Below the pieces are notes generated by a model. That model had not been told where the DNA came from. It made no database searches and saw only the letters and a list, made by a program, of their open reading frames with translations. A DNA stretch of 63,341 nucleotides, the filler included, from Ministeria vibrans ATCC 50519 (taxonomy: Eukaryota > Protista > Filasterea): the NCBI GenBank assembly GCA_943704425.1. It is 9 parts of 9 records of this genome, joined end to end, with 100 filler letters (N's around TTAATTAATTAA, not from the genome) between each part and the next. Parts side by side here need not be neighbours in the genome. Positions count along the whole stretch, not along the records: positions 14,747 to 23,930 come from CALSCP010002217.1; 8 more parts are not named here. One strand, given 5' to 3'. The stretch's first letter is position 1. The number at the start of each line of letters is the position of its first letter. Positions 1-63,341 of the stretch are shown piece after piece. Made by a program: the position numbers and the translations under genes.

Positions 1-130
1 GGGGGGGTGTGGGGGTGTATGACTCTTTTCCTGCGTCCTCCTTTCTCTCTCTATCACTTTGTATCTTTTCCCCTTATTTCTCTCTCTCTCTCTCTGTTTG
101 CCTCTGATCCTTTTCTTCTTTCCGGCGTAG

Positions 131-757
131 TTGAATGCGCTAACCATCGACACCAACACCCGACTACTCGAAGCCACCTTTCCTTCTCTGGTCTCATCCG
201 ACGCAATCGACATTCTCTTCAACAGTGACCTCACTGCCTTGAATGTTCCGCTCCTTCAACGCGCTTGGCGTCAGTTTCGCTTCATTGCAAACTCAAAAGT
301 CCAAAATGTAAATGAGGGAGAACCAAAGAGACAACACACTCACATTCTTTCTGTTCTCGTAGATCACTCTCCCAGCGCTCACCAAAACTGTTCTTCTCGT
401 TGTGGACAATCCCGTTCTGAGCTCAGTTGATGCCCCCAAGTACAGGTACAAAGGCACCTCTAAGTCATTTCGCTCGTTTTATCTCATCGTGTGTGTCGTA
501 TAGAGTCGGTTCTCTTGTTGTATATCGAAATGGCGCTCTCAAGGTGAGTGTGGTTGGCATGGTTCATTGCGCTCACTTTCCTTTGAGATCTTTGCTCACT
601 TTGCTTTTTAGAATCTGTCATTTCCCAAGTACGCAAGCTGTGCCGTTACAGTCATTGGGGAAAACAACGTACTAGAGTCCCTCTCTTTTCCACGCTTGCA
701 AGCATGCTCCGGCGACGGTACACTCACACACGAAGCGCACACTGAGCATGCTCATAT

Positions 758-848
<91 letters not shown>

Positions 849-1046
849 TGCATATATGCATACATACGTACTTACCTCTCTCTCCGTCTTTTTTTTTCTC
901 TTACTTACTTGCTGTATTTTTGTTGTCTTTGTCCACTCTCTCTTTATCTGTTTTCTTTATCTGTTTTTATGATAAAATTTTGTAGAAAAACCGTCAGAAC
1001 ACCTGGCGACGGTGCTTCCGATGATGTCAATGGAATAGAATTGGGG
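131..1046 (+). CDS. Internal fragment of a multi-exon gene with receptor-L-domain/LRR-like repeats (probably extracellular)
   Basis: Short GT-AG-bounded exons encode recurring N-x-x-L-x(3-4)-(F/V/L/A)P-x-L units: NTRLLEATFPSL, NSDLTALNVPLL, NSKVQN|ITLPAL, NPVLSSVDAPKY, NGALK|NLSFPK. Both ends are missing. Confidence 0.4.
761..846. repeat. (CA)n(TA)n compound microsatellite in an intron
   Basis: Directly visible. Confidence 0.95.
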
Positions 1047-1058
1047 TACAAGAGAGTT

Positions 1059-1060
<2 letters not shown>

Positions 1061-1157
<97 letters not shown>
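1061..1157. repeat. (GA)n microsatellite at contig end
   Basis: Directly visible; abuts the spacer. Confidence 0.95.
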
Positions 1158-1257
1158 NNNNNNNNNNNNNNNNNNNNNNNNNNNNNNNNNNNNNNNNNNN
1201 NTTAATTAATTAANNNNNNNNNNNNNNNNNNNNNNNNNNNNNNNNNNNNNNNNNNNN
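1158..1257. other. Artificial contig-join spacer (100 nt, N-padded TTAATTAATTAA). The same spacer occurs at 12907-13006, 14647-14746, 23931-24030, 55130-55229, 56534-56633, 58702-58801 and 60836-60935
   Basis: Same length and same six-frame-stop palindrome embedded in Ns each time. Confidence 0.97.
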
Positions 1258-1282
1258 TATACACATCGAGGAACGTCAATTG

Positions 1283-2846
1283 CTACTTTCGCTTCTTCTT
1301 CTTGTTCTTGCGATTGCGACTGGACGAGGGCATTCGATCGTTGATTTTGAGGAGTGCTCCGTCGCGTATCATCTGCACTGCAATCCGCGCAATGTTGCGT
1401 GTGTCGTCGATCCCACTGTGCGCTCGTCCCTATCAAAAGTACGAATTAATAACACGATACGTACAAAAAGTAATTATAATTAATGATGATTCTCACGTCA
1501 AACTCCTTCCCAAGCGCTGACAGCATTCCCTGCAGATTGGTCCGCTCACAGTCGTAAAAGTGCGGAAAGGCACGTCGCAAATTAACCCACTCGGTGGACC
1601 AACCGGGTCTCTACAAATGGGCACAACGAGTGAGAGACCATCGCACTTTTCGCATTGTTGGTTACTCCGTCGCTCTTGATGTGCCTCAGTTGCAGTGTAA
1701 AAAAGTCACGAAAGTCCCAAGGACCATCGGTCACAAATGCAAAGGATCGGCCCGTCCGATTGTGTAGATTGTGTTCGGTCAGCCACTCGTTCACTTGCAC
1801 CAAAACCTCCTGCAACAATCGTGTCAATTTTGTTTTGTTTCGTACATTCTCCATTGTCTCGCTTTTCTTCTGTCACTGCAGTTGCTCTCTCTTTGACTTG
1901 TCACACACACACACACACTCTCTCTCTCTCTCTCGCTCATTTCTTTTTATCTTTTGGGTTAGTGTACGGAAAAGGTATCTGCTTTGTCGACTGTCTCCTG
2001 TGTGATTCCTGTCAGTTCTGTGCAGAACTCGGTGAGCTTTGGGTTCTATGTGCGTGCAAGTTTCAAGTGTTATTTGAGAATCCTCCATTGCGCGTGCTCG
2101 TACCAGTCGAGGACGAACGTAGGCGTGAAACTCGTCTTCAAATTCCAATGTACGCGCATTGACCATGACAATGGGAAACTCGATAATCTCGTGACTGCAA
2201 CAGAGAGAGAGTGTGTCAACGATCAAATCACCGCCTCCACACTTGCACTGACGGATAAGTGTCACGGGGACTGTCTCGTTCGCAGGTGGCTTCAAAATCA
2301 CACACCAGGTAATAGTCAAAGGGGACGGGGCGGTCGGGGGCAGCGGGCGCAGCGCGTCCTTTGCCCTTGCCTTTGCTGTCGTGTAAACATGCGCGTGCCA
2401 GCGACTCCACCAACGACGCGTCGCGCGCCGCCTCGTACAGCGCCACTGTGTCGTCGGAAAGACGCAGCTCGCGTATAAGTGCAGCATCTCCGTTGCTCAC
2501 GCGTGTCTATGGAGACGAGCGGAGTGCATCAGAGCAAGAGAGGTGAGTTATGAAACCATTTCGTTCGTTTACCTTGAAAACGGTTCGTAGCCTTCGTCGG
2601 ATGATCTCTTGTGCGCCCTTTGGGTCGCTACCAAGGTCTGCTAGCCTCTCTCGCAGCTCCCCCTCGCTCAATCGGCCGATAAAGCGAGCAATGGCCAACT
2701 CCTACAATGACATTCCATTTATGTTTGTTCGACCGCTCACAACTTTATGTTTTGTCTCTCCGCACCAACTGCTGCTCGGGTGTCATGTCATCAATGCACG
2801 GACGTGGTGCCTTCCCAGACTGTAGATCACTCGAAGACGAAGCCAT
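1283..2846 (-). CDS. ERI1: ERI1/3'hExo-like DEDDh 3'-5' exoribonuclease with SAP-like N-terminal region (multi-exon)
   Basis: Exons encode MASSSSDLQ..., LSEGELRERLADLG (SAP-like), FDYYLVCDFEATCE (ExoI), HEIIEFPIV, EFHAYVRP, FAFVTDGPWDFRDF (ExoII), WVNLRRAF and GRAHSGIDDTRNIARI (ExoIII). Stop TAG at 1283-1285. Confidence 0.9.
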
Positions 2847-3420
2847 GAAAACAAAAATGGACAAAAAGTGGATCACCGCTGTGTCACCTCGAATGTCATT
2901 ATATCAATATAATAATTATAATAATTATTTATAAATTATAATAGAGACGGGGGGAGATCTAGCTGCACAGACGTGTTTAAATTGTACAATGTACGTGACC
3001 TCATTTTGGTACGAAGACATCAAAATATTATACCACAGTCACACCATGCAACAGTTGAGACTTGAGAAATGACGGGCAATGTGAGCGCAGAGAGAGTTAC
3101 AAGTCACTACAATTTACATCACTACAAGGGAATAAGTCTCCTGCGAGAACGATTGAAACAACATCGAGATTCTTCTTGATACCTTTTGTGACCAAAATTT
3201 AAGGTCCATAATGAATAAACCGCCCTCCTCTCGCGCACGTGCACACAGTACAATTGTACTTGGTGTTGAATCATGTTAATATGCATACCATGTGCACACC
3301 CGATACCTTCCGTTTCATAGAGATAAGAAAGAGTCTTACGTACACAGATTTCCCACCATTCTTCTGAAGTCTGAACTGTGTGAACTCTAAACCTCGACTG
3401 ATTGTATATAATATTCGATC

Positions 3421-4255
3421 TCACACAGTTATACTCTCAAATCCGGCAATCAGCTGCTCAATTGTGGTCCGCTGCTCCGGCGCCAGTGTCGCTGCGCCGT
3501 CCAGCAATGACTTGACGCCCACAGGCAGCCCAGTGATGCGCGGAAGCAGCGATGGACGACCCTCGCTCACCAGTTGCTCAAGCACCTTGGCAAACGCGCC
3601 ACGGCGCAATTCCGTGTCTTCCAGGCAATGTGTGCCGCACCACACCTCCCACAGCACAAAAGCTACCTGAAACGCATCGCTGAGCGCGCTCCAGTACCCT
3701 TGACCAGCGCGCGTCTCCGGGGGCGCTGAGCCTGTCGGCAGCACGATATGCCGACGCTCCACATAGCTTGCCACCGAAGTGCCCGGCAGGCACGTCGTAC
3801 CCACACGCTCGGAGAGGCCCAGATCACCCACCTTGACCACCAAGTCGTTCGCGTGCCTGCCAAACACAAGGAGGTTGCGCGCGGCCACGTCACGATGCAC
3901 AAACCCATGCACATGCATGTGCCGCAGTCCAGCCAGGATGTGTAAGCTGATGCGTTGCCGCTGTGTGGCTGTCAGAGGTGGTCGCTCCGGTGCTGGCGCG
4001 CCGTGAGGCTGAAGTCGCCGCTGCAGAAACGATTCCAGCGAGTAGCGTCCTTTCTCCAGCGCCAGGCAGGTCCGCGTGGTCGCGCACAAAGCGGCGCTCC
4101 GTTGCTTCCGCCAGCAGCTCGTCCATGTACAATAGCACCGGGGTGTTTGGCTTAGCCAGCCAGTCCTGCAGACGCAGCCAGCCGACAGCGACGTGCCCAA
4201 GCTGTTCCGCCGGACTTACCACTCCTTTGAGAGACTTTTTCTCTCCACCCACCAA
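3421..4255 (-). pseudogene. Tyrosine-kinase-like catalytic domain, apparently frameshifted or N-terminally incomplete
   Basis: FVHRDVAARNLLV, VKVGDLGLS, LPTGSAPPE and SDAFQVAFVLWEV lie in ORF 3421-4200. The upstream N-lobe-like text (KPNTPVLLYMDE) is in another frame, and no in-frame GxGxxG/VAxK is seen. Confidence 0.6.
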
Positions 4256-4468
4256 TCAAGGCTTCTACTATGACTTGCAATTGAACTTTACACTCCTTGC
4301 CGACAGACACCTTCATGGTGCCAGAGCCCTAAGTCCCCACTGAGGGTACAGCGTGTTATATGCATTGCGATTGTCTCACTGCATATCGATGACACATGTT
4401 CCTCTGACCTATCACTATGGGAGTTTCGGTTTGAATTGTTCTTCTTTATTTTTATAGTAATAGTAATT

Positions 4469-5148
4469 TTAGTCGTCAATAAATTCTTGAATATCATCAT
4501 CGTCGTCGGCACGTCCAACGCCAGCTCGTGCCTACCAAGCACAGATCAGATGTAGAAAAGAGTGATGGAAGAGAGAAAGAAATAGAGAGAGAGAGAAAGA
4601 GAGAAAGAGAAAGAGAGTCTTAGCAAACTTGTCATGAGTTGTGCATTGTCACTTACCTCATGTGCACTATAGATAGGAATGCCTAGCTCGCGCTGGATTG
4701 TGTCAAGAAGCTCCTGTGAAACATAGTAAGGCAGGTCGACCGAGGGCATGCGCTGATGCAGCTGGTCGATAAATCCATACGCCTGCCGATAGTCCCCCCT
4801 ACCAGAAAAAATAAGTAGATCAGCTGAATGTATCTCATCTATATAGATCCGGTTCTGCAGCGCTAGCCTGATCCGACGTACTTGCCACATGCGACTGAAA
4901 CCAGCACACCATACACGTCCCCAATACGCACTGCCTCGTCTGTGTCCCTCTCACCCAACAGTTCCTAAGGATAGAATCAGCCATGTAATGACACACTCTG
5001 GGGGATGAACTTTGTTATTATGAATATTTTTTTGCGTTACCAGACACTCTTTGATTGCACCATCGGGATTCCCGCGCGCATTGCGCTTCAGCTGCACAAA
5101 CTGCTTCACCAAATGAATGCGATGCTCCAGAGACGCAATCCGCTCATT
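4469..5148 (-). CDS. IFT140: IFT140 C-terminal four exons (approx. 5148-5041, 4965-4881, 4799-4657, 4531-4469)
   Basis: The spliced product NERIASLEHRIHLVKQFVQLKR...ECL|ELLGERDTDEAVRIGDVYGVLV...K|GDYRQAYGFIDQLHQRMPSVDLPYYVSQELLDTIQRELGIP...DDIQEFIDD* matches the IFT140 C-terminus as recalled (RIGDVYG; YYVS). Confidence 0.85.
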
Positions 5149-5259
5149 CTAGGCACACAACAAATAAGATACACACGCACACGAACAACACATGTATGCA
5201 CAATAAAAGATCAATCCATAAGCCACACATGATGGACACAGACACACCACAAAGACACA

Positions 5260-5330
<71 letters not shown>
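5260..5330. repeat. (CA)n microsatellite followed by degenerate CACTAATCACTC-type repeats to about 5450
   Basis: Directly visible. Confidence 0.9.
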
Positions 5331-5534
5331 CACTTGCACACTAATCACTCAAGCACTACTCACTCACCTACTATTCACTCGCACACTAATCACTCACGCA
5401 CTAACCACCCTCACACCAATCACTCACGCACATGCTAACCACTCGCGCGCACACCGACTCCCTAAACTCGTATTGTTACACTTTTTTTTTGCGCGACAGG
5501 CAAACAACTACGAAGAGATTGCAAAGAGCGACCA

Positions 5535-7715
5535 GATGTCTCATTTGGACGTGCGTGTCCGCCAATTGCTTGACCAAGTCCAGCAGATTGCTCGCGAGCA
5601 GTCCTACCAGCGCCAACGCGAACTCCACTTCAGAGAGGTCAACATATAAAAAACAACAACAAAAAAAGAAACCGAGAAGTAACGCGCTCTTTTCTTGTTT
5701 CTTAGGTGTCTGAAACGACCAACTCGCGTGTGCTGTGGTGGTCTGTTGCGCAAACACTCGTTCTCGTTGCAATGGGTTTTTGGCAGCTGCGTCACCTCAA
5801 AACGTTTTTCCGCGCAAAGAAACTCGTTTAAGCCCACTCACTCCAACGACACTCAAATTAACAATAATAATAATTATTATTATGTGTTGTCATTCTTTCA
5901 AATGCACTTACACATTTACATCTTCTTTACACGTTGTGTCCGCTGGCTCATCACTCGTTCCAGTTCTGTCTCCAGCCTTTCCATTTCCATCAAAAGTTGT
6001 GTTTTCTTCGCCAAAAGTGTTTCTGGCGCCAAACTCGCAGCCTCTCCCAAAATCCCACTCACCTCCCTTACTGCCTTTCTCCTACGCCCCACACAATTCA
6101 TTTCTTGAGTTTTCGTTTTTTTTTTTTTGTTTGTACCTCTGATCAATTAAGCGGTCCATTTGAAGACACTTATTGCGTATTTGGTCCTGAACGAGATTGC
6201 GCTGGGCCGAACGGGACTCAATACGGTCGATACACAATCGTCCACTGATCGCACTCTCATTTGCGCGCTCTCTCTCTTCTCTCAAGTGACTCTCCGACCC
6301 ATTGGCTCTCTCTTCGCTTCCCCTCCCAATCGATTGTGCGCTCAGCACAATCCGTTTGCACTTTCCCATTCGTTTCCGCTCGGCCGAAATCAATAACGAC
6401 ACAAACTCAAATCGACTCAATTGACCAAATAGCACAGACACAATCTGAAAGAGAAGAAAAGAAAAAGGTTGAATTGAGTGCCAATCAGAACCAAAAAAAA
6501 ATACCAAATCAAGTTGATTTGCCATTTTGGAGAGTTTGGCCTTTTGGTGAGCGAGACGAGCAAGTGAGGGTCCTGTGCGCTCCATTGTCTCTCGTTCCTT
6601 CTCGCTCAGTCGTCTGACTTGTGCTATTTTCCGTTTGCGCTCAGCACTCAATCGCTCAAAACGGTCTCGTTCGACCGACAGTGATTGACTACGAACAGAC
6701 AGTCTCGTTTGGTGTGTGCCTCTCGCTGTCAGTTTGTCTCACCTGAGTGTCGCCAGAGTGGGTGTGTCGGGCTGTCCAAAGACGGAATCGGCCGCCAGTT
6801 GAGCAGCAGTGCGACGGAAATGGGCAATGGTCGCAGTGACTTGGGCTGAGCGGCAGAGCAACTCAGTGTGCCGGATCCGCACTGCGCAGAGACGGGCCGG
6901 CGACGGATGCGCGACGCACGCAGTGGACACTGTGGGATCATGTGTAGTGCCATTTGTCTGCTGTGTGAGCGCTGTGAGTCGTTTGATGAGCGACTCTTCT
7001 GCGCTGCGCAGTGCTGTGCGGTCTGTCTGTGCAATCCACATACGTTGTGTGGGGTCGCTCAAGCGTGCTGCCGCCTCTCTTAGACGTTCTAAGCTCGCAT
7101 CAAGATGTTCGCCAGCGCGTGCCACACTCGCCTGCAAGACGTCAATAGCGTTGGCGGGCGTTGCAGCAGCCGGTCCGCTCCACTCGGCGTCCGCCTCCTC
7201 TTCTACGACGCGCCTAAACAAAGCGAAAGAGTCTCACACACAAAAACACACTGCCGCCATTTGGTAGCCGCGCTCTCGGGCTACGTACTTGGCAGAACGG
7301 GCGGTGTCGCGCAGGCGAGAGAGCTCTTGTTCGGCATCGCGCACTTCCGCTTGTGCGTCGCAAAGAAGTTCTCTGTCAACAGAGAGAGAGAGAGAGAGAG
7401 AGTGAGAGAGAGAGAGAGAGAGTGTGTGTGTGTGTGTGTGTGGATCAGTGGAACAACTAGAGAAGGAGAGGATCACGAGTGCGGTTACTGTTCGTGCATC
7501 GCAGCGCGAGAAGAGCCCGGCGGCGGTGGGTCCTGGACGGAGGGAGGCGGTGAGAAGGAAGGGGGAAAGGGCAAACGGGATCGCTGTACCAAAATGAACT
7601 TCAACAGCGATTCAAACTGAGCGCTGGCAAGATCACGCTCGACAACGCTGACATCAGGAACGGTGGGGCAGCCCAAGCCCCTGAGGTGCGCGACAAACCG
7701 TTCAGCGAGACTCAT
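5535..7715 (-). CDS. Multi-exon coiled-coil protein, possibly an augmin/HAUS subunit (HAUS3/HAUS5-like); 3' end not found
   Basis: ATG at 7715 after an AT-rich leader. N-terminus [17 protein letters not shown]...FESLLKFIL resembles the HAUS3 start as recalled (FVxxLxxxGxP...ESFLKWF). Several heptad-rich exons follow. Confidence 0.4.
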
Positions 7716-7958
7716 TAAATGATCTATTAATTAATATTTGAGTTTGAATTGGAAACTTTGAACTTTCATCAACATTAATACATTTGACGCACCGCGCGCA
7801 CGCGATACGTCATAATACAAATGATCTCTCTTCTTTTGAGGCAGGGTGTCCCGAGTTTGCAGAAATTCGGATCAGTCGGATGTACCAGTTTATTTCACTT
7901 AAGAAATCAAACAACGGAAAGCGCCACTGCGAACCCCAAGCGAAAGCAACAACGAAGA

Positions 7959-8559
7959 ATGGCAGCTGTGAAATTGACGGCAGAGGAGCGCACAGCGGCG
8001 CTTGGCAAGCTGGCAGGATGGACGGAAGTTGACGGACGCGACGCCATCTACAAGGTGCGTCTGTGCCCCTGTGCCCGCCGCGCGCGGGACTGCCTGCGCG
8101 CGGGGGGCTGCGTGTTGCTGTGACGCGTGTTGTGGGGCGCGCGGGGGGGGCTGAAGAGGACGTCCTTTGAGCTCACTGTTTGCGATAGTGTGTGTTGTTC
8201 GTTCGTGATGTCTCTGTGCATGTGAAGGGCCATTGCGCCGCCTGTGCGAGTATGTGTGTGTCGCGCATGGGCGTGTAGGTGTGGGCATGCGCAGTTGCAT
8301 GTGCTGCGCGCGTGTGCACTGCTGGCTTGACGGCATTTGGCTCATACGATGTGTCTTTCAACAGGAGTTCACCTTCAGCGACTTCAACGCTGCCTTTGGC
8401 TTTATGACGCGAGTGGCACTGCGCGCCGACAAGGTCGACCACCACCCGGAGTGGTTCAACGTGTACAACCGAGTGAACATCACCCTGGCGACCCACGAGT
8501 GCTCGGGCGTCTCTCAGCGCGATGTTGACATGGCAACCTTCATTGACTCGCTGCTGTAA
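7959..8559 (+). CDS. PCBD1: Pterin-4a-carbinolamine dehydratase (2 exons; intron 8055-8364)
   Basis: [11 protein letters not shown]...[13 protein letters not shown]|[53 protein letters not shown]; HHPEW signature. Confidence 0.96.
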
Positions 8560-9382
8560 ACATATTGGAATACACCATGGCTCCAGTACGGGCCCTGCAT
8601 ATCGCTGTGAGACTGTGATGGTGGACAGTGGACAGTGTGGGGTTAAATGTCTGCCGAATGTTTCTTCATGAGGTAGATACAGAGGATAGGGAGTAGAGCT
8701 CGTTTGGACATACTCAGAGTTGAAATAATTATAATAATTATTATTGTATTGATTTTGTCATTATGTCATCCGAAATTCAAAATAAATAATTATTATTCAA
8801 TTTTTTTAACATATTTGTAATCCCACATGGGTAACACGCACCCTGCTAACCGGGTGGCTCTGTCGCGCGCCGAAAGGCAGTTCCTTGCTAATCACCTTGT
8901 GAAGGTTTGTCTCTTGGCCCACCCACAGCTGCTCTCTTCATCTGCTGTTTTATGCAGCTCCCCTGCCATAGCGTCGGGCACACGTGGACCCGATCGTGCG
9001 TAGGCGCGTGGAAAACGCTGTTTGTCGATGTCTTTAAGGTACAGCGAGACAAACAAGTGTGACGCAAAAATGAAACTTGCCACTTTTCTCAGTATGGTCT
9101 CAAGCTGTACTCTCCGGTGTTCTTTGTGCCTGCGCTACTTGCTCGAAAGTCCCCTTACGACATGCTCACCAAGACGCTTCCTTCGACGCTCCGCTCGTCC
9201 TTCTTTCTCGGCGTGTTTGCGGGCTCCTTCTGCTTCTTCCACTGTGCCGTGCGGTACGCCTTTCCTGCCCCTCCTCCCCCCCCCGCTCCNNNNNNNNNNG
9301 GGGGAGGAGGGGGGGGCAGGAGCAACCCGAGCGAGATTGATATTATTGATTGTCTTTTGTCTTTTGGTTGTTGCGGTCTTAC

Positions 9383-12300
9383 ATGATGCTCAACGGCAAG
9401 GCGAAGGGCGTGGTTGAAGCACGAGGCTTGCCCGAAGCTCTGAATGGCCTTGGCATAGTCCCCGGCAATCTCGTACTGTTGGCCCAGGTAGTAGTGTGCG
9501 GCGGGGTCGTCGGTGCGAGCTGCCACGTCCGCCGCCGTATTGAGGTCGCCCTGCAAACACGCCAGACGCACGAGTGACAAGTGGTCGCGCGCCGCCTCAT
9601 AGTACTTCTTGGCGGCAACCAAATCACCCTCCACCTCTGCAAATTGCGCCCACCACTTGCGCAGCGCACGGTCGTTGCTGCGTCGCACATACTGCTCCAG
9701 CTCGGGCAAGCGCGAACCCAACATGCGCGGCACCTCAAAGACGTGCACACGCGCCGCCTCGTAGTGCGCCGTCGCTCCCTGTGTGTCTCCTCCTTCCTCG
9801 CAGTGCCGTCCATGTGCATACTCGACCGAGCGCACTGACATGCGGTCGTGCTTGTGGGCAATCTGAAGCGCCTCACTCCATCGATTGCTCGCCTCAAGCA
9901 TCCGCACAAGTAAGTCCCACCGCCCACACCCTCGAAACAGCTTCTCAGCATCCTCATACATGTCCAGGTGCATCGCCAAAATACCAACTCGAGCGTCCAG
10001 TTCCGTCTCGCGCAAACTCTCGCGCAGCGCGCGCGCAGCCGCCGTCTTGCGCGAGTGTCCCAGACACACCGCGGCCACGTCGAGTCGTTTCGTTTTGACA
10101 CACATGCGCGCCATGTTGTCCCACACGCCGTCCGACTTGATAAGCCGCACCGCCCGAAACGCACCGTCCATGTTGCCCACCGTCAGGTGATATGCAAAAT
10201 CTGTCATGGCCTTGCGCAGCGCCTCGTTGCACTCGTCGACACCAACAAAATCGCGCATGGTGTACGCAACGACGTGCACCAGCTCCTGGGCCTTGGCGCC
10301 CATCGGTCCCTCGGCCCCTCGGCGTCGTCGTCGTTTCTCGCGATGTTGCTCCTTGCGCTTCTGCGCCTGCTCCTGCACTTTGCGTTCCATGTCTTCGACG
10401 TCGTCGTCGTCCGCCTCGTTTGCCGGTCGAATCACCTTGCGGTTGGGCGTGCCCGCCTGGACTATCGAATCGTTGTCGTCGGTTGGCGCAGCAGCAGTGC
10501 CTGTCATGGCTGCCACGTCGCCGGGCGGGCGTGCCACATAGTAGTAAGGCACCTCGACGCCAAGAAGATCGCCCACGTTAGCCGAGTCGGGCAAAGGCAG
10601 GGCATCGTGCATGAGTACCCCGGCGTCGGTGGTGCCAAAGAGCGACACAAGGTCGAGGGCAATGCGACCATCACGACGCGTGCGCGCCTCGCACACAACA
10701 AGGCGTGGATCGTGTGCGTCCCAGCGGTGGTTCACCGGGAAGCGACCATGCTTGCTAAAGTCGTGCGCGTCCACCGTGTCTGTCTCGACATCCCACAGAT
10801 GCAGGCGCGTGTCGATGCCGCCAAATGACGTGGTGCCCGTTGTGAGACAGCTAATCTTGGTGCCCGCACAGTTGACGCGTACCGAAATGATCGCGAGCAC
10901 ACCAGGAATCTTTTCGAGAAGGTTTTTGGAACGGCCGACGGGACGCGACTCGGCGCGACGACTCACGTCAAAGACACGCACCACGCCATAGGTAGTGCCC
11001 ACCACAAGCCACGTGTTGCACAGGTCGAGGGTGACCGGATCACCCTCGCCCTGCCCAAGCGCCAGTGTGTGCTTGGCGCCGCCCTGCAGCGAGTAGGCCA
11101 TCACCTTGCCGTCGACACAGGCAAAGATGGTGTCACGTGTCATGCACACCACACTGGTAGTACACTCAAAGCATCCAATGCGCGCCAACTTGATCCCCTT
11201 GGCGCCTGACGCCGTGCCAGTGGTGCGCCGCAGCGAGCGATTAAACGCCTCGTCGTCGTCGTCGACGCCAATTTCGTCGTCAAACTCACCCTCGCCCCGG
11301 TCGCCCCCTTCGTCCTCGGGCACAATCGCATACGACTCAATCTTCTTGCCACTCCACACACAGAGCGACTCGACACCCACGGCGACACCACGCACGCGGA
11401 TTGTGGTGGACACCTCAAAGGGAGGCGGTCGTCGGTCGTCTGCGTCCTGAGCCTCGCCCTTCAATTTTGAGCCCATCTTGGTGGTTGGGGACTCGGACTC
11501 GGGCGCATAGCGTTCGACAGCAATGCGCTCGCTGCCTGTCTGCATCACTGCAACACCCGCACGAAAATGCCGTGCCATGATCTGTTCGCTGAGCACTCGC
11601 GCGCTCTGGGCGCCCGTCACCGCCAGCAGATTGCGACGCGTGTGCCACTCAACCTTGGCAATCTTGGGTGCGTTTAAATTTGACGAGGCACTCAAGTTCA
11701 ATGAAATGGACGCACCGCCATGGTACGCAAGAAACACAAAGATTGCATCCTTGTCATCGTCATCGTCATCATCATCCTCATTGTTGTTGTTGTTTTTGCC
11801 CATGACTTGGAGCGAGTTGCTGGCTGCGCTTCCAGCGACGCCCGTAGCACGCCACAGAACGACGTGTCCGCCGCGAGTACCCGCACACAACACGTTGCGC
11901 ATCGGGTTGAACGAGAGGGTGACGACTGAGTCGCTCTCCAGGTTGACCGTGCTGTCACGGCCTGCTGAGAGTGCCAGAACGTGCGCCTCGTCGTGCTCGA
12001 GGTCCCACACGCGCACACACGCCTCCTGAGCACTTGCCGTTGCAAGCAGGCCCGCACCGACCCAACACGCGTCTGTAGGATTTGCTCCGCTGCTCAGCTT
12101 GACTTCAGAGATGCGACGTGCTGGGCGGTCGGTTGTCACCTGGTACTTGGACAGCGTCATGGTTGTTGTGAGGGCCACAAGCATGTCGCGTCCTTCGTAA
12201 AACAGGAGCGCCTGCAAAGGAGCCTTGGCGGAGAAGGCGGGTACACATGTGCCGTGATCGTCGGCAAGAAAGACGGAGCCATCGGCACAGGCAAAGTAGA

Positions 12301-12834
12301 AGGGTGCACGATTTTGCTGTTGTTGTTGTTGTTGTTGTTGTTGCTGTTGCTGTTGCTGTTGCGCCGAACCAAACGCCGCCATGAAACCCCCAAAGAGCTG
12401 ACCGAAGCCTGCCTGTAGATCGGAGAAGTCGATCTTGTCAATAAGCAACGCCCGGAAGCAGGCGTGGGAGACGGCTGTCTTGTTGCGGTACTGGCACTTG
12501 GCGGCGAAGCGACCGCGCTGGTCCACCTGCCACACGCCCACCACGCCGTCCGCGTCGCCCGTGACCACACGCGCCCCATTGAAGCTCCACTCGATCACCG
12601 TAATGGGCGCTTTGTGAACAGAGTTCTCTTCGTGCAGCACGCGATCTCGGTCGTTCCACAGCGACACGACGCCTTAATCGTATGAATTAATGAAAGGGAG
12701 GCGTTTGAAAAGTTTGGGCCTAAGTTCACTGTACCGTTCTTCCAGCCAACGGCAATCAGCGGCCTTGTGGGGTGCCACTTGAGAAGCGTGATTTCGCTAG
12801 GGTTGGTGATGGAGACGTCGGGTAGGCATTCGCC
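9383..12834 (-). CDS. IFT140: IFT140 N-terminal and middle part (WD40 + TPR); 5' end cut by spacer, last exon ends at GTAAG donor near the 10-N gap
   Basis: WHPTRPLIAVGW, MRDFVG, GNMDGAFRAVRLIKSDGVWDNMARMCVKTKRLDVAAVCLG and LRKWWAQFAE. Confidence 0.95.
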
Positions 12835-13059
12835 CTGTGAGTAAGAAAGAAGCAAAAAAATGACGTTGATTGAATGTGTTTTTTTTTTTTTTTTTTTTTT
12901 TGAAAANNNNNNNNNNNNNNNNNNNNNNNNNNNNNNNNNNNNNNNNNNNNTTAATTAATTAANNNNNNNNNNNNNNNNNNNNNNNNNNNNNNNNNNNNNN
13001 NNNNNNCCCCCCCCCCCCCAAAAAAAAAAACACGCACGCACACACACACAAAACTTTAC

Positions 13060-13956
13060 CCAATGGCATCGACACCGTGTCCGGCCGACTCGCCTTGCAA
13101 TTGTAGTTGCCTCTCAATGTTCTGTGTAAAGTACTCTCGATTCACCTCGCTCTTGGGCACGGTGCCTTCGATTCCCAGTGCCTTGTCGCGCACTTGAACA
13201 GGCAGACCGTACTCAAGGTCAAGAATGCACGTCTGCCAAACACACCACAGTCAGTCACACACACACACATAAAGCACCGTCTCGTTTGCCGGCATACCTG
13301 ACACACATTCTTCAGCTTGGCACACGTCTGGCAGATTTCCGTTTTCTTCAACCGCATGCCTTTGCCAGGCACCTGAAACAGACGGGTCGACAGGCACGTT
13401 AGACAAGCACGCAAGGACAAAACGAAACCATTCGACAAAAACAAAAGCGTCTCTTCATCCCGCCTGCTGCCAGCAGAGGTAGTCAAGAAAGAAGACCCTC
13501 TAACAGGATGGGCTTGAGCTGCAAGCGCCAGAGTGGGCTGGAAGAGCGCAAGACACGCAGTAAAATGTTCGCCGAGACGACTTTTTTTTAAAAAACGGCG
13601 CACCCCACCGCCAGACGACCATACGAGCCAACGGCGATAGGCGGGTCAAGCGAGCCGTGCGTCAGAGCGTCGCTGGCGCACCGCAACAGTCAACAACAGT
13701 CAAAACAACAGAGAGTGCGCAGTCGATTCAAAAAAGAGAAAAAAAAAAAAAAAGAAGAAGAAAAAGGTCAACTTACCCATCGAAAGACTGTAAAGGGACG
13801 AGCGCAGATCTTGCACTCCTTGCCAAACCTCTCCTTGGTCATGCGCATGTAGGGGTTGTCGCCAAGACAGGTTTGGCACAGAATGGGAAAGTCGCTGTTC
13901 TCCCAGCCCTGTCGACCGACTGTAGTCGCCGACCGCGACGACATTTGCTTGGCCAT
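13060..13956 (-). CDS. RBM22: Pre-mRNA splicing factor RBM22/Slt11, N-terminal exons (3' truncated)
   Basis: [24 protein letters not shown]...[13 protein letters not shown]|...[17 protein letters not shown]|[16 protein letters not shown]. Confidence 0.95.
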
Positions 13957-14762
13957 GATGAATACCAGTTACGGGGTAAGCGCCAAAGAATTAAGCAATA
14001 AAATTAATATTTAATATAATAAAAATTTAGAAGAAGTCAAGAAGAACTCTGAACTCTGAAGAAGACGACATTTCCAATTTATATTATCAATCATGACAAC
14101 ACAAACAGCTCAGAACCACTTTCTAAGGTAAATAAATTTAAGCTTAAAGCTACGGAAGCGTCGAGAGGGAGAGATTTAAAATAGTCTTTAAAGTGTAAGT
14201 GTAGCAATCATACAATGAAGAGTAATACAATGCTTCCGCCATATATAGGTTAGCCCCAGAAAGATGGAGCATTTATACTCCAATCATAGAGTATTAAGTG
14301 ATAAACCTAAAGGCTAAATAAGACTATAGACGAACTATAGACTCACAAATGTAAAATACGAAGAAGCCCCAAGGGAATTCGGAGAGAGGCACGCACACGC
14401 GAGAGCACGTACGTGCGAGACAGCAATGCCCGCAGCAGCATGTTGCCTCTAAGGCGCTTTCATGTACGGCGGCGACCAGTGATCGGGGACACTAGTCACC
14501 ACGGTTCACGGCGGCAGGATGGCGAGGACCCCAGGGGGGGAAGGAACCAGCCTGTACATGTGCCTTTCCATGTGGGTGTCGCGGGAGTGTCGCGGATTCG
14601 TGGTCAGTAATTTCGGTGGTGCACAAATGGAACACGGGTGGGGGGGNNNNNNNNNNNNNNNNNNNNNNNNNNNNNNNNNNNNNNNNNNNNTTAATTAATT
14701 AANNNNNNNNNNNNNNNNNNNNNNNNNNNNNNNNNNNNNNNNNNNNCAGGATAAAAAGAAAT

Positions 14763-15104
<342 letters not shown>

Positions 15105-15122
15105 TTAAATCAACTGATCCAT

Positions 15123-15313
15123 TTTGAATTGGCGATCGCTGTCAAAGGAGATTTGTGCAAATCGAGAGGGGTTGGTGTCAAAAAGGCACGGTGGTGTCAA
15201 ACGGGCAAAGTACCTCAAAAAGGCACGTTGGCCTCAAAAAGGCACGTCTCTCATTGGCCAAGACCCTTACATAGGGGCGACCCCTCGGAGTGTGTCGCCA
15301 AAAAGTATATAAG
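15123..15313. promoter_or_regulatory. Bidirectional H4/H2B promoter with repeated motifs
   Basis: TCAAAAAGGCACG x3 (15178-15190, 15215-15227, 15234-15246), TTTGAATTGG at 15123-15132, ATTGG (reverse CCAAT) near 15253, TATATAA near 15306. Confidence 0.7.
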
Positions 15314-15372
15314 CGAGAATTTAACGTTTTTTTCATCACTTTTGTTTCACATTTACAAAACCAAATCACATC

Positions 15373-15832
15373 ATGCCCCCGAAAGCAGGAAAGAAGGCCG
15401 AGAAGAAGGCTGGCAAGAAGGCCGCCAAGAAGGGAGGAGACAAGAAGGGCGGACGGTAAGACAACTTCAAACATACTTTGTATTTGGCGCGCAAATTTCT
15501 CAACGGTTATTTCTCTCTCTTCTTTTGTTGTATATAGCCGCAAGCGCCGTAAGGAATCGTACGGCATCTACATCTACAAGGTGTTGAAGCAGGTGCACCC
15601 CGACACTGGTGTCTCCACCAAGGCCATGAGCATCATGAACTCGTTTGTCAACGACATCTTCGAGCGCATTGCCGCCGAGGCCTCCAAGCTCGCCTACGTC
15701 AACAAGAAGTCGACCATCTCGAGCCGCGAAATCCAGACCGCCGTCCGCCTGCTCCTCCCCGGTGAGCTCGCCAAGCACGCCGTCTCCGAGGGCACCAAGG
15801 CCGTCACCAAGTACACGTCGACCTCCAAGTAA
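15373..15832 (+). CDS. H2B: Histone H2B (intron 15456-15537)
   Basis: [12 protein letters not shown]...|[24 protein letters not shown]...[16 protein letters not shown]. Confidence 0.98.
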
Positions 15833-15872
15833 ATCGTGCGTCTACAACAACAACCCCCAACAAACCAACCCT

Positions 15873-15888
15873 GGTGTTTTTAAACACC
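15873..15888 (+). promoter_or_regulatory. Histone mRNA 3' stem-loop
   Basis: GGTGTT-TTTA-AACACC (6-bp stem, 4-nt loop) 40 nt after the H2B stop, with AC-rich flanks. Confidence 0.85.
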
Positions 15889-16406
15889 ACAACCCCTTAC
15901 ATTTCTCCAGTGGAGATGCGATTCATATTTTCATTTTGTGGACATGATTTACTTTTTCTTTGTTGTGTGGCACAAACTAAATAATTATTATTATGATTAT
16001 TTTAATTGTGCTGAGACTTCTTCTCTCAAGGATTGTTAAACACACATCAATGGTGTTTTAAAACACTGCCATCTCTTACATTTCCCCAGAGGAGACTCAA
16101 CTAGCCAAGTTGTTATTTTTTGTAAGTTGAAGTTCCAAGTTTGTTCACAACTAATTTTTCTTGCTCATGAAGGAACTTCGCTTCTTAACTACACTATACA
16201 TCGTCGATTCTTTTTTGACGGTGTCGTCCCTGCCTTTGGACTTACATTTTGAGAAGTATAGACGTTGACTGCGTTGTTGAAGAATGAAGCACGAATGAAG
16301 ACTCTAATGTATTTTCTTAATCATAAAAATAATGACAACTGAAATCTTTTAATGTTTAATTATAATTCATCTTTTTTAATTTTTTTTCATCATTATTATT
16401 GTCTTT

Positions 16407-18268
16407 ATGCATCCTTGCCGGTTACGTTGCCTGTCAAGGACCTTCTCCACGGCAGTAAAGCAGGTGGTGCCCGCCGGTTGGCACGCTGACATTGGTTTGG
16501 AAGTTCACGCTCAAATTCACACTGATCGCAAACTTTTCTCGGGTACGTTCCGCCTCTCATTGTCAGACATTCACGTATAATTTCTCCCTCCTCTCTTTTG
16601 GTACGTATAGATGCCCCTGTGCGCTTTGGCGAGCCAGTCAATTCGTGTGCAACCTTTCTCGATCGTGGTCTGCCCGGGACACTTCCTGTTGTCAATCGTG
16701 CCTGTGTTCAGGCTGCCGTGCGCACCGCCGTGCTCCTCAATGCCCGTGTCAACCTCAAGAGTGACTGGGATCGTAAACACTACGTGTACCGCGACCTGCC
16801 GCTCGGTAGGAGACACAAATCCATTGAATATCATCACAACACCAATGATTGTTTCAAACTCCTTCTCTTGTAGGGTATCAGATCACGCAGCAACGACGAC
16901 CCATTGCCTCGGAAGGACACTTGGATGTGGGCGAGCACAAGCGTCGCGTGGACATTGAACGTATCCAGCTGGAACAGGACAGTGGCAAGTCGGTGTGGGG
17001 CGAAGGGGAGGGGGAGACGATCGAACGGCGTGTCGTCGACTTGAATCGTGCGGGCGTGGGTCTCATGGAAATCATCACGCGTCCCTGTCTGCATGACGGC
17101 GCCGATGCCGAAGCATTTGTGCGTACCCTGCGCGACGCCCTCGTGCGTCTCGGTGTCAATGATGGCAAAATGGCTGAAGGCTCAATGCGTGTTGACGCCA
17201 ATGTGAGTGTGCGTCGAGTCGATTCCGCCGAGCTGGGCACGCGTGCCGAAGTGAAGAATGTCACGGGTCTGCGTTACCTTCGACGCGCCATTGACTATGA
17301 GATCCGTCGACAGGTACAGCTCCTTGAGTCGGGTGGTGTGGTGGAGCGTGAGACTCGCGGCTTTGACGCACGCGGCGGAGGGCGCACGGTGGACATGCGC
17401 CACAAAGAGGCAGCAGCGGACTATCGCTTCATGCCCGAACCCGACTTGCCTACGTTGGAGGTGTCCGCCAACGAAGTAGACGCTCTTCGCCGCGAGACAC
17501 ACGAACACCTGGCGCGCACAGAAGAACATGGTGACGGCGGCGCGAATGGGCCCTGCGCAGCCCTCACGTCACAGCTGCACAACGAACATGCCATTCCTCA
17601 CGAAGTGGCACACACCCTTGCAACCTCCCCGGGCGCCTTTGACTTCTTCACGGCCACCCTCCCACACACAGCAATGCCGCCATCGCGCGTTGCCCACTGG
17701 GTCGCTGTCGAGCTGCGCGGGCGCCTCCAGCAGCACCGTCGCGCCCTTGTCGAACGGCCCTGTGTCGTTCAGCCGGCCGCCTTTGCCTCCCTCCTCCAAC
17801 TTGTCCACGACAACGTACTTTACTTCATTAACTCCGCTTAGGCTATAGTCAAATTTATTATTGTTTTTTTACACCCTGTTTTAGCGGGTTCCTCCTGTGG
17901 GCGCTAAAGAGGTCCTCAAGCGAATGGTGAGCGACAGCACTGGCTTAGGCGCACAAGAACCCATCGAGCTTGCCACGATGCTCAAAGTGCGACTCGACCA
18001 CCACCACCAAGCCACAACGACGCAGGGCAACACTGACGTCAGCAGCAGCGACGACGACGACGACATCACAGAGCAACTGGTCGAGCGTGTGCTAAGGGCA
18101 CACGAAGGGGCACTGCGACGTGCCAAGACGCACTCCAAGCGCACACACAAGGCCGTTGGGATGGTTCTGATGGAGCTGCGTGCACAAGGTTTGCCAATGT
18201 TGCCGCCCCAGCACATTGCGTCGGTGGTGGCTGCTCTGTTACCAAAGGTCATTCCCAACGACGATTGA
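16407..18268 (+). CDS. GATB: Mitochondrial glutamyl-tRNA(Gln) amidotransferase subunit B (4 exons)
   Basis: Transit-like N-terminus, IGLEVHAQ, KLFS, LPGTLPVVN, DRKHYVYRDLP, GYQITQ, IQLEQDSGK, DLNRAGVGLMEII, MRVDANVS, EVKN, YRFMPEPDLP. Confidence 0.95.
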
Positions 18269-18510
18269 AGAGACGAGCGTGTGTAGACTTGTAATGTGTA
18301 ATAAATTTATTATTATGAATTATTATTACGACGATTGAAGAGACGAGCGTCTGCAGACTTGCAATGAGTAATAAATTTATTATTATGAATTACTATTGCG
18401 ACGATTGAAGAGACGAGCGTGTGCAGGCTTGCAAGGTGTAATAAATTTATTACTATGAATTATTATTGCGACGATTGAAGAGACGAGCGTGTGTCGACTT
18501 GTAATGTGTA
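18258..18510 (+). repeat. 70-bp tandem repeat, about 3.6 copies
   Basis: ACGATTGAAGAGACGAGCGT recurs at 18261, 18331, 18401 and 18471. Confidence 0.95.
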
Positions 18511-18566
18511 GTAAAAACTATTTTTTAGTATGTTTGTGACAGTGTGTGACATGTCTCTCGCGATTT

Positions 18567-19605
18567 CTACTCGGATCGAGCGGCATTGATTTGCTTGAGG
18601 GCCAAGTAAAGTGCCTGTGTGCCCTTGAGGCCGTTTCCCTGCGCCTTGACGCTGACATACAGCTGATGGGCGAGGGCAAGACCCGGCAGAGCGAGGTTGA
18701 GCGCACGACACTCGTCAAGGGCAATTTCAAGGTCCTTGACAAAGTGTTGGACAAAAAAGCCTGGCTCGTAGTCACCCTTGAGAATGCGTGGCGCATACGC
18801 CGTCAGACTGAAGCTGCCCGCGGCTCCACCGCCCACCGCTCGAATGGTCGCCTCAGGATCCAGACCTACACTCTGGGCGTAGAGGAGTCCCTCGCAAACA
18901 CCAACCATGGCACTGGCAATCAAAATCTGGTTCGTCATCTTCGTCTGCTGCCCAAGTCCATGACTGCCCATGTAGTTGGATGTTTTCGACATGGCCGCGA
19001 AGAGCGGAGCGACCTCTTTGAACGCCAGCTCGTCACCCCCACACATGATTGTGAGCGTTGCATTGCGCGCTCCAATATCGCCTAAAAACAAACATGACAC
19101 CATTCGCTCAGACTCTGTCGAGGCATGCGTGCGTTGCGTATGTCGATACCGCCCGAGACTGGTGCATCAAGGGCAAAAATTGCCTTTGCGTTTGCTGCAT
19201 CGCCAATCTTTTTCGCGAGTGATGGACGCGACGTGGTCATGTCCACTGCAATACTGCCCGGCTGCATGTACGGCAGAGCACCCGTCTCGCTGTCGAGCCA
19301 CACCGACTCAACCTGCGCCCAGACTAGCGTGTTAGGGAGTGCTGTGAATTTTGTTTCACACAGTTGTTTACGTCGGAGGGAAAGCCCACAATCGAAAAGA
19401 CGACGTCGCACTGCTCGGCGACGGCTCTCGGTGACTTGACCAACTGTGCTCCCATAGCAACAACATCAGCGGCCTTGGATGGCGTTCGTGTGTACACAAA
19501 CGGAGCGGTGAAGCCTGCTCTAATGAGATGCTGCAACATCGAACTCCCCATCACCCCCGTTCCAATCCATCCAATCTTGGTGATTCCCGCCTTGACAGAG
19601 TGCAT
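18567..19605 (-). CDS. 3-hydroxyisobutyrate dehydrogenase / tartronate semialdehyde reductase family (3 exons)
   Basis: IGWIGTGVMG, VDMTTS, LDAPVSGG|DIGA, GLGQQTKMTNQI, PGFFVQHFVKDL. Confidence 0.92.
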
Positions 19606-19822
19606 ATTCAGATCAAAACAAACAAATGGGAAACAAAAGATAAAATCGCGAAATAGAAAAATAAATAGATTCACGAATCACGAGTGACTGCGTGTCATCG
19701 GTCATTTTATTCGGTCTGCGGTCATTTTTTTTAATCAAGGAATCACCCACATTCTTCACGCACCTGTTTACTACCCACACACACCCCATACTCCTCAGCT
19801 CTTACACTCCTCTCCTTTTGCA

Positions 19823-22800
19823 ATGTCGTCGCAGAACAAAAACTTTCCTGGACACAATTACGCCCTTTTCATTGGACGAAGCCTTTACGACAATGAACTT
19901 GCGCTTGACCCGCTGTCAGGCGTCGCCTCCACTGCACGCAACACGGCCGTCGACCTTGTCCGCAATGGCTTCAATGTGCTTGTCCTCACTGATACGCCCA
20001 TGGCACTGTCTCAGCCTGGTTTTAACCAACCAACTCTCGAAGAAAAATACATTGCTGACGCTGACCACGCCACGAAACAGACCAAAACCCTACACTGGAC
20101 GGTCAAAGAAAAGCCCGCGAGAAAGCACATCCTCGCCGCTCTAGAGAAGCTTGAAACTCTTGTGCCTGGCCATCACCCGAGCTCTCAGGACCAGCTCATC
20201 GTCTATATTTGTTCGCACGGCCTCCTCAACGCCAAGGACAACTCGTACGGCGCAGCACTCGGAGACACTCTATGCACAGCATCTCGCCCAACTCTCCCCA
20301 CCAGCTACGATGGCGCTTACACAATGGCGCAGCTGAAGAAGGATTTGGGCGTTGACAGCACGAAACCCTGGCGTAACGTCCTCGTCGTCCTCGACACCTG
20401 TTTCTCGGGAGACGCCTTTGATGCGACCAAGGTGTCGCTGCGTGCTAGGGGGAACATTGAAACGGACCAAATGCAATGGTTCTATCAGAGCGAGTCGTAC
20501 CAGTGTTTGGCGGGAGCGCCTTGCGGGCGCAATGCTTTTTGTTTGCCTCAAGGCACAACGCTGCATACAGCGCTGCGACGAGCCTGGCTCTCTCCTGGTG
20601 GCGATGGTGGGGCATTCGCGCGTGAGAAAGAAGGTGCTGCTCAGTGGGCGACGGTCAGGTGCTTGGCAGACCGCGTCAATGAGGAACTGGCGGCTGAGAT
20701 GAAGCGACTGACGTCAACCCTGCTTAAGAGACCCGACGTCTGCGAGCCCCGTCAGACTTGTCTGCTGGGACGACTTCCTTGGCGCTGCAGTCACAACACA
20801 GGCGAGTTTATCGTATTTAACAAGAACTACAAAGAGCGCAACAAGCTCGAGATGATACCCGTACTGCCCACCTGCTTCACAGGCCGCACGGCTCAACTGG
20901 CGGAGCTACACTCGCGACTGATGAGTGATAGACATCCGGCGATCGGCAACAACATTGCTGTAAGTGCAGCGGGTGGTATGGGCAAGAGTGCCATGGCGGC
21001 AATGTACTCGACGCAATATGTGAATGACTACACGTGGCTGTTGTGGGTGCGCGGCTCGAACGCCGGAACGATCGTGGCGTCGTTTCGTGCGGCGGCCGCG
21101 TATATTCCTCTGTCAGAGGTGACGAGCGCAACTAAAGACGAGGAGGTGGTTGTGATGATACGACGGTGGCTAGGACACGAGAACGGCTGGCTGATGGTGG
21201 TGGATGGGTGGGATACCGTGACTAAGGAGATGGTGGCGATGCTGCCCATGGGACAGACGGCCGGGGATATTATTATAACCACCCGTCTGCATAGTCTTTG
21301 CGATTTTGGAGGACTCTTTGGCGGTGGGGTCGGGGGAGGAAGTGGTACACCTTTGTTTCTGGATGTACTAGAGGATGATGAGGCGTTGGATTACTTGCTT
21401 GAGAGACTGCCCACCCGGAGAGAGGAGAGTGAGGGGCTGCGAAAGGTGGTGGTGAGCCTGGGAAAAATGCCTCTTGCTCTTGAGCTTGCAAGTGCCTACC
21501 TTTCTAAATTTGAAACCGTTAGTGTGAGTGCGTATCTAAAGAAACTGCGTGTAGACCGATTGAATGCACTGCAGAACCTACGAACAGGCGACGGAGAGGT
21601 GGTGAATCAAGTGCTGGCGACGTATGTGCCAAGCATCGTGCGAGCACTGGAGACTGAATCACAAGACATGGTGAAGAAGATTGTAAGTGTGATTGGGTTT
21701 GTCGACGGTAGTGGAGTTGAAGCCGATCTGCTGCGCCTATTGGTGGTGAGGCGAAGACACGGAGAGGAAGAGGGGGCGGGAGAGGATGATTTTGATATGG
21801 CACTCTCGGTGTTGCGTGGACTCTCAGTTTTGAAGGTGAAGGGGAAGAGTGTAAGCGTACATGAGCTGGTGCAGGATGTGTGTCGGACCATGGCATTTGC
21901 TTCTGAGGAGGATAGATGGAAGGTATTGTTGGGCATAGGGACGGCGTTGAAGGAAGAAATTGAAGACGTGGAGAAGATCTACTCTGCGATGGAGTGGAGT
22001 CGAAAAATTGGAGTGCATGGTATGAAGTGTTTGGAACGGATGGTGGAGAGAAAAAGCCAGGACGATGTGGCTGTGTGGCTTGGAGTGCGGCTGGCGCAGT
22101 TGTGGCAACTCAATGGTCAGTTTGGTGAGGCGATGCGTGGGATTGAAATGGGTATTCAGTGTCTTGGAAAGGATTCAACAGTTGCGGTCAGGGCGTTGGC
22201 TACAAAAGCCGGCGTGTTTCACGATCAGGGCGCGTACGGACTTGCTCTTGAACTTCTACTTGGTTTGGAGGCTCATCCTCTCCAATCAGAAAAGGGGGCG
22301 ATTTTGAACGGCATAGCAGCTGCGTACAAGGCACAAGGAGACTACCCAAATGCTCTTAGTTATTACAAGCGTGCTCTAGATGCCATACAGGAAGCTCTTG
22401 GATCAGACCACCCATCCGCTGCCGACACGTTGAATAACATGGGTATTGTGTTCCGGGCACAAGGAGACTACACTAGTGCTCTCGAACACTATAACAGTGC
22501 TCTGTCAATCAAAGAGAAGTCTCTTGGTGCATTCCACCCATCAACAGGCGACTCTCTCAATAACATCGCATGTGTGTTTCGTGCTACTGGTAAATATGAA
22601 CGCTCCCTGAAATTCAATAAGAGAGCACATGGAATCAACCTTGAAACTGTTGGTGAATTGCACCCATCTACCGGCAAGACTCTCAACAATATTGCTCTTG
22701 TATACTACTCACAAAAAAAATACTCTTTTGCCCTCGATAACTATATGCATGCTCTGACCATTCGAGAGAATTCCCTTGGTTCTGTCCACCCATTAACAGG

Positions 22801-23524
22801 CCAGACACTATACAATATCGCCAATGTCATGCAGGCACGCGGCGAGTACAGGGATGCTCTTGAATATTATGAGCGCGCACTCTCTATCCGTCAACGCTCA
22901 CTTGGTCGGAATCACCAGTTTGTCGGCCAGGTCTGGAACAACATGGCTACTTTATTCCGTACTCAGGGGATCTATACCCGCGCTCTTGAATGCTATGAAC
23001 GTGCTTTGAGTATTCGCACGATATCTTTTTCTGCGGACCACCCAGACATTATCCGCACACGCACCAACATTGCGCTTGTGTATGTATATCTCAATCAAAG
23101 GGATCACAATGACGCTCTAGCGGAGTACTGTAGCTACGCAATAAGTATTTTTAAGAATCTTCCATGTGATCCGTATGCAGGAGACACACTGATTCTCATG
23201 GCCATTGTGCTTTATTCGTGTGAGGAATACGACTGCGCTCTGGAGTGTAATTTGCAGGCTCTCACCATCTGTAAGAAATTCCTTGAGCCCCACCACTCAT
23301 TCGCGGGCCACATTTTAGTCAATATGGCAATCTTGCATGAGGCAAAAAAAAATTATACTCAGGCCCTTGAGTGTTTTACGCGTGCCATAGCCATCTACCG
23401 GGAGATACTTTCTCTCAATTCAATCAACTACCAAACCACACTCACCAGTTTAAACAAAATGGTTGGAGTGGCCAGCAACCGAAATCTGCCCGTCGCGCTT
23501 TTGAGTACCATGAATGTGCTTTGA
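19823..23524 (+). CDS. NLR-like protein: caspase-like peptidase C14 + NB-ARC/STAND NTPase + TPR array (single exon, 1233 aa)
   Basis: ALFIG...YICSHG...VVLDTCFSG; Walker A AAGGMGKS; Walker B WLMVVDGWD; IIITTR; GKMPLALELASAYL; VHELVQ; about 9-10 42-aa repeats LGxxHPxxxxxLNNIA. Confidence 0.9.
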   Translation: MSSQNKNFPGHNYALFIGRSLYDNELALDPLSGVASTARNTAVDLVRNGFNVLVLTDTPMALSQPGFNQPTLEEKYIADADHATKQTKTLHWTVKEKPARKHILAALEKLETLVPGHHPSSQDQLIVYICSHGLLNAKDNSYGAALGDTLCTASRPTLPTSYDGAYTMAQLKKDLGVDSTKPWRNVLVVLDTCFSGDAFDATKVSLRARGNIETDQMQWFYQSESYQCLAGAPCGRNAFCLPQGTTLHTALRRAWLSPGGDGGAFAREKEGAAQWATVRCLADRVNEELAAEMKRLTSTLLKRPDVCEPRQTCLLGRLPWRCSHNTGEFIVFNKNYKERNKLEMIPVLPTCFTGRTAQLAELHSRLMSDRHPAIGNNIAVSAAGGMGKSAMAAMYSTQYVNDYTWLLWVRGSNAGTIVASFRAAAAYIPLSEVTSATKDEEVVVMIRRWLGHENGWLMVVDGWDTVTKEMVAMLPMGQTAGDIIITTRLHSLCDFGGLFGGGVGGGSGTPLFLDVLEDDEALDYLLERLPTRREESEGLRKVVVSLGKMPLALELASAYLSKFETVSVSAYLKKLRVDRLNALQNLRTGDGEVVNQVLATYVPSIVRALETESQDMVKKIVSVIGFVDGSGVEADLLRLLVVRRRHGEEEGAGEDDFDMALSVLRGLSVLKVKGKSVSVHELVQDVCRTMAFASEEDRWKVLLGIGTALKEEIEDVEKIYSAMEWSRKIGVHGMKCLERMVERKSQDDVAVWLGVRLAQLWQLNGQFGEAMRGIEMGIQCLGKDSTVAVRALATKAGVFHDQGAYGLALELLLGLEAHPLQSEKGAILNGIAAAYKAQGDYPNALSYYKRALDAIQEALGSDHPSAADTLNNMGIVFRAQGDYTSALEHYNSALSIKEKSLGAFHPSTGDSLNNIACVFRATGKYERSLKFNKRAHGINLETVGELHPSTGKTLNNIALVYYSQKKYSFALDNYMHALTIRENSLGSVHPLTGQTLYNIANVMQARGEYRDALEYYERALSIRQRSLGRNHQFVGQVWNNMATLFRTQGIYTRALECYERALSIRTISFSADHPDIIRTRTNIALVYVYLNQRDHNDALAEYCSYAISIFKNLPCDPYAGDTLILMAIVLYSCEEYDCALECNLQALTICKKFLEPHHSFAGHILVNMAILHEAKKNYTQALECFTRAIAIYREILSLNSINYQTTLTSLNKMVGVASNRNLPVALLSTMNVL

Positions 23525-23898
23525 AAGACAGATGGGCTGAGGGCGGACGCAAACAGAAGTCGCCAAGGTGGGACGTCTCATGTTTCTTTTTTATTTTAAT
23601 AATTACCCCGTATTTCGTATGGAACTCTTTCTTCTTGTACCAAATTTCTTCTTGAGTAAACTTTTTACATTTATTCATATTCCTTCGGGGGGGGGGTTAA
23701 TATTATTTAATTTTAGGGCTCTGACTATAAGGAGTCTGTCGGGCGGTGGAAGAGTATTGGCAGACGCGCGTATGGCAGAAAGTGTAATTAAAAAGTCGAA
23801 GTCGTTAACGTTGATCTGTTGTCGGCGGTGGCGTAGGCGACTCCCGCGGATCCCAGTAGTTATAGTGTGCTCGCACAGTACACACCAGCCCAAAGGGG

Positions 23899-23930
<32 letters not shown>

Positions 23931-24030
23931 NNNNNNNNNNNNNNNNNNNNNNNNNNNNNNNNNNNNNNNNNNNNTTAATTAATTAANNNNNNNNNNNNNN
24001 NNNNNNNNNNNNNNNNNNNNNNNNNNNNNN

Positions 24031-24132
<102 letters not shown>

Positions 24133-24202
24133 TTATTATACTTCTGCCGATCATTTTGAAATGCCTTTATTCGGTTACACAGTATAGGTGACATCAGATT
24201 AA

Positions 24203-25789
24203 TCAAGAATAAATGGAGAGGGTCGCGGAGCCATCGACATGCCCAGCGACGAACAAACGATCGTTGGCTGTGCTTACAACAACGTCGCCAAAGGCGCTGT
24301 CGACGGCTGATGCGCCCGAGTCGATGACGAGAGCCGCGCCAGAGCCATCGGAGGCAACGGGGAGAAGGAAGCCGCTAGATTGACCACTAAAGGACACGCC
24401 AAGGATTGCATTGGGGGCGTTCGAGTTGCCAATGACAAAGACGCGCTCGTCGTCGTTCGACAGCGCCATGCTGAGGAAAGACAGAGGTGCGGTGCCATTG
24501 ACATCGCGAAACACCACAGGGACCCCGCTGTTCAGGCTCACTCGCATCAGCACTCCCGTCGAGTCCCATGCCTGAGCGCTGCCCCCTGTTGTTGGCGGTG
24601 GCGGCGGTCCCGACACGCCCGCGAGCCACAGATACTCAGCCTGGGTCTCAACAACCAGTCGTGCGACGGAGCTCATCGACCCCACGTCTGAACGCCAGTC
24701 CCTCGATGGCGCCAGCGTCGACCACAGCCGGTACTTTTCCAGGTAGCCTCGCTCGTAGCCCGTCAGTGTCGTCGTGTTGCTCAGACCTCCCAAGAATACA
24801 AAATTTGTGGTCGCCACAATGGACTACACAATAATTTTCGGTAGATAAATTAGTCAAAGTACAGAATGAACAATTGTGGGCTTGCTCGTTTTTTTCTTTT
24901 CTCTTTCTTTTGTTTGTACCTCTGCAAGAAGAATGTCTTGTGATGGCACTGCGTGAAGTAGTACCCCATTACTGTCGAGTTCGACAAGGAAGACGGGGGC
25001 TGCATTGAGCTCGTTGATACCCGACACGACCATGTAGACGCGGTTGGAGACTGGCCCGATCGCAATGGCTTTGCCAAAGTCGTTCATGGCAGTGCCTTGT
25101 GCGTAGGACCACAAGAAATCCCCCGTGCTGGCCGAGTAGCAGTCGACAAAGGCGTCGAGCCCCCCTTGGTTGGCCGTTCCGCCGTACGTTGCATTATTTG
25201 TGGTTCCAACGGTGCACACAAAGGTGCCGTCGTTGCTTACAGCCACGTCCTGCATGATCATGTTCACCGTAGGAATAAACACAACAACGTTCCAGACAAT
25301 CGTCGTGGGCTGTGTGCTCGCATCAAGTCGCAGAAGCGTGCCGCCCGACGACAGAGAGATGGCGAATCCAGAGGAGACCATAAACAAATTGTCATTTCCG
25401 TCGCGCGCGAGTCCACGCGCAAACGACAGTTCGTTGGTCGCAATGGTGTCCGTTCGCACATGGACTTCGCCAGTCACGGTAGAAGTGCAGCAGGCCGTGA
25501 TGCCGACGCTGAGCTCGTCAAGACGACTCTCGAGCAGCGACAAACGCTGCTCCATTTCTGCGGCTGTGAGAACGCGCGAACCGTTCACCAATACCTCGCT
25601 GGCATCCATGTGCGTAACATTCGCCGTGAACACAAGGTCGCCGTCAACAGCGGCGCTAAGAGTCCAAACAAAGGGCGTGAGAAGCGGAGAAGCGCTCCGA
25701 AGCGGTTTTTACATTTCGGTGTCGAATTCGGAGGCCCAAGCGAGACCGCTGCACATCGTGACACTGAGAAGAATCAAAGATAAGTTCAT
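24203..25789 (-). CDS. Secreted protein: signal peptide, short coiled coil, SBBP-like beta-propeller (at least 3 exons)
   Basis: MNLSLILLSVTMCSGLAWA-SEF; EMEQRLSLLESRLDEL; blade motif VAVSNDG..VCTVGTT...GGLDAFV..Y...G...WS...GT...D.GKAIA. Confidence 0.65.
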
Positions 25790-26414
25790 GGTCTTGTAGG
25801 GAACTAAATGAACTTGTAAAATCTAATTAATAATCAATTTTTATATTATCATTATTATTATTATATTTTTGATATTCGATTCCTTAATAGGGATAGCAAA
25901 CGGATTCCAAACAGAACCTGCTTTTTGCATGGTTTCTAAGCTGCGAATACATCAACAAAAAAATGGAGACACCCAGCACCAGCCACGTTCTGGCTGCGCC
26001 TTATGTGACAAATTATCCTTAGTTTTGTCGTAAGGCAGGATACTCTGTATCTCAGGTGCCCCCCACAACACACAAGGGTGTTCGGTAGACGGATAATATT
26101 CATCGTGTGATATTTGAGGGTGTCTTTGTTTGGCAGGTTGCTGACTGTTGCTGTTACGGGCCTTGAGGCGCTGCTGTGACCTGTCGCCTGTGACCTGTGG
26201 CCTGTGGGACGGGATTGTGGTTGGGGGCCGCTCTATCTCCGTGTGGCGGTTGACTTTATAAATGATACCAGCGCAACCTCGAAACTAATCCACCAGACAG
26301 ACAGCGAGCAAGCAAAGGCGGGCATCAGACACCAGTAGTAAACCATGACAGTGTACCCGCACGCATAGACTTGAAGACAACGAAAAAGATTTAAAATACA
26401 TTGTACACTCTCGA

Positions 26415-27184
26415 CTACTTCTTCTTGCTGTCCTTGTTTTCCTTCACTGGCATGACGGGCGCAACGACTCTGAGATCTTCAGTGAGTTCGGGTTTGCGAG
26501 GATTCTGGACAATAATGCCCATGCTATGGGCCGATCCAATGAGGTTCTACAGAGGCATCAGAGCCACACAGAAAGTAAGACACAGCATCAAAATGCATAC
26601 ATTCAAGAAGAATAGAAAAAGACAGTTTGCAAGAGACAAAAAGCAAAAGTACCTTGCACACATGTTCAAGCTCCTCCTTCTGCAATTTCTCGTCCATGCT
26701 TCGCTTCGCAACGGCAATCTCGTAGATGTCCTTGACGCTCAGCTCGGCGACCCACTGGAGTCGCGCCTCAGGCGATCCCTTGTCCAGGCCGGTGGCGTTC
26801 TTCAAGAACCACGACGTCGTAGGCCCCATTGTGGTGAACTCAAAGGTTCGATCTGGATTCACCTGCGCGCGTACGGGAGAAGGAGAGTGAGCGAGTGCGC
26901 ACACGAAAACGATCGTCTCGCCGAAAAACAAAGAGGCACCACGACAGGCTCATCACACGAATAGAACAACGACACGCATGGCCCACCTTGACGCTGACTC
27001 TGATGGGCAAACTTTGCTTGAATGTTTTGGTGCGATCGTTGAACTGTTTGCAGAAGGCCATAATGTTGACGCCGCGTTGTCCCAGGGCCGGACCCAGCGG
27101 CGGCGATGGCGTCGCCTTGCCCGCTGGCACGATCGCTCGGATATATGCAACCGCAGCCTTGGCGGCGGCGGCTTTCTTTGACAT
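26415..27184 (-). CDS. MRPL11: Mitochondrial ribosomal protein uL11m (3 exons)
   Basis: [58 protein letters not shown]. Confidence 0.95.
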
Positions 27185-27329
27185 TCGAGGAAGGAATAAA
27201 AAAAAGTAATAATAATAATTATTATTATTATTATTATTATTATTATTTATTTTGTCAAACTGAAACTCAAATCGGACGTAACCTCTCCAACTTAGTCCAA
27301 CAACTTTAAATACTTCATTTCTTACTTTC

Positions 27330-29207
27330 ATGCTCCCGTACGATGTATGGGTACACATATTCTGCTATTGCGACCCGGTGACTGTGGTGCGCTTGCGCTG
27401 GGCGTCGTTGAGTTTGTATTTGAGCACGAGCACTGACGGGTGGCTTTCGCACCTGCAACTCGTTGACGACGACTACGAGGACCGCGGTGACGAGGACAGC
27501 GAGAAGTACTTCACCTTGCTGTTACGCCTCGGCGAAGAGCTGTTCGTGCGCCAACGCCTTGGCGCTCGTTGTTTGGAGCTGCTGCTACGCTGCACCACGT
27601 CAACGGCCTGGCGCCGTCTGCGCTACCACGGACCCCTACGCCACCTGCGCGATCCCCAACTCATGTTCTGGATTGCCATCATGGACGACTACCCCCGCGT
27701 GTGCGAGCTCTTCCTCAGACGCCCCGGTGTCAGCGCCCACTGCCCTTTCCCCTTTTTGAAACGATCCATCTCCAACGGCCCGCGGTATTATATATCAACT
27801 CTCTTCTCTCTCTCTGTCACTTTGTTTCTCTATCAATATGGTTTTCATCACTCTGTTAATCACTGTGCTTCTCTCTTCCTTCTCTTTATCACTTGTTTTC
27901 TCTCTCTGTCTCTCTCTATCACTTTGTTTCTTTCGCCCTCCTTTCTCTTTCTCTCTCTCTTTCACTTTGTTTCTTTCTCCCTCCTTTTTCTTTCTCTCTC
28001 TTTCTCTATATTGCACTCAGTCACTTACGTACTACTTTGTATTTTGTTTTGTAGATTCCTGTTTCAACACTACATTTCAGACTTCTTTCAACACCATGGC
28101 AAGGTGACGTACGAGTCGTTTGCTCTCACTCTTGCCGCCGCGTTTAATCGACTCGAAATTGTCAAGTTGCTGCTGCAAGATCCGTCCGTTGACCCGTCAA
28201 GCGAGGAATCGGGAGCATTTTGCTCGGCTGCCTACTACGGACGTGTAGAAATCACCGAGTTGCTCATGCGCCACCCACTTGTCGACCCCACGGCAAACGA
28301 CAACATCAGCATTCGCAGTGCCTCTCTCAATGGCGACGTAGGTATTGTTGCTGTGCTCTTGCGCGATCCGCGTGTCGATCCAGCCGCCTTCAACAACGCA
28401 GCCATTGTGGACGCGTGCACTGAGGGACACGTTGAAGTGGTGCGATTGCTCATCTCCGACGTGCGTGTCAATCCCAGTGCGCGTCGCAACTTGGCCTTGC
28501 GACGCGCCTGTCGCCTGGGCAATGCCGAAATTGTATCGTTGCTGCTTTCCCATCCGTCGATGAACCCGGCCGAGTACAACAAACAGGTGGTGCTCACAGA
28601 TGCTATTTCGTCGGGATCACTCGACACGCTGCGTGTGCTGCTGCGCGATCCGCGCATCGACGCAAGTACTAACGACAACGTTGCCGTTGTCGAGGCATGC
28701 TTGCACAACGAACCCGACATGCTTGCAGTCTTGCTCGACGTGGAGGGAGTCGATGCCAACGTACGCAATGGACGTGCTCTTCACACGGCAATCCGCGCCG
28801 ACTTCACGGAAGTGGTGCGCATTCTGCTACGCAAGTCGACGCTCGATCCACGCACCGCACACGACTCTATTGTGGACGCCAGTCGCAAGAACCAATATGA
28901 AATGATTCAACTGATCCTCGAAGATGGTCGCTACGACCCATCGAGCGACGGAAGCCACGTACTGCGCACCGCCAGCAAAGCAGGCGCAACAGATGTTGTG
29001 CGGCTGCTCCTGGCAGACGGTCGCGCGGACCCAAGTTCGCGCGACAGTCTGGCCCTGCGCAACGCCTGCAAGAATGGCCAACTGGCGGTCGTCGCGGCCC
29101 TTATTGCCGACAAGCGCCTCAATCCCCGTTCCCACCGCGTTGCTCTTCGTTATGCGCAAGAACAGGGTCATCGCGACATCGAGACGATCCTCAACTCTCT
29201 CTTTTAG
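27330..29207 (+). CDS. F-box-like + ankyrin-repeat protein (one intron approx. 27785-28054, read through in the ORF track)
   Basis: [25 protein letters not shown] (F-box-like); about 11 ankyrin repeats of type G..EIV.LLL.DPRVDP...N.A. Confidence 0.85.
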
Positions 29208-29428
29208 CAATACCAACAAAAAGGTGTATCATGGAGATGGTGTACACTAATGCTCTACGACAATGACTGTCACTGCGAATCATGCCGGTCACTTTGTCAC
29301 ATGCTGTCTTATCCGAACCCGAAAAGTAACACGCAACAATATTAAAATTAATAATAATTATTAATGATATTAATTTTTTGATAATTATTTGTGTTAAAGA
29401 AAGAACAAAAAATAATGCATTAAGTGAA

Positions 29429-31290
29429 TTATGTTTGAATGAGAGGCAGCAGGAGATGAATAAAGTAGCCGACACTGATGATGCGGAAATCGATGGTGGC
29501 GGCCATTAGTACGCCAAAAGCTTGCGCTGCATAATCGTTTGTCTTTGCTGGCTCAATTATGTCAATGAGAAGCCACACAATGTTGTACGCCAATAGATAC
29601 CAAAGAATCCACAGGTTGGAGATGTGCTCGCGCCACTTTGTCGCACAAATGACGACCAACACCTACATTGCGTGTGTTTCATGTTTCGTACGTGAGTGAG
29701 CAATTGCTACCTGAACAATGCAGCTGCAGGTCGTGAAGACGGCCGACGCCACAATGATAAAGTTTTGGTCTTCCTGCTGTGCACAAAGATAGAACACATT
29801 AAGTGTCCCCTGAGAGCCAATGGAACAGGTCAGTAGGTCTTCTTCTTCTTTTTTTTTTGTGCACTTACGGCGACAAAGGCAAAGAAGCTGTAAAGGACAA
29901 TCTTGAGAATGTCGATGGTGGAGAGCGTTGAGTGATCCTCGACGGGCGCCTGCACATGCGTGCCTGTGTGTGCGTCTATGGCGTCGTGCGGTGGCGGTGG
30001 CGGTGGCGGTGGCGGTGGCGGCAGCGGTGGCGGCAGCGGTGGCGGCAGTGGTGGCGGGGTCCCTTCTGCGACAGTAGGCTCGACAGTGGCAAGCGGGGAG
30101 TGAGAAACCGCTGCTGCTTCTGCGACTGCGGTGGAAGCATCGATGGAAGATTGTGTGTGAAGGAGGGGCGAGTCTTCGCCTGTGTCCACATGAGCTGCCG
30201 GCGTGATGGCAACAGACGAAATCTTGAAGCACTTGCGCACGACCGACGTAACCCACAGCACACTGATGACTAGTTCGCCCAGCTCTGCAAGCAGAATAAA
30301 GATTCCCCACAGCGGTGACAAGTGTGAGGGCGAGGCGTTGAGCAGAGAGTACAGCACAAGGTAGGAAACGCCGCTCAGAGCTGCACAAACAGCCGACGGC
30401 AGCGCCTGCAAGTGTTGGGCAGCGTCCGCCTAAATATGGATATAGATCAGTCGCAACATGAACACACAATGAGGCGCGTACGTAATGGTGGCGCTGGTGC
30501 GTTACTGGACGCACTTGGTGCGGGTAGAGCCGGTACAGAGCGTAGCCGGAGAACAAAAAGCAATGCAAATGGAAGTCGATGACCAGTGCAAGCAGCAGGT
30601 TGGCCACCACGTCGCCCGAGTCGAAGGCGTTTGTGTGCCAATCTTTTACTGCATTGAAAATCATCAGCACGAAATTGAGAAGCAGGATAAAGGAAATCAA
30701 CAGACGGCCATAGTTGTGCGACGACGTTGTCGACACTGCCTTCACTGTGTGGAAATAGCGCAGAATCGACGTTTGGATGGCGCAGAAGAAGGCGAGAAAG
30801 AAAAAGGCTAGGGCCATGGCGTACTTGGCGTCGCACTGTTCGCTCGGCACTGCATCGGCAAGGTCGAACGCGGTGGCGTTGGTGATGACGTCCATAGTGA
30901 TGTTTTTCACGGCGTGGCAGGAGGCGTCGAGGCCGCCCGGCATGATGCTGTCGAAAAAGCGGAGCAGATAGAACACAAAGGCGCCTGGGAGGAACATCAG
31001 ACATGTCATTGTGAACTCAAAGCCAAGCGGGATGTCTGTGCGGCGCGTCACGGTTGGAAGGCCGCCGTGGCCAAACACCTGCGACCGCCGGGACCACACG
31101 CCATACATGGCAGTGGTGCAGGAGAGCGCCATGCACACAAACACGCTAAATGCGATCTGGCTCGCGCTGTTGCCCTCAAAATTGCCGTTCAGCGTGGCCA
31201 CCAGCACCATGAGAACCGTGCCAATAAGCAGCAGGCTTTCAAAGATCGCTAGCACCCAAGCTTTTTGCAGAGAGCTACGAACAAAAAACA
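29429..31290 (-). CDS. Uncharacterised multi-pass membrane protein with central Pro-rich loop (multi-exon; start uncertain)
   Basis: More than 10 hydrophobic segments across exons; poly-Pro at about 29990-30060; GT-AG introns. Confidence 0.7.
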
Positions 31291-32627
31291 TACGAACTCG
31301 CGATTAAAAACACAAACCAGAGATAGGTGGAGAAGCGAAAGACCTTGTGCTATGGTGAGTGCATGGAGCACAGGGAAAACGTGCCTTTGCCAAAGCACAA
31401 CAGTTCGATTATCACACACACAATCCGCATAATAATAAAAATAATCGTTGCAAAAAAAATTGTTGCAAAATAATGCGAATAAAAATTATAATTATTATTA
31501 TTATTTCTTGCGGTCGCTAAATTGCCGATAGAGACGTGAAGGGATGGAGCACATGTGTGCATGGTGTATACTACTAGTAAGCACTCAAAGCACTAAGTAG
31601 TATATGCGTAGTAGGAGAGAGAGAGAAGACGTAGTCACTCACAGTGGGACTTTGAAGGAAAACGCGGACGAAATTTTTTTCGCTGAGATATCCCAACTCA
31701 GTGCTCACAAAGATCAAATTGCAAGCGCAGCATGAACCGACATTGGCCATGGACTTTGCGTTGTCTAATGCATCATTCTATTGGACCATTCGGGCCTTAA
31801 TGTTGCGAAAAAACAAACAAACAAACAATGCATCTCACCACATCATGTTGCTTTGGTGCACTCTCGGCGGCGTCGACTTCACAATGCGCCAGGGCAGAAA
31901 CAGTCGTTGCAGACAAGGATCCGGATGGAAAGGCAAAAAAAAAAGTAATGATTTAGCTTTACAATCGGGACTGATGTTGACAAATGACTTCGTCTTTTTT
32001 CTCCCGCATTTTCTTGCAGGAAATCACAAATTCCTCTTCGACTTCTCATTATGTCCCTCCCAGGCTACGGCGTATCGCGTCACTTGTATGACCATAAGCC
32101 AACCTGTCTTCGCCCCCTCTGGATGCTCCTGTAGCTTAGAAAGTGGTCCTGAGCTGTTTGTGTTGTCGCTTTTCGTTTTTGATTGATATTTCTTCTAGTC
32201 TCTTCACTCTTTTTCCATAATTTTTCAGTCCCCATGATTAGTCTTTGGTAGGCCTAATAGGTTGTTGTGTCGTTGGTGGTGTGGTTGTAACTTGTCAAGG
32301 CTGCGTCTGTCGCGAGTCGCCAGTCCCGACCGGAGTTTAATTTGGGGGGACGAACACAATAATAATAATTCTAAGCATGCAAAAATTTGCAGTTTTCGAC
32401 TGAGTCGACTTTATTCGACTTCTTTCTTTTCATTGACTCAGTGTTCACCACCCCCCTCCCCAGTCTCCACTTGAGTAAGTGGGTGACTTGACTCACTTGA
32501 GTGGTTGAGTCGCTTTACATTTGGGGAAATTTAAAAATACGAAAAGGGTCTTTATAATAATTATTCATCATGAATAATTAAAATTTAATATGTTGTATTC
32601 TTCTAAATTCATATTCGTCACTATTTA

Positions 32628-35600
32628 ATGATAAATGCATTGCGCTCTTGCCGCTCTACAGTGCACTACGCTTTACTGAGCATTGGGTCCGTTGGATATA
32701 ATATGAGTTGATGTAGGTTGACGTGCCTTGTTCTGGTATCACCCTCCGTCGCCTTGTGGCCCGATGACAACACCTTCAACGACACCATGCTCAAAGATGT
32801 CATGGCCAATGGCCTGCCGCCCTGTGGCGACGCGGCTGCCCCGTGCAAGCACTTTGTCGTCGTTGGAGGAGGCATTGCCGGCCTGACCTTTTCAACGTTC
32901 GCCACTGAAGCAGGACACAACGCCACGCTGCTCGAGGCAAGCGACCGAGTCGGTGGCCGAGTGCTCACCGGAACGTATGCCGTGGTGAATCTGGGGGCCA
33001 TGCGCATCCCTACGACGCAGACACTCGTTCTTCAACTAGTGCGCCAGTGTCATCTCTCGACCATCCCCTTTGTGGAGTACAACAAGAACACACCCGTATT
33101 CGTCAATGGCGTCCTCACAACGGCACAGCAGGCCAACGACAATCCAGACGCATTTGGATTCGAAGTGAACGAGTCGGAGAAGGGCATGACGGCGGCCGAG
33201 CTGTGGAACCGTGCTCTCGCTCCCGTTCTGGACTACGTCGCCACGCACGACTGGGCCAGCGAAGTGGTCCCCAAGTACGATCGATTCACTGTCAAGGAGT
33301 ATCTTGTGTCGACCGGGATGAGCGTGGGAGCCATCGACATGATTGGTGTCTTCCTCAATGAGGAGACGAACTTTCAGACGGCGTTCCTCGAGGCGGTGCG
33401 CGACCAAATCCACATCTCGGACACAACCAAGTTTGTCACAATTGTGGGCGGTACCGAGAAGCTCACGCAGTGTCTTCTTGAGCGTGCTGTAAATGCACCG
33501 GCTGGACGCTTTCGCCTGATCCTCAATGCGCGCGTCACAGACCACCGTGTCGCGCGCGACGGTCGCGCGCAGGAGACGTACGTCGACTCGCAGACTGGAG
33601 AACATGTCCTTGTGGAAGGAGATGCTGCCGTGTTTACCGTCACCGCCAATGCTGCCCAACTCATCCGGTTTCCCAACGAGCCTGGTATGCAACACGCACT
33701 CAAACGCGGCCTCAATGTCTAGCAAGTCGACAATGCATTATATTTGGTTGTCGTCTTTTTAATTATTTGTTTTGATCCTTCAAATTTTAGAATGGACCGA
33801 GAAGCGACGAGCGTGGCGGCAGGTGCACTATGATTGTGCTTCCAAAGTATTCCTCTGCTTCAAACGACAGTGGTGGTTCGACTTGGGGATCTACGGTGGT
33901 CGTGCGATCACCGACTTGCCTGTGCGCTTTGTCTATTACCCGTCCAACAACCTCGACATGTGTGTTCTCGCGACGTACACATGGAGCCAAGACTCCATGT
34001 TGTGGAGTGGACTCACCGATGGCGAAGCAATTGACCTTGCACTACGCAACCTTCAAGACCTTCACCCAACGGTGAATGTGCGCGAAGCTTGGAATGACAC
34101 GGCCCTGCATGAGCACTCCGCCATCAAGCACTGGTGTTCCGACCCGTACGCTCTGGGTGCCTTTGTACTATTCACGCCGTACCAAGAGCGCGATTTGAGC
34201 CGTGAGCTTGCCACCCCAGTGCCACCGGCCTTTTTTGCGGGCGAGGCGATGGATAGCGACAACCACGGATGGATGTTGTCATCGCTGCGCTCCGCCTTGC
34301 AACTTGTCACGCTGGTTACACAACCCCGACAGCCCTACGACATTGCCATTGTCGGTGGCGGGCTCCTTGGTCTGTCCACCGCTGTCAACGCCGCCATGGC
34401 AGGCAAAATAGTGGTTGTTGTGGAACAGTTTGGCTTTGAGAATGCCAATGGGAGTTCGTCTGCCGACACGCGCCAATTTCGGCAAATGGTACACAATATT
34501 AAAAATATAATAATAATAATAATAATTATTATTATTATTTTTATTATTGTATATCTAATGTCTCTTACTGACCTGACCCTCTTGATTTTATTTATCGGTC
34601 ACTCCCTTTTTTTGGGTGTAGTACTCGGAAACGTACCTTGCACGTGCGGCAGGGTTGGCGTATCCAATGTGGCGAGAACTGGAGCGCCAGGCGGGTGTGG
34701 CGCGTGGAACGCTGCTCAACACCGACACGGGTTACTTGTTCCTTGGTCGCGGGGAAGACGGCATGACTGTTGAAGGGAGTATGCAGGCGATTCGCAAGAC
34801 GTGTGAGGTGCTTCAGCAAAACTGCGAGTATCTCAATGGGCAGCAAATGATGGAACGCTTTCCCTTTTCCAACCTTTCATCATCCTACTCGGGTCTCTAC
34901 CACCAAGAGAGCGGCTACATCAACCTGGAGGAGACTCTCAATGAGCTTTTGAAGTTGGCTCGACAGTTTGGCGTGCATTTGCGCCCGTTCGAGCAGATGC
35001 TGGATGTGTCCGCACCCCAAACAGATGGTTCGAGTTTTGGTGGCGGTGACTCGAGCGCAGCAGCAGCGGAGGTGTTTACACTGACGACGACGCGAGGGCA
35101 AATCCGCTCGCTTAGCATTGTTGCTGCCCCGGGAGCCTACGTAAACGACGTGCTACCGCGCATCCACCCGCAGCTGCACGTCGAGTCGACTGTGTGGGAG
35201 CTGCCATACACATTTATGAATGCCATCAACGACACGCTTGCCAGCACTCTGCCCACCTGGTTTGCCTTTGACGGACCGTCGCTCTTCTATGGATTTCCCA
35301 TGAATGTTACCGCGAGCGATCGCTCGCCCGAGCGACGTGGTCGTGTCAAGATAGTACCCGACTTTCTCGGCCCAACCAATCCGGCATTTTCGGACCCATC
35401 TCAGCGAACACACATCCCCGATGCGTCTGTACTTGATAAGACTCTATCGTGGGCGACGCAGCACGCATCTCGGTTTGCAGCAGCACCACTGACGGTCAAC
35501 AAGGATATGTGTCTGATTAACTTTGTCGGCGACTACACCAAGGACGGGGCGGGCTTCTTGCTGTCGCACCCGCCAGCATTTGTTCCTGGTAGCGAACGCA

Positions 35601-35813
35601 TTGTCCTTATTAGTGGTGGTTGGGCCGCCAAGTTTGCGCCCCTCTGGGGAGCGATGGCAGCGCGTCTTGCGTTTGGCGAGCCTTTGGAGGAGGAATGGAA
35701 GGCAGTGCTGTCGCACCTTTCCATTAACCGTCCAGGGGTTCTCTCCGGTATGCAGTGTGTATACTATTATTATTAAATTTTTATTATTGTTATTATTATT
35801 ATTATTGTTAGTA

Positions 35814-35856
<43 letters not shown>

Positions 35857-36116
35857 GTTCTGGATTCTCTTTTTTTTCTTCTTCTTTTTCTATTTTTACT
35901 ATTTCTAACAATCGATTATGTTCTTTCGTATTTCCTCGTTCGTACGCAGGATCGGGAGGCACACCATCGAATGCCTTGTCGACGGCAGCGCTTGCTGGAA
36001 TTGCTCTGGCAGTGGTGACGGTGGTGTTCGCGATTTTTTCAGTTTCACTTGTGCTTCGGCGCAAAGGAGAAAAAAGAAACGTTTTGAACGAAGAGAGCCT
36101 ACACTTTGCCAAGTAA
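32628..36116 (+). CDS. Type I membrane flavoprotein fusion: signal peptide + L-amino-acid/monoamine oxidase domain + sarcosine/pipecolate oxidase-like domain + TM (5 exons)
   Basis: Domain 1: VVGGGIAGL, LEASDRVGGR, LGAMRIP, GGTEKL, FFAGE, HGWM. Domain 2: YDIAIVGGGLLGLSTA, NGSSSADTRQFRQM|YSE, FYGFP, KFAPLWG. C-terminal ALAGIALAVVTVVFAIFSVSLVL-RRK. Confidence 0.88.
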
Positions 36117-36288
36117 CTTTTTTTTCTCTCAATTTAAAATTATTAAGAATAATAATAAAAATATTAATAATAATAATTATTAATAATAATAAAGTTGATA
36201 ATATTAAAATGACGCTACTCTAGCCGAATAGAATTCCAAAAGATTAGTTATTTTGAGTTCAATCTCTCTCCTCCGTGTCTTTCCTTCT

Positions 36289-36407
<119 letters not shown>

Positions 36408-36440
36408 ATGTGTGTATCTGGTCGTTTTACCCTATTACAG

Positions 36441-37143
36441 TGTGTCGAGACCGTTCTGCCTCGACGGGGTCATATCTGTCACGGTTGGAGTCGAGCAACT
36501 GGCTGCGACACTCGCGCAATGCCGTCGCCTCGGCGGTTGCTGCCGCTCGCTTTGTCCATCGCGACGGCGACTCGGTTCTCTTCCACTGCCCATCCGGCTC
36601 AGACCTATCTGCGCAGCTCTCTTCTCTCACTCAGATCCTGCTTGACCCTTTTTTCCGCACTCTCAAAGGGTACGCATACGCTCGCGATCCTCCGTTCTAA
36701 TCTGTCTCATGTATAGTCTTCAAGTACTCATTGAGAAGGAGTGGATTGCGTATGGCCATCGCTTCAGCGAGCGCTGTGCTCACTACGGCGCAGTCGAAAC
36801 CCGCTACCGCAACACCGCACCCGTCTTCACATCCTTCCTTGACTCACTTTGGCAGGTATGTGTTCACCAAACTCTCACTCTCTCCCTCTCCAAGTTTCTC
36901 ATACCTTTATATATATATATATATGTGTGTGTGTTGTTCAGGTTATGCGACAGTATCCGTGCTCGTTTGAGTACAATCAGGAGTATCTACTACGTCTCAA
37001 CGACGAGTCCGTCTCCAGCGAGTACGGCACCTTTCTTGCCAACTGCGAAGAAGAGCGCGAACGTCTCGACATCCGCAAGAAGACCGTCTCCCTCTGGACA
37101 CACCTCAATGCTCACGACAACCGTACGCCATCTCCTACTCACT

Positions 37144-37216
<73 letters not shown>

Positions 37217-37915
37217 CATCAACAACAACACTTTATACAACCAACCATCGTTTTATAGTCAAACCCTACCGTAATCCGCTGTACGTGCGCAATCCAGTGG
37301 TGCTACTCCCCAGCGCCAATCCCGCTGCCATTGTCCTCTGGCGTGGACTCCTCCTTCGCTGGCTCACCAACCCCATCTACGACGACGTACTGACAAACTC
37401 TCTCTTTCTACACACTCACTCACTCACTAACTCTCTATCATTATTTCAATGGTTTTTTCGCCCTCTCTCTCTTTCTCTTTCCATTTTTTTCTTCTTCCTT
37501 CCTTTTTTCTTTCTTTTCCTCTCTAACCCTCCCCCTCTCTCCGCTTTCTTTGCAACAGGCCTCTAATGAAGCACTCAATGGCATTGCCAGCGCGGTATCG
37601 TTGCTGGAGGAAGAATGTCTCATCTTGGAAGGACAGGTGGCGTTGCAGTGCGCCGGCACAACACCCTCCACGCCTGCTGGTGTTGCTGCATCCCCGCGTT
37701 CAGCCGCACCCTCGATGGAAGCGTCCATGGTGGATGCTGAGGATGATGAGAGTGACAGTTCGGGTGACATTGTGGGCGAGTACAGTGATGACGAGGGCGA
37801 AGTAGTGGAGACGATGGGTGAAGTGGGTGCGCTCAAGGCTGATGACGACGCCGACGAGGCCGACGAGTACCAGGCTATCGAGGAAGATGTCGTCTCTCAA
37901 ACTGAAGCACAATAA
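36441..37915 (+). CDS. Myotubularin-related protein, C-terminal half, predicted catalytically inactive
   Basis: YLSRLESSNWLRH, SVLFHCPSGSDLSAQLSSLTQILLDPFFRTLKG, LIEKEWIAYGHRFSER, PVFTSFLDSLWQ, RQYPCSFEYN, YGTFLANCEEER, NPLY. Confidence 0.88.
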
Positions 37916-38120
37916 CAATGAAACACACCCATAGTATAATAATGAGACGGGCGATTATAAACGCAAAAACATAAGAAAAATAAATGGAGAATCGAAAGTG
38001 CCAAAACAAGACGTTAGATGGCATACAAATTACAATAATTATGATAATTTGAATTTTGATGTATAATAAAATTTGATTATCAAACAATGCACAATCATAC
38101 AGTTTTTTTTTTTAATTTGG

Positions 38121-40357
38121 ATGGAAAGTTTACCGCTGCTGAGCGAAGGACGGCCCGGCGGATCATCGCCGTATGTCGCAACGAACGACAGTGGGTCCCC
38201 ACGGCCTTCGCGGCAGCCGTACCTGGGCTGGATGGCGATGGGGCGCCATGCGCTGTCGTCGCTGGGTGCGCTTTGCGTGGGGTTTGCGACGACGGTGCGG
38301 CAGCGCCAGTCGTTTACGCGACAGCAGCGTGCGACCATGTCGCCCTTCGAGAAGTGCCGCTACGGCCGCATTCCTCTCAAGCTCATCCTCAACCTGCTCT
38401 TGGTGATGTTTGTGTCGACGCGCGTTCTGCTGGAGTCGACGCAGCTCGCCGCGTACACTGCGCAACAGCACGAAACGTTCAACCGAATGTTCAACGCCGA
38501 GCCGCACGTCTACACCGTTGAGCAGCTTCAGAGCACGCTCAACACCTCCATGACGTACTTTTGTGCACTGCCCGGCGACTCGGTCGACTCGTACGCTCTC
38601 ATGGGCAACCCTCTCAACTGCACTGCACAAATGCACCTTGAAAAGTACACCAACCGAGCACCCTTCACCACAGGCTCGCACGCCAACCTGCGCAAGGAGA
38701 GCTTCACGTACACTCTGACGCTCGACGAACCGCTCGGCCCGTTCAACTGGACCGAGCCGGTCGATGAAAATCCCGCCGCGCGCCAGTACATGGACGACCT
38801 CGCCGAGCTGAGCGTCACCTACCTCGTGCATGGTCTCCTCGATGACCACACTGGCTTCATCTTTGTCGACTGGCAAGTCACACAACGGTTTGGGGTGTCC
38901 GTTGGCGGCGGTGCCTACCCCATCTCGGTCGTGGTGTACCGTCAGCTCAGGTCGACCGTCGTTCCCTATGTCGTTCTCGACTTTCTCATACTCTTCCTGT
39001 CGCTCTGGTCGCTCGTGCTCACCATCCTCTCCATCATGCGGGCCTCGAGCGTCTACTTGTACGTTCGAGATCGACTACGACAGCAGACGCGCGACGGTGT
39101 GGCAGTGTGGTCGACGGTGTCCTTCACGGACCGGCGCTCCTTCTTTAACCTGTGGCACTTCAGCAGTGCTATTGGAGATGTGCTGCTTGTCATCTCCAGC
39201 CTGCTTGCTCTTCCCTACATCAACACCGACGACCTGGGCCGCCCACAGCTTGATAATGCGACCAACATCACGCGCGCTCTGGCCATCTTCCTCTCGTGGA
39301 CCAATCTCCTGCGCTTTCTCCAATGGTCCACACAGTTCTATGTACTCGTGCTCACCGTGGCGTCGTCCTTGACCCGCTCGGCGCGCTGCATAGTCGCGAC
39401 AATCCCGCTGTTTGTTGGGTACGCTTTGGCGGGCGTGGTCGTCTTTGCATCGTACGCTCCATCGCTCTTCGGCTCGCTCGACCAGGCCGCCGTCACCCTC
39501 TACGCCATTCTCAACGGCGACTCCATCCTCGATGCATTCAAGCAGCTCAACGCCGCCGACCAGTCTGGCATCCGCGTCTTTGCTCGCATTTATCTCTACT
39601 CCTTCAGCGCCATCTTCATCACCTGTGTTCTCAATGTCTTCATTTTTCTCATTTCCGACTCGTACGAACTCGCAAAGGTATGCAAAAGAACGCATTGAAT
39701 TTGTATAGAAAAAAACGTTTCAATTGCAACACTAATTTGTCGGCTCAGGAGCTTGAGTTGCGAATGGTACACGGCGAGAAGCGAGAGCGCGAGCGGCTTG
39801 TCCTGATGGTGGACCGAGTGCGGCGGCTGCTGGCACTGGCGGACCGAGGAGGGGCGTGTGCGATGCAGGCGGCAGCTATCCCAACAGTGGTGGTGACCAC
39901 CGAGGACGACGACAGTCACGACAGCGACGACGACATGGCACGTCGCAGCATGTACGCCGACTATGCAGACACAACCGATGCAGCGGGACACGGAGGTCCG
40001 TCACATGAGCAACCTGGTCGAGCGCACCGCTATTCCCACGACGACGCTCTCAGTTTGACGGGCCGCTCGCGGTCAGGCAGCGCCGAGTCGGACCGCGAGA
40101 GTCTTCTCTCCGTCTCGCCTCGACTTGCGTTCTCCCGTGAGCGTACGCTCGCCGCCGACGTCTCGGATCATCCGCAGCTCAGAGGACTTGTAAGACTATT
40201 GGCGGAAAGTTCCATTCGTAACAATTGCCTAACACCATTATCATTCCAGATCAAGCCACATGCGACAGTCGATCAACTATCACATGAGGTCGCTGGGCTG
40301 CGCCGCGAAATCACAGAACTCAAGGAGCTCGTCCGCTCCCTTGTAAAGCACAAATAG
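38121..40357 (+). CDS. MCOLN: Mucolipin (TRPML) cation channel (3 exons)
   Basis: MSPFEKCRYGRIPLKLIL, FFNLWH, pore LYAILNGDSILDAF, RIYLYSFSAIFITCVLNVFIFLISDSYE; N-terminal ESLPLL dileucine motif. Confidence 0.92.
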
Positions 40358-40515
40358 TCAACACGCAAACGCCCCTCCCCTGTTCGTACTGCATTTCTTT
40401 CTCTCTCGTTCTTCCGTATCTTCCTTCCCCAACCAAAACAACCCCCATTGTACACTGCGATACACACATACACACACATGTACCTACGCACACATGCTAC
40501 AGACACACACAGTGT

Positions 40516-41430
40516 TCACTTCTCGTCGACGTGCTTGATGAGCTTCTTCTCCAGCAGATCCGGAATCTCCACTGCCAGCCACGGACCCATCTACCCACCC
40601 ATACACATATAGAACACACACACACACATTATGAAATGTACTTGGATCTCGACAATTCCTTCGTGTGGCCTTACCCCCAGTGCGAGTGCATGTGCAATAC
40701 CAAATTTGGGTGCATTTTTCGCCCACAATGGTTTAAAGTGGTCGGTCAAACAGATTTTGCCGCCTCTGTTGTGCTCGGTACGTGAGTTCCCACGTCAAAA
40801 GACACACCCATCAATGTACGTCCTACCTGTACATCTTGGCTGTCTTTCCTTCAAGTTCGGGCAGCGCTAGTTCCGGCGACGTCGCAGGATACGTGACTGG
40901 TATCTACAGAGAATGGGATAGGAGTCAACACGGGAGTCGAGCGATGTGCGCCTGTCTTCCTCCCAGCTTACATCAAACTCGATGTCAAACTCATACTTGA
41001 GCATCTCGTGCATGTACCAGACCTTGCCAAACCACCTACGAGAGCGCGGGTCATGCAGCTGTGGCGGGCAGTCGCTCCACCGCACTCCTCGACGTACCGC
41101 GTTCCCTCAGGATTCGACTCGATCTTAAACCAGTCGTTGTCCGACACCTTGTTGTTTTTGACATACTGCAACAACACAAGCATGTGAGCAAGGACGTCAG
41201 CACGCAGGGGCGCGGGAGAGGACGGCACACGCGCATAGACGAACGTACCGCAATAAGCGACAGATACTCTTCCTTGAGCCGCTCTTTCCACCTACGAGTG
41301 CCGTCCACGCGTCAGTTCGCAACACAGCCACCCGGCACTCCGCCACGTACTTGTCGCCGTCGCGAGGACCGGCGTTGACTTTGAGAAGAGGAATTTTGGC
41401 CAAAGTAGAGCGAGTTTCGGAATCAACCAT
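40516..41430 (-). CDS. UFC1: UFM1-conjugating enzyme (7 exons)
   Basis: [34 protein letters not shown]|[19 protein letters not shown]|[24 protein letters not shown]. Confidence 0.97.
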
Positions 41431-41627
41431 TGCAGCACAGCGCGATCACACCAAGTTACGAACGGGCGTCGGGAAGGTAGGACAACTGAATACGTATCAA
41501 AGGAGTCAAAGTGATGACACTTATTGGTAGAAAGTAACAAACTTTATTGACAAATCACAAAATCAAATCCCAAGAACTTCGATATTTTTCAATCAAAATT
41601 TTATTCTATTTTTTGTTCATCGCCAAA

Positions 41628-42795
41628 ATGAGCTCCGTGTCAGAGGTACAACACTCCCGTGTGGTGTGGTTGATTTACGACTAATCACTTGGTAGATCCT
41701 GCGCCAGCAAAGTGCGGCGGCGGAAATGAAGAAACGGATGAAAAGCGCAACGGGCAGTGTGACAAGCGCCTATGCGAAGTACACGGGGAGCGCGCTGTCG
41801 TGCAGCCTGTGCCGCCAGGCCATCAAGAACGACCATCTCTGGCCTGCTCACGTCAACGGCAAAGCGCACAAAGCGGTGTGGGCTCTCAACGTCTGTCTGT
41901 GTGTGTGCGTCTCATCTCTCATGCCTTTTGCGTCTCTGCTTAGAACGTCGCTGCTCTGACGGCCACGCTCAAACGCAAAGCGCCCGAGCCCACCGAGCAG
42001 AGAATAAAACGCCCACGACAAGGTTGCAGCATCCTCTCTTGTCGTGTTGCGTCTCGATCTCACCTTGCTTCGTCTCGTAGCAGCAGAAGCACCCGCTGCA
42101 ATACCCGCCGACTTTTTCGACAGCACACCAACACCCTCCGCTTCCGTTCCAGCAGACTTTTTTGACACCACCACTACTACGACTACGACTACTACTACTA
42201 CTACTACTACTACTGCCGATGCCTCATCGGCACCTGTACCCGCCGATTTCTTCGACGCCCCTCCTGCGGCCACCGCCACCAGCACTACCAGCACGAGCGC
42301 TGTCGTGTGCGATGACGCGGAGGAGGAGCAACCCGATCCCAGCGCTGCGGTCCCTTCGGGCTTCTTTGACGACCCCGTGCGCGACGCAGAGGTGCGCAAA
42401 ATAGATTTGGAGAAGAAGAAGGAGGAGGAGTTTGCGGCGTTTCAAAAGGAAATTGCAAAGGTACCCGACCATCTAGTTCTATATAGCTGCTACACGCGTC
42501 TCAAAGGATGTATTCCTTTGCAATTTAGGAGTCGCTTCGAGGGGAACAGTTGATGCGAGCAGAAGAGGAAGAAGGGACTATGGATCGACTGGCGAACGAC
42601 CAAGTCGAGCAAGAGCGGATGGAGGCGCGCGTTGCGGCGCTGAAGGAGCGCCGGAAGGAAGTGCAGGAGCAGCGCAGGGCACGCGAGACACAACACAGTG
42701 CACGACAAGCGCAGATAGAGGGGGAGGAGGAGGAGGAGGAGGACGACGACGACGACGACGACGATGGGTTTGTCGATTGGCGAAAGCGTTCTTGA
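41628..42795 (+). CDS. ZNF830: Zinc finger protein 830 (CCDC16)-like
   Basis: AKY...LSCSLC...IKNDHLWPAHVNGKAH; PADFFD; PSGFFDDPVRDAEVR; EEFAAFQKEI; terminal DWRKR. Confidence 0.9.
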
Positions 42796-42803
42796 GAGAG
42801 TTT

Positions 42804-45075
42804 TCAATGTACACGATGAAGAGTGAGGTGAGTTGCGAAAGGGTGAACAAACTTGAGGATTTCGGGGCGGGGGTCGCCCGTGGCAGTGATGCAGAGCACA
42901 ATGGTGTTGTCGGACTCCCTGAGGGCGGTGATGGTGGCCTGGGGGGCCGTGTCGGCGGCGAGTGCAATGTGCTCTTGAGCGTGAGTACGGCGTTCGCGAC
43001 GGGACAGGGACCAGCGACCATCTGGGAGGGACACAAGATGGATTGCGTCGTGTAGAATGGTGTGGGGTAGTCCCATGGTGATGATAATGGTGTGTGCAAG
43101 GGAGAGTGCATCGGCGGGGGAGGTACATGTGGTGGGAGCGGAGTAGACACCGGGCGCAGTCATGCGGAAAAAGGGTGACGACGAGGCCGTTGATAGTGAT
43201 GCTGCCGCTTCTGTTGCTGCTGCTTGAGGTTCAGCCGTGGGGCTGAGCGCACGCGCACGTTTACTGCTTGGTGGAACCATGCTGTCTGCCTTACGCTTGG
43301 CGACTGGCGTTGTTGTTGTTGCTGCTGCTGCTGTTGTTGTCGTGGTGGTTGTGGGAGACGCATTTGATGTGTCGTCTGCTCTGTACCTCTTGATCGTCTC
43401 CCCTTCATCCTCTGTGCTTTTGTCGGCGTCGGAGCGTTTCTTGCGTGTGTGCGAGCCAGACCAGCGGTCGCACAGACGCAAGAGAAGGTCAAAGTCACCG
43501 GCGGCCATGGGAAGGAGCGAGTTGGTCGTTTCGGAGAGTGCGTCGTGGAAGAGGGCGTTGGCACAGGCGGAAAGGCGGGAGGTGAGGTTGTGGGAGGGAT
43601 CAATCGGGTCGATGACGGAGAGGAGAAGAGGGTTGGGGTTAGGAGGCAAGGAGGATGGGGTGTGAGAGATGGAGACGGCACTGCGATCGAAGGGGAAGGT
43701 GGAAAAAACGCGCAGAAATGAGAGGAAGAGGGTGGCGGCGGAGGCGCGGGAGTGGGGTGAGGGAAAGTCTGAGCAAAACGACACATCAAGGCGCCCGGTG
43801 CGCAGCGTGATGGTGGAGGGGAGTGTAAGGGAGAGCAGTGACTCGATGATGGGATCCGCGTGGGCTGATGACGAGGAGGACGACGCTCCTTCTGTTGCGG
43901 TGGTGGTGTCGGACTGGAGGGAGGGAAGACGCACTGTGCGTTGGGCAACGTAGATTAGCATAATGGATAGGGTGTAGCGTCCAAGGGCAGGCAGACGACA
44001 CGCAATTGCCCAGCGGCGCAGAGCATTGACGGCAATGGGAAGGGAAGGGCACAGTTGCGTGTAGGTGCGCAGCAGACGGGTGTTGATGATGGCCAGTCGA
44101 TTGTTCAATGACACTTCGACAAGTGCTGCACCGTGGCATCGCTTACTGTGGTACACACGGAGTAGCGGGCAGCGACCCCTGTCGACCAAAAAAACGCCGT
44201 GTGCAGGCAGGGCAGCGGAGAGAAGGGGAGAGAGCGCTTGTAGGACCGACACAAGATTTGCAGGGGGGGTGCACGAGTCGGGTGCTTCAAGATCACCCCC
44301 AAGCAGAATAGTCAGGTCCAGATCACTGGCAACGCCCATCGCCAAACCGTTGCCATGCGAGCCGTACACTACAAGACGTGCTGCACGCGGCACAATCGAT
44401 TGTGACATGGCCTGATCGAGCGCCCTCTGTACCGCCTCAATCGTCTTTCGAACTGTTTGGCAAACCGTCTCGTCAAGAGTCCCCTCGCGTGAGAGTGTCT
44501 CCAGAGACTTGTCGAGGGCCGCTGTCATCAGCGCCTCGTCCAAGGGCTCAGAAGGTGGTTGTGTGGGCAAGTCGTCCTTGGCGGCCCCTTTGAGCTTGGG
44601 CACCGCACTGCCCGGCGGTCTGTAACGCTTTCGCATAACACGACACGTACGCGTCATAATAGCAAAGGGAGGAGCGTCAGGCGACTCTTTTCGTTCAAGG
44701 ATCTTGTCCACATATCCAACGCTGTGAAAAAGGAGAACATGCGACGCGTGAGGCGACGTCGATCGTGAATTATGTTTCCTCTCTCTCTCTCTCACTCTCA
44801 CTCACACACACACACACACGCACACACACACACACACCTTTTAAAAGTAACCAAGGCAAAGGCACGATCCTTAGGATCAACATGGACGGTTGATACGACG
44901 TCCGACGAAACGGCCGGTCCGTCCGCCGACGCGTAGCAAACGGCCGCGGCAGCGATGGTTGATTCGTCGGCATTGAAGGGCGGATTGCTGATGAACAGCG
45001 TGCGCTGCGCCGTGCGGAAGTTGGACTCGTTGCTCATGTGACGATGGCCTGGAATGCCAGGGGGTGGGGTGTGGG

Positions 45076-45119
<44 letters not shown>

Positions 45120-45246
45120 GAGAGAGAGAGAGAGAGACGGTGAGTCATCGCAATGCTTTTGCAGCGTTGCACAAACCGAGCTTGTGTGTGCGCAGGCCTG
45201 TTTTGTCGGAGGGAACTTTGACGCCGCAGACATCGCAGAAGGTCAT
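42804..45246 (-). CDS. TUT1: TUT1/Star-PAP-like terminal uridylyltransferase (ZnF-RRM-NTase-PAP-associated)
   Basis: Exon 1 FCDVC...LRTHKL (ZnF), RRM-like RTLFISNPP...FALVTF, YGSHGNG...SDLDL, EVSLNNRLAIINTRLL, IDPIDPSHNL. Confidence 0.75.
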
Positions 45247-45406
45247 ACTGTCAACGCCAAAGAAGGGAGGCCCAGAGAAGACGAAGACGAAGATTTAAAA
45301 AACTGCGATTTGTGAATTGTGAAACAGGAGTGAGACTCAGCGACTGAACACTACTTAACCGTTCTTCAATTTTCATTTTGTTTCACACACTCATACCTTA
45401 TGCCTC

Positions 45407-46554
45407 ATGACGACTCTTGCATTCTGCCAGGCCCTCCCCAAAGTGGAGCTGCATGCCCATTTGAATGGATCGATCAGCGACGAGACGCTGGAAGTGCTCA
45501 ACGCGCGTCTCGCCCAGCCCATTGCGCTTGATCTCGCACGCAACGATGGAAAGCGTGATCTGAACGAATGCTTTGAACTCTTTGCCGCCATACACAAACT
45601 TTGCTGCGACACGGTACCCACTGACAAACAGCGCAATAAGTTGTGATTAAGTTTAGCCCTTCTCTCTATCTCACGCACTCTCTCTCTGACACACACAATG
45701 CCTCTCATAGACTGCAGCACGCATTGTCGCCGACAGCGTCGTTCGAGACTTTGCCGCTGACAACGTGCGCTATCTGGAGCTGAGAACAACGCCGCGCAAC
45801 GTCGAGGCGACCGGAATGACACGCGCGACGTACGTGGATGTGGTGCTCGACGAGTTGGCCAAGGCAGGCGAGCGCTACGACGTGATCGTGCGCCTGCTGC
45901 TCTCGATTGACAGACGAATGACTGCCGAGGAAGCCGAGCAGGTTGTGTCGCTTGCCATTGAACATCGTGAGCGCGGTGTCGTTGGCATTGATCTCAGTGG
46001 AAATCCTTTTGTGGGCGAATTTGCGACATTTGCGCCGGCTCTTGAGCGAGCACGCAGCGTTGGTTTGGCTGTGGTTCTGCACTTTGCTGAGTGTCGTAAC
46101 GACAAGGAAGCAGAGGAAATGGTGCGGTTTGCGCCGACGCGACTGGGACATGGTGTGTTTGTGCCCGAGCACGTCGAACAGCTCATGTTTGCCTCGCCCA
46201 TTCCTCTTGAAATATGTATCAGCAGTAATCTAGCGAGTCGCATTGTCCCCTCCTCAGACGAGCACCACTTCGGCAATCTCTTCCAGCGTAGCTACCCCCT
46301 CTGCATTTGCGTAAGTATCCCCACCAGAACCGCGATCAATAGCCCACTCACACACACGCACACGTACGTAGACGGACGACAAAGGCGTCTTCAGCACTAC
46401 CCTCTCTCACGAGTTTCATATGGCCGCCCGCTCCTTCACTCTCACTCCCGCCCAACTCTGGTCCCTCACCATTGCCTCCATTGACTTCATTTGTGCCCCA
46501 CAGTCAGTCAAGTCTACACTCACCAACCAATTCATTTCATTGCGAGATCAATAA
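45407..46554 (+). CDS. ADAL: Adenosine deaminase-like protein (N6-mAMP deaminase) (3 exons)
   Basis: LPKVELHAHLNGSI, YLELRTTP, GIDLSGNP, LHFAE, RLGHG, EICISSN, C|TDDKGVF. Confidence 0.93.
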
Positions 46555-46626
46555 GAAGTTGAAAGTAACAATAAATTCTGTAAAGCAAACTCCCTAACAT
46601 AATGACAAAAAAATGCACACAAAGAC

Positions 46627-49227
46627 CTAATTTTCCTCATCAGTCTTCGTTCCGTCCTCCGCCGCCTCGGCGTCACTGTCCGAGTCTGAGTCAGTCTCAG
46701 TCTCGGAGTCGCCCGCGTCCGATTCAGTCTCAGTCTCGGAGTTGTCCGCGTCCGAGTCAGTCTCAGTCTCGGAGTCGCCCGCGTCCGAGTCAGTCTCAGT
46801 CTCGGAGTCGTCTGAATCTGCTGACTCGTGCGTGTCGTCGCTTTCATTTGCATCTGACGACGACTCACTCTCGTCCGCTGCGTCGCTTTCTGCCTCACTT
46901 GCCTCGTCGCTCTCCGTAGAACTCTCTCCCTCTGCCTTCCCATCCACATGATAGTATTCGCGGTACCACTTGAGAAACACATCAAGTCCGTCCTGCAGTG
47001 ACACTTGTGGCTGATACCCCAGCACCTTATTCGAGTGCGTCAGATCCGCATACGTCAATGGGACGTCTCCTAACAAGGGAGAAGCAAGGAAGAGAGCAAA
47101 AGAGTGTAGTGAGTAACTGAGTGAACGAGAGAAAGAAACAAAAAAGTGGAGAACGACAGAAAAAGAACAAGGAATTTCCCAGGTGTCGCTGCAAACATAC
47201 CTCCCGTCACTGGTGCATATGTCTTGACGGCCGTGATCCCAAGACCCTTCTCCAATGCGCCAATCATCACACTGACAGGTTCGGGTGAGTTGTTGCCCAG
47301 ATTGAACACTTCGAGGGGCGCAGCCAGATTGAGAGCCGCATTGATACCCTTGACAATGTCCGTCACAAACGTAAAGTCACGCGATGGCTCAGAACCATCG
47401 TCATTGCGGAAGACGGTCAGCGGATCGCCTGCCAGCATCTTCTGCGTGAAAAAGAAGTAGGCCATGTCGGGACGACCCCACGGGCCATACTACAAGACAG
47501 AGAGATGCAAAAAAAGGAGAAATTAGAAGCAGCAACAGCATAAGAAGAAGAACAGATGAGACACTTACGACAGTAAAGAAACGCAGTCCAGTGACGCGCA
47601 GGCCGTATACGTTGTGGTACGCATGCGCAATGTTCTCGTTGCTCTTCTTGGTTGCGCCGTACAGCGACGCCTGCTCGTCCAGCTTGTCCGTCTCCGCGAA
47701 CGGCACCTTCTTCTGCAGCCCATATACACTCGAACTCGATGCATACACCACTGCCATATCTCGCTCCTTAGCCACATTGACGTTCTTGACCGCCTGTAAC
47801 GCAGGAGTGTATATTTCGTGTTGAGCAGCGCATTTAAGAAGATTCTCTCTCGCTCTCTTATCACTTTCGTTCTTTCTGCATCTCTCTGTCTCTCTGTCTC
47901 TCTTTTTGTGTGTGTCGTTTTCTAATAGTCGTACTTCAAGAAGGTTCACAAAACACATGACGTTCGCTTGAACATACTCGAACGGAGCCCTATTTTTTCA
48001 ACAACAACAAAAAGAGAAAAAAAAAAAAAAAAAGTTCGAAAATCAATCAACCACCCACTCTCACACAGAGACACAAATGAGTCATACTTGAGCGCGTAAC
48101 GTACACCCGCCTGTGCGGCAAGATGAAGCACATGTGTAAAGGGAATGGTCGCAAGCACACAGTGCAACACGGCACTGTCACACACATCCGCAGTAATCAC
48201 TCTAAGACACACAATAATGGCAACAAAGAGTTAGCAACACACTGTGATCGCTGAGCCTCGAGTGCGACGCTTACTCAATTCCAGCTGCACGAAGGCGCGC
48301 AGCACGTGCTTGCTTCAGACCCACGTCGTAGTATGCATTGAAATTGTCGTATGCAACGGCCACGTCGCCGTCTTCGTTGAGTTTGAGAGCGGTGTGAGAC
48401 CCAATGAAGCCCGCGCCACCCGTCACCAACACCACCTTCTTGTCGGACGCCAGCTTGTCAATGCGCGCTCGAATGCGCACCAGTGCCTCTCGCAGGTCGT
48501 CCGACACCGAACATGGCGACTCTTCACCGGTAAAATCATCCGTGGGCTTCATCACGTCAGGCACCACGACGTAGGCATGTTTCGACGTGGCCGGCTGCGC
48601 CGCCACCGTTTCCTGTGCCTTGCGCAGGTCTTCACGCAACCGCTCCACCTCAGCTTTGTCCGGCACAGACTCTTCAAGCTTTGCTTTGAGTGCCTCGGCG
48701 CGTTCCGCCGCCTCCTTGTGCTCCTGCGACAGCGATGCATATTCTGCCTTGAGTGCTTCGTGTGCCTTGGCCAGCGTTGCCGCGTCCGTCGCCGTCTTGC
48801 TCATGCTCGCCTCCAGCGCGTTGGCTTTCTACACACACCCATCAGAACCGCCACCTCCAGCAGCCTCCCGCCGCCTGGCCCGTCCCCAACGCCGTTCCCG
48901 CCAACCCAAGGACATCTGCACGTTGTTCCCTTTTTTTTTCTCTCTCTCTCTCTCTCTCTTGTGACAGCGACTGACCTTGATCGCCTCTTCCTGCTTCTGC
49001 TTCGTGAGCGTCACATCGCCCAGCGCTGCGTTCTTGTCGGCCAGCGCCGTCTTCAGCGCCTGCTGTGCCTTCGTGAGCTCCGTGGCCGTTTTCTGCTGGG
49101 CAACGCTCACATTTGACAGCGACTCTTCCAGCGTCTCCCGCTTCTGTTTTTCGCCCTGTGCATACGTGAAAAACGCAAAGCCGCACGCTAATGCGATCAC
49201 ACCCGCGATCAATACGGTTCGTTGCAT
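46627..49227 (-). CDS. GAE: UDP-glucuronate 4-epimerase-like SDR with N-terminal signal anchor, coiled-coil stem and acidic repetitive tail
   Basis: VLVTGGAGFIG, HLAAQAGVRY, YASSSSVYG, SLYGATKK, GLRFFTV|YGPWGRPDMA, RDFTFVTDIV. Confidence 0.9.
46680..46812 (-). repeat. 33-nt coding tandem repeat (SETETDSDAGD-like x4)
   Basis: GAGTCAGTCTCAGTCTCGGAGT units visible on the + strand. Confidence 0.9.
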
Positions 49228-49573
49228 TGCAGTCAGTGAGAACAAAAAAATTGATAATTTGATAACCAATTTTGATTTTTGAAGTAGCACAATGCTTCTG
49301 CCGTAGTCTGTGGAGACTGCCAGATACACTATTGCTCGGAACACTCAACAGAAATACAAAATCGAGATGAACAAACGGTATCCAATATCCGCTCGCAAGA
49401 ACAACTCAAGGATGACCTTGTTCTTCCCTTCCGCTTTGTGATCAGTCACAGTGATCAGCATTATCAGCAATTAATAGCATTATAGCAATCACTAAACTTC
49501 CACACTTGTCGCTCTTGTTGCTCGCACCGTACAGCTGCACACCTCGCATCCGACCGCAGGCCGTCTCTGTTGC

Positions 49574-50038
49574 ATGATGAGTGACGGTACGCTCCCCACC
49601 CCCATCGACCCCTCCTCACCCCCCGCCCTGTTCACCCTCTAGGCGAGGGAGATTCCATCCACGATTCGGGCCATGAGGAGGCGGGGCCGTCCGAACCACA
49701 CCCGGCCGTCTTGGATAGCAATATCCTCCCCGCGAGCGAAGATATGGTACGCTGGAACTCATCGCACAGCGAGAGAGCAGAAAAAAAAGAAAAAAAACTT
49801 GTCGTCGCTCAATGCGCATGTTGTCGCCGTCTATGGCGCGTGTTTGGCGCATGCGACCCCTATGCATGTGTGTCCTTACTGTTTGTGCTCCTTCCGCGTC
49901 TGCTAGGAGGGTCTGCTGCCCCGCAAGAAAGAAATAACGGCGTCGGGCAAAAAGTCAAACCAAACTTGGAAAAACGGCTACGCTCGACTCATTGGCGACA
50001 AGCTCATGTTCTACAAGAACGAGAAGGAGGCGCAGCAG
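49574..50038 (+). CDS. N-terminal exons of a PH-domain protein (truncated at the N gap)
   Basis: MMSD|GEGDSIH...SEDM|EGLLPRKKEITASGKKSNQTWKNGYARLIGDKLMFYKNEKEAQQ resembles the first strands of a spectrin-type PH domain. Exons are too short for the ORF track. Confidence 0.7.
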
Positions 50039-50209
50039 GTACCTTCTTCCATATCTCTTCTTCGTCGGCTCTCTTGTCTTCTCTCAACAGTCCACCGACA
50101 CAAACCCGCTTTTTTATGTCTCTGTTTTTGTCGTTGTACTACACCACTGTCCCTCAGACACCTCTCTCACCAGTCCTATCCCTGCGATGTGCTATCTGCC
50201 CTGTTTTAC

Positions 50210-50444
50210 TCTCTCTTTATCACTTTGTTTCTCTCTCTCTATCACTTTGTTTCTTTCCATCACTTTGTTTCTATCTCTATCACTTTGTTTCTCTATCACT
50301 TTGTTTCTTTCTATCACTTTGTTTCTCTCTCTATCACTTTGTTTCTCTCTCTCTATCACTTTGTTTCTTTCTATCACTTTGTTTCTCTCTCTCTATCACT
50401 TTGTTTCTCTCTCTCTATCACTTTGTTTCTCTCTCTCTATCACT

Positions 50445-50478
<34 letters not shown>
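50210..50478. repeat. Minisatellite of CTATCACTTTGTTT(CT)n units
   Basis: About a dozen ATCACTTTGTTTCT cores separated by variable CT runs. Confidence 0.92.
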
Positions 50479-50486
50479 NNNNNNNN

Positions 50487-50559
<73 letters not shown>

Positions 50560-50563
<4 letters not shown>

Positions 50564-53500
50564 AAGAGCCCCTGGACCTTTCCGTCCTTGTCCAGATCGA
50601 CATCAAAAAAGCAAGGACGCGAGCCCAGTCCAGGCATGGTCGACATAGTGCCCACCATGGCCGTCACAAACCCTATCGAAGTGTGAGTTAATACACACAC
50701 ACTCTCTCTCTCCTCCCTCTGTCTGTCTCTCGCTCTCTGTCTCTGCCTTCCTCCTTTCTCTCTCTCATTTGGTTCTTTTTCCTCTCTCTGTCTCTCTTTT
50801 TCTTTCTTCTTCTCTCTCTTTCTTTCTTTCTCCTATCTCTCTCGTTTGGGTATTACCTGCACCACTGGAAACACGCAACTCACGGATGGGCAGATTAAAG
50901 CCAGTTGGGGCGCCCTTGACACTAGCGTCGGCACTGAGGGACAAGTGGGTCTTGGCCATGCAAATAGGGAGTGATCCAAACCCCTGTGCTGTCAGCACCT
51001 CCATCTGCTTCTGTGCCTCGTCGCTAAGACTAATGTCTGCCGCACCGTACACCTTTTGTGCAATGGTGCGGATCTTGGCGTCGATGGGCTCCGCTGTGTC
51101 GTACAGAAAACGGAAGTCCTCGGCAGAGGCACCGTTGCAGACGTCCATGACAGTCGACGCAAGGTCCGTCGCGCCCGCCCCGCCATCCGCCCACAGCGTA
51201 CACGGCACCGCATCGGCCGCACCAGCCTCACGCGCAATATCGCGAATCACTGCCACCTCTGCGTCCGTGTCCGTCGTCATGCGGTTCACAGCAACCACCA
51301 CTGGCACACCAAAAGCACGCACAGCCCGCACCTGCTGCGCCAAGTTAGACTTAGCACCTGCCGCCACCATCGCCACATTCTCCGTTGTGTACGCATCCGG
51401 AAGCACCTTGCCGGCCGTCACCTTGGGTCCGCCCCCGTGCATCTTCAACGCACGCACCGTCGCCACAATCACAGCCTACATAAAAAAAACATTGTAATAA
51501 TAAGATGTCTTAGAGCAGATTGTTGTAAAGTTGAAATGTTACGCAGTGTGGACGGAGGTTGCTGGTACGGCACTTAATGTTAAAAAACTTCTCAACGCCA
51601 ATGTCCGAACCAAAGCCCGCCTCAGTCACCACATATCCCTTGTCGGGTCCAACCAACTTGAGCGCAATTTGGTCCGCAAGAACACTACAAGTGAGAATGT
51701 GTGTCAGTATTTTAAGTTTGTAACTCCTCCGTTTCTCATTCATTTGTTTCACCTGCTGTTTCCCGAGGCAATGTTGGCAAAGGGGCCGGCGTGGACAAAG
51801 ACGGGTGTGCCCTCAAGTGTCTGCATGATGTTGGGGCGGATGGCATCCTTCATGAGGACAGTCAGAGCCCCGCTTACGCCAAGGTCGTCGGCCGTCAGTG
51901 GGTTTCCGTTCGTGTCCGACGCAAAGACCATGCGTCCAAAGCGCTCGCGCATGTCCTCAAGGCCCGTGGTCATGGCGAGAGTCGCCATAATCTCGCTCGC
52001 AACTGCAATGTCGAACCCGGTGCGGCGCTCGTTACCAGCCTCAGTCGCCGCCTGGCCAATAGTGATGTCGCGCAGAAAGCGGTCGTTTGTGTCGACGACA
52101 CGTTTCCAAGAGACGGTTGCCGGGTCAATGTTGAGACGTACAAAGCGGCGGATTTCGTCGTCATCGAGAGCGTCTGGGTCCGTCTTGGTGATGCCGAGAC
52201 GCTGCAGACGGCGCAACATAATGTCGGAGAAGGCGCGCTTGCCTGCCTTGGCGGGCACAATGCGCTTGTAGAGGACGGCGTCGTCGGGGTTGGCGCGCTC
52301 GTGAAGGATACGTGCATCAATAGCGGCCGCCAGCAGGTTGTTGGCGGCGACAACAGCGTGGATGTCGCCCGTGAGGTGCAGGTTGAACTCGTCCATGGGA
52401 ATCACCTGCGAGTAGCCACCGCCCGCGGCGCCGCCCTTGATACCAAAGGTGGGGCCCTGTGACGGCTGACGGATACACGCAAAGACATTTTGGCTAAGGT
52501 GTGCCCCGAGTGCCTGCGTAAGCCCAATGACACAGGTGCTCTTGCCCTCGCCAAAGGGTGTCGGCGTAATCCCACCCACGACCACATACTTGCCCTGCGG
52601 CACGTCCTTGAGTCGGTCCAGCACCGACAGCGACACTTTGCCCTTGTAGCGCCCGTACGGATCAAGTTCGCCGTGGTTGAGACCAATTTCGCGCGCGAGA
52701 CGCACGACCGACTTGGGCTTTTGCGCCGAGGCAATGGCCAGATCGTTGGGGACGGGTCGCAGAGGCGCGATAGGCAGCGGTGTGAGATGCCAGGGGCGCC
52801 AGCTGTCGTGAGCGGCATACTTGGACAGCGCCCGCTCAAAGGCAAGGCGCGTGTTGTCGATGAGCAGCGCGACTGTCATGGGACCCACACCGCCAGGCAC
52901 GGGCGTGATAAAGGCGGCCTTTTCGGAGCACTCGGCAAAGGCAACGTCGCCCACGAGCTTTGTCTTGCCTGGTGTCGCACTTGGTACACTGTTGATGCCC
53001 ACGTCGATGACGACAGCCCCCGGTTTGATCCAGTCGCCACGTACCTTCTCGGGGATGCCAATGGCCGCGACCAGAATGTCGGCCATGCGAACGTGCTCCT
53101 CAAGGTTCGCCGTGCGGCTGTGGCAGTAGGTGACCGTGGCGTCCTCCTGCAGCAACAACTGGCCCATGGGGTGTCCAACAATACTGCTGCGTCCAAGCAC
53201 GACGGCATTTTTGCCGGCGATGGTGGTGCCCGTACTGTGGATGAGTTCGATGCAGCCCTTGGGCGTGCACGGCACAAAGGCCGGCTGGACGCCCTTCTTG
53301 CCAAGCAGACACTGGTTAGCCGAGTGAAACCCATCGACATCCTTGTCGGGCGACACGGCCTCCGTGACGGCACGCTCGTTCATGTGCTGCGGAAGGGGCA
53401 GCTGTACAAGAATGCCGTGCACCGTGCGATCCTCGTTGAGTTCCTCAAGATGCGCCACAAGCGCGTGCTGTGACATGGTCTCGGGGAAGTGCAGGTGCTT

Positions 53501-53578
53501 GAAGCTGATCCCAGCCTCCTCGGCCGCCTTCTTCTTCATGCGCACATACACTGAGCTGTCGTCGCGTGCGCCAACCTA

Positions 53579-53611
<33 letters not shown>

Positions 53612-53853
53612 TGGGTTGATTGAGTGAAAAAGAGAGCGAAGAGTGTTGTGTAGATGGCTATAATAGATACCTGGACGATGGTGAGCCCGGCAGTCTGGCC
53701 TGACGACTCTGCAAGCAGCCGGATCTGTTGAAAGGAAGGAAGGAAGGAAAGGAAGTTGTCATTGGCGCTGTGCTGCTCTCCGTGTACCTTTTCAGCGGCC
53801 GTCTGTCGGACCTTGAGGGCCAACTTACGACCATCAATGACAACGCCACTCAT
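50560..53853 (-). CDS. MTHFD1: Trifunctional C1-tetrahydrofolate synthase
   Basis: [45 protein letters not shown]; [59 protein letters not shown]. Confidence 0.97.
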
Positions 53854-54732
53854 GGAACGAACTGAAGGAGTGAAAGAGGAAAAGAATGAAGATTGTCGAT
53901 TGATTTGGGATGAGTGAACTTGAGAATATGTGCCCTGATGGAGATAGCGCGTTGTTTTGTGTATGTGGTTGTTTCACAACGTCGACCAGACCAATGCGCT
54001 GTGTTTGTTGTTGAGTTTCTTAAGCTGCACGCGAGCGGGAAAGGCCAACGGCGACAATAGTGCGACTTTTTCGCTTTTCTTTTTTTCGTTTCTACTGTCG
54101 TTCACGCGGAAGAGCACTCAAGCGCTTGAAGAGATGATTAAACACCAGTATGATGAGTATAATTCTGGTAGACAGGAGGAGGGATTGACGGAGAGAGAGA
54201 GAGGAGAGAAACAAAACGTATTTATTTTGGCATTTCAAACGAATTCAAACGAGCGCACGCTACGTACACCGCGGAGTAGCGCAGTACACTCAAATACGCA
54301 GCCAATAGCGCCAAAGCAAAGGACACACGAAGCTGATTAGCAAAAGAGGGAAACAGGACAAGTTCATACCGTGAGACTGCAACAGCACTTTGCTGTGATT
54401 GCTCAAGACGGACAGCATGAGCAAGGTGTGCTACTGTGCTTGGCTATTGGTACTGTACTGTGTGAAAAAGGGAAGCGAGAGTGCGATTTTATATAAAAAA
54501 TAATAATAGTAATAAGTGATATTTTCATTCAAGTTTCAACTCAATGACATAAATGCCGGTGACTTACACAATCAACATTCAAAAATCAACGCAGCGAATA
54601 AGAAATTATATGTAGGACTTGAAGGCTACGACCTACGGCCTACGAAGCAGCCAGAAGCCTCAGTAGACACCGCTATCGGGATGAACAGGAATGTATTATA
54701 CTAGTATACAGTCATCAATCACGATGATACAG

Positions 54733-55048
54733 TTATCGGTTGCGAAAGAGAAAGAGGGTGTCGTCGTCGGTACCATAGCTGGTGCGTGCCTTTTCAAACT
54801 GATCCAAGCTAACCTCACAGAGGGGCTCGGAGCGGGCAGGGTCTGCATAGAATACTACGCCGCGAGCTGTGTCAAAGCCAGTCAGAACAACATAGTGACC
54901 CGAGTAGGAGTTATGAGCACGTCGTAGGTGGTTGGCCAACGCACGGAGGCGCCCTTGTCGATGAGAATTGAGGATGATAGAGTTGACCAGAATGATGGCC
55001 ACTTCTCCTGCCCTCAAGTGATCCGCCAGCGTCACCCAAGCGGTTCGT
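54733..55048 (-). CDS. GUCD1: GUCD1-like protein, last exon
   Basis: AIILVNS...YSGHYVVLTGFD...FYADP...FEKARTSYGTDDDTLFL. Confidence 0.85.
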
Positions 55049-55070
55049 CTACACACACACACACACCAAA

Positions 55071-55114
<44 letters not shown>

Positions 55115-55763
55115 ACAAAGACACACCACNNNNNNNNNNNNNNNNNNNNNNNNNNNNNNNNNNNNNNNNNNNNTTAATTAATTAANNNNNNNNNNNNNNN
55201 NNNNNNNNNNNNNNNNNNNNNNNNNNNNNGCATTCGTCGCCGCACGGCACTGCGGATGGTACAGCTGTCGCCACCGTCTACGAAGAAGAAGGCGGTCGTG
55301 ACCACGTCGATGCGGGGCCGCCGTCGCACCCAGAGCCTGTCCTTTGATTTTATGTTATGATTGTGTTGACACTTCTTCAATAAATATTAGTGAGTTGTCG
55401 TGAAAATAGGTGCCGATCGGCGTGGAGAACAGGCACGCCTAACTCGACTTTCGGGCTTGATTGGAGCAAAGACGAGGACGAGTATGCATACGCTGTGTCA
55501 CAGACACTAACGCAACGGGAAGAGAAGGAGACTGGCCGGGCAATGTGCTCGCGCTGCCGAGTGGATCATCTGCTACCAACGGCCTTCCCGCTCAGAGACG
55601 CTGCACTGGCGGGCAATCGGCAATCCGGAGGATGTATGTCTTAAATGCATCGCAAAGGAACACAAGGGGTTAAACATCCCGGAGTATTTCTCAATGCAGC
55701 AGTCAACATGAAGTAGTATCGTCATGAACAGGATAAATTTTATACACTGAATTGTGAATTGTG

Positions 55764-56459
55764 TTAAACTTTGCGAAAGGAAAGAGCCTGGTAGAGACCA
55801 ATGACCTCCCACTCGGCATCGCTGATGCGCTGGGTGCCAAAGACACGCATGCGACGCAGCAGATCAGCATACTTGGTCGCATGCTTCAGGAAGAGCTCAT
55901 GGAAGCCATCGCACGACACCAGCTCAAGATTGTACTCGCGCGCCAGGGCCACAAAAGTCGGCAAATGCACCAAATACTCCGCACACGAGTCCACTGCGTC
56001 GGTCAGCGAGAACTCATAGGCCGCGCCGTACAATGGGACCGACTCAGACTCGTCGCTGTGAGGGCATCAATATGAGTGCGACTGATTGTGCAACTGATTT
56101 GCGTTTGCGATTCTTTGTGTGATTGATTTGTGTGCTTGGGTCTAACCTGAGAGAGGGAAACGCAATGCGGAACACAGAATTGCCAAACGACGCAACTCCC
56201 GACATCTTCTTCTCTTCTCTTGCCCTATGCACTAACCTACACGAAAACACACACAAAAGTTAATCTTTCTTCACATTCACACTTGTCTTCTGTCTTACCT
56301 CTCGGCACACGGAAGAGTGCACACAAACATTCCTCCAACGCGCAGTCGCTCTGTGATATTCTGCATCATTTGACGCGCTTTTGCTTCCGTTTCAAACATA
56401 TAGTGAATGGAGAACTGACAGTTGACCAGATCAAACATAATGTCTGTCCCACTCGAGTC
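55764..56459 (-). CDS. RNMT: mRNA cap guanine-N7 methyltransferase, C-terminal exons
   Basis: FDLVNCQFSIHYMFETEAKARQMMQNI..LRVGGMFVCTLP; FGNSVFRIAF; YEFSLTDAVDSCAEYLV; ISDAEWEVIGLY. Confidence 0.92.
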
Positions 56460-56477
56460 CTAATAATAATGCACCTT

Positions 56478-56533
<56 letters not shown>

Positions 56534-56751
56534 NNNNNNNNNNNNNNNNNNNNNNNNNNNNNNNNNNNNNNNNNNNNTTAATTAATTAANNNNNNNNNNN
56601 NNNNNNNNNNNNNNNNNNNNNNNNNNNNNNNNNGGCTCGTTGCATTGTCGTCCCATCTGCTTGCTTGCAAACCGATTCCCTCCAACTCGTCATCACGGGC
56701 AGTGCGCTCGTCTTCCGCATATACGTCCTCTTCACAGCATCCACGTAACTT

Positions 56752-56778
56752 CTAACCCTAACCCTAACCCTAACCCTA
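56752..56778 (+). repeat. (CCCTAA)n telomere-type repeat inside an apparent short intron
   Basis: gtaactt-ctaaccctaaccctaaccctaacccta-...ttcag. Confidence 0.8.
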
Positions 56779-56906
56779 CAACACGTCTTTGTCATTCAGC
56801 CTGTAAAGTGGCCAAGACATGCTCATAGTTTCTATTTTAAACTCCTCACTTTATTAAAATTATTTTTTTCTTTCGTTTATTTCTTACTTGACTTTCTCCT
56901 TCTCTC

Positions 56907-56958
<52 letters not shown>

Positions 56959-56965
56959 CGTGGAC

Positions 56966-58579
56966 TTAATCCCTCTTTGAAGGCGACGGGTCTTGCGGTC
57001 TCTTGGTGGTATACTGTCGCGAGGGCACACTGTTGGCAACAAATGTCTTTGAAGCGCGTGTGAGCATGGGCGAACCGGCGGGCGCCCCCGAGTTCTCGCT
57101 GTCGGTGCGAGGGCGGCTCTGGACCGGCAGAGGGGCAGACTGGCCAAGCAAGGGTGTGCGTTCGTTCTGGTAGGGTGAGCTAGTGACGGCTTTGCTCTTC
57201 TTCTTCTTGGGACTGGGCTCGCCGCTGTCGTCATAGTCGTTGTCGTCATCGTCGTTACTGCTGCTGCTTGCGTTGCTTTTGTCGTCACCGTATCCACCTT
57301 CAGTGCGTGTCAGGATGTCTTCTTCGAGGTCTTTGCCGCCCGAGTCATACAACCAAAACTGAATGAAAATCTATTCAAGAAGACTTGAGAATGAAGGATG
57401 GAACATTGCAAAATAAAAGAGTTATGTTGCTTACAGTGAAATCAAAGCAAAGAGTGCCAACACTGCCGACAAGCCAAGGGAGACGAAGAAGCAGATAGTC
57501 TGAGCCGGTGCCCTCCATGAAGACACTTGCGGCGTACGTCAGATTGCCCATGACAGCCATGGTGAACATGGCCAGCGACAGACCGCCTGTTGCTTTGCGC
57601 CGGAAGTTTTTGACAATCTGCGGGACGCGCGAGGTGAGGTACAGCGTTGCCGAGACAATGCCAATCATGTAGCCGATGAACTCGGCATGGGTCTGAAATA
57701 GAACAAAAAGGTAAGACGTATAATGACAAGGAAGAATAATTACATACAATAAGTGTATGGGAGAGAGAAAAGAGAAAGAGAACGTATTTAAATGCAGACA
57801 GGTAAAGACAAAGAGTAAAGAAACTGAGATGCAAAAACAAAGACATACAGAGGGAGAAAGAGAAGATAAAGAGAGGGAGAGGAAGTGATAGATGAGAGAG
57901 AGAAAGAACAAGTGATAGAGAGAGGAAAAAGAAATAGCAGGTCATAGAGAGAGAGAGACCATAACAACGACACATAATGTCTACCATGTCGGTGAAGATG
58001 GACTGAAGGACACGACCGCCGGGAGCGCGGGATGAAGTGACAATGGGGGAAAGATGAGGGGTACGCGACGTCAGATGGAGTGTGTCTGTGACGGGAGTGG
58101 GTGCTGCAAACATGAGACCAGCCGTGGAGAGACACAGGAATAGCAATACAACAGGGAGGGTGCGCGCCTCGCTTCCACCAAGGCCTACATGAGTGAGAAA
58201 AAGGGGTTATTTTGCAAAGTAGGGAAGTGTGTGGCGCTCGTACCTGCATGTTGAATTTTCATAGCTCTACGCGCTCGCCGTCTTTGCATTTTACGTACTC
58301 TGTAGTAGGTCCACTGAGAGCACATAAAAAAATCGACAATGCAAAAGTAGATGGCAGTGTAAATTTGTGTGGCGTTCTGATGGGTGAGCAAGGCGCCTGC
58401 AAGATTGGTCGTATCGCCCAGGAGCCAGATTAAGAGGAAGGTTGGGGACAAGGAGTCGGCCTGCGAGAAGGGGAAATACGGATGTTAGATGAGAGAAATG
58501 CGCATTAAGTTGTGAGTTGATACATTGCCGTTTTTGAAATTCATGTAGAGCTGTGGCGCCTGTGCGACCAGCCAGAAGC
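56966..58579 (-). CDS. PQLC2: PQ-loop lysosomal/vacuolar cationic amino-acid transporter (PQLC2/Ypq-like), 5' truncated
   Basis: AQAPQLYMNF, LSPTFLLIWLLGDTTNLAG, LYLTSRVPQIVKNFRRK..GLS, LPWLVGSVGTLCFD; ERTPLL dileucine motif. Confidence 0.9.
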
Positions 58580-58828
58580 CTAGGAGTGAACGAGGAGCGA
58601 TGAGGCGTGATCATGCCACTTGCACAGCCGTTGACACAGACACATTGACATGCAGGTCAGTCCCCACGCTTGCCCATTCGCGTGGGGTTTTAACGGCGCG
58701 CNNNNNNNNNNNNNNNNNNNNNNNNNNNNNNNNNNNNNNNNNNNNTTAATTAATTAANNNNNNNNNNNNNNNNNNNNNNNNNNNNNNNNNNNNNNNNNNN
58801 NATAATAATAATAATAATAATAATAATA

Positions 58829-58899
<71 letters not shown>

Positions 58900-58940
58900 G
58901 ACTTCCGACCTTGTATTGATGACTTATTTTGGTATGTTAG

Positions 58941-60835
58941 ACACAAAACATCTTCTTGACGCACAACAACATTATCAAAATTGGCGACTTTGGCATCTCC
59001 AAACAACTCGAGAACGAATTGTAAGAGTAGTGTTAAAAAAATTAATAATTATTCTGACTTGGTGTGTTTTAATTTATAGTGACATGGCAAACACACTGAT
59101 TGGCTCGCCATACTTTATGTCGCCCGAAGTGTACAGCCATAAGCCATATGACAAGAAGAGCGACGTGTGGGCCATGGGCTGCGTGCTGTATGAGCTTGTA
59201 ACGCTCAAGCACGCTTTCAACGGGCGTAACCTGCCTGCGCTCACGCTCAACGTGCTGCGCGGCGCTGTCTCGCCCATCCCCGAACACTACAGCAGTGATT
59301 TGAAGAAGCTTATTCACTCCATGCTGCGTGTCAAGCCGGAAGACCGTCCTTTTGTTGGTGATCTGTTGCGCGAGCGGTTCATCCGCTCTCACATTGAACT
59401 CTTCCTCAAATCGCACCAGAGCGAGTCGTCCAAGCGAACGAAATCGCGCGGCTCCAAAAGACGCACAGACAGTACGAGCACGGTGGTAGCCGCACCAGCA
59501 TCAGCATCATCGTCACGCCAGTCCACGCCCGAGACAGGCAACAGTCACACGTCAGCGCGTCTGCACAGCGCCTCGGATATCCCTTCCAGCTCCAGCGCAA
59601 GCGCATACACGTCCACTACATCGTCCTCCGGCTCAAACGCATCTGCTAGTTCGCCGGAGCCTCGCGGCCAACTGCAACAGCGAAAGATTTCTGCTCCAGC
59701 GACCGTACATGTCTCTCATGATCACAGCGATCGCAACGTCGACCGTCCTTCCCGTGCTCGCGTCGCCCAACAAAAGCTCACTCGTCTCAACGTCAGCCCC
59801 ATCGATTGTGATCATGAATCCCCTCGGCCTTTAAATACTCATTCCTCCTCGAGCTCGACATCCGTGCCACCTTCATCCTCACACGCGGGCAGTACCGGGG
59901 CCGCCCCCGCTCTCCACCCGCTGTCTCCGCGCGAGGCACGGCGTCGCGAGCGCCTCTCGGACAAGTCCTGCAAAAAGTCCAGTCCTCGCGACCGTGTCGT
60001 CGCGCGTCTTCCACGCAAATCATCCTTGCCCGCGGCATCATTGTTGCGTGCGTCCCCTCCCACCCAGTCAGTATCCAAGAGAGTCCCCCCTCGTGCCCCC
60101 CTTCCCGCCATCCCCACACCCTCTTCGAGTCCTCCGATATCGCCCCAGACACAACAACCTGGTAATGTGAAGCCGACAGCACGTGACCGTCGTCGCCGCG
60201 AACTGCAGCAGCAAGCCAGCGCAAACTGCCGCGCCGGCCCTCACGACACTGAAGTGTTTCAAGTGCACCAGTGTGCCCCAGAGAGCGCCATCATGAGTGC
60301 ACAGGCGTCCACTAGCGGCAGGAGACCCCCCACTGCAGCTGTACTTGACGCCGACTATGCTGATCGTCGTCATGCGGTACGGGGGGATGAGGATGAGAGC
60401 TACAGCGATGCGAGTGACAGCGCGACGGAGCTTGAAGTGGAGTGGAATGACGACGAGCGATCGCGCATGTACACGCGGCAGCTCAGCGAGGCTATTCACG
60501 TGCCTCCCTTGGCCATGGTGGCAAGCGAAAGTGCCCCCCCGGTCTCTGCAAGTAGCAGCGGTGAGCCCGCCAGTGCGACCCCTGTACATGTGCATTTGAG
60601 CAGTGCTTTGCCGCCCAGCGCTGGCAAACTGCAAGACCGCATTCCCAAACTGCACTCATTGCTGGCCAGTGTGCTTGGAGAGGATATGCTTGCGCAAGCA
60701 GTTGCCCTGGCACGCCAGGACGACGCCGACACACTCGACGACACACTCTACGACGAGGACGACGACGACGCACGCGATGCCGCCCTCAAGGCGCTCCTGG
60801 GCGACTCTCTTCACGAGAGGTATAGCGCTCTTGTC
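58941..60835 (+). CDS. NIMA-related kinase (NEK4/NEK1-like), both ends truncated
   Basis: TQNIFLT...IKIGDFGISK|...TLIGSPYFMSPE..KPYDKKSDVWAMGCVLYELVTLKHAF; long Ser/Pro-rich tail. Confidence 0.9.
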
Positions 60836-61041
60836 NNNNNNNNNNNNNNNNNNNNNNNNNNNNNNNNNNNNNNNNNNNNTTAATTAATTAANNNNNNNNN
60901 NNNNNNNNNNNNNNNNNNNNNNNNNNNNNNNNNNNAACATCCGTTGCTGGCGAGGCACCAGCACCCCCGCTGTGGCCATACGCCCGCTCAAATCAAACGA
61001 CGCGTCCGTCGCCATCAGGAGCACACCGGCACCATTGTCAG

Positions 61042-61080
61042 CCTAACCCTAAACCTAACCCTAAACCTAACCCTAACCCT
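61042..61080 (+). repeat. Mixed CCCTAA/ACCTAA telomere-like repeat
   Basis: cctaaccctaaacctaaccctaaacctaaccctaaccct. Confidence 0.8.
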
Positions 61081-62319
61081 GAAACGGCACAAGCCACAGT
61101 GCGACCTGCGCATTCGCACCATCCTGTGACGCATCCTTCAACCGTTCTTGAAAGCCCGCCTGTAGTACGTCCAGGGCGCGCTCTATAGCACTAACCCCAG
61201 ATGCAGTGCACGCAAACATGTGGTCCTAACCCTAACCTTTCCAGGCCATTGGCTTTGCTCTCGCAGGTGCTTGGCGATGCTGCCTTTGTCCATGATCTAG
61301 GCAGTATCGCGCGAATGGACCAGTGACAAGCGCAAAAACCTGCAGATCAAGGTGTTCGGTTCTCTCGCTAATATAGCTCTGGCCTTTGGACAGTGACTAA
61401 CGAAGCGGCGGGGTTAGGTATCATTATTAATATTTTTTTTTGGAAATGTCTTCTTCTTCTATTTATTCATTTGTATTCTTCTTCTATTTATTCAAATAAC
61501 AAGTTCCTTGTATCCCCTCATGCTATGACCACCATAACCCGCGCTTCACGCATAGACTGACTCCCCACCATCCTCTCACTGCGGTATACGAAATTTCTCG
61601 CGATCGTTGACCGCCGCCGGATGTGAAGCGACTCATGCTCAGGCTCTCCATTGTACCTCCATTGCTGCCGACGCTGGTGTCCTTGCAGATACGTGCACCA
61701 CACGTTTATTACGTGCTCTAGCTGTGCGCGTCTTCATTCCAAATCCCTTATTTCTTTTTTACGTTTGCTGCGACAGCATCTATGGACGATCCATTGTCTC
61801 AGGGCTACTGTGGTGGGTATTTTTTCCATGATTATTAACAGGCACGCGACACAGATATTTTTTGGAGTAGGCATATCCAATACTTTCTCTGGCGATGCCA
61901 CTGCGACTTGCACTCTATACCGCATGACCTTTACCTCCATCACCCTTTAGTTTTAAGCCCGGCCATTTGAAACAATAATTTCATCTTTTCACATTTCTTC
62001 CTCCGCAACACAGGGAAGAGGGTCTTTTCTAGCTGTATACGGGTTGCCTTGGATGCAGTCGGGAATTGGTGACGCGACGCTGGTCGGCATGCGCGGTCGT
62101 GGAGTAAACTAAGAGCCATGATAGCGGCAACTAGACATTGATTGCAGCCAGCGCTGAAGAAGCACTAGAGTTGAGTAGAAGTCGTAGAAAAGAAATTCTT
62201 TTATCCTAATATTCTTTCATACTGAGCGGGCTTAAAAAACTAGAGGGTGAGAGAACGGAATGTATTACGGTTTTTAAAATCTGATTTTCGCAATTATGTT
62301 CTTTTATTCATGCAATTAC

Positions 62320-62964
62320 TTAGACACACGAGCCTGGAGTTGTGCCGAAGCTTGTAGCTTTCAGCTCCAAAAGAGAAATGTAGACAGGACCTGCACTGAC
62401 GTATGAACCCACACTCATAATTTGCGAGCCGAAAGACTCCGTGGCAATACACGCACGCTGCGTATGATCGTAGGAGACGGCGGCGAGATCAACTGTAGTT
62501 TTCACCTTCACTGCTTCGACGTGGGGTGTTCCCGCTTGGCATCCGGTAAAAATGATTTCAGCTTTGCACAACTGCCCATCTCCAAGCTGAGGACAAGGGA
62601 CACGATACACATAAAAATAATTAATAATAAGAGAAGAAGAAGAATGTCTTCTCTAGGGGTTCTGTTAGTTATTATTGGGTAACACTGCATACCGGTAGGC
62701 AGGATCCTCGAGCGGAATAGGAGTTGGTGCTGGTCAAGGTTTCTCCGAACGGGAGAGCAGAGTCTGAGCTGTCGACGAGCGAGGCAGTAGAGTGAGAGGA
62801 CAGGAATGTGACTCTAAAAGAAGATCAATTTCAGCAGCGGATTCAGCGAACGAGTTTGTTTACCGGCACACGGTGAACGCTGAATGCATGCCCGTACTGA
62901 TAGGAGCTGGGGTCGGTTGAGCAAGGCAGGCAATGACGACAAGAACAACAAGCGAAGTATGCAT
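62320..62964 (-). CDS. Small secreted Cys-containing orphan protein (3 exons, about 165 aa)
   Basis: MHTSLVVLVVIACLAQPTPA signal-like start; GT-AG splicing keeps frame: ...TVCR|VTFLSS...GSCLP|LGDGQLCKAEIIFTGC...RACIA...GSCV*. Confidence 0.6.
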
Positions 62965-63341
62965 CTTGGTGATTCTATAGTTCAGTGAAAGTTCAGTGAT
63001 TCAAAAAGGAAGAATGTGAAATTCTGCTGGTCAATAACACATGCGGCATGTGTGATGTGTCACCCGGCAAACTAATTTTGCTTGAGGTGGTGTCCTGGAG
63101 ACAGGATGTGGAGCGCCGGAGCAGTCATAAAATATTTCTAAAATATCTTCAAACGTTCCCTGCCCATGCAACCACCTTTCCAGTTCCCACCATCTGACCA
63201 CCATGGCACCATCATAAAATCATGCACACACGGTATACCACGATGCTCGCATTCACAAACTCGCGAGATATTTCGTACACTCAATTTTTTTTCAAAGCAC
63301 GTCATTAATTTATAAAAAAAAAAAAAAACAAAAAAAAAACC

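What the first reader, a model, noticed from the sequence alone, without database searches (positions are those of the whole stretch)
19823..23524. Intronless caspase-NB-ARC-TPR gene: candidate single-chain innate-immune/cell-death sensor-effector in a unicellular eukaryote
Seen: one 3.7-kb ORF with no introns, while nearly all neighbours are spliced. It has a C14 peptidase with an intact His-Cys dyad (SHG, His codon 20216-20218; DTCFSG, Cys codon 20399-20401), a STAND NTPase (AAGGMGKS, LMVVDGWD, IITTR, GxxPLAL, VHELV as MHD-like motif) and about 9-10 42-aa TPRs. Established: effector-STAND-TPR is the architecture of fungal NLRs and bacterial Avs-type antiviral proteins, whereas animal apoptosomes/inflammasomes recruit caspases in trans. 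Inference: ligand binding by the TPRs oligomerises the NB-ARC and activates the fused protease, giving a self-contained defence system (for example against giant viruses or bacteria). It may have been gained by horizontal transfer or retroposition.
Basis: partly seen in the sequence, partly recalled or inferred. Interest (0 to 1): 0.88.

Follow-up and report, generated by a model that had tools for sequence, protein, structure and literature searches.

The report
Caspase-fold NB-ARC-TPR gene, marine alga
A marine microbial eukaryote expresses an intact, intron-free gene that joins a caspase-type protease, an NB-ARC molecular switch and a TPR sensor in one protein, a design already known from fungi and bacteria but, as far as I could find, not described in algae.

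Summary
Window 19823-23524 (+) is one 1233-aa ORF. His132 and Cys193 sit at the stated codons. NB-ARC and TPR_12 pass Pfam's cut-offs, and there are nine regular 42-aa TPR units.

Pfam Peptidase_C14 is below threshold (15 bits against 21.4). Other evidence supports the caspase call:
- An AlphaFold model (pTM 0.82) matches caspase-8, metacaspase-4, legumain and MALT1 at Z 16-17 over about 210 residues; unrelated folds score 8 or less.
- Cys193 is invariant and His132 at least 90% conserved, in register with two clear C14 proteins.

The gene is eukaryotic and expressed. RNA contigs from two organisms cover 19725-23677 without gaps and end in a non-templated poly(A) tail, while the neighbouring gene shows two GT..AG introns.

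The N-terminal domain has only 10 relatives among 1.84 billion representative proteins. Two other loci repeat the caspase-like to NB-ARC order. Five related environmental copies carry frameshifts or stop codons.

Function is inferred: ligand-driven oligomerisation activating the fused protease. Caspase-related CHAT peptidases fused to fungal NLRs, and bacterial metacaspase-STAND fusions, are already published, so this is a new member of a known kind. Recent horizontal transfer or retroposition is not supported.

The parts
19725..23677 (+). Polyadenylated, unspliced mRNA. It has a 98-nt 5' UTR without ATG and a 153-nt 3' UTR.
   Evidence: run X6 contig 16 covers 19725-23677 with 0 differences and 0 gaps, followed by 22 non-templated A. 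Run X10 contig 2 covers 19763-23650; there is no genomic A-run at 23677; there is no ATG in 19725-19822.
19823..23524 (+). Coding sequence, 1233 codons plus stop.
19823..20830 (+). Caspase-fold (clan CD, C14-like) domain, residues 1-336, covering both the p20-like and p10-like halves.
   Evidence: VIA Z 17.1 to caspase-8 (218 residues aligned, rmsd 3.9), 16.9 to metacaspase-4 and 16.3 to caspase-9 and legumain; the top 22 rows are all clan CD with Z above 12. Foldseek probability 1.00 to GSU0716, caspases and MALT1. NCBIfam caspase_w_EACC1 at 9e-7; 28 of 30 nearest ESM Atlas clusters are Peptidase_C14. Pfam C14 reaches only 15 bits.
20216..20218 (+). Codon of His132, the candidate catalytic histidine in the SHG motif, directly at the end of a beta-strand.
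   Evidence: at least 90% conserved; aligned with GHG of P0020, a 52-bit C14 protein; the strand runs through residues 124-131/136.
20399..20401 (+). Codon of Cys193, the candidate catalytic cysteine in the DTCFSG motif, at the end of the next core strand.
   Evidence: the only invariant column of alignment A2; aligned with DCCFAG of P0020; strand at 185-193.
20719..20720 (+). Site (codon 299) where the 99.6%-identical environmental allele carries a CT insertion that splits the ORF between the protease and the NB-ARC.
   Evidence: L001; the same insertion is in run X17.
20894..21529 (+). NB-ARC NTPase core, residues 358-569. Walker A GGMGKS is at 20966-20989, Walker B LMVVDGWD at 21191-21214, IITTR at 21272 and GKMPLAL near 21470.
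   Evidence: Pfam PF00931, 31-34 bits against a cut-off of 23.5. (motif positions).
21857..21871 (+). VHELV, an MHD-like histidine motif in the putative winged-helix domain.
   Evidence: the weak Pfam hits WHD_ROQ1 (E 0.024) and DUF7779 (E 0.051) both end at residue 689 and so include this motif. This part is suggestive only.
22046..23431 (+). TPR sensor array. Two degenerate units cover residues 742-825, and nine regular 42-aa TPR_10/TPR_12 units cover residues 826-1203 (22298-23431).
   Evidence: TPR_12 5e-72, TPR_10 2e-58, TPR_NPHP3 133.8 bits against a cut-off of 100. (42-residue register).

Best explanation
This is a genuine, expressed nuclear gene of a marine microbial eukaryote, probably an alga. 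It encodes an NLR-like STAND protein with three parts: an N-terminal caspase-fold cysteine protease (a very divergent C14-like subfamily with an intact His132/Cys193 dyad), a central NB-ARC NTPase switch, and a C-terminal array of about 9-11 TPRs.

Shown: the architecture, the fold, dyad conservation, transcription, polyadenylation, absence of introns and the eukaryotic genomic context.

Inferred from what is established for Apaf-1, plant, fungal and bacterial STAND proteins: the TPRs hold the protein inactive until they bind a ligand of microbial, viral or danger origin. Nucleotide exchange on the NB-ARC then drives oligomerisation. Oligomerisation brings the caspase-like domains together and activates them by proximity. 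The active protease cleaves cellular substrates, possibly including a pore-former or the protein itself, causing cell death or a defence signal.

The gene belongs to a small, lineage-restricted family whose other sampled copies are often disrupted. That is the turnover expected of costly immune or cell-death genes.
For: Architecture: Pfam NB-ARC and TPR_12 pass their cut-offs. The NB-ARC-TPR part matches the bacterial NB-ARC/TPR model NF040586 at 3.6e-81 over residues 350-968.

Protease: the model from alignment A2 (pLDDT 71.5, pTM 0.82) gives VIA Z 15-17 to caspase-8, -3, -9 and -4, metacaspases 4 and 9, legumain, PIGK, MALT1 and GSU0716 over about 200-230 residues spanning model residues 2-340. 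Non-clan-CD folds score Z 8 or less. Foldseek probability is 1.00. The first, poorer model gave the same families. Cys193 is invariant and His132 at least 90% conserved, in register with two proteins that pass Pfam C14 at 46 and 52 bits. NCBIfam gives a caspase model at 9e-7. ESM Atlas gives C14 for 28 of 30 nearest clusters.

Real gene: RNA contigs of runs X6 and X10 cover the whole ORF without gaps and with a poly(A) tail. The same runs skip two GT..AG introns in the adjacent minus-strand gene. A DNA contig from a second sample (X4) spans 19589-23893 and overlaps the neighbour's contig. The flanks carry histone H4, histone H2B, GatB-like and dehydrogenase-like genes.

Family: L002 and L006 repeat the caspase-like to NB-ARC(-TPR) order at 45-60% identity.
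Against: There are no functional data of any kind. Pfam Peptidase_C14 is below its gathering score for this protein, and substrate specificity cannot be read from the model. The homodimer prediction gave no answer. No PADLOC defence model matches beyond a generic TPR. No gasdermin-like or other obvious substrate gene lies in the 9-kb piece. Differences from the environmental allele are 10 nonsynonymous to 2 synonymous (pN/pS 1.5, not distinguishable from 1), and that allele is frameshifted, so constraint on the gene may be weak. One family member (P0017) has lost both His and Cys, showing the domain can persist without catalysis.
Confidence: 0.6

Rival explanations
1. The architecture is the same, but the role is not pathogen sensing. 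The protein would be a stress- or development-linked regulator of programmed cell death, or of proteolytic signalling, triggered by an endogenous cue such as nutrient limitation or oxidative stress.
For: An NB-ARC+TPR protein of the diatom T. pseudonana changes abundance under N and P limitation (PMC5599023). The transcript appears in RNA runs of two cultured organisms whose culture conditions are not on record. No defence-system model matches.
Against: Frequent disruption of family members and the small, lineage-restricted, fast-diverging family fit conflict genes better than a conserved housekeeping regulator.
Confidence: 0.2
2. The caspase-like domain is a non-catalytic scaffold, or the whole gene is drifting towards a pseudogene. 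It would be transcribed but under little or no selection.
For: pN/pS is 1.5 between alleles, with 10 of 12 coding differences nonsynonymous. The 99.6% allele has a 2-bp frameshift. L002, L006, L007 and L009 carry frameshifts or stops. P0017 has lost the dyad.
Against: The window allele keeps 1233 codons open, and RNA contigs from two organisms match it exactly. His132, Cys193, Walker A and Walker B are all intact. Cys193 is invariant across A2. Twelve differences are too few to show relaxed selection (p = 0.74).
Confidence: 0.15
3. The gene was recently acquired from bacteria by horizontal transfer, or it is a retrocopy of a spliced parent gene.
For: It has no introns in 3.7 kb next to a spliced gene. 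The nearest named models and feature neighbours are bacterial. The only non-eukaryote-like relative of the N-domain is a bacterial-type C14+nSTAND1 protein.
Against: Identity to bacterial proteins is only 23-28%. An exhaustive search of 1.84 billion representatives found no close bacterial homologue. GC and GC3 lie within the neighbours' range. There is no genomic poly(A) remnant at the 3' end. Relatives L002, L006, L007 and L009 show no intron-sized gaps either, so no spliced parent is in view. Ancient bacterial ancestry of such modules remains possible but was not tested here.
Confidence: 0.05
4. The ORF is a bacterial contaminant or an assembly misjoin.
For: The metagenome gene caller split the ORF in L001. 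The X4 assembly graph branches at 19618.
Against: The mRNA is poly(A)-tailed. A DNA contig from a second sample runs from 19589, inside the promoter shared with the spliced neighbour, to 23893. The stretch is held by runs from 9 studies.
Confidence: 0.01

Closest known systems
Fungal NLRs with an N-terminal caspase-related CHAT peptidase (reviewed in PMC10197012; Clave et al., bioRxiv 10.1101/2021.06.03.446900, also held as PMC8851545)
   Same: A clan-CD protease is fused N-terminally to a NOD (NB-ARC or NACHT) module and to TPR, ANK or WD40 repeats. The same idea applies: the 'caspase' is part of the receptor instead of being recruited in trans.
   Different: Here the protease is C14-like, and no CHAT (PF12770) hit was found. 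The host is a marine microbial eukaryote, not a fungus. No gasdermin gene is seen next to it in this piece, whereas many of the fungal genes are clustered with one.
Bacterial metacaspase/orthocaspase-STAND fusions: metacaspase-NACHT-WD40 and two Chloroflexus metacaspase-NB-ARC proteins (PMC3501461); P0020-type C14+nSTAND1
   Same: The order is C14 domain, then STAND NTPase, then repeats. The His and Cys motifs are in register. The nearest feature neighbours are bacterial C14 clusters.
   Different: Identity is only about 26-28%. This gene is nuclear, polyadenylated and flanked by eukaryotic genes. Its NTPase is NB-ARC with TPR_10/TPR_12 repeats, unlike the NACHT-WD40 and nSTAND1 bacterial forms.
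Apaf-1/caspase-9 apoptosome and NLR inflammasomes of animals
   Same: An NB-ARC or NACHT switch with a repeat sensor activates a caspase-fold protease by induced proximity. The model matches caspase-9 and caspase-8 at Z 16-17.
   Different: In animals the caspase is a separate protein recruited through CARD or PYD adaptors. Here it is covalently fused and no death-fold domain is detected. The sensor is TPR, not WD40 or LRR.
Bacterial FxSxx-COOH system NB-ARC/TPR protein (NCBIfam NF040586)
   Same: It is the best named match for residues 350-968: 273.8 bits, E 3.6e-81, model positions 6-615 of 830.
   Different: The score is below the model's cut-off of 300. The bacterial operon context is absent. 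The bacterial protein model does not cover a caspase domain.
NB-ARC-TPR proteins of brown algae and diatoms (reference 181 in PMC10197012; Thaps3_22882 in PMC5599023)
   Same: They have the NB-ARC plus TPR module and occur in algae.
   Different: In the texts I could read, no caspase-like N-terminus is mentioned for them. The brown-alga genes diversify by exon shuffling, whereas this gene has no introns.
Bacterial Avs (antiviral STAND) proteins
   Same: The logic is effector, then STAND, then TPR-like sensor.
   Different: No PADLOC Avs model matches. Membership is not supported.

Membership tests
Peptidase C14 (caspase/metacaspase/orthocaspase, clan CD) | Score at or above the Pfam PF00656 gathering threshold | tested here: not met
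   15.0 bits, E 0.02, against a cut-off of 21.4. Relatives do pass: P0014 at 24.2 bits, the second gene of L008 at 46, P0020 at 52.3.
Peptidase C14 (caspase/metacaspase/orthocaspase, clan CD) | Caspase-hemoglobinase fold covering both the p20-like and p10-like halves | tested here: met
   VIA Z 17.1 to caspase-8 (218 residues aligned, rmsd 3.9), 16.9 to metacaspase-4 and 16.3 to caspase-9. The top 22 rows are all clan CD with Z above 12, and unrelated folds score 8 or less. Foldseek probability is 1.00. The model is predicted (pTM 0.82), not solved.
Peptidase C14 (caspase/metacaspase/orthocaspase, clan CD) | Catalytic His then Cys, each at the C-terminal end of a core beta-strand and in register with known members | tested here: met
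   Cys193 is invariant and His132 at least 90% conserved in A2, which includes two bona fide C14 proteins. In the pairwise alignment, SHG aligns with GHG and DTCFSG with DCCFAG. Strands run through residues 124-131/136 and 185-192/193.
Peptidase C14 (caspase/metacaspase/orthocaspase, clan CD) | Cysteine-dependent endopeptidase activity and P1 specificity | not testable with these tools
   This needs a biochemical assay.
CHAT peptidases (PF12770), the protease of fungal NLRs | Pfam CHAT match | tested here: not met
   There is no CHAT hit for the window protein at E up to 10. SAVED-CHAT is a lower structural match, Z 12.6.
NB-ARC STAND NTPase | Pfam PF00931 above the gathering score | tested here: met
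   31.3 to 34.1 bits against 23.5, residues 358-569.
NB-ARC STAND NTPase | Walker A GxxxxGK[ST], Walker B hhhhD[DG], and the RNBS-B and GLPL-like motifs | tested here: met
   GGMGKS within residues 382-389, LMVVDGWD at 457-464, IITTR at 484, GKMPLAL near 550. L006 keeps the same motifs.
NB-ARC STAND NTPase | Winged-helix domain carrying an MHD-type histidine | tested here: inconclusive
   VHELV lies at residues 679-683, about 130 residues after the GLPL-like motif. Only weak Pfam hits cover it: WHD_ROQ1 at E 0.024 and DUF7779 at E 0.051. This region was not modelled.
TPR_10/TPR_12 repeat sensors | Tandem 42-residue TPR pairs that pass the Pfam cut-offs | tested here: met
   TPR_12 at 238.5 bits, TPR_10 at 193.3 bits, TPR_NPHP3 at 133.8 bits against a cut-off of 100. 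Nine units are in exact 42-residue register.
FxSxx-COOH system TPR protein (NF040586) | NCBIfam equivalog cut-off of 300 bits and the bacterial operon context | tested here: not met
   273.8 bits. The gene context is eukaryotic.
Bacterial Avs and other PADLOC defence families | Match to a PADLOC protein model | tested here: not met
   Only the generic model PDLC01169 'TPR' matched, at 6.9e-12. Nothing matched the N-terminal domain.
NLR-type immune or cell-death receptor (functional class) | Ligand-triggered, nucleotide-dependent oligomerisation that activates the N-terminal effector | not testable with these tools
   The homodimer prediction for the protease domain gave no answer. Biochemistry and genetics are needed.

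The most novel reading that the evidence does not exclude
The gene is a working single-chain 'apoptosome' of a marine alga that triggers cell death on infection, for example by an algal virus. Its family would be under strong conflict-driven turnover. All three sampled multi-domain environmental copies are broken precisely in the linker between protease and NB-ARC. That would reflect repeated selection to uncouple a dangerous protease from its sensor, and the gene may be present on only some haplotypes.
Probability: 0.15. Interest if true: 0.75.

Novelty: new member of a known kind. Interest (0 to 1): 0.5.

Why it matters
Programmed cell death in marine phytoplankton, especially during viral infection and bloom collapse, is widely reported, but its upstream triggers are largely unknown. 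A transcribed, intact gene that joins a sensor, a switch and a caspase-fold protease gives a concrete candidate for such a trigger, testable in cultured strains. It also extends protease-fused NLR-like proteins, documented in fungi and bacteria, to another eukaryotic lineage. The protease subfamily is so divergent that Pfam misses it, so domain-based surveys of protist cell-death genes probably undercount such proteins.

Tried and rejected
(1) Sequence searches of solved structures with the N-domain found nothing significant. As a single sequence it matched only adenine phosphoribosyltransferase at E 0.45. As a profile of A1 its best hit was caspase-2 at E 0.14. P0020 found nothing.

(2) The search for homologous proteins on residues 1-345 with full-length candidates gave no hits.

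(3) Homodimer prediction of residues 1-340 returned 'no answer' with score 0.00. It is not evidence either way.

(4) The lineage could not be identified. A search with the GatB-like ORF gave only about 45%-identical bacterial and fish proteins. Run names are coded. Cluster look-ups gave no names.

(5) A JGI metagenome scan with the N-domain confirmed no relative. A viral-contig scan with A2 could not run because no stretch was conserved enough, so a link to giant viruses was not tested.

(6) I considered a variant genetic code as the explanation for in-frame stops in relatives and rejected it. The stops are TAG, TGA and TGA, at positions aligned to Tyr75, Arg252 and Pro321.

(7) The alternative continuation after 19618 seen in run X4 does not occur elsewhere in the piece. 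A simple deletion allele within this piece is therefore not shown.

I then aligned only the open pieces.

(10) The spliced neighbouring gene was never joined. Only single ORFs were searched, by reference.


Full report
OBSERVATION. The piece 14747-23930 contains one long ORF, 19823-23524 on the + strand, 1233 codons. The NTPase motifs are at the stated residues: AAGGMGKS 382, LMVVDGWD 457, IITTR 484, PLAL 550, VHELV 679. Pfam gives NB-ARC at 31.3 bits on the whole protein and 34.1 bits on the excised part, against a cut-off of 23.5, for residues 358-569. TPR_12 scores 5e-72, TPR_10 2e-58, and TPR_NPHP3 133.8 bits against a cut-off of 100. Written in rows of 42 residues, nine units from 826 to 1203 are in perfect register. 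Two degenerate units precede them at 742-825. At the DNA level the units are not a tandem repeat.

IS THE N-TERMINUS A CASPASE? Pfam alone does not say so. Peptidase_C14 scores 15 bits (E 0.02), below the cut-off of 21.4. Plain sequence searches of solved structures give nothing significant. Four other lines of evidence agree that it is.

(i) NCBIfam's 'caspase, EACC1-associated type' model matches residues 120-203, the stretch holding both proposed catalytic residues, at 9.3e-7. This is far below that model's own membership cut-off.

(ii) An exhaustive HMMER search of 1.84 billion representative proteins found only ten relatives. One of them, P0014, passes Pfam C14. The most distant, P0020, is a clear bacterial-type C14 (52 bits) fused to an nSTAND1 NTPase. 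A further gene next to relative P0015 in locus L008 is a 46-bit C14. In an alignment that includes both clear C14 proteins, Cys193 is the only invariant column. His132, Leu187, Asp191 and Gln227 are at least 90% conserved. The pairwise alignment puts VYICSHGL opposite FYFAGHGI, and VLDTCFSG opposite ILDCCFAG.

(iii) The ESM Atlas feature search returns Peptidase_C14 clusters for 28 of 30 hits.

(iv) Fold. The first AlphaFold model (pLDDT 57) already ranked metacaspase Yca1, caspases, legumain, PIGK and MALT1 on top. With the better alignment A2 the model reached pLDDT 71.5 and pTM 0.82. It then matched caspase-8 at Z 17.1 (218 residues, rmsd 3.9), Arabidopsis metacaspase-4 at 16.9, PIGK at 16.7, caspase-3 at 16.6, legumain and caspase-9 at 16.3, MALT1 at 16.0 and GSU0716 at 15.9. 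These alignments span model residues 2-340. The first 22 rows are all clan CD with Z above 12, and the first unrelated folds appear at Z 8 or below. Foldseek agrees, with probability 1.00. His132 and Cys193 each sit at the end of a core strand, as expected for this fold.

I therefore accept a complete caspase-fold domain (residues 1 to about 336) with an intact dyad. It belongs to a very divergent, un-annotated C14-like subfamily. Activity and specificity are untested.

IS THE GENE REAL, EUKARYOTIC AND EXPRESSED? The flanks carry histone H4, an H2B-like ORF, a GatB-like ORF and a 3-hydroxyisobutyrate-dehydrogenase-like gene. The stretch is held by runs from nine studies, including algae and seawater metagenomes; organism names are coded.

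Four runs were laid on 18300-23930. Runs X6 and X10 proved to be RNA. Their contigs skip 19081-19148 and 19311-19369, both CT..AC, which is GT..AG on the minus strand, in the dehydrogenase-like gene. X6 shows a poly(T) end for that minus-strand transcript. In the same runs one contig covers 19725-23677 (X6) and another 19763-23650 (X10), with no differences and no gaps. The X6 contig continues into 22 A that are not in the genome. The 98-nt leader has no ATG.

The gene is therefore transcribed, polyadenylated and unspliced, and 19823 is the first AUG. A DNA contig from a second sample (X4) runs from 19589 to 23893 and overlaps the neighbour's contig by 30 bases, so there is no contaminant misjoin. 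The two genes are head to head, with about 120 nt between the ends of their transcript contigs.

THE FAMILY. All close relatives come from metagenome or raw-run assemblies.

- L001 is a 99.56%-identical allele of window 20285-23914.
- L002 has a different GC content (0.574) and a cyclophilin gene as its neighbour. It repeats the full order caspase-like, NB-ARC, TPR, at 47% and 60% identity.
- L006 repeats caspase-like then NB-ARC, at 59% and 45% identity.
- Others have different tails. P0017 has a P-loop region but has lost both His and Cys. P0014 has a low-complexity tail. L008 holds two caspase-like genes in tandem.

Many copies are broken:

- L001 has a CT insertion after 20719 (codon 299). 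The same insertion is seen in run X17.
- L002 changes frame near residue 232-240.
- L006 changes frame near residue 317 and has a TGA at the position of Pro321.
- L007 has a TAG at the position of Tyr75.
- L009, from an independent dataset, has a TGA at the position of Arg252.

The stops differ in type and in the residue they replace, so a variant genetic code does not explain them. The three copies that span both domains are all broken between them. A rough post-hoc estimate puts that coincidence near 0.002 (note 4). I leave it unexplained. Low-coverage assembly errors are possible, but the CT insertion also appears in run X17, which may share its reads with L001.

Window and L001 differ by 10 nonsynonymous and 2 synonymous changes. 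That gives pN/pS 1.5, not different from 1 (p = 0.74).

MECHANISM. Shown: domain order, fold, motif integrity and expression. Inferred from the established behaviour of STAND proteins (Apaf-1, plant and fungal NLRs, bacterial Avs): the TPR array senses a ligand, the NB-ARC exchanges nucleotide and oligomerises, and the clustered caspase-like domains become active and cleave substrates, leading to death or signalling. I give this about 0.6. The main rivals are an endogenous, stress-linked role (0.2) and a non-catalytic or decaying gene (0.15). The homodimer job returned no answer and counts neither way.

COMPARISON WITH WHAT IS KNOWN. The idea of a caspase-type protease built into an NLR is published. 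A 2023 review of fungal immunity describes CHAT peptidases as one of two main peptidase clades at the N-termini of fungal NLRs. [quoted passage not shown] A 2012 survey of prokaryotic caspase homologues lists metacaspase-NACHT-WD40 as widespread and reports two Chloroflexus metacaspase-NB-ARC proteins (PMC3501461). NB-ARC-TPR proteins are reported in brown algae (reference 181 in PMC10197012) and in a diatom (PMC5599023). The 2014 catalogue of fungal NLR N-terminal domains does not list C14 (PMC4986451).

My searches found no description of a caspase-like NB-ARC-TPR protein in an alga or other protist. The library is incomplete, so this is absence of evidence only.

Membership tests gave these results. 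C14 is met by fold and dyad but not by the Pfam score. CHAT is not met. NB-ARC and TPR are met. FxSxx_TPR is not met (273.8 against 300 bits). PADLOC and Avs are not met.

TRANSFER OR RETROPOSITION. Bacterial proteins are the nearest named relatives of both modules, but at only 23-28% identity. No close bacterial homologue exists among 1.84 billion representatives. GC (0.515) and GC3 (0.55) fall within the range of the neighbours. There is no genomic poly(A) remnant. The diverged relatives also lack intron-sized gaps. Recent transfer or retroposition is therefore unsupported. Ancient bacterial ancestry was not tested.

LIMITS. The paralogue count, expression level and population frequencies could not be measured. 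Contig depths are not copy numbers. 

VERDICT. It is a new member, in a new lineage and with a highly divergent protease domain, of the known class of protease-fused STAND/NLR-like proteins. Its function remains inferred.

Noticed in passing
window 19589-19618 and onward (run X4): The DNA assembly of a second sample branches at 19618. One contig continues as the window through the whole gene. Another 171-nt contig shares 19589-19618 and then diverges (GGTCGATTTAAG...). Reported contig depth is about 207 upstream and about 116-119 on each branch. This could mean the gene segment is on one haplotype only, or that the upstream region is duplicated. Contig depth is a weak measure. The divergent sequence is not elsewhere in the piece.
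   Followed up: partly
window 22445-22472: A 28-base word coding IVFRAQGDYT in TPR unit 2 forms its own 31-nt contig in run X4, at depth 1850 against 116 for the gene. This may be a word shared by many TPR paralogues, or by unrelated DNA in the culture.
   Followed up: no
L001:436-437, L002 about 1765, L006 about 714-725 (window residues about 232-321): All three environmental copies that span protease and NB-ARC are disrupted in the linker between them. The cultured-strain gene and its mRNA are intact. A rough post-hoc chance estimate is about 0.002.
   Followed up: partly
window 19027: Runs X4 (DNA), X6 and X10 (RNA) all read T where the window has A, inside an exon of the dehydrogenase-like gene. 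This is probably a strain difference or a base error in the window's assembly.
   Followed up: no
window 18475-19606 (- strand): A 3-hydroxyisobutyrate-dehydrogenase-like gene with two RNA-confirmed introns, 19081-19148 (68 nt) and 19311-19369 (59 nt), and a poly(A) site near 18475. It lies head to head with the caspase-NB-ARC-TPR gene, with about 120 nt between the ends of the two transcript contigs.
   Followed up: partly
window 14763-15832: A divergent histone pair: H4 (14763-15074, - strand, one uninterrupted ORF) and an H2B-like ORF ending at 15832 (+ strand).
   Followed up: no
window 16849-17841: A GatB-like (Glu-tRNA(Gln) amidotransferase subunit B) ORF. Its best matches are only about 45% identical, to bacteria and fish mitochondrial GatB, so this search gave no close named relative.
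   Followed up: partly
L008:588-3189: Two caspase-like genes lie in tandem on one metagenome contig: P0015 (31% identical to the window domain) followed by a 339-aa clear Peptidase_C14 at 46 bits.
   Followed up: partly
window 23902-23930: An (AT)14.5 microsatellite lies at the right end of the piece. X4 contigs are cut there.
   Followed up: no
window 18300-18509 (run X4): In X4's contig, a 41-nt copy of 18469-18509 directly precedes 18300, reported as a joint that 'goes back 210'. This is a small structural difference or repeat downstream of the dehydrogenase-like gene.
   Followed up: no
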